Positions 1 to 64,000 are shown, counted from the first letter of the stretch. The stretch is 64,000 nt of DNA from Gammaproteobacteria bacterium (GCA_965238225.1 OZ250183.1:480001-544000); one strand, 5' to 3'. Notes: generated by a model from the sequence alone, not told the origin. Numbers and translations: made by a program.

Positions 1-1990
1 GGATGTTAGCTTCTTGTTCTGAGATAGCGGCAGCAACCGTTGCAAGTGTGCCGCGCTGGTTTGTTGCATGCATACGAATTTGAGTTACGAAGTCACGCTC
101 GATATTGTTCTCCCATTCAACATCAATCCATTTTTCAGGATAATTGCGAAATTCTGTAATATTTTTACAGGATCGATAGTGTATTACGATACCATGCCCA
201 GATGAGCTGAAACCAACGATAGGATCCCCCGGTAGGGGATAACAACATTTTGGAAAATGTACCACCATCCCTTCAGTACCTTTGATAACGAAAGGTTGAG
301 TGTTATTTTCTTTGTTATTGCTATCTATTAATTTTGAGGATTTCTTATCCATATTCATCATACGTCTGGCAATCAACGGCGCAATCCGGTTGCCTAGTCC
401 AATTTCAGCTAATAAGGTTTGTTTGTTGTCTAGGCGGTATTCTTTCAGAATTTCTTTAATTTTTGTTGCTGGTATTTGATCGTAGCGACAGCCAAATAGA
501 TCCAACTCTCGGTTGAGTAGACGTAAGCCGAGTTCAATGGCTTCATCTTCTTTCAAGTTTTTCAGATAATTCCGGATATTGGTTCTAGCTTTGGCCGTGG
601 TGACAAATTTTAACCATCCAGGGTTTGGCTTAGCGTTGGGTGAGGTAATAATTTCAACCGACTGACCACTATCGAGTTTTGTCCCCAGCGGAGCTAAGCG
701 TCGGTTTACTCTTGCACCAGTACAAGTGTTGCCGATATCGGTATGGATAGCATAGGCGAAATCCACAGAAGTAGCACCTTTTGGCAGTTCTATAATTTTT
801 CCTTTAGGCGTAAATATATAGACGGCATCAGGGAAAAGATCGACCTTGACGTTTTCAAGAAATTCCTGAGGATTCCCAGCTGTTTGTTGCATTTCCATGA
901 TACGTTGCAACCACTCACGCGCCTTACGGTGCGCACCACTTCTATCTCTGGATTCTTTTTCAGATTTATAAAGCCAATGTGCTGCAATGCCAGTTTCAGC
1001 GACATCATCCATTTCCTTGGTACGAATTTGTACCTCGATATTTACACCAAAATGGCCAAATAAAACAGTATGCAGGGATTGGTAACCATTAGTTTTTGGG
1101 ATAGCAATATAATCTTTGAATTTTCCTGATATCGGTTTATAGAGATTATGTATAATACCAACTGTTCGATAGCAGTTGTCTACATCTGCCACCATGATTC
1201 TAAAGGCATAGACATCGTATACTTCGTTGAAAGTTAGTTTATTCTTACGCATTTTTTCGTAGATACCATGCAGGTGTTTTTCTCTTCCGTGTATCTCAGC
1301 CGGTAATTTCTCTTGGCGCATGCGCCGACGCAAGGCATTTCTAATCTTGGTTATTACCTCTTTCCTGTTACCACGCGCTTTACGGACTTGCTCAGCTAAT
1401 ATCCTGTGTCGCATGGGATACATGGTTAAAAATCCAAGCTCTTCAAGCTCAAGGCGAATATTATTCAAGCCCAATCGTTGTGCGATGGGAACATAGATAT
1501 CCAGAGTTTCACGCGAGATACGCATGCGTTTTTCATACAGCAGAGACTTTAGAGTTCTCATGTTGTGGAGTCTGTCAGCCAGCTTAATCAGTATGACGCG
1601 TATGTCTTGACTCATAGCCATAAGCATTTTTCGGAAATTCTGAGCTTGTGCTTCTTTTGCGTTATCAAATGTAATTTGAGTGAGTTTACTGACACCATCA
1701 ACCAATTCAGCAACATTTTTTCCGAATTTTTTCCCGATTTCATCTTTGGTTGTCGAAGTATCTTCGATGACATCATGGAGAATAGCAGCCATCAACGTTT
1801 GATGATCCATATGCATTTCTCCCAGAATACCTGCAACCTCCAGCGGGTGGTGTATATATGGTTCTCCGCTGATACGTTGTTGTCCTTCATGCGCTTTGGC
1901 ACCGAACCGATAAGCTTTAAATATCTGATCTATCTGATGTTGATCGAGATAAGAACTTATTACCTTCGCGAGATCACTAACCTGATACAT
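1..1990 (-). CDS. spoT: Bifunctional (p)ppGpp synthetase/hydrolase, runs off the left edge
   Basis: Manual translation from ATG at 1990: MYQVSDLAKVISSYL...AHEGQQRISGEPYIHHPLEVA...AAILHDVIEDT (intact HD motif). Lies downstream of rpoZ. Absent from the ORF track, presumably because there is no stop within the window. Confidence 0.95.
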   Translation of the reverse strand, partial: MYQVSDLAKVISSYLDQHQIDQIFKAYRFGAKAHEGQQRISGEPYIHHPLEVAGILGEMHMDHQTLMAAILHDVIEDTSTTKDEIGKKFGKNVAELVDGVSKLTQITFDNAKEAQAQNFRKMLMAMSQDIRVILIKLADRLHNMRTLKSLLYEKRMRISRETLDIYVPIAQRLGLNNIRLELEELGFLTMYPMRHRILAEQVRKARGNRKEVITKIRNALRRRMRQEKLPAEIHGREKHLHGIYEKMRKNKLTFNEVYDVYAFRIMVADVDNCYRTVGIIHNLYKPISGKFKDYIAIPKTNGYQSLHTVLFGHFGVNIEVQIRTKEMDDVAETGIAAHWLYKSEKESRDRSGAHRKAREWLQRIMEMQQTAGNPQEFLENVKVDLFPDAVYIFTPKGKIIELPKGATSVDFAYAIHTDIGNTCTGARVNRRLAPLGTKLDSGQSVEIITSPNAKPNPGWLKFVTTAKARTNIRNYLKNLKEDEAIELGLRLLNRELDLFGCRYDQIPATKIKEILKEYRLDNKQTLLAEIGLGNRIAPLIARRMMNMDKKSSKLIDSNNKENNTQPFVIKGTEGMVVHFPKCCYPLPGDPIVGFSSSGHGIVIHYRSCKNITEFRNYPEKWIDVEWENNIERDFVTQIRMHATNQRGTLATVAAAISEQEANI

Positions 1991-2112
1991 AATAGTGATA
2001 AATTTGAGTTGTGAGTAAAAATTATTTGTAGTGAAGTTGTGACAGTGTGCGTCGTAATTATTCCTTGAAGTTTGTAAAATGAAAATTTTTTTAAGGAAAA
2101 CTTTATCAAAAA

Positions 2113-2370
2113 TCAACTTTCTGTTTCGTTTTCATCCAGTATTGCGAATTCATCAAGTAATTCAGTTTTACCGATGGTATCGATATTTTCCATTGTGATA
2201 AGACCGTCAGCAATCTCGCGCAGTGCGATTACAGCGGGTTTATTATTATTTTCATCTACCAAAGCATCTTTGCCCAGAATGAGCTGTCTAGTACGTTTTG
2301 CGGCTAGTAACACTAGGTCATAGCGGTTATCTATTTGTGTCAGGCAATCTTCAACCGTCAATCTGACCAT
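2113..2370 (-). CDS. rpoZ: RNA polymerase omega subunit
   Basis: MVRLTVEDCL...NRYDLVLLAAKRTRQL...KPAVIALREI; gmk-rpoZ-spoT order. Confidence 0.97.
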   Translation of the reverse strand: MVRLTVEDCLTQIDNRYDLVLLAAKRTRQLILGKDALVDENNNKPAVIALREIADGLITMENIDTIGKTELLDEFAILDENETES

Positions 2371-2534
2371 TTTAAAACCTCATTATTAAAAAATTATTAT
2401 GTAAATGTTATACCATTTAGAGCAGTGGTTAAGGGTACGGGAAACCTAGCGAAGCGGAACGTTGGACTTCTGCAGGAAGAATTATTGTTAAGCAAGACGT
2501 GGTCACACATACTTTGGTCATTCTACTAAAAAAT

Positions 2535-3170
2535 CTAGTTTTTTGCTATTAGGTTAGTGACAAATGCATTCAAATCAGCCTGTTTTGGTCGTTTGTCTTC
2601 CCGCAAAGCGACAAATAAACTCTGTAACTTACCAAGCGCCAGTCCGAACTCATCGTTTATGACCAGATAATCGTATTCTTTGTAGTGCGAGAGCTCATTT
2701 AGCGCATTATCCATTCTTTTCTGGATAACGCCAGCATCATCTTTTCCTCGGCTTGTGAGTCTGGTTTTTAATGCCTGATAGCTTGGTGGTAATATAAAAA
2801 TACTGATACTTTCTGGAATCAATTGTCGAACTGTTGCTGCTCCCTGCCAGTCAATCTCCAGAATCACGTCAGTACTATTTCTTAATTGTGATTCAAGTGA
2901 TGTTTTAGATATTCCATAATAGTTGTCGAAGATTTTGGCATGCTCAAGGAATTTACCTTCATTAACCATTTCCATGAAGGAATCTACATCAATGAAATGG
3001 TATGCAATACCGTCCTGTTCATTATCACGCTTTGGACGTGTAGTATGGGAAATTGATACCGTCAATTCTGGATCGGCGCTACAAAGCGCCTCTATTAATG
3101 TTGTTTTTCCTGCGCCAGAAGGGGCAGAGATAATGATAAGCTGACCTATTTTGTTGGTTTGATTTTTCAA
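2535..3170 (-). CDS. gmk: Guanylate kinase
   Basis: SAPSGAGKTT, SHTTRPKR, LEIDWQGA. Confidence 0.97.
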   Translation of the reverse strand: MKNQTNKIGQLIIISAPSGAGKTTLIEALCSADPELTVSISHTTRPKRDNEQDGIAYHFIDVDSFMEMVNEGKFLEHAKIFDNYYGISKTSLESQLRNSTDVILEIDWQGAATVRQLIPESISIFILPPSYQALKTRLTSRGKDDAGVIQKRMDNALNELSHYKEYDYLVINDEFGLALGKLQSLFVALREDKRPKQADLNAFVTNLIAKN

Positions 3171-3217
3171 TTTTCTGATAGTAGTGCTTTTATTAATTTC
3201 TTGAAATCTTAAAAATA

Positions 3218-4084
3218 TTATTCAATATTCTGTATTTGTTCTCGCATTTGTTCGATCAATACTTTTAGCTCAACGGAGGTATTTGCGTAATCAAGGCTTG
3301 CCGTTTTTGATCCAAGCGTGGTTGCTTCCCTGTTTAATTCTTGCATGAGAAAGTCCAGTTTTCGACCAACAGACTCATTTCTTTGCAGAGCTTGTCGAAC
3401 TGCTCCTAGGTGGGTATCTAGCCTATCTATTTCTTCTGCGACATCTGATTTTTGTACTAACAATAATATTTCTTGTTCCAGTCTATCTTTATCCAGTTTG
3501 ATATCCATCTCCTGCATCTTTTGAGTTAGCTTATCTCGTAGCATTTTTTGTATTTTCGGTAATTTTTCTTTGAAGGCTTTAAGCAGAGTAGCAATGTTGT
3601 CACAGCGTTTAAGTATTATGGCTTGCAGTTTTTCACCTTCGCTTAATCGTGTCTCAACAACACTTTCTAATGTTATATCCAACTGTTTTAATAAAAGATC
3701 TGAGGCTGACTCAGAATCAATTATTTCTTGATTAATTACGCCAGGCCAGCGTAGAATATCCATTGCATTTATTGTCGATGGGTTAATCATTGATGATTGT
3801 ATGGATTCTGAAGCTTTGACCAGACTATTTACAAGTTCTGCATTAATAGACAAGCCATTGCGAGATGGCTCATTAGCATAAAAACGTAATGAACAATTAA
3901 CTTTGCCACGTTTGATTTTACTTGATATGTGTTCACGGACACTAGCTTCCAGTATTCTTAACTCTTCTGGTAGGCGAATACTCATTTCAAGATAGCGGTG
4001 ATTGACACCACTTATTTCCCAGATGATATGTCCTGCTTCGTTTATTTCTTCGGTGCGGCCATAGGCTGTCATGCTTGCTGTCAT
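3218..4084 (-). CDS. yicC: YicC/YloC family endoribonuclease
   Basis: SMTAYGR, VNHRYLE, GRKLDFLMQELNRE, EQMREQIQNIE. Confidence 0.95.
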   Translation of the reverse strand: MTASMTAYGRTEEINEAGHIIWEISGVNHRYLEMSIRLPEELRILEASVREHISSKIKRGKVNCSLRFYANEPSRNGLSINAELVNSLVKASESIQSSMINPSTINAMDILRWPGVINQEIIDSESASDLLLKQLDITLESVVETRLSEGEKLQAIILKRCDNIATLLKAFKEKLPKIQKMLRDKLTQKMQEMDIKLDKDRLEQEILLLVQKSDVAEEIDRLDTHLGAVRQALQRNESVGRKLDFLMQELNREATTLGSKTASLDYANTSVELKVLIEQMREQIQNIE

Positions 4085-4215
4085 AATGGGCTATCTGATT
4101 TATGAGTTTGTTTCTGTCAGTTTAAGTTTATACCAAACTACTTGGAATATTAAGGCAAATAACACATGCTTTAATCATGTATAATTCGCAAATTTTTCGA
4201 TGTGGAGAGAATATA

Positions 4216-4929
4216 ATGCGTCCAAGTGGAAGAGCGCCTGAGCAATTACGGGAAATCAAGTTAACTAGAGATTACATTTGTCATGCTGAAGGTTCAGTGT
4301 TGGTCGAGTTTGGACAAACCAAGGTTATTTGTACGGTGAGCACTGAAGACCGCGTGCCCAATTTTCTAAAAGGCAAAGGACAGGGCTGGTTGACTGCAGA
4401 GTATGGTATGTTGCCACGTTCGACAGGTTTAAGGATGCGTAGGGAGGTAACACAAAGTAGTCAGAGGGGAAGAACCATGGAAATTCAACGTTTGATAGGA
4501 CGCTCTTTACGTACGGCAGTTAATTTGGAAAAACTAGGTGAAAGAACGCTAATTGTAGATTGTGATGTGATTCAGGCAGATGGTGGTACGCGAACTGCAT
4601 CTATCACGGGCGCCTATGTGGCACTGGTTGACGCTGTTAGATCGCTGCAGTATGAGAAAGTGCTGAATGAAGACCCTGTAATCAATGCTATTGCCTCTGT
4701 TTCTGTAGGTATTTATCAAGACACTGCCGTGTTAGATCTTGATTATATAGAAGATTCAAATGCGCAGACAGACATGAATATTGTAATGAATAGTGATGGT
4801 AAATTTATCGAGGTGCAGGGTACTGCAGAAGGTCACCCCTTTAGTTCTGATGAATTAAACGAGATGTTGATATTAGCTCAGAAGGGAATTACCAGTATCT
4901 TAGAGATACAGAGTAAGGCTTTGGCTTAA
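4216..4929 (+). CDS. rph: Ribonuclease PH
   Basis: [39 protein letters not shown]; start placed at MRPSG. Confidence 0.97.
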
Positions 4930-4943
4930 TAGAATCGGTCTTT

Positions 4944-5567
4944 GTGGAAACGACATCAATTAAAAATAGAATCGTGCTGGCAAGCAACAACGCTGGAAAG
5001 TTAAGTGAAATCATGCAGCTACTTGATGGCTTAAATGTTGATGTTTTACCACAGTCTGAGTTTAATATTTTGGAAGTAGAAGAAACAGGATTTAGTTTCG
5101 TCGAAAATGCAATCCTCAAGGCGAGGAACGCCGCGCAGCATACGGGTCTTCCGGCAATTGCAGATGATTCAGGTATTGCAGTCGATGTTCTGCAAGGTCG
5201 ACCTGGAATTTATTCAGCACGCTTTGCAGGTGTTGATGCAGATGATGAAGATAATTTATTGAAGCTTATCGATATAATACAATCATTTCCAGAAGAAAAA
5301 CGCATAGCCCGGTTTATTTGTTCAATGGTCTATTTAAGGCATGAACATGATCCGCTTCCCATTATTGCTCAGGGTGTTTGGCAAGGACAGTTAGTCATTC
5401 AGCCGAAAGGGGAGAATGGGTTTGGTTATGATCCCATATTTTATATCACATCCTTGCAGTGTACCGCAGCAGAATTGGCACCAGAAATAAAAAATAAATT
5501 AAGTCATCGTGGGCAGGCGCTTGGTAAGTTACTCGACAGACTCAATGAAGTGTACCCTGAGAAGTAG
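4944..5567 (+). CDS. rdgB: dITP/XTP pyrophosphatase
   Basis: ASNNAGK, ADDSGI, PGIYSARF, GFGYDPIF, SHRG. Confidence 0.96.
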   Translation: METTSIKNRIVLASNNAGKLSEIMQLLDGLNVDVLPQSEFNILEVEETGFSFVENAILKARNAAQHTGLPAIADDSGIAVDVLQGRPGIYSARFAGVDADDEDNLLKLIDIIQSFPEEKRIARFICSMVYLRHEHDPLPIIAQGVWQGQLVIQPKGENGFGYDPIFYITSLQCTAAELAPEIKNKLSHRGQALGKLLDRLNEVYPEK

Positions 5568-5600
5568 CTCTATTTTAGCTACAAATTTACCGGCGACTAG

Positions 5601-6767
5601 ATGTTGAGTTTTAAAAAAAATCCCCATTTATCTTTATATATACATCTGCCTTGGTGCATTAAAAAATGCCCTTACTGTGATTTCAATTCACATGATCTAA
5701 ATAATGACGTTTTTCAAGAAGATGCATATATTGATGCGCTAATTAGTGATCTTGAATCTGAATTACCACGTATTTGGGGTCGTCCCATTATCAGTATTTT
5801 TATTGGCGGCGGAACGCCAAGCTTATTTTCTGCTGAGGCAATTGGTCGTTTGATGGCAGCCTTACGCGAGAGACTGACGTTTTATCACAATACTGAAATT
5901 ACTATAGAAGCTAACCCGGGAGCGGCAGAGGCGGGTCGGTTCAATGCCTATCGTGAATCAGGAATCAACAGATTGTCGATTGGCGTACAGAGTTTTGACG
6001 ATAATAAATTAAAACGACTAGGGCGCATACATAATAGTGAAGAAGCTTTGTCTGCTATTATGATGGCAAAAGATGCCAAGTTTGATGAAATTAATATTGA
6101 CCTGATGTTTGGTCTGCCAGAACAATCTATTGATGAAGCGATGTCTGATCTTGAAGTAGCTGTGGAACAAAATCCCACGCATCTATCTTGGTATCAATTG
6201 ACTATCGAACCTAATACGATTTTTTATTCGAACCCACCCGCTTTACCTGTTGATGATCTATTATGGGATATGCAACAACAGGGGCAAGCATATCTATCTG
6301 CTGAGGGATTCTCCCAATATGAAATTTCTGCCTACGCGAGCAAAGGCAAGCATCATCAATGCCAACACAATCGTAACTATTGGCAGTTTGGAGATTATCT
6401 GGGAATTGGTGCCGGGGCACATGGAAAGTTGACGCATGTCGCAGAAGGCAAGATAGAACGTTATGCTCGTCATCGTATCCCAAAAAATTATATCGGTAAA
6501 GCAATTCAGTCAGATGCCATTATAGAGTCAAGATTTTTAGGCAGGGACGAATTGCCATTGGAGTTTATGATGAACGTCTTACGTCTTAACGAAGGTTTTC
6601 ATCCATCTCTTTTCATTGAGCACACAGGCTTGCCGTTGAGCCATATTCACAAGAAATTGGAAGTAGCTCACGAAAGAGAATTAATTGAATGGAATATCAA
6701 TATGATAAAACCAACGGAAACAGGGCATCGTTATCTGAATGATTTGATAGAATTATTTATGAAATAA
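5601..6767 (+). CDS. hemW: Radical SAM heme chaperone (HemN-like)
   Basis: LYIHLPWCIKKCPYCDFNSH, GGGTPS, HNRNYW; follows rdgB. Confidence 0.93.
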   Translation: MLSFKKNPHLSLYIHLPWCIKKCPYCDFNSHDLNNDVFQEDAYIDALISDLESELPRIWGRPIISIFIGGGTPSLFSAEAIGRLMAALRERLTFYHNTEITIEANPGAAEAGRFNAYRESGINRLSIGVQSFDDNKLKRLGRIHNSEEALSAIMMAKDAKFDEINIDLMFGLPEQSIDEAMSDLEVAVEQNPTHLSWYQLTIEPNTIFYSNPPALPVDDLLWDMQQQGQAYLSAEGFSQYEISAYASKGKHHQCQHNRNYWQFGDYLGIGAGAHGKLTHVAEGKIERYARHRIPKNYIGKAIQSDAIIESRFLGRDELPLEFMMNVLRLNEGFHPSLFIEHTGLPLSHIHKKLEVAHERELIEWNINMIKPTETGHRYLNDLIELFMK

Positions 6768-6824
6768 GCCCAGATAATATTTTGAACGGATGAATCTACC
6801 CTAAAAGACAAGCCCATTGATGTT

Positions 6825-7997
6825 ATGATAAACACAATGAACAAAACATTTTTGAGTATAAAAAATGAAAAAGACTTAGGTAAATTATGCAGGCAGTTAA
6901 GAGGCAGTGACTGGTTAGCGGTTGATACTGAATTCGAGAGAAGCAAAACATATTATCCAGAGCTATGTCTGATACAAGTTGCCAATGCAGATGTTGCTGC
7001 TATTATTGATCCTATAGTAATTAGTAACCTTGATATTTTCTTTACAATACTTTACGACGAATATATTACCAAGGTATTCCATTCAGCACATCAGGATCTT
7101 GAAATATTCTTCAATCTTAAAGGCTCAATACCCAAGCCAATCTTTGATACTCAAATTGCCGCACCCTTTTTGGGGTATGCAGAACAAATAGGCTATGCAA
7201 AACTGGTGCAACAAGTAACGGGTATCGAGCTTGACAAGGCTTTTACTCGTTCTGACTGGAAGTTTCGGCCTTTAAATAAAGGGCAGCTTGAATATGCAAT
7301 TAACGATGTTACCTACCTTGGATTAATCTATATTGAATTTTTCGAAAAACTTAAGAAATTAAATCGATGTTCTTGGTTAGAAGAAGATTTTTTTGCACTG
7401 GTAGATACGGCTCGCTATCAAACAGACCCGCAGCACGTATGGAAGAAAATATGTGAATCAAAAAAACTCAAAGGAGAAAAGCTAGCCGTTCTTCAGGAAT
7501 TAGCCGCGTGGCGAGAATTGACGGCAAGAAAAGAGAACAAGCCTAGACACTGGCTGATAAAAGATGATGTTATTGTTGGCATGGCGCAACTTCTCCCTGC
7601 AGACATGAACGAATTGAGCAAGATAAAAAATTTACAGAATCTATTTTTAAAGAAATATGGAGAAGCATTATTAGAGCTTATTCATAAAGCCAGAAAAAAA
7701 TCTCCAGAACCGCTGGCCGAAGTCATTAGACGTGACAAACTGACGCACCAGCAAGAAGCGATTGTTGATGCATTGTCAATTATCGTCAGGTTGCAGGCGG
7801 ACATTCATGGTATGAAGCCTAATAAGCTTGCCTCCAGAAAGGAACTACAGGCATTCGTGCAAAACCAGGATGAGTCAGTATTACTTAGTAACTGGCGGAA
7901 ATCATTGATTGGAGATGCGCTGAGTAAATTTATGTGTGGCGATCAAAATATTCGTTTGATTGGCAATAAATTATCAATCATTAGCAACGAAACATAA
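6825..7997 (+). CDS. rnd: Ribonuclease D
   Basis: AVDTEF, KVFHSAHQDLE, FDTQIAA, SDW..RPL, YAINDV, HRDC-like C-terminal part. Confidence 0.93.
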   Translation: MINTMNKTFLSIKNEKDLGKLCRQLRGSDWLAVDTEFERSKTYYPELCLIQVANADVAAIIDPIVISNLDIFFTILYDEYITKVFHSAHQDLEIFFNLKGSIPKPIFDTQIAAPFLGYAEQIGYAKLVQQVTGIELDKAFTRSDWKFRPLNKGQLEYAINDVTYLGLIYIEFFEKLKKLNRCSWLEEDFFALVDTARYQTDPQHVWKKICESKKLKGEKLAVLQELAAWRELTARKENKPRHWLIKDDVIVGMAQLLPADMNELSKIKNLQNLFLKKYGEALLELIHKARKKSPEPLAEVIRRDKLTHQQEAIVDALSIIVRLQADIHGMKPNKLASRKELQAFVQNQDESVLLSNWRKSLIGDALSKFMCGDQNIRLIGNKLSIISNET

Positions 7998-8076
7998 TTC
8001 AGACTAAAACTGAAATTCAGAAATTTTTGCTATGGACAAGACTGAATATTTCCTTAAGTGTATTCACAAAAAGGTA

Positions 8077-9693
8077 TTATTGAACAGCTTTCATCTTATT
8101 GAGTTCAATGCCATGGCTTTGCAGATATTCATCGTAGCTACCACTGAAATTACTCACACCATCTGGCGTGAGTTCAATAATGCGGGTAGCTAGAGACGAT
8201 ACAAACTCACGATCGTGGCTCGCGAAGATTAAGGTGCCTGCATAATTCTTAAGGGCAAGGTTTAAGGATTCAATAGATTCCATATCCAGATGATTAGTTG
8301 GCTCGTCCATCACTAGAATATTCGGTGTTTGTAGCATAAGTTTTCCAAAGAGCATGCGGCCTTCTTCTCCACCTGAAATGACTTTGACAGATTTATCCCC
8401 TTCATCGCTAGAGAATAATAATCGACCTAATATTCCACGAATTACTTGTTCATCATCAGATGTTTTGCCCCATTGACTCATCCAGTCAAACAAGCTTATA
8501 TTCTTTTCAAATTCATCAGTATGGTCTTGTGCGAAATACCCAATGGTAGAATTTCCAGACCATTTTATTTGACCGCTGTCGGCTTCAAGCTTATTTACCA
8601 AGCAATTTAATAATGTCGTTTTACCAATTCCGTTTGGACCAATAATTGCAACACGCTCGCCGACTTCAATATTCAATTTAAGTTCGCTAAACAGAGGTCC
8701 TTCATCAAAACCTTTTGTTAGTCCTTCTACTTCCAGAGCCAGACGGTATAATTTTTTATCTTGTTCAAATCTGATATAGGGGCTAATACGACTGGAAGGC
8801 TTAATATCTTCCAGTTGTATTTTATCAATTTGTTTGGCGCGTGAAGTCGCCTGTTTTGCCTTTGATGCATTGGCAGAGAAACGACTGACGAAGGTTTGTA
8901 GTTCTGAAATCTGTGCTTTTTTCCTAGTATTATTCAACAACATTCTCTCTCTTGTTTGGGTTGATGTAATCATGTAATCATCATAATTACCCGGATAAAT
9001 CTTGACTCCTCCGTAGTCCATATCAGCAATATGCGTACAAACGCTATTAAGAAAATGACGATCATGAGAAATAATAATCGTCGTGCTTTTACGTTCGTTG
9101 ATGATATTTTCTAACCAGCGGATGGTATTGATGTCCAAGTTGTTGGTAGGTTCATCCAAGAGCAATATATCCGGGCAAGCAAACAAGGCTTGTGCCAGTA
9201 ATACACGAAGTTTCCAGCCAGGGGCAACTTCACTCATGAGTCCTTCATGCTGTTCAAGTGGGATACCAACACTAAGCAGCAACTCCCCAACGCGAGATTC
9301 TGCACTGTAGCCATCCATTTCTCCAAACTCGGCTTCCAGCTCGGCAACTTTCATACCTTCTTCTTCGCTCATGTTTTTTATGGCATATATTCTTTCGCGT
9401 TCTTGTTTGATTTGCCAAAGTTCACTATGCCCCATGATGACGGTCTCTAGAACGGTAAACTCTTCAAAAGCAAATTGATCCTGTCCTAATTTACCAACAC
9501 GCTCATTGGGGTCTGTTGAAAAGTTCCCGGAACTGGCTTCCTGTTCACCGCCAAGTATTCTCAGAAAAGTTGATTTGCCACAGCCATTGGCGCCAATCAA
9601 GCCATAGCGGTGACCTTCGCCAAACTTAACTGAAACATTTTCAAACAGAGGTTTGGCTCCGAATTGCATGGTGAGATTTGCTGTTGTAATCAA
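8077..9693 (-). CDS. ybiT: ABC-F family ATPase (YbiT-like)
   Basis: Two ABC domains ([34 protein letters not shown]), [15 protein letters not shown] linker, no transmembrane segments. Confidence 0.9.
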
Positions 9694-9824
9694 TGCGTTT
9701 CTCCGTCTATATAAAAATGTGGCGCATTATCCCATAAAGCGATTTGTTTGTGCAGTGAACAGGTGGCAGGAAATATGTTCTTGTACTAACATTCAAGCTT
9801 ATGATTACAGAAGAGTTCCATGGT

Positions 9825-10544
9825 TCAATTTATAATGGCAACAGGGATAGATTGAACAAGTTTTATTTCTTCAGTTGAAACTTCTGCGTAGTAGGCCATG
9901 GCTTTAACTCCTGCTTGAACCGCAAGTCGGAGTGTTTCTGAATACAAGGGATCAATTGTCTGAGCTGGTCTAAGCCCTCTTGCATCATTCCTTTGTACAC
10001 AGTAAAAAATGACGGCTCGGTGTCCTTGAGCCACCATTTTTATTAATTCACGTAGATGTTTGCTACCCCTCGCACTGACAGCGTCAGGGAAATAAGCGAT
10101 ATTATCCTCAACAAGCGTGACATTTTTTACCTCCACATAACATTGTTCGGCATTAATGCAATCATCTTTCTTTAGTAAAATGTCTACGCGACTTTTTTCA
10201 TCACCGTAAGGTACTTCAGTAAGAATTTTTTGATAATTTTGTAATTCTTTAATGGTGCCATTTACAATCGCTTCTTGCACCAGCTGGTTGCTTAGATTAG
10301 TATGAATACCAACCAGTACGCAAGGTTTGGCTTCCACTATTTCCCATGAATATGGGTATTTACGACTCGGGTTGGCTGTGTCTCGTACCCAGACCCTGGA
10401 GCCCGGTATAGAACATCCAGTCATGGCACCCGTGTTAGGGGTGTGTGCAGTAATGACAGTCCCATCATCAAGTTCAATATCCGCCAAAAAACGTTTATAG
10501 CGTTTGATTAAAACTCCTTTAGTGTAGGGATATAAAAATTTCAT
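9825..10544 (-). CDS. sfsA: SfsA family DNA/RNA nuclease
   Basis: RYKRFLAD, HTPNTGAM, VEVKNVTL, FPDAVSARGSKHL. Confidence 0.95.
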   Translation of the reverse strand: MKFLYPYTKGVLIKRYKRFLADIELDDGTVITAHTPNTGAMTGCSIPGSRVWVRDTANPSRKYPYSWEIVEAKPCVLVGIHTNLSNQLVQEAIVNGTIKELQNYQKILTEVPYGDEKSRVDILLKKDDCINAEQCYVEVKNVTLVEDNIAYFPDAVSARGSKHLRELIKMVAQGHRAVIFYCVQRNDARGLRPAQTIDPLYSETLRLAVQAGVKAMAYYAEVSTEEIKLVQSIPVAIIN

Positions 10545-10772
10545 TGCCTATCGAAACAAAATTCTTTAATTTTGCCTAAATCGATATTGAGAATTAACAT
10601 TGGATATGTACAATCATGGTTTTGGCGCTTAACATCATTAATATCAGCAATATTATCTAGATAAATCAGAGTCAGTAATCACTACCAGTTTTACATAATT
10701 TATCCTAGGTACATTTATCTTGGAAGGGTGAGCCTAGGCAGACGACCTTTTTAATAAACATCTAAAGCAAAA

Positions 10773-12863
10773 TTATTTACTTTTTGTTTCTTCTCGTTCT
10801 TTTGCTTCAGCAATCACCTCTTCAGCAATATTTTTCGGGCAAGGCATATAATGCAAGAATTCCATAGAAAACTGCCCTCGGCCTGATGTTAATGTACGCA
10901 GAGTACCAATATAACCAAACATTTCGCTTAGTGGACATTCTGCCTTGATGCGTATGCCTGTTGAGCCTGCATCCTGAGATTTAATCATGCCGCGTCGACG
11001 ATTCAAATCGCCAATTACATCACCTACATGATCATCAGGCGTGAATACATCTACTTTCATAATCGGTTCCATCATTTGTGGACCTGCTTTAGGCATACTC
11101 TGTCTGTACGCAGCATTAGCCGCCAGTTCAAAAGCAACGGCTGAGGAGTCAACTGCATGGAAGGCACCGTCAATCAGTGTGACTTTAAAATCAAGACATG
11201 GGTAGCCAGCCAAAACACCTTTTTCCGTATTCTTTTTAAAGCCATTTTTAATTGCTGGCCAAAACTCCCGTGGAACATTGCCGCCTGTGACTTTGGATTC
11301 AAATTCAAAACCACTGCCCGGCTCGCCCGGTTCAATGATGTAATCAATTTTACCGTACTGACCCGAGCCGCCTGATTGTTTTTTATGGGTGTAACTATCT
11401 TCAACGTGTTTAGTGACAGTTTCACGGTAAGCTACCTGTGGTTTACCAATCGTGACATCAATACCATGTGTACGTTTAAGAATATCAACCTTAATCTCAA
11501 GGTGCAGTTCACCCATCCCCTTAAGGATAGTTTCGCCACTGTCTTCATCTGTTTCAACCATAAAAGAAGGATCTTCCCTGATCATTTTACTTAATGCGAT
11601 ACCTAGTTTTTCTGAAGCCGCTTTATCATCTGATGAACAAGCGATAGAAATCACCGGATCAGGAAAGATCATGGGTTCAAGTGTTGCAGGTTTATCAGGA
11701 TCGCATAGGGTATGCCCTGTTTGTACATTTTTCATACCGACGATCGCGATAATGTCACCTGCTTGGGCATTATCAAGTTCAATACGTTCATCAGCATGCA
11801 TTTCAACTAGGCGACCAATCCGTTCTGTTTTGCCTGTGAAAGTATTCAGCACGTTTGTTCCTTTGCCAAATTTTCCTGAGTAAATACGGACAAAGGTGAG
11901 TGCACCAAAACGGTCATCCATGATTTTGAATGCTAATGCACGTAATGGCTTGTCAGGGTCCGCGGTAGCAAATTTACCTGTTTCATTACCTTTCAGATCA
12001 ACTTCTGGCTGTGGTTTAACTTCGGTTGGATCGGGCAGGTAATCGACGGTCGCATCAAGGACTGGCTGTATACCCTTGTTTTTAAAAGCAGAACCACAGT
12101 AAGTTGGAAAGAAATCCAGTGAGATAGTGCCTCTACGGACACATGATTTAATCTCATCAATTGATAGTTCTTCTCCATTTAAGTATTTCTCCATGAGTGT
12201 GTCATCTTGTTCTACGGCGGTTTCAATTAATTTTTCACGCCATTTTTCAATTGTCTCTACCATATCCTCAGGCGGTTCTTCAATTTTATAATTGCTTGCA
12301 TTATCAGTGCCTTCCCATATCCATGCCTTGCGGGTTAGTAGATCGACAACACCAGAAAACTCATCTTCGATCCCAATAGGTAATACCATGACCAGAGGGT
12401 TTGCGCCGAGAATATCTTCGATTTGTTTTACTACACGATAAAAATCAGCACCGACACGATCAAGTTTATTGATAAAGATAATGCGGGAAACCTCAGATTC
12501 GTTTGCATAACGCCAGTTGGTTTCTGATTGTGGTTCAACACCACCAGAACCACAGAATACACCAATACCACCATCAAGCACTTTTAATGAACGATATACT
12601 TCAATTGTAAAATCAACGTGCCCTGGAGTATCGATAATATTCAGGCGATGACCATTCCATTCACAACTGGTCGCAGCAGACTGAATGGTGATTCCACGTT
12701 CCTGTTCCTGTTCCATGAAGTCAGTAGTAGCTTCGCCATCATGCACTTCGCCAGTCTTGTGAATCTTTCCAGTCAGTTTTAAAATACGTTCTGTGGTGGT
12801 TGTTTTGCCAGCATCTACATGGGCAAAGATACCTATGTTTCTATATTTGGATAAATCAGTCAT
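10773..12863 (-). CDS. fusA: Elongation factor G (stand-alone copy)
   Basis: [45 protein letters not shown]. Confidence 0.96.
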
Positions 12864-13311
12864 AAATTATTTACTCTATTCAGTTTCATTTTAATGAATC
12901 GATTAGCATCTTAAATGCATGTTATCAGCCAACTGTATTGCCTGACTGCATATTCGACTATTATCACTTAGAGATGCACCTGTTAAACACCATTCAAATA
13001 AGCACAGTACAGTTACCGTGCCAAAAGCGCGGAATTATAAACCAAAATAGTGGGTCAATACTACCTTATGCAGTACTTGTATACTTGTTGTTTATCATAG
13101 ACTTGCATAATTTGAGAGCGAGTATTTTTTGTCTCAAAGCCATTTACGGGTAAAATCTGCGCGCGTTGATGGTATATTTTGCATTGTTGAATTAATCAAT
13201 TTAACAGAAAGGTATAATTTGAGTAATGCACGATATTTCAAACCGTATAGCCGACATATCATTTGCAGTAGAAGCTACACTTAGAGTCAATGGTAAATGG
13301 GACGAAATCAG

Positions 13312-14610
13312 TCAAGATGACAAATGCGATACTATATTAACAATAGTTGTTGTTAATATTTTTAGATCTTTATTATTGATAATAAATGGCGGCATGAGAT
13401 AGATTAGCTTTCCAAATGGCCTAATCCAAACACCAGCATCGACAAGCAGTGGCTGCACAGCATTTATATCAAGTGGGTTATTGAGTTCCACTACACCAAT
13501 GGCACCTAATACGCGCACATCTGCAACATTACTCATTGATTGGCAAGGTCTAAGTCCTTTGTATAATTGCTTTTCTATTCTTGAAATTTCTGATTGCCAG
13601 GGAGAGGCCAATAGTAATTTCAGGCTGGTCAAAGCTGCAACACAAGCAAGAGGGTTAGCCATGAATGTTGGGCCGTGCATAAACACACCCGGGCAGCCTT
13701 GACTGATGGTATTGCTGACATCGCTGCTTGTGAGTGTTGCCGCCAGAGACATATAACCACCAGTGAGGGCTTTACCAACGCACATAATGTCAGGTGTGAC
13801 GTTGGCATGTTCTGCAGCAAATAATTTCCCAGTGCGGCCGAACCCAGTTGCTATTTCATCAAGTATCAACAATACATGATGTCGATAACAGAGTTCGCGG
13901 ACGCGATGCAGATATTCTGCAGAATAAAAACGCATACCACCTGCGCCTTGAACAATCGGCTCCATAATAACGGCAGCGATAGTATCTTTCTCAGTATCAA
14001 GCGTATGTTCAAATTCAGCAATGTCTTCATCACTACAAGCTTGGCCAAAGCGGCAGTTTGGAGAATCAACAAAATGCTGTTTTGTTAAGGTGTTGTTAAA
14101 GAGTGAATGTATTCCAGTAACAGGGTCACACACAGACATAGCGCCAAAGGTATCACCGTGGTAGCCTGCTCTGATGGTTAGAAAGAGTTGCTTATCAGGC
14201 TTTCTTTTTGCATACCAATATTGAATCGCCATTTTCATTGCTACTTCAACAGAGACAGAACCAGAATCTGTAAAGAAAACGGATTGTAATGTACGAGGTG
14301 TTAGAGCAACCAGTTTTGTGGCAAGTTCAACCGCAGGTTCATGTGTCAGTCCACCGAACATTATGTGAGACATTTTCTTTAATTGTTGTTCAAGCGCACG
14401 ATTCATTTCAGGGTGGTTATAACCATGAATAGCACACCACCAAGAAGACATACCGTCTATCAACTCCCGACCATCTGTTAACTTCAGTTTTACTCCATCT
14501 GCAGATGCCACTGGGTAAACAGACAGTCTTTCGTCCGCATCGCTAAACATGGCGCTGTATGGATGCCACACATGTGCCTTATCAAGTTTTAGCAGTGAGT
14601 CATTTGTCAT
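13312..14610 (-). CDS. bioA: Adenosylmethionine-8-amino-7-oxononanoate aminotransferase
   Basis: HVWHPY, DGMSSWW, YHGDTFGAMS, DEIATGFGRTG, GKALTGGY, HGPTFMANP; start placed at MTNDS. Confidence 0.96.
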   Translation of the reverse strand: MTNDSLLKLDKAHVWHPYSAMFSDADERLSVYPVASADGVKLKLTDGRELIDGMSSWWCAIHGYNHPEMNRALEQQLKKMSHIMFGGLTHEPAVELATKLVALTPRTLQSVFFTDSGSVSVEVAMKMAIQYWYAKRKPDKQLFLTIRAGYHGDTFGAMSVCDPVTGIHSLFNNTLTKQHFVDSPNCRFGQACSDEDIAEFEHTLDTEKDTIAAVIMEPIVQGAGGMRFYSAEYLHRVRELCYRHHVLLILDEIATGFGRTGKLFAAEHANVTPDIMCVGKALTGGYMSLAATLTSSDVSNTISQGCPGVFMHGPTFMANPLACVAALTSLKLLLASPWQSEISRIEKQLYKGLRPCQSMSNVADVRVLGAIGVVELNNPLDINAVQPLLVDAGVWIRPFGKLIYLMPPFIINNKDLKILTTTIVNIVSHLSS

Positions 14611-15135
14611 ATTTTTGACTGTTTGAGTTTGCAAAAACAATATCTACTTACCAGTATCAACGACTAAATAAAAGCCTCTCAAGGCACATTGTCGAAATGC
14701 CTTTTACAAATCGAGTAGTAAATTTCGTGTTCGCGACGAATGTATTGTTAGTAAAGAGCAGTATAGATTACCAGTTTTTTCAGAAGAGACCATAGATTGA
14801 TAAACACATAATATTGCATCGAAACAATCAAGCCAAGTATTTCAACAATTGTTATCCATAGGAATTATAATAATAATTATTTATGTTTATTATGATTTAA
14901 CTGCACCATTTTAGTCATTGTCAAGTTCAGATGATATTTTAGTGCCTATATGATCTGGCTTAATAGGTGGGAGTTATGCAGTAGGAAAGATTAGAATGGC
15001 AGGTTCATTAATCTTCGATGAAGTGTTACTACTATAACATGGATCAAGAATAGCGAAAAAGATGCCGAGCAAATTATTAATGAGGTATCCTTGTTGTCAA
15101 GTTCAGACAAACAAGAATATCTATTAGGCAAATTC

Positions 15136-15702
15136 ATGTCAGAAGAAATAAATAGTTCAAATCTCATTGAATTGATCTCTGGCAGACGTACGATTCATAA
15201 ATTTAAAGAAGGTCTGCGTCCCTATGAAAAACTAAAAGAAGCGATCGATCTCGCAAGGTGGGCGCCAAATCATCATTTAACTGAGCCTTGGCATTTTTAT
15301 TTGCTGGGAGATGAAACAGTGGATGCAGTCATCAAACTCAATTCTAAGATCGTTAGAGCATCAAAGGGAGATGCTGCTGCGACAGCAAAAGAGAGGCGTT
15401 GGAGGGGCATGCCTGGTTGGTTTGTGATGACCTGTTCTAAGTCAGGTGAACCCATAAGAGACAAAGAAGATTATGCAGCCTGCTGTTGTGCGGCACAAAA
15501 TTTGATGTTAACGCTATGGAATAAAGGTGTGGGCGTTAAATGGACAACAGGTGACATTATCCATGATAAACGTTTTTATGATCTGTTATGGATTGATCAA
15601 GAATTGGAAACCATAGTTGGCTTGTTCTGGTATGGTTATGCCCAAGAGGTTCCTAGGATGGCGCGTAAATCCTGCTTACAAATCACCACAGAACTGCCTT
15701 AG
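15136..15702 (+). CDS. Nitroreductase family protein (YdjA-like)
   Basis: RRTIHKF, ARWAPNHHLTEPWHF, AAQNLMLTLW..GVGVKWTTG. Confidence 0.85.
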   Translation: MSEEINSSNLIELISGRRTIHKFKEGLRPYEKLKEAIDLARWAPNHHLTEPWHFYLLGDETVDAVIKLNSKIVRASKGDAAATAKERRWRGMPGWFVMTCSKSGEPIRDKEDYAACCCAAQNLMLTLWNKGVGVKWTTGDIIHDKRFYDLLWIDQELETIVGLFWYGYAQEVPRMARKSCLQITTELP

Positions 15703-15756
15703 GAGGTGGTTTCCTGAATATTACTAATCTTGCAAGAACTTATTTAACGAATCATC

Positions 15757-16308
15757 ATGCTAACTGCCTTAAATACAGTCTTAAAAGCATTTTTTGATAT
15801 CTGTTTGTTGCGCAAGAGACCGCAAGACCTACCCAAGTCTACTGTGCTTCTGATTTCATGTTTCGTCATGTACACGGTCATTGGTATGTTGCTTACTATG
15901 CAGTCAGGGACATTTATCGTTGTTTTGATGGTGAGCCTTGTTGACGCAGGGTTTTTACTGACAGCGACCTTTTTAGTGCTTAGACAACATCGGCATATTG
16001 ATAGATGGCATCAAACGATGACAGCTTTATTTGGTACTGGCGCTATCTTAGGTATTTTTAGCCCTCCCGCTGGTTTTTGCTATAGCTCAAATTTTTGGGC
16101 TCAAAGCCAACATGAAGGTTGGTTGCAACCAATCACCGTATTATTTTTTCTTGCCATGGTTATTTGGAGTATTGTGATTTTTGCGCACATCATACGACAC
16201 GCAATTTCGACATCGATGGGTATTGGTGTAGTGATCGCCATTCTTTATACCTATTGCACGAACTCATTATTCATTGCCATGTTATTAGCGGAGATAAGCG
16301 TCCAGTGA
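15757..16308 (+). CDS. Hypothetical integral membrane protein
   Basis: About 5 hydrophobic segments; ICLLRKRPQDLPKS start; overlaps the start of mpl. Confidence 0.75.
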   Translation: MLTALNTVLKAFFDICLLRKRPQDLPKSTVLLISCFVMYTVIGMLLTMQSGTFIVVLMVSLVDAGFLLTATFLVLRQHRHIDRWHQTMTALFGTGAILGIFSPPAGFCYSSNFWAQSQHEGWLQPITVLFFLAMVIWSIVIFAHIIRHAISTSMGIGVVIAILYTYCTNSLFIAMLLAEISVQ

Positions 16309-17298
16309 AAATTCATATTTTAGGCATTTTCGGGACTTCCTATAGGGGCATTGCGTTGCTTACGAAGACTTTAGGCCATGAGGTCAGTGGGCAAGATGCC
16401 AATGTTTGCCCACCCATGAGCATTCAGTTAGAAGACCAAGTATCGAGCCCTGACAAACGCTCCAAGTTTGTCCATTAATTATCCTGACATTTTGGTTATC
16501 AACAATAATTGAATATGATCATGCTGATATATTCTCAGATATTGCAGCGATTAGACGCGAATTCCATCATATGGTAAGGATTGTCCCCGAAAATGGTCTG
16601 ATTATCGCCAAGCAAGGGGACACCCAGATTTCACAGGTTCTTGAGACAGGTTGCTGGACAGCTACTGAATAACTTTGGTGATGAGGAAGCGCAGTGGAAT
16701 GTATGTGCATTGTCTGATGACTTTAGCCAATTTAATGTGCTTTTTAACTTGGAAATCGTAGGTAAAATAAGTTGGGAATTAATTGGACAGTTCAATGTAG
16801 AAAATGCCCTTGCCGCTTGCAATCGTGTCAGCGTTCCTTCAGCTATATCTTGTGAGGCATTGCCATTATTTAAAAAAATTAAACGGCGTTTAGAGTGTCT
16901 GGCAAAAGTGAACCAAGTGACTGTTTACGATAATTTCGCGCATTATTCAACAGCAATCAGGGTAACTTTGAAAGCTTTACGGCAGTAAGGTTAAAGGACA
17001 GCGTATTATTGCTATCATGGAACCTCGTTCAAACACCATGAGACAAGGCGTGCATCAGGACATGCTTGCTGATGCTTTTTCCAAGGCAGACCACACGTTT
17101 TTATACGCAGCGGATAATGTAGAATGGGACTTACCTAAAGCAGTATCTTCTTTGGGCAAAAAGGTCATGGTTATAGATAGCATTGAAAATATTGTTAACG
17201 AAATTGCGAGTATTGCAAAAGCAGATGATCATATCCTGATCATGAGTAATGGCAATTTCTCTGGACTTCATGAAAAATTAATTGAGAAATTGGCATAA
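16305..17298 (+). pseudogene. mpl: Degraded murein peptide ligase (peptidoglycan recycling)
   Basis: Fragments in different frames: VKIHILGIFGT...GHEVSGQDANVCPPMSIQL; DKRSKFVH*; EYDHADIF...EFHHMVRIVP; KRRLE...DNFAH; MEPRSNTM...MSNGNFSGLHEKL. Large internal deletion plus stops and frameshifts. Confidence 0.92.
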
Positions 17299-17882
17299 TG
17301 ATAACCATTCCCTTGTTTCCTCTGAACACAGTTTTATTTCCAGGAGGACAATTACCACTGAAGATATTTGAGGCGCGTTATCTAGATATGGTCAGTGAAT
17401 GTTTGCGTACTGGACAGCAATTTGGCGTGTGTCTTTTAAGTTCTGGAAAAGAGGTGGGTGGTTCTGCTGAATGTTATGAAATAGGAACATTGGCAAAGAT
17501 TATAGATTGGGATAAGCGCAGCGATGGGTTGCTGGAAATAGTTGTAGAGGGTGAACAAAGATTTCGCTTGCTGGATAAAAGGGAACGACCCAATCATCTG
17601 GCAGAAGGCGACGTACAAATAATTGACGATGATGATTGCAAAGAATTACCCGCTGAACATCAATTACTTTCTGATTTATTACGCCAGATTGCCGAGAAAT
17701 TTGAGCTGTCATATCAAAAAGAACATAAAAAATATGATAATGCAGTATGGGTTGGTTACCGATTGTCTGAGGTCTTGCCTCTGGAGTCAAAAGAACGACA
17801 AGCGTTGCTCGAGATTGATGACGTGATCAATCGATTGCAACACATTCAAAATGCTATTGAGGATGTCACGACTGAGGAATAA
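17298..17882 (+). CDS. LON peptidase substrate-binding (N-terminal) domain protein
   Basis: IPLFPLNTVLFPGGQLPLKIFEARYLDMV; no AAA or protease domain. Confidence 0.9.
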   Translation: MITIPLFPLNTVLFPGGQLPLKIFEARYLDMVSECLRTGQQFGVCLLSSGKEVGGSAECYEIGTLAKIIDWDKRSDGLLEIVVEGEQRFRLLDKRERPNHLAEGDVQIIDDDDCKELPAEHQLLSDLLRQIAEKFELSYQKEHKKYDNAVWVGYRLSEVLPLESKERQALLEIDDVINRLQHIQNAIEDVTTEE

Positions 17883-18088
17883 ACTCAAATTGATTAAATC
17901 TAATTTAAATTTTTTATTATTCATATGAATGCAGTATCAGGTTCTTCGATAACAGCATTTTCCAAAATGTCAATATTTTCAATTTCAAATATGTACAATA
18001 GCCACCCAAAACAGTTTTATACACGTATATCTACGGATTAAATAGCTGCTAGAATGCGCTTGTCTAAGGAAGCGTGACAAAATAAATA

Positions 18089-18652
18089 ATGTTAAGAACT
18101 TACCCAAAAACAGATAATTTACCTGTGATCGTTATGGGTCTTTGCCCCCTGTTGCTGGTCACAACCTCGATACTCAATGCCATTTTTATGGGCAGTATTT
18201 TTTTAACAGTATTACTGTTAAGTGGCGTGGTTTTATCACCTATGAGGTATTTTGTTACCCCTGCCATGCGATTACCTATTATTCTATTGGTAACGGCTGG
18301 TTGCGCTACTTTAATTGATTTGTTATTAAGCGTTTTTTATTATAAATGGCATCTGACTCTAGGTATCTATATTCCCTTGTTGTCTATGAATTGTTTGATT
18401 CTTGTCAATGCAGAAGAAAATATACTGCGACATGGTCTGAGGGACGCAATGACACGAAGTTTGATGTTGGGTTTTAATATGATTGGGTTATTGTTTTTGG
18501 TAGGCTTGATCCGAGATACCATGTCTGGATCAATTTTTAATGGCAACGGACTCCTTATATTTGAAATGGTTCCAGGTGCTTTTCTGGCGCTTGGATTAAT
18601 CATAGCACTGTTTAATTATCTAAACACGAGTGTTGCAAAATTTTGCGACTAG
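18089..18652 (+). CDS. rsxE: Rnf/Rsx subunit E-like membrane protein
   Basis: MGLCPLL.VT, LGIYIPLLSMNC, PGAFLALG; upstream of nth as in rsxE-nth. Confidence 0.75.
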   Translation: MLRTYPKTDNLPVIVMGLCPLLLVTTSILNAIFMGSIFLTVLLLSGVVLSPMRYFVTPAMRLPIILLVTAGCATLIDLLLSVFYYKWHLTLGIYIPLLSMNCLILVNAEENILRHGLRDAMTRSLMLGFNMIGLLFLVGLIRDTMSGSIFNGNGLLIFEMVPGAFLALGLIIALFNYLNTSVAKFCD

Positions 18653-18701
18653 TGGTTGTGTATTTAAAACAGTAAAAACTTTAATTTAAGACAGTTTCAT
18701 T

Positions 18702-19334
18702 TTGAATAAAAATAAACGTACTCAAATATTTCAGCAATTAAAGGATCAAAATCCAGAACCAAGCACCGAATTAAAATACAAAAATCCATTCGAATTATTG
18801 ATTTCTGTGATCTTGTCTGCCAAAGCAACAGATGTAGGTGTGAATAAGGCAACAAAGAAATTATATCCTATTGCGAATACACCGGAAGCAATTTACGCTT
18901 TAGGTCTTGATGGACTCAAGACGTATATACGTACAATAGGCTTATACAACACCAAAGCCAAAAATATTATCAAGACATGTAAATTATTGATTGATGAATA
19001 TGATGCTCAGGTGCCTAAAGATAGAAAAGCTCTGCAACGATTACCAGGCGTTGGCCGAAAAACAGCAAATGTAATTCTGAATACAGCGTTTGGGCAGCCG
19101 ACCATCGCTGTAGATACGCATATTTTCAGGGTTTCAAATCGCACCGGAATCGCATCTGGAAAAGATGTTCGCGCGGTTGAAGATAAATTAATAAAATTTG
19201 TGCCTGATGAATATAAACAGAATGCGCATCATTGGCTAATTTTGCATGGACGATATACCTGTATCGCACGTAAACCAAGGTGTGGGAGTTGTATTATCTA
19301 TGAATTATGTGAGTTTAAACAAAAAACATGTTGA
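18702..19334 (+). CDS. nth: Endonuclease III
   Basis: LPGVGRKTANV, VDTHIFRV, C-terminal CxARKPRCxxCxxxxxC [4Fe-4S] motif. Confidence 0.97.
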   Translation: MNKNKRTQIFQQLKDQNPEPSTELKYKNPFELLISVILSAKATDVGVNKATKKLYPIANTPEAIYALGLDGLKTYIRTIGLYNTKAKNIIKTCKLLIDEYDAQVPKDRKALQRLPGVGRKTANVILNTAFGQPTIAVDTHIFRVSNRTGIASGKDVRAVEDKLIKFVPDEYKQNAHHWLILHGRYTCIARKPRCGSCIIYELCEFKQKTC

Positions 19335-19359
19335 AGCTATCTTATAAGGAAGTATTAGT

Positions 19360-19782
19360 TTGATTCAGGATCGTGATTCCGGGAGGGCGTTTTTTCTAGA
19401 GGTGTGGGGAAAGCATAATAAAAATTTTCCATTAGAAGCGCTTGAGAAAATGGTGTTAAACGTCGCCTTACAACACCCTGAATATCATGCAATACTTGAA
19501 AGAGATGAGAAGGAAATTTTCGAAATGGAATTTACACCGGAAATGGGCATGACAAATCCGTTTCTACATATGGGTATGCATATCGTAATTCAGGAGCAGA
19601 TAGCTGCAAATAGACCCTCAGGGATCGCAGAACTCTATAAGAGCTTATTGCTTAAATATCCATCTGCACACGATTTGGAACACAATATGATGGAATGTCT
19701 TGGTGAAATTTTGTTACTCGCCCAGCAAAATAATACCTTGCCAGATGAGGCGCAGTATCTAAGGCAGGTGCGGTGTCTTTAA
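19360..19782 (+). CDS. DUF1841 family protein
   Basis: HPEYH, TNPFLHMGMH..IQEQ, H..MECL. Confidence 0.85.
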   Translation: MIQDRDSGRAFFLEVWGKHNKNFPLEALEKMVLNVALQHPEYHAILERDEKEIFEMEFTPEMGMTNPFLHMGMHIVIQEQIAANRPSGIAELYKSLLLKYPSAHDLEHNMMECLGEILLLAQQNNTLPDEAQYLRQVRCL

Positions 19783-19979
19783 GTCGCTTTTCTCAGTGAT
19801 TTCTTAAAAGAAAAATTGAATGATGTGGCAGATCTGAGTAAAAAGAGATTTTTGGTAAAAAGATATTTAAGTCAGATTAAAGACCTTAGACCAAGAAACA
19901 GCAATTATGCAAAACATAAGAAAAAACATAAACGCCAATGAATTTTGAATTGGGGAGCTAGTATTAGAAAATTTGGTGT

Positions 19980-20666
19980 TTAGCCCGCAGTAAACTCCAT
20001 CTTAATTCCAGCTAATTCAATCAAATCACCATCCTTTAATTGATGGGTCTTTGTGCCAATTTCTTCGCCATTTACTACCGGGAAGCCACCTTTACTCTCA
20101 ACGTGAACAAGGAAGTATCCTTGTGGGCGTCTTGATATGACTGCTACCTGTGCTCCAGGTTTTCCAAGTGTAACCAATGCCTTGATAAGTTCTAGTTCTT
20201 TGCCTGCAATGGGACCACTTAAGACAGTCAAACGTCCCGCAGGCATCTTATTTTCTGCTTGCGGTGTTTGACCATAGGGTGCAGTAGCCACGCCAGCTTT
20301 CTCTGCAGCTGCAATTGCAGCATCGGCAGTGCTGGGTCTGACGATTACAGTCTTCTCATAATCATCATCATCAGAGGCATTTTCGTTAATGTATTTTAAT
20401 TCATGCTTACCTATGAGCATGATATCACCATCCTTAAGCGCATGTTTTTTAACGAGCTTCCCATTTACATAGGTACCATTAGTGCTACCAAGATCTTCTA
20501 GAAATGAATCATCAAGTATGGTGATAATCATCGAATGCTTACCACTGACTGCCAGATTATCAATCGTAATATCGCTTCCTGGTTTTCGTCCTATAGTAAT
20601 TTTCTCTTGATCCAACTCGAATTCACTTTGTATTGCACCATTTAAGCTCAGAACCAATTTTGCCAT
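19980..20666 (-). CDS. FHA domain protein (canonical N-terminal FHA plus degenerate C-terminal FHA-like domain)
   Basis: IGRKPGSDI..DNLAVSGKH, DLGSTNGT, LKDGD; second LKDGDLIEL repeat. Confidence 0.88.
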   Translation of the reverse strand: MAKLVLSLNGAIQSEFELDQEKITIGRKPGSDITIDNLAVSGKHSMIITILDDSFLEDLGSTNGTYVNGKLVKKHALKDGDIMLIGKHELKYINENASDDDDYEKTVIVRPSTADAAIAAAEKAGVATAPYGQTPQAENKMPAGRLTVLSGPIAGKELELIKALVTLGKPGAQVAVISRRPQGYFLVHVESKGGFPVVNGEEIGTKTHQLKDGDLIELAGIKMEFTAG

Positions 20667-20699
20667 AGTCCCATTTACCCTCTGCTAAAATTAATCACA

Positions 20700-21050
20700 T
20701 ATTTTAAGTAAGTTTTCTGAGCAGCCTTTAGCTTGCACACTGAACCATCCAGAAACTTGGATCGGAAATATTTAGTTAAGAATTAACTGGCATTATTGTC
20801 TTTCTTGGTATATTTCTACCATATACTTCTCGCCAGTCTATCCGCTTGGTGTGGAAGATTAACACTATATTTCCTTGGGGTTAAGTGAATTTCTTCATCT
20901 TTTACCCTATTCTATTGGCTCATTTAATATGAGCGCTAGGTGTAAGTATCTTCGACAGAAGCCTATTGCGAACAATACCGATACCGATACTTCAATCAAT
21001 TAGAATGCCAGACGACAAGCTTTTTGTGTATTTTTCAGACTTCTTCGCAA
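20700..21050 (-). pseudogene. Remnant of a PP2C-type Ser/Thr phosphatase C-terminus
   Basis: Manual minus-strand translation gives VKDEEIHLTPRKYSVNLPHQADRLA, then a KKDN-like segment (resembles GGxDNIS); directly upstream of the FHA gene. Boundaries approximate. Confidence 0.6.
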
Positions 21051-21289
21051 AGATACTTCAAAGAAAGGCCACGATAAGACATAAAAACCACACTTAAAGG
21101 CAGAGTTTATGGTAAAAATTGATGGCAAGGCGACTTCAGGAAATTATTTGTTGCAAGATTTAAGTAAGCACTTGCACAGAATCATATCCTTAGAGATAAG
21201 CACCATTACTTTTGTCAATAATTGGGATATTCTAGATGCTGTTTTTAAGGTGTTTTGGAAAAATCCCAAGCAATCTTAAATAAGGAGTA

Positions 21290-21613
21290 TTAGCGTTCTA
21301 ATAATTCAAGTTTATTGGGTTTGCCACGCCATTTTGCCTCATCTTCTGGGGGGTCTTTCATCTCATTGATGACTGGCCATTTTCTGGAAAGTTCAGCGTT
21401 TAACTCTATGAATTGCCGCATGTTTTCAGGCACATCGTCTTCAGAGGAGATTGCCTCTACCGGACACTCTGGCTCGCAGAGCGTACAGTCAATACATTCA
21501 TCTGGGTCAATAACCAGCATATTGGAACCCTCGCGGAAGCAATCTACTGGACAGACTTCTACACAGTCGGTCAATTTACATTTAATGCATTCTTCTGTGA
21601 CTACAAATGTCAT
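21290..21613 (-). CDS. fdxA: 7Fe-type ferredoxin
   Basis: [26 protein letters not shown]...[12 protein letters not shown]. Confidence 0.95.
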
Positions 21614-21878
21614 TTTGATATTACCTGTTTTTCATAGAAATAACGCGGGATTATACCTATTAAACAGGAAATGATAAATATGTAGTTGGCATAAAATGCG
21701 TGACAAAAATGGGGCTATATTAAGACAAATGGGACGATGCAGGGGAGAGTCAGTCCTTCTTTCACAAAAAAAGAAAGCGTTTATTCCTATCGACTTTGTG
21801 TCTTACATCTATAGGTCGCCAAGGTTTAATATCTTTAATTTATTCATTTTGTTAATATCAACGAATTCTATTTATTCT

Positions 21879-21906
21879 CTTGAAAAATAGATTTGCGCCC
21901 CCAGAT
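21879..21906 (+). promoter_or_regulatory. Sigma-32 (RpoH) heat-shock promoter of htpG
   Basis: CTTGAAA (21879-21885), 13-nt spacer, CCCCAGAT (21899-21906); near-consensus CTTGAAA-N13-15-CCCCATNT, upstream of htpG. Confidence 0.8.
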
Positions 21907-21947
21907 TATGATTTTGGAATATATTTTTATGAGGTTAAGTAAGACTA

Positions 21948-23879
21948 ATGACGGTTGAAGCACAAAAAGAAACACTTGGTTTACAGACAGAAACACAACA
22001 GTTGCTGGATTTAATGATTCATTCGCTATACAGCAATAAAGAAATATTTTTAAGAGAATTGATTTCAAATTCATCAGATGCATCAGATAAATTACGTTTT
22101 GAGGCACTGAAAGATGACAGTCTCTATGAAGAGGATGCTGATTTAAAGATTCGGGTTGAATATAACAAAGACAATAAAACCATTACAGTTCTAGATAATG
22201 GTATTGGTATGTCACGAGAAGACGTGATTGAGCATTTAGGTACCATCGCTAAATCTGGCACCCAAGAATTTTTTAAATCTCTTACAGGAGATCAAAGTAA
22301 AGACAGTCAAATGATCGGTCAATTTGGCGTAGGGTTTTATTCTTCTTTCATGGTTGCGAAAAAAGTTGAAGTCACCACACGCAAGGCAGGCATGCCAAGA
22401 ACAGAAGGTGTTCGTTGGATTTCAAAAGGCACTGGTGATTACACTATTGAAACTGTAGACAGACCTAAGCGTGGCACCAAAGTTATTTTGACTCTTAGGA
22501 AAGATGCTGCTGAATTTCTGGATGGTTTCAGGCTGCGCCACATTATTAAAAAATATTCTGACCATATTTCTCTGCCCATTATTATGCCAAATGAAGATTC
22601 TGGCGCTACCTTAGCTTCTGATAAAGATAAGAAAGATAATGTCAAGGTAATCACGGCAGATGAAACTGTGAACAACACAATAGCCTTATGGACACGTAGA
22701 AAAAAAGACATTACCAAAGAGGAATATCATGAGTTTTATAAAAATATTGGGTATGACTTCGAAGATCCGCTGGCCTATATACATACTCAGGTCGAAGGTA
22801 AGTTAGAGTACAGCAGCTTGTTATTCATCCCTATGCGCGCACCTTTCGACCTTTGGGATAGACAACAGCGACATGGTGTAAAGCTTTACGTAAAACGTGT
22901 TTTTATTATGGATGATGCCGAGCGACTGGTGCCTGCCTATCTAAGATTTATTCGTGGCGTGGTGGACTCCAATAACCTGCCATTGAATGTTTCAAGAGAA
23001 ATTCTGCAACAAAATAAAACAATCGACTCGATTCGATCAGGTACGACCAAAAAGATTCTAAATCTATTGACTAAAATGACAAAAAATGATCCAGAAAAAT
23101 ATGCGATATTCTGGAAAGAGTTTGGTCGCATAATGAAAGAAGGTGTTATTGAAGAAACGGATAAAAAAGAAAATTTAGCCAGTTTGTTCCGATTTTCATC
23201 GACATATGAGAACAAGGAAGAGCAAACGGTTTCCCTTACTGATTACATTAAACGGATGCCAGAAGATCAGGAGGCTATTTATTACGTGATTGCAGATAAT
23301 TTCTCAACTGCGAAAAACAGCCCTCATCTGGAAATATTCCATAAGAAAGGTATTGAAGCGTTACTTTTAAGCGATCCGATTGACGAATGGTTGACATCAC
23401 ATTTGACAGAGTTTGATGGCAAATCACTGCGCTCAGTGAGCAAAGGTGAACTCAATCTTGGTAAGCTCGACGAGAAAAAAGATGATGTTTCTGAAAAAGA
23501 AAGGAAGAAAGAATCAAATAAATTGATCGAAAAAATCAAACAAGCGCTGGAATCGAAAGTTAAAGAGGTTCGTGTGACCAACCGACTGACCAATTCTCCC
23601 GCCTGTCTGGTTGTAGATGAGCATGAAATGGGTCGTAATCTGGAGAGAATACTGCAGGCTTCTGGTCAAGAAATACCTATGAGTAAGCCGATTTTGGAAA
23701 TTAATATTGAACATCCAATAGTCATTAAACTAGATGAGGCTGAGGGCGAGCAATTTGACGACTGGTCACATATTCTTTTTGAACAAGCCTTATTAAGCGA
23801 GGGCGGTCAGTTGGAAGATCCTGCTGGATTTGTGCATAGATTAAATAATATGTTTATAACTCTTGGCTCATCGTCATAA
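21948..23879 (+). CDS. htpG: Hsp90 chaperone
   Basis: YSNKEIFLRELISN, DNGIGM, LGTIAKSGT, IGQFGVGFYS, LPLNVSREILQ. Confidence 0.98.
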   Translation: MTVEAQKETLGLQTETQQLLDLMIHSLYSNKEIFLRELISNSSDASDKLRFEALKDDSLYEEDADLKIRVEYNKDNKTITVLDNGIGMSREDVIEHLGTIAKSGTQEFFKSLTGDQSKDSQMIGQFGVGFYSSFMVAKKVEVTTRKAGMPRTEGVRWISKGTGDYTIETVDRPKRGTKVILTLRKDAAEFLDGFRLRHIIKKYSDHISLPIIMPNEDSGATLASDKDKKDNVKVITADETVNNTIALWTRRKKDITKEEYHEFYKNIGYDFEDPLAYIHTQVEGKLEYSSLLFIPMRAPFDLWDRQQRHGVKLYVKRVFIMDDAERLVPAYLRFIRGVVDSNNLPLNVSREILQQNKTIDSIRSGTTKKILNLLTKMTKNDPEKYAIFWKEFGRIMKEGVIEETDKKENLASLFRFSSTYENKEEQTVSLTDYIKRMPEDQEAIYYVIADNFSTAKNSPHLEIFHKKGIEALLLSDPIDEWLTSHLTEFDGKSLRSVSKGELNLGKLDEKKDDVSEKERKKESNKLIEKIKQALESKVKEVRVTNRLTNSPACLVVDEHEMGRNLERILQASGQEIPMSKPILEINIEHPIVIKLDEAEGEQFDDWSHILFEQALLSEGGQLEDPAGFVHRLNNMFITLGSSS

Positions 23880-24034
23880 ACAAAACTTGGGTTTTATGCA
23901 ATATCAAATTGGTTATTTTACTAAACTGCTATTTACGATATTTAAGTTTATTTTCATAATCTAAACTTTAAATTTTTTGTTTGATATTTATGCGCTAGAA
24001 TTGGTCTATAATAATTTCTATTCTGGGTTAGAAA

Positions 24035-25660
24035 ATGGAACTAAAGCCATCAGACTGCAAAGATTTGTTAGAAAAACTAAACTCGGTTGGCGTTGCGCTT
24101 TCTTCTGAGAAAGATCATGAGCGTCTGCTTGAGATTATATTGGCGCGAGCAAAGGATATGACTCATGCAGATGGCGGCACATTATATCTTAAAACAGAAG
24201 ATAACCGTCTTAGTTTTGAAATTGTCCATACCGATTCTCTCGGTATTCATCTAGGCGGCACGGAAGGTCAGCCAATTACTTTTTATCCTATCAAATTAAC
24301 AAATAAAGAGGGTAAGCCAAATATTAGTAATGTCGCTGCTTGCGCTGTTATAAAAAATAAAACAATTAACATTGCTGATGCTTATACCGCTGAAGAGTTT
24401 GATTTTATAGGCACACGGCAGTTTGACAAGAAGATTGGTTATCGATCTAAATCTTTTCTGACGGTGCCTATGACAAATCATGAAAATGAAATTATTGGCG
24501 TACTACAATTAATTAATGCAAAGGATATGGAAACCGGAGAGATAAAGGCATTTTCTGATCTAGATCAGAAAATGGTTGAGTCTCTTGCATCACAAGCAGC
24601 GGTGACTATGACTAATAGGCAGTTGATTAGTGACCAGAAGAAATTGTTTAATTCTATTATTGAGCTTATCGCCAGCGCCATTGATGAAAAATCTCCATAC
24701 ACTGCAGGCCATTGTCGTCGCGTTCCTGTATTAACTGATATGATTGCTGAGGCAACCTGTAACATTACCTATGGTCCGTTTAAAGATTTTAGTATGACAA
24801 ATGCGGACATCTATGCATTAAATGTAGCTGGTTGGCTACATGATTGCGGAAAAATTGTCATACCGGAGGCTGTGGTTGATAAAAGCACTAAGCTGGAAAC
24901 GATTGTAGATCGAATCGAAATAATTGATACACGTTTTGAGGTGCTTAAGCGTGATGCTGAAATTACTGCTTTAAAGCGTAAGCTTGAAGTGTTAGGAGAA
25001 AAAAATCTCAGTGCCGATGAAGAGCTATCATCTAAGCTAAAGCAATTAGATGATGATAGAGAATTTATTCGTGCGTGTAATGTTGGTGGCGAGGCAATGG
25101 TCGATGATTTACAGAAACGCGTGGAAGATATAGCAAAATACAAATGGCAAGATACACAAGGAAATGAGAGTAATTTTTTAACTGAGGATGAGACTTACAA
25201 CCTGAATATTCCTCGAGGCACGCTTAATACGGAGGAACGTGAGGTTATCGATAGTCATATAGACGTTACCATTAGGATGCTTGAGTCCTTACCCTACCCA
25301 AAACATCTAGCCAACGTCACAGAATATGCAGGCGGTCATCATGAAAAAATGGACGGTAGCGGCTACCCTAAAGGCTTAAAACGGGATGAGATGTCCGTGC
25401 AGGCAAGAATGATGGGAATTGCGGATATATTCGAGGCCTTAACCGCAGCAGATCGACCCTATAAAAAGGCAATGCCTATGTCGAAAGCATTAAGCATACT
25501 TGGACGCATGAAACTGAATAATCATATTGATCCGGATTTATTTGATGTGTTTATATGGCAGAAGGTGTATCAGAGATATGCAGATGCACATCTAACACAA
25601 GAGCAATGTGATGATTATGATCTAAATAATATTCCCGGATATGTCCCGCCATCAGAATAA
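24035..25660 (+). CDS. GAF + HD-GYP domain phosphohydrolase (putative cyclic dinucleotide phosphodiesterase)
   Basis: GAF-like N-terminus (ADGGTLY, GYRSKSFLTVPM, GVLQLIN); LHDCGK, HHEKMDGSGYP, ADIFEALTAADRPYK. Confidence 0.88.
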   Translation: MELKPSDCKDLLEKLNSVGVALSSEKDHERLLEIILARAKDMTHADGGTLYLKTEDNRLSFEIVHTDSLGIHLGGTEGQPITFYPIKLTNKEGKPNISNVAACAVIKNKTINIADAYTAEEFDFIGTRQFDKKIGYRSKSFLTVPMTNHENEIIGVLQLINAKDMETGEIKAFSDLDQKMVESLASQAAVTMTNRQLISDQKKLFNSIIELIASAIDEKSPYTAGHCRRVPVLTDMIAEATCNITYGPFKDFSMTNADIYALNVAGWLHDCGKIVIPEAVVDKSTKLETIVDRIEIIDTRFEVLKRDAEITALKRKLEVLGEKNLSADEELSSKLKQLDDDREFIRACNVGGEAMVDDLQKRVEDIAKYKWQDTQGNESNFLTEDETYNLNIPRGTLNTEEREVIDSHIDVTIRMLESLPYPKHLANVTEYAGGHHEKMDGSGYPKGLKRDEMSVQARMMGIADIFEALTAADRPYKKAMPMSKALSILGRMKLNNHIDPDLFDVFIWQKVYQRYADAHLTQEQCDDYDLNNIPGYVPPSE

Positions 25661-25725
25661 AATACGAGCGAGCCAATTGCAGTAATTAAAGCATGGGCCG
25701 TTGAAAATGATGGATATCGTGAGAC

Positions 25726-26075
25726 ATGTATACAAGGCAGAAGATGATAAAGAAAATCTTGGTGATTTTGGCATTGACTTTGACTGGTAGCGTTTACGTT
25801 GCAGAGAGCGAACGGCGAACGACCTCAGAAGGTTCTGTTTTAGAAAGCCCAAGACCAGACCAGCCTGCCACAGCGCACGAAGTTTCTGTCTTGTCTATGA
25901 ATGTATTCCCTGACGGCAGAGGCTTGCCCTTGGTTCATTGAGCAATGATGAGACCTACACCTTAATTGCCTAATCTGCTTTATCTAAACAGTATTATTGC
26001 AGAAAATACTGCACTCGACAAAGAAATAAATCATGCAGGTGAAAATGCCGAACAAGGATGGGTTTATTAATATTT
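25726..26075 (+). pseudogene. Collapsed SoxD-like cytochrome c, heme-binding core deleted
   Basis: Signal peptide and PATAHEV...VFPDGRGLP joined out of frame to GSLSNDETY..IA*, LLYLNSIIAEN..LDKE and VKMPNKDGFI; no CxxCH. Confidence 0.7.
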
Positions 26076-26171
26076 ATGAGCAAGGATCAAAAAAAACAAA
26101 TTAAAGGATCGTTTTTGTCGCATTGACTCCTTATTCCCTTTACATGTGGGAATCCAGTACAATAGTCGCCC

Positions 26172-27272
26172 ATGTCGGGCAATACATTCGGAAAGTTATT
26201 TACTGTTACCACCTGTGGCGAGAGTCATGGTGCAGGCTATGCGTGCATTGTTGATGGTTGTCCGCCAGGAATGGTGCTCACTGAGGCACACCTGCAAAAA
26301 GATCTAAACAGGCGCAAGCCCGGAAAGTCTCGTCATGTAAGCCCTCGCAAAGAAACGGATATTGTGCGTATAATTTCTGGTGTATTTGAAGGTATTACCA
26401 CAGGCACACCGATTGGCCTTTTAATAGATAATACGGATCAAAAACCCCAAGACTATTCCAAGATAAATGAATTATTTCGTCCCGGACATGCAGATTACAC
26501 TTACCAGCAAAAATATGGCATCAGAGATCATCGTGGCGGCGGACGTGCCTCTGCTCGGGAAACCTGTATGCGCGTCGCGGCTGGCGGCATTGCGAAAAAA
26601 TATTTAAAAGAAAAATACAATATCAATATTCGTGCTTATCTTGCGCAAATCGGATCGATTAAAATTGAATTTAAGAGTTGGAACGAAGCTGAAAACAATA
26701 ATTTTTTCTGCCCCGATGCGTCCAAAGTAGATGAGTTGGATAAATATATGGACGCCTTGCGTAAAGAGGGCAACTCTATTGGTGCACGCATTAATGTTGT
26801 TGCAGAGAATGTTCCGCCAGGCTTAGGGGAGCCTGTCTTTGATCGTTTTGATGCTGATATTGCTAAGGCGATGATGAGCATCAATGCTGTGAAAGGCGTG
26901 GAGATTGGCGCTGGGTTTACGAGTGTAAATGAGAAAGGCACAGAGCATCGTGATGAAATAACGCAAGAAGGATTTATTAGTAATCATGCAGGCGGTGTGT
27001 TGGGTGGTATTTCTTCCGGACAAGATGTATTGGTGGGCATAGCACTAAAACCAACCTCCAGTATTCGATTGCCCGGGCAAACTATCAATGTGCAAGGCGA
27101 GGTGCGTGAAGTTAAAACAACAGGTCGTCATGATCCTTGTGTTGGCATTCGTGCAACACCGATTGCTGAGGCTATGTTGGCTCTAGTGATTATGGATCAT
27201 GCATTACGCCATCGTGGTCAAAATGCGGATGTACAATCAATAACACCCATAGTTCCTGCTAAGCGGAAGTAA
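26172..27272 (+). CDS. aroC: Chorismate synthase
   Basis: [29 protein letters not shown]. Confidence 0.98.
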
Positions 27273-27341
27273 AAAATAATTAGTAAAAGACATTACTGAT
27301 GGCATCTTTTACTCTTTACCCTTGAGCACTCGCGTTTAAAA

Positions 27342-28496
27342 ATGCCTATCCATACACATTTTATTGGTGTGCCTTACTGGCGTTTGTCTGGTTATTACTT
27401 CCTGTTTTTTGTTACCGTTGGCATCTATATGCCCTATTGGGCTTTGTATCTCAAGTCCATAAATTTTAATGCACAACAAATCGGTATTCTTTCAGCCATC
27501 GTTGTGGGTACTAAGGTCTTTTCGACTTATCTATGGGGCTGGATGGTTGACCATACAGGCAAGCGCACACGAGTCATCCAGTTAGCTTCATTGTTTTCTG
27601 TCTTGAGTTTTGTGCCTGTGTTGTTTATAGAAGATTTCTGGACGCTTGTGTTTATTATGTTTTTATTTGCAATATTCTGGAGTGCATCATTACCTCAAAT
27701 TGATGCGGCGACACTTTCTCATCTTGGCGAGTCATCGAACGCTTACACCATCATTCGTTTATGGGGTTCCGTTGGTTTTATCTTCATTGTGTGGGTACTT
27801 GGTGTGATTTTTGAATCACTCAGTATCAGTTATGCGCCACTTATCTTGCTGATTTCTATGCTATTGGTTTGGTTATTGACATTAACATTTCCAGATACGT
27901 CAGTATCACACGACGACGACTCACATGAATCTTTAAAAGAGATTCTCGGCCAACCCAAAGTCATTGCCTTACTTTTAGCCTGTTTTTTGATGCTTGCAAG
28001 CCACGGGCCTTATTACACTTTCTATTCTATTTATCTGAAAGATTATGGTTATTCCAGCACCTTCATCGGTCAAATGTGGGCGCTGGGCGTTGTTGCTGAA
28101 GTAGTGTTATTTTTATTTATGCATCGTTTGATTGCTGCCTTTGGTTTGCGAAAATTATTTTTATTAAGTTTATTTTTAGCAGGGCTGCGTTGGTTGTTAA
28201 TCGCTTTTTATATAGACAATCTGGCCTTGCTTTCATTTGCACAACTTCTACACGCAGCCACCTTTGGCTTATGTCATGCTGCTGCTATTCAATATGTGCA
28301 TAAATATTTCAAAGGAAAATTACAGGGCAGGGGGCAGGGTTTGTACAGCAGTGCAAGCTTTGGGGCTGGCTTTGCTATTGGCAGTTTATTAACGGGCTAT
28401 GGCTGGGATGCCTTGGGCGCTCATGTTTGTTTTATGATGGCATCGATTACAGCATTTTTTGCAATGTTGATTGCCTTTTTCTGGGTGAGAGACTAA
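27342..28496 (+). CDS. MFS transporter (MFS_1-like/HcaT-type)
   Basis: About 12 hydrophobic helices; YTIIRLWGSVGF, GVVAEV, QLLHAATFG. Confidence 0.85.
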   Translation: MPIHTHFIGVPYWRLSGYYFLFFVTVGIYMPYWALYLKSINFNAQQIGILSAIVVGTKVFSTYLWGWMVDHTGKRTRVIQLASLFSVLSFVPVLFIEDFWTLVFIMFLFAIFWSASLPQIDAATLSHLGESSNAYTIIRLWGSVGFIFIVWVLGVIFESLSISYAPLILLISMLLVWLLTLTFPDTSVSHDDDSHESLKEILGQPKVIALLLACFLMLASHGPYYTFYSIYLKDYGYSSTFIGQMWALGVVAEVVLFLFMHRLIAAFGLRKLFLLSLFLAGLRWLLIAFYIDNLALLSFAQLLHAATFGLCHAAAIQYVHKYFKGKLQGRGQGLYSSASFGAGFAIGSLLTGYGWDALGAHVCFMMASITAFFAMLIAFFWVRD

Positions 28497-28689
28497 ACAT
28501 TAATTTAAGGATTTTTACGAATATTTAAGACTAAGCTAGAGATTTACGTGGCTATTGATAAACGAGACCAAGTATCAATAACAGAATTTTTTAATCCTAG
28601 AAATAAAAAAATTAGGATATTTATGATAAATATTTAAGCGTTGGTGATAAAATGAAAAAATTAAATCAAAGTTTTGTCTGGAGTAAATT

Positions 28690-30033
28690 ATGGATGATTA
28701 AAATTTAGTGTTAAAAATTTAGGTAGTGTTAAGTCCGGTGAGTTTGAATCTAAGCCATTAACCATTTTTTGTGGGCCTAATAATAGTGGTAAAACTTGGA
28801 CTATGTACGCCTTATACAGTTACTATATATCGTATGGACTCGGCTTAGTTAGTTCAACAAAATACAAGCCATCGTACCAAATATATTGAACACAGAAGAC
28901 GATCAGATTGATATGGGTGAATGGATAACAAATAATCATGATGAAATCGTCAGTTTCTCTAATAATTAAATGTAGCTTTTTCCTGAATTTTTTAACAGCA
29001 AAAAAGAATTATTTAACAATACTGAATTCAAATTACATATTACATCAGAAGATATGATAAAGCGTTTTTCAGATAACAACTTCGTCTTCAATAGGAAAAA
29101 ATGATAAAAATAAAAAATTTACCTTAAAAACAGATGAAAATAGTACGATGCTTAATATAGAAAAGTTTTCTATAAGGAGAAGAAGATGAAGCTGAAATAG
29201 AATTTCATTTGAATAGGTTTATTTACAAATGCTTATTTGGTTTTACAGATACTTTTTTAATACCGGCGGAACGCAATGGCTTACATTTATTTTACCGTGA
29301 GCTAAGTAAAAACGCACCGCATTATTACATCATGCTTCAAAAGAGAATATTGATATTAGAAAGTTATTGCACGATGTTTGCGCTCTCCTTATCTAGCCAC
29401 TTGCAGATTACATTGAACCAGAATATCAAAAAAATGTGAATTTAATCAAGTTGCCAAAGAATTAGAAAAAAAATTGGCAGGCGGTGCTTATAAAATAGAT
29501 GCTCGCACAGACGACATTGTATTCAAACCCTATCAGAAAAAACGCGATGGCAAAAAAACTGAAGAATTGAGCCTGCATATGACCTCAAGCTCCGTTAAAA
29601 GTTTGTTTGGATTATGGTTTTATTTAAAACATCAGGCAAAAAAAGGCGATATTTTAATGATAGACGAGCCAGAGCTTAATTTTCACCCTGCCAGTCAACG
29701 CAAAATAACCAGACTATTAGCACAATTAGTTAATGCTGGATTAAAAGTGGTAATCAGCAACATAGCGATTATATCGTTCGTGAATTTAATACCTTAATTA
29801 TGCTTAATAATGAAAATGCCAAAGAATTAAGAGAAAAGTATCACTATAAAGAAGATGAAACATTAGGTGTAGATAAAGTTGGTGCTTATTTGTTTGATGA
29901 GCAAACTATTAAGACATTCAAAATAACCCCTGATGATGGTATTTATGTCACTACCTTTGATCAGGAAATCATTGATCTGAATAAGACTAATGATGACATC
30001 TATTATACGTTACAAGAATTACAAGATGAGTAA
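28690..30033 (+). pseudogene. Fragmented ABC/AAA_15-type ATPase (defence/OLD-like)
   Basis: KNLGSVK, Walker A GPNNSGKT (28773-28796), FLIPAERNGL, signature-like SLHMTSSSVKSL, Walker B ILMIDEPELNFHP, HSDYIVREFN; many frameshifts; AT-rich. Confidence 0.85.
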
Positions 30034-30593
30034 AGAATTTGTGGCATTAATCGCTCAATGTATTGATAAAAAATTTTGTTTGAAAAGAGAATCTAATTCA
30101 TGGACTTTGCATGATAGACAGAATGGTACACAAACTGAATTATGTTCACCTAATCGTAATTCTTTTGCATTTACTTTGGACGAATCTAATTCTAAAAAAA
30201 TGCACTGCCATTTTTTCATTCTTCACCGCCAAAACATATAAGCAAGATGTGCGATGCCATTATCGCACTATCTTTTGATAAGGCTTATATATTACTGGTT
30301 GAAAAGAAAACAAATAACACAGGTGAATAGAAAACAATTGACCAATGGCTGGCATTTTTGTCGATGGTTGCTTGCTTTATTAAAGGATTATAAAAACAGC
30401 GTATCTTTTGTTGGTTTGCTTTGTTGGCAACCACGATCACAGCCTTAGAGGACCAGCAACACACGACGGTCAAGATTCATATCCTTTTGTTAAAGGAGAT
30501 AATTTTTATACTACCGAGCACAAAGGAGATGAGACAGTGGTTTTGTCGAAAATTATTAAGTCTTATATTAAAATTTATTGCAATAAATATTGA
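30026..30593 (+). pseudogene. Fragmented partner gene with PD-(D/E)xK-like nuclease motif
   Basis: ATG at 30026 overlaps the ATPase stop; stitched frames give ...KMCDAIIALSFDKAYILLVEKKT...RKQL. Confidence 0.6.
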
Positions 30594-30670
30594 AGCAATA
30601 CTCAATAAGAATTGGCTATTATTGTAAATAATCAGTGCATTAAAATAGCAAGTCTATTTAAGTCACGCTA

Positions 30671-32113
30671 TCAAGTAGACGTTCCCCCCACCGTTAAATC
30701 TTCTATGCGTATGGTAGGTTGTCCGACACCAACAGGCACCGACTGACCGTCTTTCCCGCAGGTGCCAATGCCTGAATCCAGTGCCATATCATTGCCGACC
30801 ATAGAGACTCTGGTCAATACATCCGGACCGTTACCAATGATGGTCGCGCCTTTTACAGGTGCGGTAATTTTTCCATCCTCAATGAGATAAGCTTGGCTCG
30901 TACTAAAGACAAACTTGCCGTTCGTTATATCAACTTGTCCGCCACCGAATTGCACTGCATAAATACCCTTTTTGACAGATTTAATAATATCTTCCGGGTC
31001 TTCTTCACCGCCTAACATGTAGGTGTTGGTCATGCGTGGCATAGGTAGATGTGCATAGGATTCTCGTCTGCCATTGCCGGTGGGGTGCATGCCCATAAGC
31101 CGGGCATTTTGTTTGTCTTGCATGTAATTTACCAATATGCCGTGTTCTATCAGCGTGGTGCTTTCAGTTTTGGTGCCCTCATCATCAATATTTAAAGATC
31201 CGCGGCGGTTTGTAATGGTGCCATCATCAACAATGGTAACTTCAGGCGCAGCAACACGTTGACCGATGCGCCCGGAAAAGGCAGATGTTTTCTTACGATT
31301 AAAATCACCTTCGAGCCCGTGTCCAATGGCCTCATGCAGCAAAATTCCAGGCCAGCCAGAACCGAGCACTACAGTCATATTACCAGCAGGTGCTGCGATA
31401 GCTTCTAGATTCAGCAATGCTTGTTGGACTGCCTCATCTATATATGAGTTGGTTAGTTTTTCGTCAAGAAAATAATCGTAAGAGAATCGACCACCTCCTC
31501 CTGAACTGCCTTTTTCAAAACGTCCTTTTTCTTCAACAATGACATTGATATTTAATCTTATAAGCGGGCGCACATCGCCGGCCAATGTGCCATCATTTCC
31601 AGCAACCAAGATGGTGTTATGCAAACCCGTAAGACCAACCATCACCTGTTTAATGCGATGATCTTTTTCTCTGGCGCGTTTATTAATCTTTTTTAGTAAC
31701 TCAACTTTTTGGTCGGCGTTGATTGATGCCAATGGATCAGAAGCTTGATAGAGTAAATCTTGTGATTGTTGTTTCCATGCTTGCAGCTTACCCGTTCCGC
31801 CGCTTCTGGCAATCGCACGCGCAGCCTCTGCCGCATGGTTTAATGCGGGTAAAACAATTTCATCTGAATAAGCAAAACCAGTTTTTTCACCACTTACGGC
31901 ACGGACACCTACGCCTTGATCAATGCTATACGAACCTTCTTTAACGATACCGTCTTCCAATACCCATGATTCTGCATGAGATGACTCGAAATAGAGATCG
32001 GCATAATCAATATTATGAACCATTAATTGATCCAGTGTTTTCTGAACATCATTTGTGTCCAGTCCACTTCCATCTAGCAGATGTGATTTGGCGATTTCCA
32101 GTACGTTATTCAT
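30671..32113 (-). CDS. tldD: TldD metalloprotease
   Basis: [47 protein letters not shown]. Confidence 0.97.
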
Positions 32114-32136
32114 ATATTTTACTTATCCCAGTATTT

Positions 32137-32961
32137 TTAATTTAAATTTAATTTTTTATGTTCTAAACAGGGAAAATTCTTGCGTAGCGTTTTTTGTTTT
32201 TCCAGATTAATATCCGCGATAGCAAAACCAGACTCTTTTTCAACGCAGTCGAGAATATTTCCCCATGGGTCAATAATCATACTGTGCCCCCAGGTTTCTC
32301 GATTATTAACATGTTTCCCTCCTTGGTTGGATGCGATGACATAGCAAAGATTCTCGACTGCACGGGTACGGAGCAAAGATTCCCAGTGTACCTTGCCTGT
32401 GGCTGCCGTGAATGCGGAGGGCACTGTGATGATATTGACATCACTTTTATGCATAGCGCGATAAAGCTCAGGGAAACGCAGATCATAACAGATCGACATA
32501 CCAATATTGCCAAATGGTGTCTTGGTTACCACAATCTTATTGCCTGCCTCCAGCGTGCGTGACTCCTGATAACTTTCTTTGCTGTTTCCTTTATGAACCG
32601 TGGCATCAAATAAATGTATCTTGTCATATCTGTCGATGCATTTTCCTTCTGGATTATAAAGCAGGCAGGCCGACCGAGCTTTGTTTACATCGTTTGCTTG
32701 TAAAGGAATTGTGCCGCCCATTAGCCATACCCCATGTTTTTTTGACTGTGCAGCCAAAAAATCCTGCATTAGTCCCTGTCCAAAAGGCTCCATGATGGTA
32801 ATTTTATCGTGTTCTTTATGACCCATCAGGGTGAAATTTTCAGGCAAAAGCAGAAATTTTGCGCCTTGTGCAACGCTACTGGCGATTAACTTCGATGCCC
32901 AATGCAGATTTTCATCCACATCTGCGGTGGAAATCATTTGTATTGATGCAACTTTTATCAT
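32137..32961 (-). CDS. Carbon-nitrogen hydrolase (Nit1-like)
   Basis: LPENF, YDKIHLFD, ICYDLRFPE, RAVEN, TWGHSMIIDPWG; upstream of tldD. Confidence 0.92.
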   Translation of the reverse strand: MIKVASIQMISTADVDENLHWASKLIASSVAQGAKFLLLPENFTLMGHKEHDKITIMEPFGQGLMQDFLAAQSKKHGVWLMGGTIPLQANDVNKARSACLLYNPEGKCIDRYDKIHLFDATVHKGNSKESYQESRTLEAGNKIVVTKTPFGNIGMSICYDLRFPELYRAMHKSDVNIITVPSAFTAATGKVHWESLLRTRAVENLCYVIASNQGGKHVNNRETWGHSMIIDPWGNILDCVEKESGFAIADINLEKQKTLRKNFPCLEHKKLNLN

Positions 32962-33078
32962 GAATAACCCTTGTGAATGCTCTTAACTACAGGATATAAC
33001 AGTTATGAAAATGACTCTATCTCTTACATGTCATATAATCACGCGTTTTTTAAACATTAAATTAGGTGTACTGCAAAG

Positions 33079-34281
33079 TTGCACGAAGAATTTTCAAGAA
33101 TACAGCGCTTACCGCCTTACGTCTTCGATATTGTGAATGATTTGAAGATGGAAGCGCGCAAACGCGGTGAGGATATTGTTGATTTTGGGATGGGCAACCC
33201 AGACAAGGCTACGCCCAGACATATCATTGCCAAAATGACTGAAGCATTGAATCAGAGCGACATGCATCGGTACTCACTGTCTCGCGGGATTGCACCACTA
33301 CGTGAGGCAATTTGTAATTGGTATAAGCGTCGATATGATATTGATCTGAATCCTGACACAGAAGCAATCGTTACCATAGGCTCCAAAGAGGGCTTGGCGC
33401 ACTTGGCCATGGCCGTTGTCGACCGAGGCGACACTGTTTTAGTACCAAACCCTTCTTATCCAATACACCCCTATGGATTTATTATTGCAGGTGCGGATGT
33501 ATTGCACGTACCGATTGGCGCAGACGTTGATTTTTTTGAAGAACTGGAAAGGTCTATCAAAAACACTTTGCCAAAACCAAAGATGTTACTAATAAATTTC
33601 CCAAGCAACCCGACAGCACAATGTGTCGATTTAGAGTTTTTTGAACGTGTGATTGAAATTGCCAAAGAACATGGTATTTGGGTGGTTCAGGATTTAGCTT
33701 ATGCCGATATTGTTTTTGATGGCTATAAAGCGCCTTCGATTTTAGAAGTATCTGGCTCTAAAGATATTGCAGTGGAATTTTTTTCATTATCCAAAAGTTA
33801 TAACATGCCTGGGTGGCGCGTTGGTTTTATGGTTGGAAATCCAACGCTGGTAAGTGCCTTAACACGATTAAAATCTTATCTGGATTATGGTTTATTTGCG
33901 CCGATTCAGGTAGCTGCAGTCGCAGCACTAGAAGAAGATCAGCAATGTGTCGCTGATATTTGTAGTATGTATCAACATCGCAGAGACGTTTTATGTGATG
34001 GTTTGAACGCTGCAGGCTGGAACGTTGAAAAACCTAAGGCCACGATGTTTGTCTGGGCGGAGATTCCTGAACAATTCCAGCACATGGGTTCTTTGGAGTT
34101 CTCTAAGAAACTGCTAACCGATACAAATATTGCTGTCGCACCTGGTATTGGTTTTGGTTATCATGGCGATAAACATGTTCGTTTTGCTTTGATCGAAGAT
34201 GAGGAAAGAACAAACAAAGCCATGTTTGGCATTCAAACGATGCTGCAAGATGAAACTCCATCAGTGGTGTCTAAAAGATAA
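33079..34281 (+). CDS. alaC: Alanine transaminase
   Basis: [44 protein letters not shown]; alaC-hom-thrC order. Confidence 0.9.
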
Positions 34282-34355
34282 GATTAATCATTGTTTACAC
34301 TCCTCAAGAACATTTCTATCATTATATTGTATCCACAAAGAAAAAATAAAGAAGT

Positions 34356-35672
34356 ATGGGAACAGTAGTTAAAATAGGTTTATTAGGCTTAGGTACTGTC
34401 GGTGGCGGCACTGTCAGTGTGTTGAGTCAGAATGCTGAAGAGATTGCACGTAGATCAGGACGTGAGATCCAGATAATTCATGCAGCTGCAAAAGAATACA
34501 ATGCAGACGCAATTACAGGTCTTGAAAGAATTAAGAAAATATCTTCTGATGCATTTGCTGTTGTTAATGATCCTGAAGTCGAAATTGTTGTTGAGCTTAT
34601 CGGTGGCTATTGTCCAGCAAGAGAGCTGATATTAGAAGCGATTAAAAATGGTAAGCATATTGTCACAGCGAATAAAGCTTTAATCGCTATGCATGGTAAT
34701 GAGATTTTTGCAGCTGCTCAGGAGCAAGGTGTGACTGTTGCATTTGAAGCCGCTGTCGCCGGTGGTATTCCGATTATTAAGGTCATGCGTGAAGGTTTGT
34801 CTGCTAATCGGATCGAATGGGTAGCTGGCATTATTAATGGTACAGGTAATTTTATCCTGACTGAGATGAATGAAAAAGCCAGAGACTTTGATGACGTATT
34901 AAAAGAAGCTCAGAAACTCGGTTATGCAGAAGCTGATCCAAGCTTCGATGTTAAAGGTACTGATGCCGCACATAAGTTAACTATTATTGCATCAATTGCG
35001 TTTGGTATTCCGCTACAGTTTGAAAAGATATACGCAGAAGGCATCGACAAAATTGAACAGCAAGATGTTGTTTATGCATCTGAGCTAGGTTATCGGATTA
35101 AACATTTAGGTATTACGCGCAAAACAGATAATGGCATTGAAATGCGCGTGCATCCAACCTTGATTCCAAGTCGGCGGCTGATTGCCAATGTTGATGGGGT
35201 GATGAATGCTGTATTAATTAAAGCTGATGCTGTTGGATCGACACTTTATTATGGCGCTGGCGCAGGTTCGCAGCAGACTGCTTCAGCCGTGATTGCTGAT
35301 ATCGTGGATATTGTTCGTGTCTTGGCAAGTGACCCCGAAAATCGTGTGCCACATCTGGCATTTCAGCCTGGTGAATTATTGGACACGCCTATATTACCCA
35401 TGGAAGAAGTGGAGACGGCTTATTATTTGCGTATGCAGGCCGTTGACCGTCAGGGTGTATTGGCTGAAGTTACTAAAATTTTTGGAGACTCAGGCATCAG
35501 TATAGAGGCCATTTTGCAAAAAGAACCTGAAGTTGGGGTAACGCATGTGCCAATTATTTTTCTAACACAACGTGTACAAGAAAAATGTATGAATGCAGCT
35601 ATCGCAAGAATTAAAGATCTTGATGTAATAGAAGGCGACATTACACGTATCCGTATGGAAATTCTAAAATGA
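34356..35672 (+). CDS. hom: Homoserine dehydrogenase with ACT domain
   Basis: GLGTVG, VTANKA, EAAVAGGIP, GIINGT, GYAEADP. Confidence 0.96.
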   Translation: MGTVVKIGLLGLGTVGGGTVSVLSQNAEEIARRSGREIQIIHAAAKEYNADAITGLERIKKISSDAFAVVNDPEVEIVVELIGGYCPARELILEAIKNGKHIVTANKALIAMHGNEIFAAAQEQGVTVAFEAAVAGGIPIIKVMREGLSANRIEWVAGIINGTGNFILTEMNEKARDFDDVLKEAQKLGYAEADPSFDVKGTDAAHKLTIIASIAFGIPLQFEKIYAEGIDKIEQQDVVYASELGYRIKHLGITRKTDNGIEMRVHPTLIPSRRLIANVDGVMNAVLIKADAVGSTLYYGAGAGSQQTASAVIADIVDIVRVLASDPENRVPHLAFQPGELLDTPILPMEEVETAYYLRMQAVDRQGVLAEVTKIFGDSGISIEAILQKEPEVGVTHVPIIFLTQRVQEKCMNAAIARIKDLDVIEGDITRIRMEILK

Positions 35673-36790
35673 CTTTTAGAAAACATTATACCGGGCTGAT
35701 AGATCGTTATCGTGATCGTTTGCCAGTAAGTGATGACACACACATTATTAGTTTGGGTGAAGGCAATACCCCTTTAATCAAATTAAGCAATCTTCCTCGT
35801 TCCCTAGGCAAGAATGTCGATATTTATATCAAGTACGAAGGCTTAAATCCTACATGTTCTTTTAAGGATCGTGGTATGACTTTGGCAGTAACCAAGGCTT
35901 GCGAAGAGGGATCAAAAGCAATCATCTGTGCATCGACAGGCAATACCTCAGCCTCAGCAGCAGCGTATGCTGCTCGAGCAGGAATTTCTGTCTTCGTTTT
36001 GATTCCTGATGGCAAAATTGCTCAAGGTAAATTAGCACAGGCGATGATAAAAGGTGCTGTGATTATTCAAGTTAAAGGTAATTTTGATGATGGTATGCGT
36101 TTAGTTAAAGAAATAGCAACTGAATCACCTGTCGTGATTGTTAATTCAATCAACCCTTATCGTTTACAAGGACAAAAGACAGCCGCATTTGAAATTATAG
36201 AAGAATTAGAAAGAGCGCCAGATTTTCATTGCTTGCCAGTCGGTAATGCTGGAAATATTTCAGCGCATTGGATTGGTTATAGTGAATATGCCAATCAGCC
36301 AACCGGCATTTGTTCACCGCATAAATGTGCACAAGATAACGAAGCCATCGTCAATAGTCGCCCGAAGATGGTGGGCTATCAGGCGAGTGGCTCAGCTCCA
36401 TTTATGCGTGGCGCGATGGTTCACTCTCCCGAAACAGTCGCAACAGCCATTCGCATTGGTCATCCACAGTCTTGGGATAATGCCTGGATTGTAAATAAGG
36501 AATCTGGCGGTTGGTTTGATGAATGTGATGATGAAGAAATTCTGGCGACGCAGAAACTTCTGGCAGAAAAGGAAGGCATATTTTGTGAACCAGCATCAGC
36601 GACATCTCTATCTGGCGCAATGCGCGATATTCAGTCTGGACGAATTCCGGAAGGCAGTACCATCGTCTGTACTTTAACCGGACATGGTTTGAAAGACCCT
36701 GATACTGCTATTGCCCAAAGCACAGCGCCAATAGTGAAGATTAATGTTGAAGCGGAAGAAGTTAAAAGTGCAATTTTGGATAATATGTAA
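35669..36790 (+). CDS. thrC: Threonine synthase
   Basis: EGLNPTCSFKDRG, CASTGNTS, PVGNAGNI, LTGHGLKDP. Confidence 0.96.
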   Translation: MTFRKHYTGLIDRYRDRLPVSDDTHIISLGEGNTPLIKLSNLPRSLGKNVDIYIKYEGLNPTCSFKDRGMTLAVTKACEEGSKAIICASTGNTSASAAAYAARAGISVFVLIPDGKIAQGKLAQAMIKGAVIIQVKGNFDDGMRLVKEIATESPVVIVNSINPYRLQGQKTAAFEIIEELERAPDFHCLPVGNAGNISAHWIGYSEYANQPTGICSPHKCAQDNEAIVNSRPKMVGYQASGSAPFMRGAMVHSPETVATAIRIGHPQSWDNAWIVNKESGGWFDECDDEEILATQKLLAEKEGIFCEPASATSLSGAMRDIQSGRIPEGSTIVCTLTGHGLKDPDTAIAQSTAPIVKINVEAEEVKSAILDNM

Positions 36791-36860
36791 TGATTCTTTG
36801 AATGAGATGCCAAGCATTAAAAATAAAATGCGTACTATTCAAGAATTTCACTTATAAAAA

Positions 36861-37892
36861 ATGCGCAAGCTGACACTTTTCATTCCAGGCTTCTTCAGTC
36901 CTGTCAGTGAAACGCTTTCTAAAATTACACCAGATGTTCCTGCTATAGAAAGATGTTTCAGATTTGGCACATCAAAAAGTGTTCAAGGCGCAAGTACTCA
37001 AACTACGGGGTTTACCCACTCCTTATTTAGGTTGTTCGGTTTCCCAGAAAAGGAGCATGATTATCCAGTGGCAGCAGTTACACGTCTTGTTGATAATGAT
37101 CATGATCTTGAGGGCTTTTGGATGCGCGCCGATCCAGTCCACCTGCGTCCAGAGCGTGATACCGTTGTGTTGCTGGATGATTCTTCATTCAATATTGACA
37201 AGCATGAGGCGTTAATTTTTGCCGCCGATCTTCAGAAAGTCTTTACCGAGAGAGGTATTGAGTTAGAAGCGCCTACTAATAATCGTTGGTATATTAAGTT
37301 AAAGAAATTGCCCGATGTAAGCACCACACCAATACATGAAGTTTGCGGTAATGATATTGATAAAAATCCAGTCGTAGGCGTAGGCAAGGTTTTATGGGAT
37401 CAACTGTCCAATGAAGCTCAGATGAGCCTGCACAATTGTCCGTTGAACTCTGCGCGTGAAAAGCGCGGTGAATTGTCTGTGAATGGTTTATGGCTATGGG
37501 GGGCAGGCGAATTGCCAAAGCCTGAAAAGCGAATCTGGTCACGCGTATTTTCTGATGAGATTACGACTCAAGGCTTGTCTATTTTGACGGGATCTCCCTA
37601 TGCAGATTTGCCTGACTCACTCAAAGTGCTTATCAATCAATCAGAAGAACAGGATGATATATTGGCTGTTATTTCCTTTGGTTTGCGTCATCAGCAGTAT
37701 TTTGATCATAATGGTTGGCAGGATTTCATTGCTTATCTAGAAGAAGAATGGTTTTCTGAGGTTGAAAATTTAATCCAGAAAAAAGAGCTGGATGAATTAA
37801 TATTGTTAACAGGAGAATATAAGTTAACTGTTTCAAAATTTTCATACAAAAAATTCTGGCGCAGACAAAAGTCATTTTTAAGTTATCGTTAA
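36861..37892 (+). CDS. Phosphoglycerate mutase-like conserved protein (thrC-recJ interval)
   Basis: WMRADPVHL, NEAQM.LH, N..RE.RG...VNGLWLWG. Confidence 0.7.
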   Translation: MRKLTLFIPGFFSPVSETLSKITPDVPAIERCFRFGTSKSVQGASTQTTGFTHSLFRLFGFPEKEHDYPVAAVTRLVDNDHDLEGFWMRADPVHLRPERDTVVLLDDSSFNIDKHEALIFAADLQKVFTERGIELEAPTNNRWYIKLKKLPDVSTTPIHEVCGNDIDKNPVVGVGKVLWDQLSNEAQMSLHNCPLNSAREKRGELSVNGLWLWGAGELPKPEKRIWSRVFSDEITTQGLSILTGSPYADLPDSLKVLINQSEEQDDILAVISFGLRHQQYFDHNGWQDFIAYLEEEWFSEVENLIQKKELDELILLTGEYKLTVSKFSYKKFWRRQKSFLSYR

Positions 37893-37910
37893 ATAGTTTA
37901 TTTTTATAAT

Positions 37911-39644
37911 ATGCCCATTGCAATTAAACGCCGCCTCATTGAAGAAATTGATTTAGCCTGCGATATTCATCCTGTCTTAAAGCGTATTTATGCCGCTAGA
38001 AATATTAAAACCGCTGATAATCTTGACTACTCCTTGCAAAAATTATTGCCTTATGAAGACCTAAGTAATATTCAGAATGCCGTTGCACTATTAGAAGATG
38101 CCTTAAGATCGGAAAAGAAAATACTCATCGTCGCAGACTTTGATGCCGATGGCGCCACGAGTTGTACTGTCGGTATGCAGGGCTTAAGGCAAATGGGGGC
38201 AACTGATGTGTCTTATATCGTGCCAAATCGTTTTGAGTTTGGTTATGGTTTAAGTCCGGAAATTGTTGAAGTGGCGGCGGCAATGGCTCCTGATCTTTTG
38301 GTGACGGTGGACAATGGAATTTCCAGTGTAGCGGGCGTACAGCTTGCGCGTGACAAAGGCATTGATGTATTGATTACTGATCACCATTTGCCTGGAAAGC
38401 AATTGCCAAATGCCAACGCTATTGTGAATCCAAATCAAATCGGAGATAAATTTCCAAGCAAGATGTTAGCAGGTGTCGGCGTTATGTTTTATATCCTGAT
38501 TGCTTTGAGAGCACATCTTCAGGCTAAAAACTGGTTTCAGGATCAAAAAATACCTAAGCCAAACTTGGCAGAGCTACTGGATTTGGTTGCGTTGGGCACT
38601 GTGGCAGATGTCGTTCCTTTGGATCAAAATAACCGTTTGCTCGTCGCCCAAGGTTTAGCACGTATTCGTTCTGGTCATTGTTGCCCAGGAATAAAAGCCT
38701 TATTGCTTATTGCGAATAAAACATTAGAAAGCGTGACAGCACAGGATATGGGCTTTGCCATAGGGCCTAGGCTAAATGCAGCAGGACGTTTAAGTGATAT
38801 GTCATTAGGGATTGAATGTTTGATGAGTGATGATGAGATACAAGCTAAAGATATGGCGACCAGCCTAGATGAACTGAATAAGGAAAGGCGCGAGATTCAA
38901 GATGAAATGCAGGAGCAGGCATTGCTGGATATTGCAGAACTTGATCTGGATACAATAGCAATGCCATTTGGCGTGTGTTTATTTAACGAAAGTTGGCATC
39001 AGGGCGTTATTGGTATTCTAGCATCAAAGATAAAAGACAAACTTCACAGACCAGTGATTGCTTTTGCTAAAGACAAAGATGGGTTCATTAAAGGCTCAGC
39101 GCGTTCAATTTCTTGTGTCCACATTCGTGATGTACTGGACACCATTGCCGGACAATATCCCGGGTTAATCGACAAGTTCGGCGGTCATGCTATGGCTGCT
39201 GGCATGACACTTAAAGAGGCAGACTTCGAGGCGTTTAAACAAGCATTTGATAAGGAGCTAAAACGATTCGTACGTGCAGAAGATCTAAATGGCAGTTTGC
39301 TTTCAGACGGAGAACTTACTACAGCAGAAATTACCTTCGGTTTAGCCAAAGACATTCAAAAAGCAGGGCCATGGGGGCAGGGGTTTTCTGAACCTCAATT
39401 TGATGGCGAGTTTTACTTGGTTGAGCGCCAAATAATTGGCGAGAAACATCTAAAATTAAAACTGCGCACACAGGAAAATGGACAAGGACAAGGCAAAGCG
39501 ATAGATGCAATCGCCTTTAATTTTACTGATGAAGAATGGATAGAAAAACCAGAGCGAGTGCATGTAGTCTATCGCCTGTGTATCAACGAGTTTCGCGGCA
39601 GGAGTAAGCTACAACTGATCGTAGAAAATATAGAGCCTGTTTGA
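37911..39644 (+). CDS. recJ: ssDNA exonuclease RecJ
   Basis: DFDADG, TVDNG, TDHH, GTVADVV, PRLNAAGR, GGHAMAAG. Confidence 0.98.
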   Translation: MPIAIKRRLIEEIDLACDIHPVLKRIYAARNIKTADNLDYSLQKLLPYEDLSNIQNAVALLEDALRSEKKILIVADFDADGATSCTVGMQGLRQMGATDVSYIVPNRFEFGYGLSPEIVEVAAAMAPDLLVTVDNGISSVAGVQLARDKGIDVLITDHHLPGKQLPNANAIVNPNQIGDKFPSKMLAGVGVMFYILIALRAHLQAKNWFQDQKIPKPNLAELLDLVALGTVADVVPLDQNNRLLVAQGLARIRSGHCCPGIKALLLIANKTLESVTAQDMGFAIGPRLNAAGRLSDMSLGIECLMSDDEIQAKDMATSLDELNKERREIQDEMQEQALLDIAELDLDTIAMPFGVCLFNESWHQGVIGILASKIKDKLHRPVIAFAKDKDGFIKGSARSISCVHIRDVLDTIAGQYPGLIDKFGGHAMAAGMTLKEADFEAFKQAFDKELKRFVRAEDLNGSLLSDGELTTAEITFGLAKDIQKAGPWGQGFSEPQFDGEFYLVERQIIGEKHLKLKLRTQENGQGQGKAIDAIAFNFTDEEWIEKPERVHVVYRLCINEFRGRSKLQLIVENIEPV

Positions 39645-39749
39645 AATGCACTTATTCTTGAATTTTTCACATAAAAATATTATAAAGGACATACGTAAGT
39701 ATTATTGGCATTTGCAGATATTGTTGTTTCATAAGATTAGGAATATAAA

Positions 39750-40244
39750 ATGATTTATGTAGATATATTTTCAGCTTTGCTGACACCGGTTATTGCTATC
39801 GTGGCAATTTACATCGCATATCAACAGTACAAAATTGGTGATCTGCGCTTACGTCATGAATTATATGAAAGACGTATTAAAATATATAAAGCAGTCCAAA
39901 AGTATTTGTTGGACGTAGTCGGTGGAGGAAATACAACATATTCAGCATGTATGTTAAAACATAAAGAATTTTCCGAAGAGATATCGGAAATACCATTTCT
40001 TTTCGATATTTCAGTGCAAAAAGAAATTTATACAATCTATGCAAAATCTATAGCTATGGCTGGAAAAAGTGAAGAATTGCATCTTTCAGATGGTTTGCTT
40101 ATGGCACAGGATGATCAAGAACGAGGCAAAGTAATAAAAGAGCATACTAATTTACTTAAGTGGCATGTAGAACAACTATCAGTTATAAAAGAAATTTTTG
40201 TAAAAGAAATTGGAATTAAAAATACGTGTAAATTATTCGGATGA
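39750..40244 (+). CDS. Hypothetical protein with N-terminal membrane anchor
   Basis: LLTPVIAIVAIYIAYQQY hydrophobic segment; AT-rich; AGGA ribosome-binding site upstream. Confidence 0.7.
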   Translation: MIYVDIFSALLTPVIAIVAIYIAYQQYKIGDLRLRHELYERRIKIYKAVQKYLLDVVGGGNTTYSACMLKHKEFSEEISEIPFLFDISVQKEIYTIYAKSIAMAGKSEELHLSDGLLMAQDDQERGKVIKEHTNLLKWHVEQLSVIKEIFVKEIGIKNTCKLFG

Positions 40245-40302
40245 GTCCGTAAAAATTCCGTATCCCTTATAGAAATTTTCTACCTGTTATTGTTAAACCA
40301 CT

Positions 40303-41398
40303 ATGGAAATTAGCCCCTACCTCAATCATGTTAATGATATGCAAGGACGAACCGATGCCTTGAGGGGGTATCTTTGACTATGAAAATAAATCCGAACGTC
40401 TCGTCGAAATTCTGCGTGAACTAGAAAATCCTGCCATTTGGAATGATCCTGCGTTCGCTCAGGCCTTGGGCAAGGAGCGCGCATCTCTAGAGCTAGTAGT
40501 TAAGACCATCAATGATATGGATAGCGGTTTACATGATACGAGTGATCTGTTGATTATGGCACGCGAAGATGCCGATGAAGAGATGCTTGAGTCAATCATT
40601 GAAGATTTAGAAGGTTTTGAAAAACGCTTGGCCGAGCTTGAATTTCGCCGTATGTTTTCTGGTGAGATGGATGCCAGTAATACATTTTTGGATATTCAAT
40701 CAGGTTCGGGTGGTACGGAAGCACAGGACTGGGCCGATATGTTATTACGCATGTATTTACGTTGGGGCGAACAACATGGATTCAAGACTGAGTTGATTGC
40801 AGTTTCTTCTGGTGATGTAGCAGGTATTAAAAGCGCAACTATTAAATATGAAGGAGATTACGCGTTTGGTTGGTTGCGTACAGAGACTGGCGTACATCGC
40901 CTGGTCAGGAAATCCCCCTTTGATTCTGGCAATCGTCGGCACACTTCATTTGCCTCTGTTTTCGTCTCGCCTGAGATAGATGACAATATCGATATAGAAA
41001 TCAATTCTGCCTGCCTGCGTGTTGATACCTATCGCGCCAGCGGTGCAGGCGGGCAGCACGTAAACAAGACTGATTCTGCGGTGCGGCTGACACATCTACC
41101 AACAGGCATTGTGGCACAATGTCAGAATGATCGTTCACAGCACAAAAACCGAGCTCAGGCCATGAAATTATTGCGCGCTAAACTTTATGAGATGGAAATG
41201 CAAAAAAGAAATTCTGACAAACAAATACTGGAAGATGCGAAGTCTGATATTGGCTGGGGCAGTCAGATTCGATCCTATGTGTTAGATCAATCTCGGATTA
41301 AGGACTTGCGCACAGGGGTTGAAACAGGAAATACGCAAGCAGTGCTGGATGGCGACTTGGATAAGTTTATTAAAGCCAGTTTGAAGTCAGGACTTTAG
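40303..41398 (+). CDS. prfB: Peptide chain release factor 2, with programmed +1 frameshift
   Basis: ATG 40303 MEISPY...LRGYL, then CTT TGA C; the +1 frame continues DYENKSERL into the 40466 ORF with SPF and GGQ motifs. Confidence 0.97.
40363..40378 (+). promoter_or_regulatory. RF2 autoregulatory frameshift site
   Basis: AGGGGG internal Shine-Dalgarno, then TAT CTT TGA C. Confidence 0.95.
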
Positions 41399-41544
41399 GA
41401 TGAAAGATGAGAGGTTAGGAAACAGAATGTCGAAATATTTTCTGAAGTTATTTTTTGTTATTCTTGCGTTTCATGCTTCACATCTTACAACTTGGCAATA
41501 CACACTCAAATTTTTGTTATTAAAATTTAGAAAATAATAAATTT

Positions 41545-43059
41545 ATGTCAAACACAAAAGACAGAAAATCTGACGAGAATAAATTAATTGCCCAGCGCCG
41601 TGAGCAGCTAGAGGCTTTGCGTAAAAATGGTCAGGCCTATCCGAATAATTTTAGACGCGATGCCCTAGCGTATGATTTACATAAAACGTATGCAGAGTCT
41701 GATAAAGAAACTCTTAAGTCCAGCAGTACGCGCGTTAAAGTTGCTGGTCGAATGATGACACGCCGAGTGATGGGTAAGGCTTCGTTTGCGCATATTCAAG
41801 ATATGTCGGGCAAGATCCAGCTCTATATAAAACGAGATAATCTACCTGAGGGGCTTTACGTTGATTTTAAGCGGTGGGATATTGGCGATATCATTGGCGT
41901 AGAAGGCAAATTAATGAAAACCAATAAAGGCGAGTTGAGTGTTGATGTTGGTAATATTTGTTTGCTGACTAAATCATTGCGCCCCCTGCCTGAAAAATTT
42001 CATGGTCTTACAGATCAAGAAACTAAATATCGACAACGTTATGTCGACCTTATTATGAACGAAGATACACGTAAAACATTTTTTGTACGTTCACGCGTTA
42101 TTGATTTCATAAGAAATTATTTAAAAAAAGATGGCTTTATCGAAGTCGAGACACCGATGATGCACGCGATTCCGGGTGGTGCAGCGGCAAGACCTTTTAG
42201 CACGCATCATAACGTCTTGGACATGGATTTATTTTTACGCATTGCGCCGGAGTTATACCTAAAGCGTTTGGTTATCGGTGGTGTTGAAAGAGTCTTTGAA
42301 ATTAACCGCAGCTTTCGTAACGAAGGATTATCACCCAGACATAATCCTGAATTCACTATGCTCGAATTTTATCAAGCCTATGCGGATCATGAAGATTTAA
42401 TGAATCTTACGGAAGATTTAGTGCGAAAGTTGGTGATAGAAGTGTCAGGCGGTACAACGATCACTTATCAAGGTGACGAATACGACTTGGATCAAGCCTT
42501 CGTCAGGATGACAGTGAAGCAATCAATCTTGAATTTTAATCCTGCTATCAATGCGACTCACCTGAATTCCATGGAATCTGCCAGCATTCTTGCGAAAAAA
42601 CTGGGGATACATGTAGAAGATGGCTATGGACTTGGCAAGGTACAGATAGAAATTTTTGAGAAAACCGTTGAACCTCATTTAATGGCGCCAACATTCATTA
42701 CTGCCTATCCTGTCGAGGTATCGCCTTTGGCACGTACGAATGATGACGATCCTTTTATCACCGATAGATTTGAATTCTTTATTGGTGGGCGAGAGATTGC
42801 TAATGGTTTTTCTGAATTAAATGATCCGGATGATCAGGCACAACGTTTTCGAAAGCAGGTTGAAAACAAAGAATCTGGTGATATAGAAGCCATGCATTTT
42901 GATGAGGATTACATTACTGCTTTGGAATACGGTATGCCGCCAACAGCGGGAGAAGGTATCGGCATAGACCGACTAGTCATGTTTTTGACTAATTGTCCCA
43001 CAATTCGCGATGTTATTTTATTTCCGCATATGCGTCCGCAAATAAAAAATAAGCAGTAA
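41545..43059 (+). CDS. lysS: Lysine--tRNA ligase (class II)
   Basis: [47 protein letters not shown]. Confidence 0.98.
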
Positions 43060-43419
43060 TGGCTTTGTGTTTAGCCCTAAACCAGAAATTTATCCTTAAT
43101 TGTCATTCCTTTGTAAATGAAAATGAAGACGAACGTCTTGTTGATACTAGGGTTTCTTATGCGTAGTAGATCGCTAAAAAATTAAGAATTAGTTTGAGAA
43201 TCTGATTGATAATCGGGAGCTTATTCTAGCTACCCCAGACTATATCAATAAAACAATGGTTCTGCCGAATATGATCGACAGGATATATGGTATAGAATGC
43301 ACGCTGAAAGGCTAAGACTAGAAATAGCCAGATAAAATTTGCATAATCTACTTTTGTAAAGTTCGATCGTTTTTTTTGATGTTCAGAAAATTTTATTAAC
43401 AATTTAAGAGGACTTTAAA

Positions 43420-43917
43420 ATGCCTAAAGAAAGAAAATTAACGCCAATTGCTGCAGCTCTTGGCGCAACTTTTGCTGTTTCATTAGCTACTAGCCCAGTT
43501 ACACAAGCAGCTGAGAACCCTTTTACCATGACAGAACATGGTACTGGCTATATGGTTTCTGAAGGTAAATGCGGCGAAGGTAAATGCGGCGAAGGTAAAA
43601 AAATGGAAGGTAAATGCGGCGAAGGTAAGTGCGGCGAAGGTAAAAAAATGGAAGGTAAATGCGGCGAAGGTAAATGCGGCGAAGGTAAGTGCGGCGAAGG
43701 TAAATGCGGCGAAGGTAAATGCGGCGAAGGTAAAAAAATGGAAGGTAAATGCGGCGAAGGTAAGTGCGGCGAAGGTAAAAAAATGGAAGGTAAATGCGGC
43801 GAAGGCAAGTGCGGCGAAGGTAAAAAAATGGAAGGTAAATGCGGCGAAGGCAAGTGCGGCGAAGGTAAAAAAATGGAAGGTAAATGCGGCGAAGGCAAGT
43901 GCGGCGATAGTCAATAG
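43420..43917 (+). CDS. Secreted EGKCG-repeat RiPP precursor (HvfA/oxazolin- or bufferin-like metallophore)
   Basis: AGAGGA ribosome-binding site; Sec signal ending about TQA/A; ENPF...GYMV; 17x EGKCG + 6x EGKKM; directly upstream of DUF692. Confidence 0.92.
   Translation: MPKERKLTPIAAALGATFAVSLATSPVTQAAENPFTMTEHGTGYMVSEGKCGEGKCGEGKKMEGKCGEGKCGEGKKMEGKCGEGKCGEGKCGEGKCGEGKCGEGKKMEGKCGEGKCGEGKKMEGKCGEGKCGEGKKMEGKCGEGKCGEGKKMEGKCGEGKCGDSQ
43561..43905 (+). repeat. Coding tandem repeat: 23 x 15 bp with a 45-bp higher-order unit
   Basis: Units GAAGGYAARTGCGGC (17) and GAAGGTAAAAAAATG (6), counted directly. Confidence 0.98.
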
Positions 43918-43934
43918 TCCCAAGATTTTTTAGC

Positions 43935-44792
43935 ATGTCCGAAACATATCCTGTGCAAGGTACAGGACTAGGTCTGCGGCGAGCCTTTATTGGCTCGCTT
44001 GTAGATGACCTCCCTTCCCAAGTGAATTTTATGGAAGTTGCGCCAGAGAACTGGATCGATGTTGGCGGCAATCTTGGTCGCCAATTCCGGAAAATCTCAG
44101 AACAAGTGCCGATGGTCTGTCATGGACTGTCCCTCAATATTGGTGGTTCAGCACCACTGGACGAACCATTTGTTAAACGTGTTAAGAAATTCCTAGAAAC
44201 GCATAATATACGTGTTTATAGCGAACATTTGAGTTATTGTGCTGATGATGGTCATCTTTATGACTTAATGCCAATCCCTTTTACCAAAGAGGCTGTGCGT
44301 TACGTTGCTGACAGGATAAAGCGCGTACAGGATATTATTGGACAACGCATGGCTATGGAAAATGTCTCTTATTACGCCGCCCTTGGCAAAGAGATGGAGG
44401 AAATAGAGTTTATTAATGCAGTTCTGGAAAAGGCAGATTGCCTGCTGCATATTGATATCAACAATATTTATGTAAATAGTATTAATCACAAATATGATGC
44501 TCTGGAATTTCTTAGGGCATTGCCAGGTGACAGAATCGCTTATGCACACATTGCTGGTCACTATGTTGAAGCAGAAGATCTGCGAGTCGATACCCATGGT
44601 GCAGATGTTATCAACCCGGTCTGGCAATTACTAGATGCTGCCTATGAACATTTTGGCGTACTTCCGACTTTATTGGAAAGAGATTTCAATATTCCTCCTA
44701 TGGATATCTTGTTGAAGGAAGTTGATTCAATTCGTTACTACCAAGAGAAACATCAAGCAGATGGCAATAATATCAAACAGCAAAAACACTGA
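43935..44792 (+). CDS. DUF692 multinuclear non-heme iron oxidative enzyme (MNIO; HvfB/BufB-like)
   Basis: GLGLRR, EVAPENW, HGLSL, SEHLS, ENVSYY, DINN, HIAGH, DTHG, LLERD. Confidence 0.95.
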   Translation: MSETYPVQGTGLGLRRAFIGSLVDDLPSQVNFMEVAPENWIDVGGNLGRQFRKISEQVPMVCHGLSLNIGGSAPLDEPFVKRVKKFLETHNIRVYSEHLSYCADDGHLYDLMPIPFTKEAVRYVADRIKRVQDIIGQRMAMENVSYYAALGKEMEEIEFINAVLEKADCLLHIDINNIYVNSINHKYDALEFLRALPGDRIAYAHIAGHYVEAEDLRVDTHGADVINPVWQLLDAAYEHFGVLPTLLERDFNIPPMDILLKEVDSIRYYQEKHQADGNNIKQQKH

Positions 44793-45543
44793 GTCTTTTA
44801 AAGACATACAATATGCCTTTACACGGCATATGCGCGATCCTGAAAATAATCCCGCACCGGAAGATGTAGAGGATCGGCGTATCGGCGTGTATCGAGATCT
44901 GGTGTATAACAACATAGAGGGACTTATTGCTGGTAGTTTTCCAGTATTACGCAAGATTACAGCAGACAAAGAATGGCATGACATGTTACGTGATTACGTT
45001 TGTAATCACAGAGCGCATACACCTTTGTTTCCAAGAATGCCTCTGGAGTTTATACAATACCTTGAGGATGAACGTTGTGGGCATCCGCAAGACCCAAGTT
45101 TTCTGCTGGAGTTGGCGACTTATGAATGGGCAGAAATAGCAATTTCTCTCGATGTCAGAGAAATTGAGTTAGATGGTATTGATATTGAAGGTGATTTTCT
45201 GGCGGGTATTCCGGTGTTAAACCCCATCATCATGTCGCAGACCTATCAGTATCCGGTGCATCAAATCAGTCCTGATTATTTACCAGACACTGAACCTGAA
45301 TCACCGACATATTTATTGGTTTACCGACGCAAGGGTTATGAGGTCGGATTTCTGGAATTAAATCCGGTTTCCGCGAGGTTGGTTGAATGTATGCAAGGCA
45401 ATAGTGATAAAACTGGTTTACAGTTACTAGAAGGGATAATCGAGGAGCTCAACCATTCCAGTTCCCAAGTCGTTATTGATGGCGGCCATGAAATTATGCG
45501 AGATATGCACGCTAAAGATATTCTACTTGGCACCAAAATATAG
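44761..45543 (+). CDS. DUF2063 MNIO partner protein (HvfC/BufC-like)
   Basis: QYAFTRHMRDP, RRIGVYRDLVYNN, FPVL, ELATYEWAE, YPVHQI; overlaps the DUF692 stop. Confidence 0.92.
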   Translation: MAIISNSKNTESFKDIQYAFTRHMRDPENNPAPEDVEDRRIGVYRDLVYNNIEGLIAGSFPVLRKITADKEWHDMLRDYVCNHRAHTPLFPRMPLEFIQYLEDERCGHPQDPSFLLELATYEWAEIAISLDVREIELDGIDIEGDFLAGIPVLNPIIMSQTYQYPVHQISPDYLPDTEPESPTYLLVYRRKGYEVGFLELNPVSARLVECMQGNSDKTGLQLLEGIIEELNHSSSQVVIDGGHEIMRDMHAKDILLGTKI

Positions 45544-45665
45544 CTACTTTAACTAAATAGAAAACATTATCAAAGTTATTGATTTGCCAATAACTGGGGT
45601 CGATAATGGGCGTTAAGTAAGTATCTTTCCGGTCATTCATTTAGGTTTTTCTAAGGGAGTTATCT

Positions 45666-47293
45666 ATGAAAGCAGCAGAGCTATTCGTGAAGTGTTTGGA
45701 GAACGAAGAGGTTGAACGTATCTACGGTATCCCTGGCGAAGAGAATATTGATGTAATGGATGCCTTGCTAGATAGCAAGATTAAATTTGTTACTACACGT
45801 CATGAACAGGGTGCCGCTTTTATGGCCGATGTTTATGGTCGGCTGACAGGACGTGCGGGGGTCTGTTTGGCAACTTTGGGTCCAGGCGCAACAAATCTTA
45901 TTACAGGCGTTGCTGATGCCAACATGGATTTGGCACCTATCATTGCCATTGCGGGTCAAGGCTCAACAAAGAGATTACACAAAGAGAGTCATCAAATTCT
46001 TGATCTGGTCAATCTTTTTGATCCAATTTCAAAATACAGTACACAAATCAGAGAGGGCGAAATTATACCTGAAATTGTGCGTAAGGCCTTTAAGGTTGCG
46101 CAGACGGAAAAGCCAGGCTGTAGTTTTATTGATTTTCCAGAAAATATTGCTGCTTCGGAAGTTGAAGGTAAGGAACCTTTATTGGTTCAAAGCCCAATGA
46201 CGCCAACACCACCAGAATCTACAATAGATGCAGCGGCAAAAATTATCTCGAATGCACGTTTTCCATGGCAGGTAATGGCGTAATACGCGCCAATGCAGAA
46301 AAACAATTGGTAAACTTTGCAGAGAAATTAAACATCCCTGTTGCTACGACCTTTATGGCAAAAGGGACAATCCCATTCTCACATAATCTATCATTGGGGG
46401 CAGTTGGTCTCCAAGCCAGTGATTATGTTTCCTGTGGTTTTGATCGCGCAGATGTTGTGATTTGTGTCGGTTATGACATTGTCGAATATCATCCGCATCT
46501 TTGGCACAAAAATCAAGACATCAAAATTATTCATATTAGCGCATTGCCCGCCGAGGTTGATGAGCACTATATTGTTGAAGTTGGTGTCATTGGAGATATT
46601 GCGCAAGCGCTAAATGGTATCGCTGAAAAATCTGATGTCAAAAACGAATATTTTGCGGCAAATCTCAGACAAACTATTGTTGATGAGATGGCTGCGCACG
46701 CTGATGACAGTGGTTTTCCTGTGAAGCCACAAAAAATATTATGGGACTTGAGGCAGGCGTTAAATCCAGAAGATGTCGTAATCAGTGATGTCGGCGCACA
46801 TAAAATGTGGGTGGCCAGAATGTATCAAGAAGAAGTATCCAATACCTGTATTATTTCAAATGGCTTTGCTTCAATGGGGATAGCTGTTCCAGGTGCCCTG
46901 GCCGCTAAGCTTGTGTTTCCAGAGCGGATAGCGGTCGCTGTGACAGGTGATGCTGGGTTTATGATGAATTCACAGGAGATAGAAACAGCCTTACGGCATA
47001 ATCTGGCATTCGTAATATTGATCTGGACGGATTCTGAATATGGATTGATTAAGTGGCATCAGCTCAGGAATTTTGGCAGACCCTCCAATATCACTTTTAA
47101 CAACCCAGATTTTATTAAATATGCCGAGAGTTTTGGTGCCAAAGGTTATCGGGTAGAAAGCGCAGCAGATTTATTGCCAACTCTTAAACAAGCGATCGCT
47201 GATAATACAGTTGTGATTGTCGATTGCCCAGTTGATTACCGTGAAAACATGAAGCTTACAGAAAAACTTGGCGATCTGGTGTGTCCAATATAG
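45666..47293 (+). pseudogene. ThDP-dependent acetolactate synthase-like / 2-oxoglutarate decarboxylase-like gene split by one frameshift near 46265
   Basis: PGEEN, RHEQGAAFMAD, TLGPGATN in the first ORF; AGNG, DVGAHK, GDAGFMM in the second; junction TTTCCATGGCAGGTAAT. Confidence 0.85.
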
Positions 47294-47377
47294 TTATATA
47301 AATAAAATTGGGAACCATATGTTGTAATCTATAAAACTTTAAGAAACTACAAACAAATCAACAAGCATTGACACTCT

Positions 47378-48391
47378 ATGGACAGAAAAGAAACATTAAA
47401 TAAAAATTTACACAAAGCAAAGACAGATAAAAAAGATGAGTTTTATACACAATTATTTGATATTGAGAAAGAATTAACACATCATAAAGAGCACTTTAAA
47501 GACAAGGTTGTTTTTTGTAATTGTGATGACCCTAGAGTAAGTAATTTTTTCCATTATTTTTCATATAATTTTGAACAATTAGGGCTTAAAAAACTCATCA
47601 CTACCTGTTATAAAAATCAGAATACGGATTTATTCAGTCAAAACACTTCAGAAAAAGCAATTTATTTAGTAAATGCAGGAGACAAAAATAAAAATAGAAA
47701 GCCCGATCCTGATGAAATTGGTATTAAGAATTTAAAAGGTGATGGCGATTTTCGTAGCCAAGAATGTATTGAGCTTTTGAAAGAGGCGGGTATTGTGGTA
47801 ACCAACCCACCTTTTTCTTTATTCAGAGAATATGTAGAACAGTTAATGGAATATGACAAAGAGTTTTTGATTATAGGAAATCAAAATGCTATAACCTACA
47901 AAGAAATTTTCAAACTGATTAAAAGAAATAAATTATGGTTAGGGGCTAGTATTCATAGCGGAGATAGAGAGTTTGGGGTTCCTAAAGATTATCCATTAAA
48001 AGCAGCGAGCAGTAGAATTGATGAAAATGGCAATAAATTTATTAGAGTTAAAGGGGTTCGTTGGTTCACTAATTTGGACTATAAAGAAAGACACGAGAAT
48101 TTAATTCTTTATAAAACATACAACGAAAAGGAATATCCAAAATACGATAATTATGATGCCATAAATATTGATAAAGCAAAAGATATTCCAATGGATTATG
48201 AAGGTGCTATGGGCGTTCCAATTACTTTTATGGATAAATATAATCCCGATCAATTTGAGATTATTGGCATTGATAGAGTTTTAGTAGAGAAATTAACAGG
48301 AAAAGTAAGTCGTTTTCGTATAGAGGGTAAAGAAAAATATGCTCGTATTCTTATTAAAAACAAAAAAATAAACTATGAGAATAGAACTTAA
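47378..48391 (+). CDS. Adenine-specific DNA methyltransferase, EcoRI family
   Basis: KKDEFYT, VFCNCDDP, GDGDFRSQEC, VTNPPFS, MGVPITF; AT-rich. Confidence 0.9.
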   Translation: MDRKETLNKNLHKAKTDKKDEFYTQLFDIEKELTHHKEHFKDKVVFCNCDDPRVSNFFHYFSYNFEQLGLKKLITTCYKNQNTDLFSQNTSEKAIYLVNAGDKNKNRKPDPDEIGIKNLKGDGDFRSQECIELLKEAGIVVTNPPFSLFREYVEQLMEYDKEFLIIGNQNAITYKEIFKLIKRNKLWLGASIHSGDREFGVPKDYPLKAASSRIDENGNKFIRVKGVRWFTNLDYKERHENLILYKTYNEKEYPKYDNYDAINIDKAKDIPMDYEGAMGVPITFMDKYNPDQFEIIGIDRVLVEKLTGKVSRFRIEGKEKYARILIKNKKINYENRT

Positions 48392-48625
48392 AGAAATTAC
48401 AGTAGGTGAATTAGCAGACAGCTTTGAGGATAACGCTGAAGACAGGATAGTAGGTTTTAAAGGCAAATTAGATATTTGTCCACCCTACCAACGAGAATTT
48501 ATATACGGGGATAAACAAAGAGATGCTGTTATTCATACCTTAAGAAAAGATTTCCCCTTAAATGTGATGAAAAATTTGCAATAGAAGAAATGGAAGCTGG
48601 AAAAGCGGGGAAATTGAGAGGGGAG
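48375..48625 (+). pseudogene. Collapsed DUF262 (GmrSD-like)-HNH restriction endonuclease
   Basis: LDICPPYQREFIY...FPLNVM joined out of frame to KCDEKFAIEEMEA (pre-HNH segment) and KAGK. Confidence 0.75.
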
Positions 48626-48680
48626 TTTGTAGATTTAAAGTATATTATTCCCAATAAAATCACAGAGATTTATATTTAAT

Positions 48681-50120
48681 ATGACTGAACATTTTTCAAT
48701 CATGATAGCTCACGTAAATTCAAAAGATAATTGCTTGGAAGTGCGTGCGCCTTATGACAGTGCGCTGATCGCAACAGTCGATACCGCTGATTCAAGCGCA
48801 GTTGAGCAAGCATTAGAAACGGCAACATCGCTTTATCAAAACCGAGACGCTTGGTTACCTGCCGAGCAAAGAATTCGCATACTGGAAAAAACTATTAACC
48901 TCATGCAAAAACGGCAGGAGGTCTTGGCTTTAGAAGCTGCGCGTGAAGGTGGTAAACCCTTACCTGACTCCAGAGTTGAAGTGGTGCGTGCTATTGATGG
49001 TGTAAAACTTTGCATAGAAACCTTACGAACCGAGTCAGGGCGCGAAATTCCGATGGGTCTTAATGTAGCTTCTAAAAGTCGTTTGGCTTTTACCCGCAAG
49101 GAACCCATTGGCGTAGTCGTTGCAGTTAGTGCATTTAATCATCCTTTAAATTTAATTGTGCATCAAATTACACCTGCTATTACAGTTGGGTGTCCTGTTA
49201 TTGTAAAACCTGCAGAAGATACACCTTTATCTTGCTTTCGCTTTGTTGAAATCTTACGAGAAGCAGGTTTGCCTGATGAATGGTGTCAGGCGCTTACTGT
49301 ATCTGATCTTGCTGTTGCATCTCAATTAGTTACTGATGAACGTGTCGATTTCTTTACTTTCATTGGCAGTGGCAAGGTTGGTTGGATGCTGCGCTCACAA
49401 CTTTCACCAGGTACACGCTGTGCGCTGGAACATGGCGGTGCGGCACCTGTAATTGTTGCGGAAGACGCTGATATTGAAGATGTGGCACCTTTACTGGCAA
49501 AAGGCGGGTTTTATCATGCAGGCCAGGTATGTGTTTCAGTGCAACGTATTTTTGCACATCACTCAGTGGCAAAGAATCTTGCGTATGCAATCGCAAAAAT
49601 AAGCGAACAATATACGATTGGTGATCCAACGTTGGCAACATCAGACATTGGCCCTTTGATTAGGAATGCGGAAACCGATCGTGTGGAAACCTGGGTCAAT
49701 GAAGCCATTGAAGAAGGTGCTGAATTAATCAGTGGCGGGAAAAGGCTATCGGATTCCTGTTATGGCTGTACGATTTTATATAAGCCATCGAACGAATCCA
49801 AAGTGAGTCAAATGGAGATATTTGGCCCTGTCATTTGTATTTACCCTTACACAGACATGGATGTTGCTATTGGACAGGCAAATGCGTTACCACTCTCGTT
49901 TCAAGCCTCGGTATTTACGCGTGATATTGATAGGGCAATGCGAGTTGCAAAAAGGATCAATGCATCTTCTGTTATGGTCAATGATCATACAGCATTTAGA
50001 ACAGACTGGATGCCCTTTGCTGGCTTGAAGCAGTCTGGTTTGGGTGTGGGAGGCATTCCCTATACTATGGAAGATATGCAGATTGAAAAAATGACAGTAT
50101 TGTATTCAAAAGAACTTTAA
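48681..50120 (+). CDS. Aldehyde dehydrogenase family protein
   Basis: AFNHP, KPAEDTP, FIGS, LEHGG, GQVCVS, EIFGP, PFAGLKQSG. Confidence 0.93.
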   Translation: MTEHFSIMIAHVNSKDNCLEVRAPYDSALIATVDTADSSAVEQALETATSLYQNRDAWLPAEQRIRILEKTINLMQKRQEVLALEAAREGGKPLPDSRVEVVRAIDGVKLCIETLRTESGREIPMGLNVASKSRLAFTRKEPIGVVVAVSAFNHPLNLIVHQITPAITVGCPVIVKPAEDTPLSCFRFVEILREAGLPDEWCQALTVSDLAVASQLVTDERVDFFTFIGSGKVGWMLRSQLSPGTRCALEHGGAAPVIVAEDADIEDVAPLLAKGGFYHAGQVCVSVQRIFAHHSVAKNLAYAIAKISEQYTIGDPTLATSDIGPLIRNAETDRVETWVNEAIEEGAELISGGKRLSDSCYGCTILYKPSNESKVSQMEIFGPVICIYPYTDMDVAIGQANALPLSFQASVFTRDIDRAMRVAKRINASSVMVNDHTAFRTDWMPFAGLKQSGLGVGGIPYTMEDMQIEKMTVLYSKEL

Positions 50121-50224
50121 AGCTTTTAACCTTGTTTTTAAACCTAAAAATTATGATGATAAATCTCACCTTAAAGTTAAAAAAGCAGTCACAAAAAACG
50201 CTGGCAAATAGAGGTAATTAACTA

Positions 50225-51733
50225 ATGTCAGAAAACATGCGAGGGTTTCTGTTTAGCGCAATGGAGTTTATGGCAGCATTGTTTATTATCATATTGGGTC
50301 TTGTTGCTTTTGCTATCGTTATCATCTACATCTTTGATGTTGCTCAGACGAAATCTTCAATTAAACGAAATTACCCTGTTGTAGGTCGCTTCAGATATTT
50401 TTTCGAACATATAGGCGAATTTTTCCGTCAGTATTTTTTCTCAATGGATCGCGAAGAGATGCCATTTAACAGGGCGCAGCGTTCTTGGGTTTATCGCGCA
50501 GCAAAAAATATTGATAATACGGTTGCCTTTGGATCAACGCGAGATCTTAGGCCGCCAGGAACAATATTATTTGCAAACTGTCCGTTTCCAACATTAGGCG
50601 AAGATACTGTCACCCCTGATGCTGTAACGATTGGGTTTTATTCAGATAAACCGTACACGACTTCATCAATATTCAACATATCAGGAATGAGTTTTGGTGC
50701 GATATCGAAGCCAGCTGTGTTGGCGTTATCAAATGGTGCACGAAGAGCAGGTTGTTGGATGAATACAGGCGAGGGCGGCTTGTCGCCTTTTCACCTTGAA
50801 GGTGGCGCGGATATCGTTTTTCAAATTGGTACTGCAAAATATGGCGTCAGAGATGAGTCAGGTGAATTGTCAGATGAAAAATTGCGTGAAATAGCAGAGC
50901 ATGACCAAGTGAAAATGTTTGAAATCAAGTTGAGCCAGGGTGCAAAACCTGGTAAGGGCGGTATATTGCCTAGCGGCAAGGTGACTAAGCAAATTGCAAA
51001 GATCAGAGGGATTGATGTCGGCATTGCTTCCATTAGTCCAAATCGGCATACGGATATTAGAAACAATGCTGACTTGCTTGATATGATTGCACACATCAGA
51101 AAAGTCACTGGTAAACCAGTAGGATTTAAATCCGCGATTGGTGTATACGGGTGGCTTGATAGTTTATTTAACGAGATTAGAGAACGTGGTGTGGAAAGCG
51201 CACCAGACTTCATCGCCGTTGATGGTTCAGATGGAGGTACAGGTGCGGCACCTATGCCTCTTATTGATGATATGGGCTTGCCTTTACGTGAAGCTCTACC
51301 TTTAGTCATTGATAGATTGAACAAATATGGCCTAAGAGACAGAGTCAAAATAATATCTTCTGGGAAATTAATTACGCCAGCAGGTGTTGCCTGGGCGCTG
51401 TGCGTCGGCGCTGACTTTGTGACATCAGCGAGAGGGTTTATGTTTGCGCTCGGGTGTATTCAAGCCTTGCAATGTAATAAGAATACCTGTCCTACAGGCA
51501 TTACAACACATAATAAGAAGCTACAACGTGGATTAAATGCTAGTGATAAGGCTATTCGTGTAATGCATTATGCAAAGAATATGACTTATGAAGTTGGCAC
51601 CATCGCTCATTCTTGCGGTGTGGCCACACCAAGGAAATTACGTCGTTTACACGCAAGAGTTGTGACTGACAACGGATTATCAGTACCATTGAATGAGTTG
51701 CATCCGGATGTTGAGTCATTATTTACATCTTGA
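50225..51733 (+). CDS. FMN-binding glutamate synthase family protein with N-terminal membrane anchor
   Basis: SGMSFGA, NTGEGG, EIKLSQGAKPGKGG, DGSDGGTGAAP, GCIQALQCNKNTCPTGI. Confidence 0.92.
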   Translation: MSENMRGFLFSAMEFMAALFIIILGLVAFAIVIIYIFDVAQTKSSIKRNYPVVGRFRYFFEHIGEFFRQYFFSMDREEMPFNRAQRSWVYRAAKNIDNTVAFGSTRDLRPPGTILFANCPFPTLGEDTVTPDAVTIGFYSDKPYTTSSIFNISGMSFGAISKPAVLALSNGARRAGCWMNTGEGGLSPFHLEGGADIVFQIGTAKYGVRDESGELSDEKLREIAEHDQVKMFEIKLSQGAKPGKGGILPSGKVTKQIAKIRGIDVGIASISPNRHTDIRNNADLLDMIAHIRKVTGKPVGFKSAIGVYGWLDSLFNEIRERGVESAPDFIAVDGSDGGTGAAPMPLIDDMGLPLREALPLVIDRLNKYGLRDRVKIISSGKLITPAGVAWALCVGADFVTSARGFMFALGCIQALQCNKNTCPTGITTHNKKLQRGLNASDKAIRVMHYAKNMTYEVGTIAHSCGVATPRKLRRLHARVVTDNGLSVPLNELHPDVESLFTS

Positions 51734-51846
51734 TGCTTTAATTTCCAAGTTACATATTCATGTCAAAGCTTTGGTATACTCAATAGTGTCGAATTGTTAT
51801 ACAAGCATCGCAAAATAGTTAGAGAAGAATCAGGAGAATAATAAAC

Positions 51847-52494
51847 ATGATCACATGCATTATCAGTAAGGTACAAGATATCTGCAATAAGGCACAGGAT
51901 ATCTTTGACAAAATACGCTCAAATATTGATTTTATAGGGCCACTGTTACTAAGAATTTATATTGTCCCTGTATTCTGGGCGGCCAGTAATAATAAATGGA
52001 ATCCATTTGCGCCAAATGGCACCCTTAATCCCATAGCAGGTTTAAAGCACACATCTGAATGGTTTGGCAGTTCATTGGGAATGCCTCTTCCGGAATTAAT
52101 GGCATTCATGGCTTGGGGCGCTGAATATTTTGGTGCCATTTTGCTTGCCTTGGGATTGGCAACACGTTGGATATCAATTCCTTTGATGTTCACAATGATT
52201 GTTGCTGCTGTGACTGTCCATTGGAAGAATTGTTGGCAGGCAGTGCACGATTTATCAAGCCCATACGCCTCTGCCAACGTAGGTGAGGCCATTGAAAGAC
52301 TCTCTCGTGCGAAAGATATTTTAAGAGAGCATGGGAATTACGATTGGCTGACGGAACATGGTAGCTTTGTTGTTTCCAATCACGGCATTGAATGGTCTGC
52401 GACTTATTTTATTATCTTGTTGGCTCTGTTCGTTACTGGCGGTGGTAAATTTGTTAGCGCTGATTATTGGTTGGCAAAGAAATTTAGGAAATAA
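51847..52494 (+). CDS. DoxX family membrane protein, of the type usually found with DUF692 clusters
   Basis: PLLLRIY..PVFW, WFG..LGMPLP, GLATRWISIPLM.TM.VA..TVH, ILREHGNYDWLT, GGG..S.D. Confidence 0.85.
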   Translation: MITCIISKVQDICNKAQDIFDKIRSNIDFIGPLLLRIYIVPVFWAASNNKWNPFAPNGTLNPIAGLKHTSEWFGSSLGMPLPELMAFMAWGAEYFGAILLALGLATRWISIPLMFTMIVAAVTVHWKNCWQAVHDLSSPYASANVGEAIERLSRAKDILREHGNYDWLTEHGSFVVSNHGIEWSATYFIILLALFVTGGGKFVSADYWLAKKFRK

Positions 52495-52603
52495 TGCAGG
52501 ATATATAAAATAATAGACTGCTTATGACGACTCACATGGCCGTTCCATATTTTAGAAAGAGACTGAAATATGGAACGGCCATTTTTATTTGGTAAAGCAT
52601 TAA

Positions 52604-53830
52604 ATGTTAACGTCTCATACTGCACTATTTTTAATGACATTATTGCTTGTGGCAACGCTTATTGAGCCGCTAACAGAAAAGATACGTCTGCCTTTCAGTA
52701 TTATTCTAGTTATTATTGGTTTCCTTGGTTCAGAGCTAGTTAGCAAAAAACTAGGTATAGATACTGGTATACGTTGGGATAATTTTGGCACGATTATCTT
52801 TTATTTCATTTTGCCAATTCTCATTTTTCAGGCAGCGCTGGAAATTGATATTGGGCTTTTGTGGAAGAATATTATCCCCATCGGGTTTCTAGCATTGCCA
52901 TTGATGCTGGTGTCAGTAGTGGTCATTGCAAGTTGTGTCTATTATGGAATTAGCCATGCCAGCGGGTTTCCATGGATGGCTGCTTTTATTACCGGCGCCT
53001 TGTTATCAGCCACAGATCCTGCTGCCGTTCTGGCTTTATTAAAAAGCGCAAATGCGCCTGAAAGATTAAGCATATTGCTGGAAGGAGAAAGCCTTTTTAA
53101 TGATGCAACTGCAGTGCTTATGTTCAGTTTATTGGTCGCAATAGCGACAGGGACACAGTCGGTAGGTTCTATGGGCGAGGTTTTATTTCATTTCGCAACA
53201 GTGTTCTTTGGCGGTATATTTGTTGGGCTGGTTTCTGGTCTGTGCATATATTTGATGATAAAAATAGCAGGGAGATACGCCCCATTTCCGTTGCTTAGCC
53301 TTATATGCGCTTATATGACATTTTTGATTGCCGAAGATTTATTGCATTTATCCGGGGTAATGGCTGTCCTTATTGCAGGCTTGACGATAGGAAGATGCCG
53401 ACGTCAGGAACAGTTAGAAATCGATGACGATTTTGCCGAAAAGTTCTGGGGCTTATTGGGGCATATTGCCGAAGCAACAATCTTTCTATTGGCTGGGATT
53501 ACGGTTACCTTGTCTATGTTTATAGAGCAGTGGCTGGCCATAGCGATTGGTATATTTTCTGTTATTATTGCCAGATTTGTAATGATGTTTGGAGCTTTCT
53601 CGGTATTACAAATTATTCCTGACATTGATGCAATACCACTGAAACAACAAACAGTGTTGGCATGGGGGGGTGTTAGAGGCACAGTGACGTTGGCACTGGC
53701 ACTATCATTGCCATTGACACTGGATTATTGGTACACAATTCAATCTATCGCCTATGGGGTCGTTTTATTTACCTTGTTCGTACAGGCAACAACCATCGGA
53801 TGGTTAATACGAAAACTTGATATAACATAG
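52604..53830 (+). CDS. CPA1 (NhaP-type) cation:proton antiporter
   Basis: LSATDP, EGESLFNDA, SGVMA, WGGVRG. Confidence 0.92.
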   Translation: MLTSHTALFLMTLLLVATLIEPLTEKIRLPFSIILVIIGFLGSELVSKKLGIDTGIRWDNFGTIIFYFILPILIFQAALEIDIGLLWKNIIPIGFLALPLMLVSVVVIASCVYYGISHASGFPWMAAFITGALLSATDPAAVLALLKSANAPERLSILLEGESLFNDATAVLMFSLLVAIATGTQSVGSMGEVLFHFATVFFGGIFVGLVSGLCIYLMIKIAGRYAPFPLLSLICAYMTFLIAEDLLHLSGVMAVLIAGLTIGRCRRQEQLEIDDDFAEKFWGLLGHIAEATIFLLAGITVTLSMFIEQWLAIAIGIFSVIIARFVMMFGAFSVLQIIPDIDAIPLKQQTVLAWGGVRGTVTLALALSLPLTLDYWYTIQSIAYGVVLFTLFVQATTIGWLIRKLDIT

Positions 53831-53980
53831 TCACAAGGCTTTAAATTCTCTCTGTAGTATTGAGAGAAACTGTCAATCTTTTTCATTTTTCGCCAATATT
53901 ACTTTCCGCAACAGTTTTTTACCTGATTTAGCTGGGTTATTATCAAGGTTAATTTTTTTAACTACTGCATATCATTTGTA

Positions 53981-54697
53981 ATGAACGCACAATCAAAATT
54001 TAAAATTCATTCATTTGAGCTTGGGCCAATGAATAATTTTGTTTATCTTGTAGAAGATACATCATCTAAACGTGCTGCGGTTGTTGACCCAGCGTGGGAC
54101 ATCCAAAAAATATTTGATCTGGCGGAAAATCGTGGCGCGACCATTACAGATGTCTTGTTAACTCACAGTCACTCTGATCATGTTAACGGTGTTAGTGACG
54201 TATTAGATAAGTTTGATGCGCAGTTGCATTTATCTCAGGCTGAATCTGAGTTTTGGGGGGTACAGTTAGCTAAGCCTTTTTTGCATTATGGCGGGGATAC
54301 GATTCAGTTAGGCAAGACTGAGATTGAGATGTTGCACACACCTGGGCATACGCCTGGATCTGCCTGTTATAAAATTGAGAATGAATTAATTACCGGAGAC
54401 ACTATGTTTGTGTTTGGTTGTGGGCGTTGTGACCTTAGCGGCGGTGATCCGGAACTTATGTTTAATACCCTAAGGCATATGAAAAATGTTTTACCCTCTT
54501 CAACAGTAATACATCCAGGGCATAATTATTCTGCTACACCGACTGCAACCATGGAGGATCAAGTAGCGGGTAATCCATTTATGCATTTTGATAATCTGGA
54601 TGATTTTACTAAATTTCGCATGCATACGCATTCACGAATTCGCAGTACACCATACCAGCCTGTCACTGCAGAGCAGGTTGATAAGATATTAAAATAA
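53981..54697 (+). CDS. MBL-fold metallo-hydrolase (glyoxalase II-like)
   Basis: THSHSDH, TPGHTPG, TGDT.F..GCGR, PGHNY. Confidence 0.9.
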   Translation: MNAQSKFKIHSFELGPMNNFVYLVEDTSSKRAAVVDPAWDIQKIFDLAENRGATITDVLLTHSHSDHVNGVSDVLDKFDAQLHLSQAESEFWGVQLAKPFLHYGGDTIQLGKTEIEMLHTPGHTPGSACYKIENELITGDTMFVFGCGRCDLSGGDPELMFNTLRHMKNVLPSSTVIHPGHNYSATPTATMEDQVAGNPFMHFDNLDDFTKFRMHTHSRIRSTPYQPVTAEQVDKILK

Positions 54698-54821
54698 GAT
54701 CTTAATTTTAGTCTGAAAGTTGAATCTAAAAATTGAGTGTGAACCAAAAATTTTGATTATTAACCGGGTTCACTTGTCGCAGTCAGTCAATTATTATTGG
54801 TATAAATTAAGCTAAATATTA

Positions 54822-56036
54822 TTATTTTTTCTTGTTAAGGATTCGTAAACGCAGTGCATTTAATTTAATAAAGCCTTCAGCATCTTTATGGTTATAAGTA
54901 TCCGTATCATCTTCAAAGGTTGCAATATTTTCATCAAACAGGCTGTCTGATTCAGACTTCCTGCCTAAAATCATAACATTACCTTTGTAAAGTTTAAGAC
55001 GTACTATACCATTGACACAAAATTGAGTTTGGTTAATCAGAGTTTGCATGGCTTCACGCTCTGGACTCCACCAATAACCATTATAAATTAAGCTGGCATA
55101 ACGCGGCATAAGATCATCTTTAAGGTGCGCTACTTCACGATCCAGTGTAATCGACTCAATCGCCCTATGTGCTTTTAACATGACGGTGCCGCCTGGTGTT
55201 TCATAACATCCACGAGATTTCATACCTATATAACGATTTTCAACAATATCAGCACGCCCAATACCGTGGGAAGAAGCAATCTTATTTAGTGTTGTGAGCA
55301 CCATTGTTGGCGACATTGATTTGCCATTTATGGCAGTAACATCACCTTTACGATATCCAAGCTCAATAATTTCAGCCTTGTCTGGGGCTTGTTCTGGTGC
55401 AACACTCCAGTGCCACATAGCCTCTTCTGGTGCGCTCCATGGATCTTCAAGAATGCCACCTTCATAAGAGATGTGTAGCAGGTTTGCATCCATAGAATAA
55501 GGAGAACCACCACCGATTTTTTTTTCAACAGCAATATTATGTTGTTCGGCATAGGCTAAGAGTTTTTTTCGTGAATTCAAGTCCCATTCGCGCCATGGGG
55601 CAATGATTTTGATATCGGGACTAAGCGCATAGGCACCGAGTTCAAAACGTATCTGATCATTGCCTTTGCCCGTTGCGCCATGTGAGATGGCATCAGCACC
55701 AGTTTCATTGACAATCTCTATAAGTCGTTTGGCAATCAAGGGGCGAGCAATCGATGTTCCTAGTAAGTATTCGCCCTCGTATAAGGTATTAGCACGAAAC
55801 ATAGGATAGACAAAGTCGCTGACAAATTCTTCAGTCAGGTCATCAGTATAAATTTCCTTGACACCTAGAGCCTGTGCTTTGGCGCGTGCCGGTTTAACTT
55901 CCCCACTTTGACCAATATTCGCGGTAAAGGTGACGACCTCACATTGATATTGATCCTGTAACCATTTCAGGATGACAGAAGTATCTAAGCCCCCTGAATA
56001 GGCGAGAACAATTTTTAATGGTGCATTTTTAGTCAT
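54822..56036 (-). CDS. argG: Argininosuccinate synthase
   Basis: [38 protein letters not shown]. Confidence 0.98.
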
Positions 56037-56276
56037 TTAATCAAAACCCCGGTTACTAAATATCTTCCTCGAAAATTTTCGACAAGGTAAAAAAGCGCAT
56101 CATTGTAACTGCTTAATAATACTGAGTGAAGGATAGGTGATAATTAATGTGAGATATTTTATGGCAATATACAGTAAATTAAAGGCTTGTTTAATGAATC
56201 CCCTAATTCCCTATACGATAAAATTAAGGATCTCTTGCATATAGTCAGTAGTCAAGAACAGTGTTCGTTATAAAAA

Positions 56277-58064
56277 TTATTTTTTTTGTTTAGGAATATA
56301 TAAATCAGTGATCGTCCCCTCAAATACTTCAGCTGCAAGTCCAATGGTTTCTGATAATGTCGGGTGCGGATGGATGGTGAGGCTTATATCTTCGGCATCG
56401 GCACCCATTTCAATGGCTAAAGCACATTCAGCAATGAGCTCTCCGGCATTAGGTCCGACAATCGCAGCGCCAATAATTCTATTAGATTTTTTTTCAAATA
56501 AAATTTTTGTGATGCCATCATCCCTACAGACAGATAAAGATCTGCTGCTTGCAGACCATGGGAATATACCTTTACCATAATCAATGCCATTTTCTTTGGC
56601 TTCTATTTCTGTGACACCGACCCAGGCAACTTCGGGGTCGGTGTAGGCAACTGATGGAATCACACGATTATCAAAACAAATCTTTAAGCCAACGATAACC
56701 TCAGCGGCAACTTTACCTTCATGGCTTGCCTTATGCGCTAACATGGGCTGTCCGACAATATCACCGATAGCAAAAATATTTTGAATATTTGTTCTTTGTT
56801 GATCATCTACTGGTATAAATCCATATTCGTTAACATTAATACCTACATTTTCTGCGCCGATCTTTAAACCATTAGGCTTCCTGCCAACAGATAATAATAT
56901 TGCATCAAACTTATCAAACTCTGGCGAGTTTTTGCCACTAAATGAAACATTGAGATATTTCTTTGTCTTCTCAATTTTTGTAACTGCGGTGTCCAAATAA
57001 ATATTTTCATAACGTTTATTGATACGTTTTTGTAAGGGACGAATAATATCTTTATCACAGTCAGCAACTAATACATCGAGCATTTCTACAATGGTAATTT
57101 TCGATCCGAATGCTTCGTATACTGTGGCCATTTCCAGACCAATCACGCCACCACCTATAATAAGCAGTCTTTTAGGGATGTTATCAAGCAATAAGGCATC
57201 TGTTGAATCCATAATTCGAGGATCGTCCGGGAAAGAAGGAATACTAGCGGGCTGAGAACCTGCCGCGATGATGGCATGTTCAAATGAGATTGTTTTCTTG
57301 CCCGCATTACTTTCTATTTCTAACATATTCGCTGAAATAAATTTACCTGTGCCATGAACTACTTTTATCTTGCGTTGTTTGGCCATGGCTTTAAGGCCAA
57401 CAGTTAATTTATTAATGACATTAGCTGCAAATTGTCGGATTGTATTTGTATTGATGTTCGATGAACCAAGATCGATTCCTTGTTCTTTTAATTCGTCAAT
57501 TTCTGAAATGACTTTGGCGATGTGCAGAAGTGCTTTGGAAGGGATACAGCCAACATTAAGACAGACACCTCCCAGTGTTTCGTAGCGTTCAATGAGTATC
57601 GTTCGTTTTCCAAGGTCTGCTGCACGAAACGCTGCAGTGTAACCTCCAGGCCCTCCACCTAGCACAGCAACTTCACAATGTAAGTCGCCTTGCTTAATGT
57701 TTGCATTAGTTTTTCTGGTTTCTTTGTTAATTTCAGAGATATTTTTAGATGTAGCGCTGCTGGCGCTATCAGAATTAGCTTCTGGTTTTTGTTCCGAGTC
57801 ACGACCGTTTTCTTGTTCATCACCTTCTAGTTTCATGGTTAAAATTAATTCACCCTGTGAAACCTTATCGCCAACTTTTATGGATATATCCTTGGCTACA
57901 CCACTGTATGGGGAGGGGATATCTATTGCAGCTTTATCACTTTCCAAGGTTATCAGTGTGTCCTCTTGTTGAATCTTGTCGTTTCTATTGACCATGACTT
58001 CTATCACTTCAACAGCTTGAAAGTCACCAATATCGGGGACTAGAATTTCTTTAAATTTAGACAC
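56277..58064 (-). CDS. lpdA: Dihydrolipoamide dehydrogenase with N-terminal lipoyl domain
   Basis: LESDKA lipoyl motif, GGGPGG, GGVCLNVGCIP, HPHPTLSE. Confidence 0.96.
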   Translation of the reverse strand: MSKFKEILVPDIGDFQAVEVIEVMVNRNDKIQQEDTLITLESDKAAIDIPSPYSGVAKDISIKVGDKVSQGELILTMKLEGDEQENGRDSEQKPEANSDSASSATSKNISEINKETRKTNANIKQGDLHCEVAVLGGGPGGYTAAFRAADLGKRTILIERYETLGGVCLNVGCIPSKALLHIAKVISEIDELKEQGIDLGSSNINTNTIRQFAANVINKLTVGLKAMAKQRKIKVVHGTGKFISANMLEIESNAGKKTISFEHAIIAAGSQPASIPSFPDDPRIMDSTDALLLDNIPKRLLIIGGGVIGLEMATVYEAFGSKITIVEMLDVLVADCDKDIIRPLQKRINKRYENIYLDTAVTKIEKTKKYLNVSFSGKNSPEFDKFDAILLSVGRKPNGLKIGAENVGINVNEYGFIPVDDQQRTNIQNIFAIGDIVGQPMLAHKASHEGKVAAEVIVGLKICFDNRVIPSVAYTDPEVAWVGVTEIEAKENGIDYGKGIFPWSASSRSLSVCRDDGITKILFEKKSNRIIGAAIVGPNAGELIAECALAIEMGADAEDISLTIHPHPTLSETIGLAAEVFEGTITDLYIPKQKK

Positions 58065-58103
58065 AGTTTATGAGTAAGCGCTTGGTTTGTTTGATTTTTT
58101 CGG

Positions 58104-59399
58104 CTATAAGAGTATGTGGCGGATGTCCGTTAGGATAGTGTTGAGAAATTGTGCGAATTGAGCACCGGCAACGCCATCAATAACACGATGATCATATGAC
58201 AATGCATAAGGCATAATTAACCGCGGAACAAATTTTCCATTCTCATAAACAGGCTTCATGGCAGATCGGGATATACCCAGAATAGCGACCTCAGGCGCAT
58301 TAATGATAGGTGTAAATCCTGTTCCTCCGATACCCCCAAGACTTGATATAGTGAAGCATCCTCCCCGCATGTCAGCAGGGCTTAATTTTTCTTCCTGTGC
58401 TTTATTATTTAGCTGGCTAATTTCAGCTGCGATTTCAAACAAACTTTTTTTGTCGGCATCTTTAATGACAGGTACGATAAGACCATTTTTGGTATTTACT
58501 GCGATACCAATATGAAAATATTTTTTTATTACCAGATTCTCACCATCTGAAGTAAGAGAAGAATTAAATTCTGGAAATTTCTGTAAAGCGATAACAGTAG
58601 CTTTTACTAGAAAGGCCACTAGAGTGAGTTTAATACCTTCGGCTTTTGCCTCATCCAATTTTAATTTTCTAAATTCTTCGAGATCAGAAATATCCGCTTC
58701 ATTGAATTGTGTGACATGAGGTGCGGTTACCCAATTGCGATGTAATGCCTGCCCACCAAGCCGTTTTAGTCGACTCAGTGGCTGTATCTTGGTTTGTCCG
58801 AACTTTGAAAAATCAACTGGTGGGATTCCAGGGAAACCAGAACTACCATCCAATTTATTTCCAGACAATATACCTTTGGCAAAGATCTTAACATCCTCTT
58901 TGAGGATGCGACCCTTGCGACCTTTACCATAAACTAGTCCAAGATCAACGCCCAGCTCTCTGGCAAAGCGCCGCACCGAAGGACTGGCATGCGCCTTTTC
59001 TGAACGGCTTTCCCCCACAATCTTTGCGGTTTCCATGAACACAGGGGGAGGTTGGTGGCATGTTATCTGGGGTACTTCTTGTACGGGCTCTGAAGTCTCA
59101 AGAGTAGATTCAATTTGTATCTCGTCTTGCTGTTTTTCTGTTGATGAAGTATCTGCTTCAGACTCATCCAGTAATAGAATCGGTGTGCCTTCTGATATTG
59201 CATCTCCAACACTAACGAAAAATTTGATCACTGTTCCTGCTACGGGAGAAGGGATATCCATAGTGGCCTTATCACTTTCCAGTGATACAATCGTGTCCTC
59301 TGCGTTAACGCTATCACCGACTTTAATTGGTATTTCAATGATATCAACCGCTTCAAAGTCTCCAATATTAGGGAGTAATATTTTCTTGGGGCTAGCCAT
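58104..59399 (-). CDS. aceF: Pyruvate dehydrogenase E2 with one lipoyl domain
   Basis: [28 protein letters not shown]. Confidence 0.96.
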
Positions 59400-59400
59400 G

Positions 59401-62091
59401 TTATACAGTTACAGGATTGGGTTTGTCGGGGTCAATGTCATATTTCTTTATGGCTTCTGTGACTTTTGCAACAGGGAGCAAATCATCATCAGCCAGCACT
59501 TTTAGTGCAGCAATAACAATATAGTAACGATCCACTTCGAAGAATTTCCTTAATTTGATCCGAGTGTCGCTGCGGCCATAACCATCTGTTCCTAATACCA
59601 CATAACGACCTGGTACGAACTCTCTTATTTGATCAGCATATATTTTCATATAATCTGTTGATGCAATCACAGGGCAATCAACATTAAGTAGAGATGATGT
59701 AACATAAGGTACCTTTGGTTTTTTATTTGGATGCAACATATTCCATCGTTTTATGTCCAGTCCATCTCGACGTAATTCATTAAAACTGGTCACGCTCCAG
59801 ATATCGGAAGCTACAGCAAAGTCTTCCTTAAGAAGAACTGCGGCAGCAATGATTTCACGCACAATTGTGCCCGAGCCCAGAAGCGTTACTTTTAATTTTT
59901 TCTTACCGCCTGGTTTTAATAGATACATGCCTTTAAGAATGCCTTCTTCAGCCATATTTGGCATCGGCGGATGTTGGTAATTTTCATTCATGACTGTGAT
60001 GTAATAAAAAATATCTTCAAAATCCTGATACATGCGCTTTAAGCCGTCTTGAATAATAACCGCAAGCTCGTAGGCATAGGTCGGGTCATAAGAAACACAG
60101 TTTGGAATGGTCGATGCTTGCACATGGCTATGACCATCCTGATGTTGTAAGCCTTCACCGTTTAAAGTGGTTCTGCCCGCAGTGCCGCCAAGTAAGAAGC
60201 CTCTGGAACGCATATCACCACCAGCCCAAGCCAGATCGCCTACACGCTGGAAGCCAAACATGGAATAATAAATATAAAAAGGAATCATGTGTACGCCATG
60301 ATTCTTGTAGGAAGTTGCTGCAGCAATCCATGATGAATAAGCGCCAGCTTCATTGATCCCTTCTTCAAGGATCTGACCTTTGATATCTTCACGGTAATAC
60401 ATGACTTGTTCGTGATCAACGGGTTGGTAGAGTTGTCCAGCACTGGAATAAATGCCTAATTGTCTAAACATACCTTCCATGCCAAAAGTACGTGCCTCAT
60501 CCGGAACGATGGGGACAATATTCTTGCCAATATCCTTACTTTTAAGTAGTGCATTCAGGATACGGACAAAAGACATGGTTGTAGAGATTTCTCTTGCGCC
60601 CGTGCCATCTAATAATTTTTGATGAATATCCAGCTTTGGTATTTTAAGTGGTGCCAGTTTCTTCCGCTTAGTAAAGAAATAACCGCCTAATGCCTCACGA
60701 TGTTCCTTAAGGTATTTAATTTCTTCGCTATCTTGCGGCGGGCGATAATAGGGCGTATCTGCAATTTCTTCATCAGAGACAGGGATATTAAAACGATCAC
60801 GAAATTGTTTGAGTGCCTCTTCACCCAGTTTTTTCTGTTGATGACTGATATTTTGACCTTCTCCCGCGTCCCCCATACCATACCCTTTTACTGTTTTGAC
60901 GAGTATTACAGTGGGTTGTCCGGTGTGTTTCACTGCGGCAGCATAAGCTGCGTATACCTTATGTGGATCGTGCCCACCACGATTGAGTCGCCAGATATCA
61001 TCATCAGTCATATTGGCGACCATGGCTTTTAATTCAGGATATTTGCCAAAAAAATGTTCTCTGACAAAAGCACCATCATTGGCCTTATAAGCCTGATATT
61101 CACCGTCAACAACTTCTTCCATACGCTTATGAAGTAGACCATTTGTGTCACGTGAAATTAGTGGATCCCAGTAGGAGCCCCAGATAACCTTGATGACATT
61201 CCAGCCTGCACCACGAAATATCCCTTCCAGTTCCTGAATGATCTTGCCATTACCGCGCACCGGTCCATCCAATCTTTGCAAGTTACAGTTGACAACAAAG
61301 ATTAAGTTATCAAGTTTTTCGCGCGCCGCAAGGCCAATAGCCCCCATTGATTCTGGTTCATCGGTTTCACCGTCACCAATAAAGACCCAAACTTTTCTAT
61401 CGCTCGGTTTTTTCAAACCACGATTTTCCATATAACGCATAAATCGCGCCTGATAGATAGCCATAATAGGCCCAAGTCCCATGGAGACTGTCGGGAATTG
61501 CCAGTAATCTGGCATCAGCCAAGGATGAGGATAAGACGATAAACCCTCGCCATCGACTTCTTGGCGAAAGTTGTTCATTTGTTTTTTGGTAATTCTTCCT
61601 GTCAAAAATGCACGGGCATAAATCCCGGGTGCAGAATGCCCTTGTACAAATAACATATCGCCGTCATGATCATGGCTTGGAGCGCGGAAGAAGTGATTAA
61701 AACCAACATCGTAAAGTGTTGCAGAAGAGGCAAAGCTTGAAATATGTCCGCCTAAATCACCCGCCTTCCTATTTGCCTTAACAACCATAGCCATAGCGTT
61801 CCAACGCACAATAGATCGTATACGCCACTCAATCCCTGGGTCACCTGGCGAGCGTTCTTCTTTGTTTGGAGGGATGGTATTGAGGTAAGCCGTATTTGCT
61901 GAATAGGGAAGGTAAGCGCCAGTTTTACGTGCCTTGGCTATTAGTTGTTCAAGGATAAAATGGGCACGTTCGATCCCTTCGTGCTCAAGAATAGATTCCA
62001 ACGCCTCAAGCCATTCTTGCGTCTCTTGCCTGTCAATATCTTGTTGTTTTTCCATCATTATTTGGCTCTGGTCTGTACTTTTCCCGTACAT
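59401..62091 (-). CDS. aceE: Pyruvate dehydrogenase E1 (homodimeric type)
   Basis: [34 protein letters not shown]; true start may be MMEKQ near 62058. Confidence 0.97.
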
Positions 62092-62345
62092 TTATAATCT
62101 TATCATAAATGCCCATTTTAGAATTTTTTTTGAGCAAACACCAAATAAGTGTCCGGAAAAAAACTAGAAGATTTTGGATGTGAATCTCTCTCACGCAGGC
62201 AGAATGTATTCCGATCATAATATAATCAGAAATATAAGAAGATTTAGAGCGGGGGTTTGTATCATGATTCCCGTATTATTTTGGTATTTTGATTGGTTTG
62301 TGTAAGCATCTTTACTGATTACAATAGGCAAATATCTTAGCGTTT

Positions 62346-63860
62346 ATGTTGGATGATAATGAATTATGTATTCCATACAATCAGGAGAAATATTCGATGC
62401 ACATTAAATTACACCAAAATGCAGCACCACCTAAAAAGCTGAACCTCGATAAAATCTGTAACTGGATCATAGTGTTTTCTGAAAAAATCAATGAAGCACA
62501 CCCTTATTCATATGTATTTACGGAAAGAAAGCGGGCAATGGGGTGCGAAAAGGAAGACACAAGTCCGGTTGTTTGTGATTTACCCAATAAAAAAATAAGC
62601 CATGTTGCATTAGCCTGCATTAAGGCAGATATTTCAAGTTTCAAATTATTGACTCTGGCAAGAAAACTGGTTTCTGAACACACTTCATTTTCAGCAAATG
62701 AAATTGCTGTATCGGTTGAAAATTTTAATGAAACACAAGCCGAAAGAATTACAGAGGCAATCATTGTCGCCATTCTCGCAGCCTTTGAGGATATGCCCAG
62801 TTTCAAGAGCAAAAAAAAGCAATCAGAAAAACTTTCCAGAATACATATTTATGGGGTGAAAAAACCTCACAGGTTCAAGCGCACTTTTGCAGAAGCAGAG
62901 GGCAATGCTTTAGCACGTTCATTGAGCATGTTGCCATCGAATAAATTAACGCCATCTATTTATTTAAGACGCGTCAAGGAGCTGGGAAAAGATAATAAGT
63001 GGAAGCTGGAATTTTATGACACTAAAGCATTGCAGAGGAAAAAGGCAGGTGCTTTTTTAGCCGTATCACAGGGAAGCCCAATAGCTGATGCAGGAATTGT
63101 AAGATTACAATACAAGCCTACAGCAAAGATACGCAAAGGAAAAATAATATTTGTCGGCAAAGGTATTTGTTATGACACTGGAGGAACAAACTTAAAGCCT
63201 GCAAATTACATGTTTGGTATGCACGAAGATATGCAGGGCAGTGCTGTTGCGCTGGGAGTATTTTTGGCTTTAACGCGTATGCAAGTGGATTTTCCGATGG
63301 AGTGTTGGTTGGCATTGGCAATGAATCATATCGGCCCTAAAGCATATAAACCGAATGACGTGGTTACAGCGTCCGATGGTACGAGCATTGAAATTGTGCA
63401 TACCGATGCAGAAGGTCGTATGGTATTAGCCGATACTTTGGCCATGGCTTCAAAATTAAAACCAGAATTAATTATTGATTACGCAACATTGACTGGTGCC
63501 TGTATATATTCATTAGGTACAGCCTACAGCGGTGTCTTTACCAATAAAGAGAAATTGATTCCAGTTTTGATTGCAGCAGGTAAAGATAGCGGTGAACGTG
63601 TCTGGCCTTTCCCGATGGATGAAGATTTTGATAAAGCAATAGAAAGTGATATCGCCGATGTTAAACAATGTGCTTTGGAGGCAGGCACGGATCATATTCT
63701 TGCATCAAGATTTCTTCAGCGCTTCGTAAAAAATGATACGCCTTGGATACATGTTGATTTGTCCAGTAGCAATCGTAAAGGTGGTCTCGCACATATCCCC
63801 ACAGACACCACAGGCTTCGGTATCCGTTTTACACTCAATTTTCTACTAGATAAAAGATAG
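62346..63860 (+). CDS. M17 leucyl aminopeptidase family protein
   Basis: GKGICYDTGG, DMQG, HTDAEGR, ATLTGA; start may be 62397. Confidence 0.9.
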   Translation: MLDDNELCIPYNQEKYSMHIKLHQNAAPPKKLNLDKICNWIIVFSEKINEAHPYSYVFTERKRAMGCEKEDTSPVVCDLPNKKISHVALACIKADISSFKLLTLARKLVSEHTSFSANEIAVSVENFNETQAERITEAIIVAILAAFEDMPSFKSKKKQSEKLSRIHIYGVKKPHRFKRTFAEAEGNALARSLSMLPSNKLTPSIYLRRVKELGKDNKWKLEFYDTKALQRKKAGAFLAVSQGSPIADAGIVRLQYKPTAKIRKGKIIFVGKGICYDTGGTNLKPANYMFGMHEDMQGSAVALGVFLALTRMQVDFPMECWLALAMNHIGPKAYKPNDVVTASDGTSIEIVHTDAEGRMVLADTLAMASKLKPELIIDYATLTGACIYSLGTAYSGVFTNKEKLIPVLIAAGKDSGERVWPFPMDEDFDKAIESDIADVKQCALEAGTDHILASRFLQRFVKNDTPWIHVDLSSSNRKGGLAHIPTDTTGFGIRFTLNFLLDKR

Positions 63861-63900
63861 TTAGATGTGCGCAGAAAATTTAAATTTATGAGGAAATAAA

Positions 63901-64000
63901 ATGTCTGGCGGCATGATAAGAAAATTTAGAATCTTGATTCTGTTTTGTGTGTTGTTGATTGTTGTTCTATCTGCTTGGCAGGCAAAAGAACGCAGCACTG
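63901..64000 (+). CDS. Partial hypothetical protein with N-terminal hydrophobic helix, runs off the right edge
   Basis: GAGG ribosome-binding site; MSGGMIRKFRILILFCVLLIVVLSAWQAKERST. Confidence 0.5.
   Translation, partial: MSGGMIRKFRILILFCVLLIVVLSAWQAKERST

Follow-up and report, generated by a model that had tools for sequence, protein, structure and literature searches.

A probable captophorin cluster with a 17-motif EGKCG precursor in a gammaproteobacterium with a small genome

The DNA analysed here, a stretch of 64,000 nucleotides from a gammaproteobacterium (in the following, the window), contains three open reading frames in the same direction at 43420-43917 (165 aa), 43935-44792 (285 aa) and 44761-45543 (260 aa from ATG), confirming the co-oriented, closely spaced genes of a preliminary description of the region. 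The features of the locus are:

43216..43241, plus strand: degenerate sigmaE-like promoter (upstream alignment of 10 genus loci)
43407..43412, plus strand: ribosome-binding site AGAGGA of the precursor gene (sequence; kept in the genus alignment)
43420..43917, plus strand: HvfA/FonA-like precursor gene, 165 aa (NF050137 and NF050188 scores, homologue alignment)
43561..43905, plus strand: repeat core of 23 in-register 15-nt units (17 EGKCG and 6 EGKKM)
43935..44792, plus strand: MNIO (DUF692) maturase gene, HvfB family, 285 aa (PF05114, NF003818, 3BWW, residues)
44761..45543, plus strand: DUF2063/RRE partner gene (HvfC, PME1 type), 260 aa (PF09836, PF22106, NF050145, 3DEE)
45666..51733, plus strand: co-oriented intervening block (Pfam and model matches)
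51847..52494, plus strand: gene for a DoxX membrane protein (the single DoxX match in the genome)

The precursor consists of a predicted Sec signal (about residues 1-30), a leader of the form ENPF...GY and the repeat core. The signal was read from the hydropathy profile, in which a basic stretch is followed by a hydrophobic stretch and an AxA-like site near residue 30, and in the alignment this hydropathy-based pattern was conserved in homologues. The core is formed by 23 pentamers without interruption, mostly with a 45-nt period together with a single run of five EGKCG. All 17 cysteines are located inside EGKCG motifs and none outside the repeats, so that the number given previously was exact; EGKCG-coding matches occurred by chance at a mean of 0.02 per shuffled 64-kb window, with a maximum of 1 in 50 shuffles. 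Tandem Repeats Finder identified the array, with periods of 15 and 45, as the only one in the window. The units are near-identical at the DNA level with synonymous differences between them, the array is in frame and every cysteine is kept. All six EGKKM units have identical DNA, which is consistent with a recent expansion by slippage. The copy number is that of the assembly.

Among curated models, the precursor passed NF050137 (KCGExKCG model; 124.6 bits, cut-off 19.5) and narrowly failed the whole-protein HvfA model NF050188 (79.4 bits, cut-off 95), and a Pfam search with the precursor gave no matches. The missed NF050188 cut-off, together with the lack of cysteines outside the repeats, sets the protein apart from the HvfA equivalogs; it would work like HvfA without being an HvfA equivalog. 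Structure prediction was uninformative, with a pLDDT of 46 for the precursor alone and of 43 with a 29-sequence alignment, and thus neither supports nor rules out the published beta-helix model for this protein.

The product of the second gene was identified as a member of PF05114 (E 7e-102), passed the HvfB model NF003818 (438 bits, cut-off 360) and scored below the cut-offs of the BufB, ApyH, ChrH and MbnB models, and its nearest solved structure was 3BWW (E 7e-74). All DUF692 motifs that had been described as intact were located, namely HGLS at 63, SEH at 96, EN at 142, DINN at 174, HIAGH at 205, DTH at 219 and ERD at 248. Motif and position matching and the 3BWW alignment further placed R15, R16, N177, D219, H221, D250 and F251. 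By motif, N177, D219 and H221 match N175, D242 and H244, which are reported as essential residues of HvfB (bioRxiv 10.64898/2026.07.17.739211), and R15, R16, D250 and F251 match the reported FonB determinants R15, R16, D249 and F250 (bioRxiv 10.1101/2025.11.18.689057; PMC13097082). The third gene overlaps the MNIO gene at its 3' end; an open TTG start also exists at 44722, and the orthologue in G005, a genome of the same genus, aligns from 44761. Its product contains PF09836 and PF22106, passed the HvfC model NF050145 (275.6 bits, cut-off 142) and has 3DEE as nearest solved structure (E 5e-08). The Pfam families of both proteins were those anticipated in the preliminary description.

By these assignments, an HvfB/FonB-type MNIO with its catalytic residues, a PME1 partner and a precursor with repeated EGKCG, the cluster appears to fall into the EGKCG (Lys-Cys) group of captophorins. 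In HvfA, FonA and NgoA, EGKCG is the substrate proven to be modified (PMC11252979; PMC13097082), and over 20,000 such clusters are reported for RefSeq (PMC13097082). We consider it very probable that the locus is a vertically inherited captophorin cluster of the oxazolin/fontiphorin (Buf_EGKCG) type, in which cysteines would be converted to 5-thiooxazoles and the peptide exported through Sec to bind Cu(I) in the periplasm. This agrees with the family and the copper-binding product proposed earlier, which the curated models and the conserved catalytic residues support. Gene identities, motifs, conserved residues, synteny and purifying selection were observed directly at this locus.

The closest parallel is fonABC of Fontimonas thermophila, which likewise comprises precursor, MNIO and PME1 genes with EGKCG repeats and whose FonB shares R15, R16 and the Asp-Phe pair (249-250 in FonB, 250-251 here). 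The three-gene fonABC cluster suffices to install seven 5-thiooxazoles (bioRxiv 10.1101/2025.11.18.689057; PMC13097082), compared to 17 candidate sites here, and the present locus differs in its strict pentamer register, its EGKKM spacer and a DoxX gene 6.3 kb downstream. Oxazolin, encoded by hvfXABC of nontypeable Haemophilus influenzae, has in common with this locus the Sec signal (predicted here) and paired EGKCG, and the HvfB and HvfC equivalog models were passed. However, HvfA has 95 aa, six modified cysteines and an N-terminal disulfide, C38/C43, a pair missing from the precursor here; doxX is adjacent in hvf and probably displaced here, and the locus carries no sign of a virulence role. 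In a survey of about 2,000 Buf_EGKCG precursors of 31-506 aa (PMC12452194), repeats contain two EGKCG, as here, but are reported as 17 residues long, whereas the main period here is 15 residues; the 6.8 residues per EGKCG motif compare with 5.7-7.3 in several relatives. The bufferins Buf1 and Buf2 of Caulobacter vibrioides resemble the present system in having a related MNIO and a DUF2063 partner and, as predicted for this locus, in forming 5-thiooxazole, in export through Sec, in binding copper in the periplasm and in control by an ECF sigma factor (PMC11626156), but their precursors belong to DUF2282 and to 6/12-Cys families, neither of which includes the one found here. A bufferin (Buf1/Buf2) identity failed on the lack of a Pfam match in the precursor and on the BufB score of the MNIO (259.9 bits, cut-off 310), and a methanobactin identity on its MbnB score (TIGR04159; 41 bits, cut-off 325).

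Ring chemistry, export and copper binding are taken from the characterised homologues, from which the following course would be expected. The HvfC-like partner would bind the precursor in the cytoplasm and present it to the MNIO, a diiron enzyme that would use O2 for a four-electron oxidation of each Lys-Cys-Gly cysteine to 5-thiooxazole (-4 Da, about 305 nm). After leaving through Sec and removal of the signal, the roughly 135-aa product would bind periplasmic Cu(I) at about one ion for every two rings and so buffer copper. Full modification would lower the mass of the mature peptide, calculated at about 13.7 kDa, by about 68.5 Da. The chemistry should be read as 5-thiooxazole: the oxazolin product was reassigned to this ring by its own authors (bioRxiv 10.64898/2026.06.05.730506), and oxazolin and gonophorin are reported to have the same ring as fontiphorin (PMC13097082). 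Of the two options named before, thiooxazole has therefore stood and oxazolone/thioamide has not. HvfA has six modified cysteines and binds about one Cu(I) per pair (PMC11252979), and the load here could reach about 8 if all rings formed. The earlier expectation of about three times the modified sites of HvfA holds as arithmetic only, as HvfA produced in E. coli was about 35% fully modified (PMC11252979) and fontiphorin, which binds up to four Cu, aggregates when loaded with copper (PMC13097082). The copper stoichiometry, a protective role in the host and any contribution of the six linker methionines are inferred. Protection against copper in the periplasm has been demonstrated for bufferins (PMC11626156), whereas the physiological role of EGKCG peptides is termed open (PMC11252979; PMC13097082). 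This, and the precursor score below the whole-protein HvfA cut-off, count against the captophorin reading in its full form.

A further point against this reading is the promoter region, which suggests that regulation or expression may differ here. The genus relatives have GGAACTT and GTCC separated by 15-16 nt, a pattern (GGAACTT-N15/16-GTCC) that resembles a sigmaE promoter, whereas here the elements read GGAGCTT...GACT. The pattern was present 178-246 bp upstream in six of the seven genus relatives tested, the seventh having an atypical match only, with about 0.1 matches per relative expected by chance; this genome contained no match to it. A second, GGAACC-like element nearer to the start, at about 43358-43385, is conserved in the genus and also changed here, and both altered elements are ECF-like. 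An rpoE-rseA-like pair is retained in the genome. A scan for sigma-70 promoters and terminators gave 11 hits compared to 6.8 +/- 2.9 in shuffles, not clearly above.

Downstream of the cluster, the intervening block comprises an acetolactate-synthase-like gene, an EcoRI-type methylase with a 69-aa remnant ORF, an aldehyde dehydrogenase and a stand-alone FMN protein resembling glutamate synthase. Apart from the methylase, this order, from hvfABC through acetolactate synthase, aldehyde dehydrogenase and FMN protein to doxX, was also found in G002, G004, G005, G010 and G036. In many relatives the doxX orthologue directly follows the partner gene, and the DoxX gene here is probably a displaced fourth gene of the HvfX/BufD type; for bufferin 1, DoxX is reported to be dispensable (PMC11626156). 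An MNIO match occurred in 23 of 24 family genomes, with the usual site just downstream of lysS. The methylase and the 69-aa ORF (47378-48584) are not found at that position in relatives. This ORF follows the adenine methylase, has no Pfam match and has variant contigs nearby in the short-read runs X1 and X2; it is probably a remnant of the nuclease partner of the methylase. As a separate observation, the FMN protein recurs directly downstream of the cluster in three families, mostly just before doxX (window 45666-52494; L122 in G036, L125 in G002, L126 in G010, L133 in G342, L134 in G011, L139 in G012). It is often accompanied by acetolactate-synthase-like and aldehyde dehydrogenase genes, and often followed by a gene labelled from sequence appearance as Na+/H+ antiporter-like. 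The term 'glutamate synthase' does not occur in the main text of PMC12452194.

The preliminary description had regarded the neighbouring genes as decaying and the intact cluster as a sign of selection. In the assembly, the acetolactate-synthase-like gene is split at 46264. A short-read contig of run X1, which may be the source sample and thus not independent evidence, spans this position with 7 more bases (depth 20.5 of 20.5) that put both parts in frame, and G004 and G005 have the gene unbroken; an error of the assembly or a variant strain is indicated. Some apparent pseudogenes in the assembly may accordingly be artefacts or strain variants. Other X1 joints, whose shorter sides measure just 31 and 27 letters, skip 45817-46957 (depth 13.4) and 48760-49961 (depth 11.5) at about 40% depth, suggesting a second population with deletions inside the genes for acetolactate synthase and aldehyde dehydrogenase. 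One X1 contig, at depth 31.9, covers the genes for the MNIO and its partner without change. When ORFs of G004 from 18 sampled regions were compared, 171 of 278 had a match of at least 60% identity, and these matches were intact in 156, broken in 11 (some of which may stem from start calls) and partial in four cases; 77 of the remaining ORFs had no match and 30 were below 60%. Pairwise dN/dS was 0.04-0.11 for hvfB and 0.08-0.17 for hvfC, compared to 0.08-0.11 for lysS and 0.08-0.10 for aldehyde dehydrogenase, values that span a deep divergence and give little information on the last branch. The cluster is under purifying selection and is conserved as ordinary genes are, and no more. Decay is partly supported, by the deletion joints and the broken ORFs but not by the frameshift, which is missing from the X1 contig. 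Decaying neighbours as an argument for special selection on the cluster were rejected, as its dN/dS equals that of the neighbours and it is syntenic in relatives.

The length of the array had also been put forward as possibly new. The longest published Buf_EGKCG precursor is reported to contain 58 cysteines (Pseudoalteromonas piscicida; PMC12452194), and the class sample together with a scan for long arrays yielded eight other single genes with 17-24 motifs. Within the class sample, 94 of 400 other genomes had at least three motif matches on one strand, with a median of 7, where counts are locus-checked for G036, G042, G213 and G397 and raw for the rest; a single gene with at least 17 motifs was found in two of these 94 carriers (G232 with 18, G229 with 20). 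The unpublished genome G061 enters only the denominators of the 400-genome motif and Cu-ATPase counts. The genome-wide scan for long arrays used a narrow pattern, so that its seven loci are a floor; these were six single ORFs with 24, 18, at least 17, 18, 17 and 20 motifs and one frameshifted array (9 plus 12), with Pseudoalteromonas aurantia, Marinicella and Aestuariibacter among the hosts. Of 82 other genomes of the host's family, 71 carried at least three motifs with top single-gene counts of 16 and 15, and the host, with 17 EGKCG motifs in one gene, ranked first among the 72 family carriers examined. Within the genus, copy numbers lie between 4 and 17, with 13 in each of the two further genomes that consist of a single contig. 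A precursor homologue search gave 1-10 EGKCG each among 120 of 189 matches listed, but such word-indexed searches perform poorly with low-complexity arrays and this one was kept out of the size ranking. Arrays frequently stop where a contig ends or a scaffold has a gap and are longer in contiguous assemblies, so that databases probably undercount long ones. Seventeen motifs therefore belong to the upper tail and to the top of the own family, uncommon as the survey found them, but are already exceeded elsewhere and hence not new.

Several high counts were rejected as single genes: the 28 of G036 came from two copies, alike in appearance, at either end of the contig, the 24 of G495 from two loci, and those of G273 and G404 were likewise not from single genes. 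In G036 (C1, 9112 and 2564642) the cluster region occurs twice at the same score, which probably reflects a circular overlap left untrimmed. Methionine-rich linkers were also dismissed as a novelty, since the core contains 5-17 Met in other members and the spacer of a close relative reads KKME; in Dataset S2 of PMC13097082, the exact EGKKM spacer has no and KKMEGKCG seven occurrences. Variation in arrangement was seen elsewhere. The 20-motif precursor of G229 (L100/L131; C1, about 1147200-1147850) lies about 1 Mb from the HvfB/HvfC-like genes of that genome, which have no EGKCG precursor alongside in the locus examined. In L031 (G042) and L032 (G213), a tandem pair of EGKCG precursor genes lies ahead of a single MNIO. 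In the genus of the host, the precursor of L011 (G005) carries a segment rich in His, Lys and Glu ahead of an EGKCGG array with hexamer period, which at 5.7 residues per motif was the densest observed.

The high repeat number probably arose by slippage of the 15/45-nt unit, as in many lineages independently, and each of the long arrays compared has a homogenised linker of its own. It is possible, if somewhat short of an even chance, that the additional repeats accumulated neutrally by slippage, or in part reflect the assembly, and that the cluster of this small genome may be weakly expressed after promoter decay. The near-identical units, the range within the genus and the degenerate sigmaE-like promoter are in line with this, as is the 7-base mismatch between assembly and short reads 2.4 kb downstream of the array. 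On the other hand, the reading frame, all cysteines and the synonymous differences between units are preserved, the enzymes are intact and under purifying selection, and the 13-motif arrays of the genus occur in its other two single-contig genomes.

We regard it as unlikely that the expanded peptide, with the same chemistry, became a main arm of copper handling in lineages without P-type copper ATPases, intercepting periplasmic Cu(I), with positive selection on repeat number. Its starting point is the host assembly, a single contig of 1.72 Mb and 100% complete, in which no P-type ATPase was found with TIGR01511 or PF00122 while controls were positive in 14 of 14 cases; several other small single-contig Gammaproteobacteria likewise gave no P-type ATPase. 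A missing Cu-ATPase is frequent, with no match in 76 of 400 class genomes (1e-90) and in 32 of 83 genomes of the order (1e-60). In the class sample, where absence was rechecked with PF00122, the median was 10 motifs without (n=13) and 6 with Cu-ATPase (n=81; p 0.003). Arrays without Cu-ATPase were also longer among assemblies of at most 2 contigs (8 vs 11 genomes, p 0.016) and by family means (p 0.049). The own-family medians were 9 without Cu-ATPase (n=29), 8 with a FixI-like (n=19) and 6 with a CopA-like ATPase (n=23), the CopA/FixI split being a heuristic by E-value. However, six of the seven long-array scan genomes have a Cu-ATPase match. Of the 23 family genomes with a CopA-like ATPase, 22 are in fragmented assemblies, and contiguity by itself already predicts longer arrays (p 0.002). 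When assemblies of the same contiguity class were compared, p was about 0.05; within g327, the genus sampled best, the groups did not differ, and related genomes are not independent cases. In addition, CusBA is retained, with CusA and a CusB-like gene intact. In the mostly open-access literature searched, no link between repeat number and Cu-ATPase loss was found, and CopA is unmentioned in the captophorin and bufferin papers found there.

Similarly doubtful is a role as periplasmic copper store or donor for cuproenzymes under scarcity, in place of a detoxifying sink. Without a copper ATPase, the host keeps a multicopper protein, NirK-like by its motifs, and an aa3-type oxidase accompanied by Sco-like and CtaG-like genes, and the aa3 oxidase of Caulobacter is loaded without an ATPase. 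A chalkophore role has been raised for oxazolin (PMC11252979), and the family has been likened to copper storage proteins (PMC12452194). Against this, related pathways are reported to be induced by metal excess and loaded fontiphorin aggregates (PMC13097082), and the extremely tight Cu(I) binding of bufferin 1, with protection from excess, disfavours easy release (PMC11626156). We would also give little weight to a broader proposal, namely that Gammaproteobacteria without Cu-ATPase repeatedly expanded the array to 13-20 sites, with peptide and CusBA replacing CopA or storing copper for NirK and aa3 oxidase, and that the host is the extreme of its family, possibly released from sigmaE-type control.

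Captophorin chemistry has been worked out since 2024 and the family already counts thousands of members, and the cluster described here is mostly ordinary, adding one long member. As a compact substrate with 17 sites, the precursor is usable for testing the processivity of the enzyme and copper loading per repeat. If repeat number should prove to track loss of the copper ATPase, a link as yet unproven, the EGKCG captophorins would gain a testable function, and this would explain how some bacteria with small genomes keep cuproenzymes without CopA.
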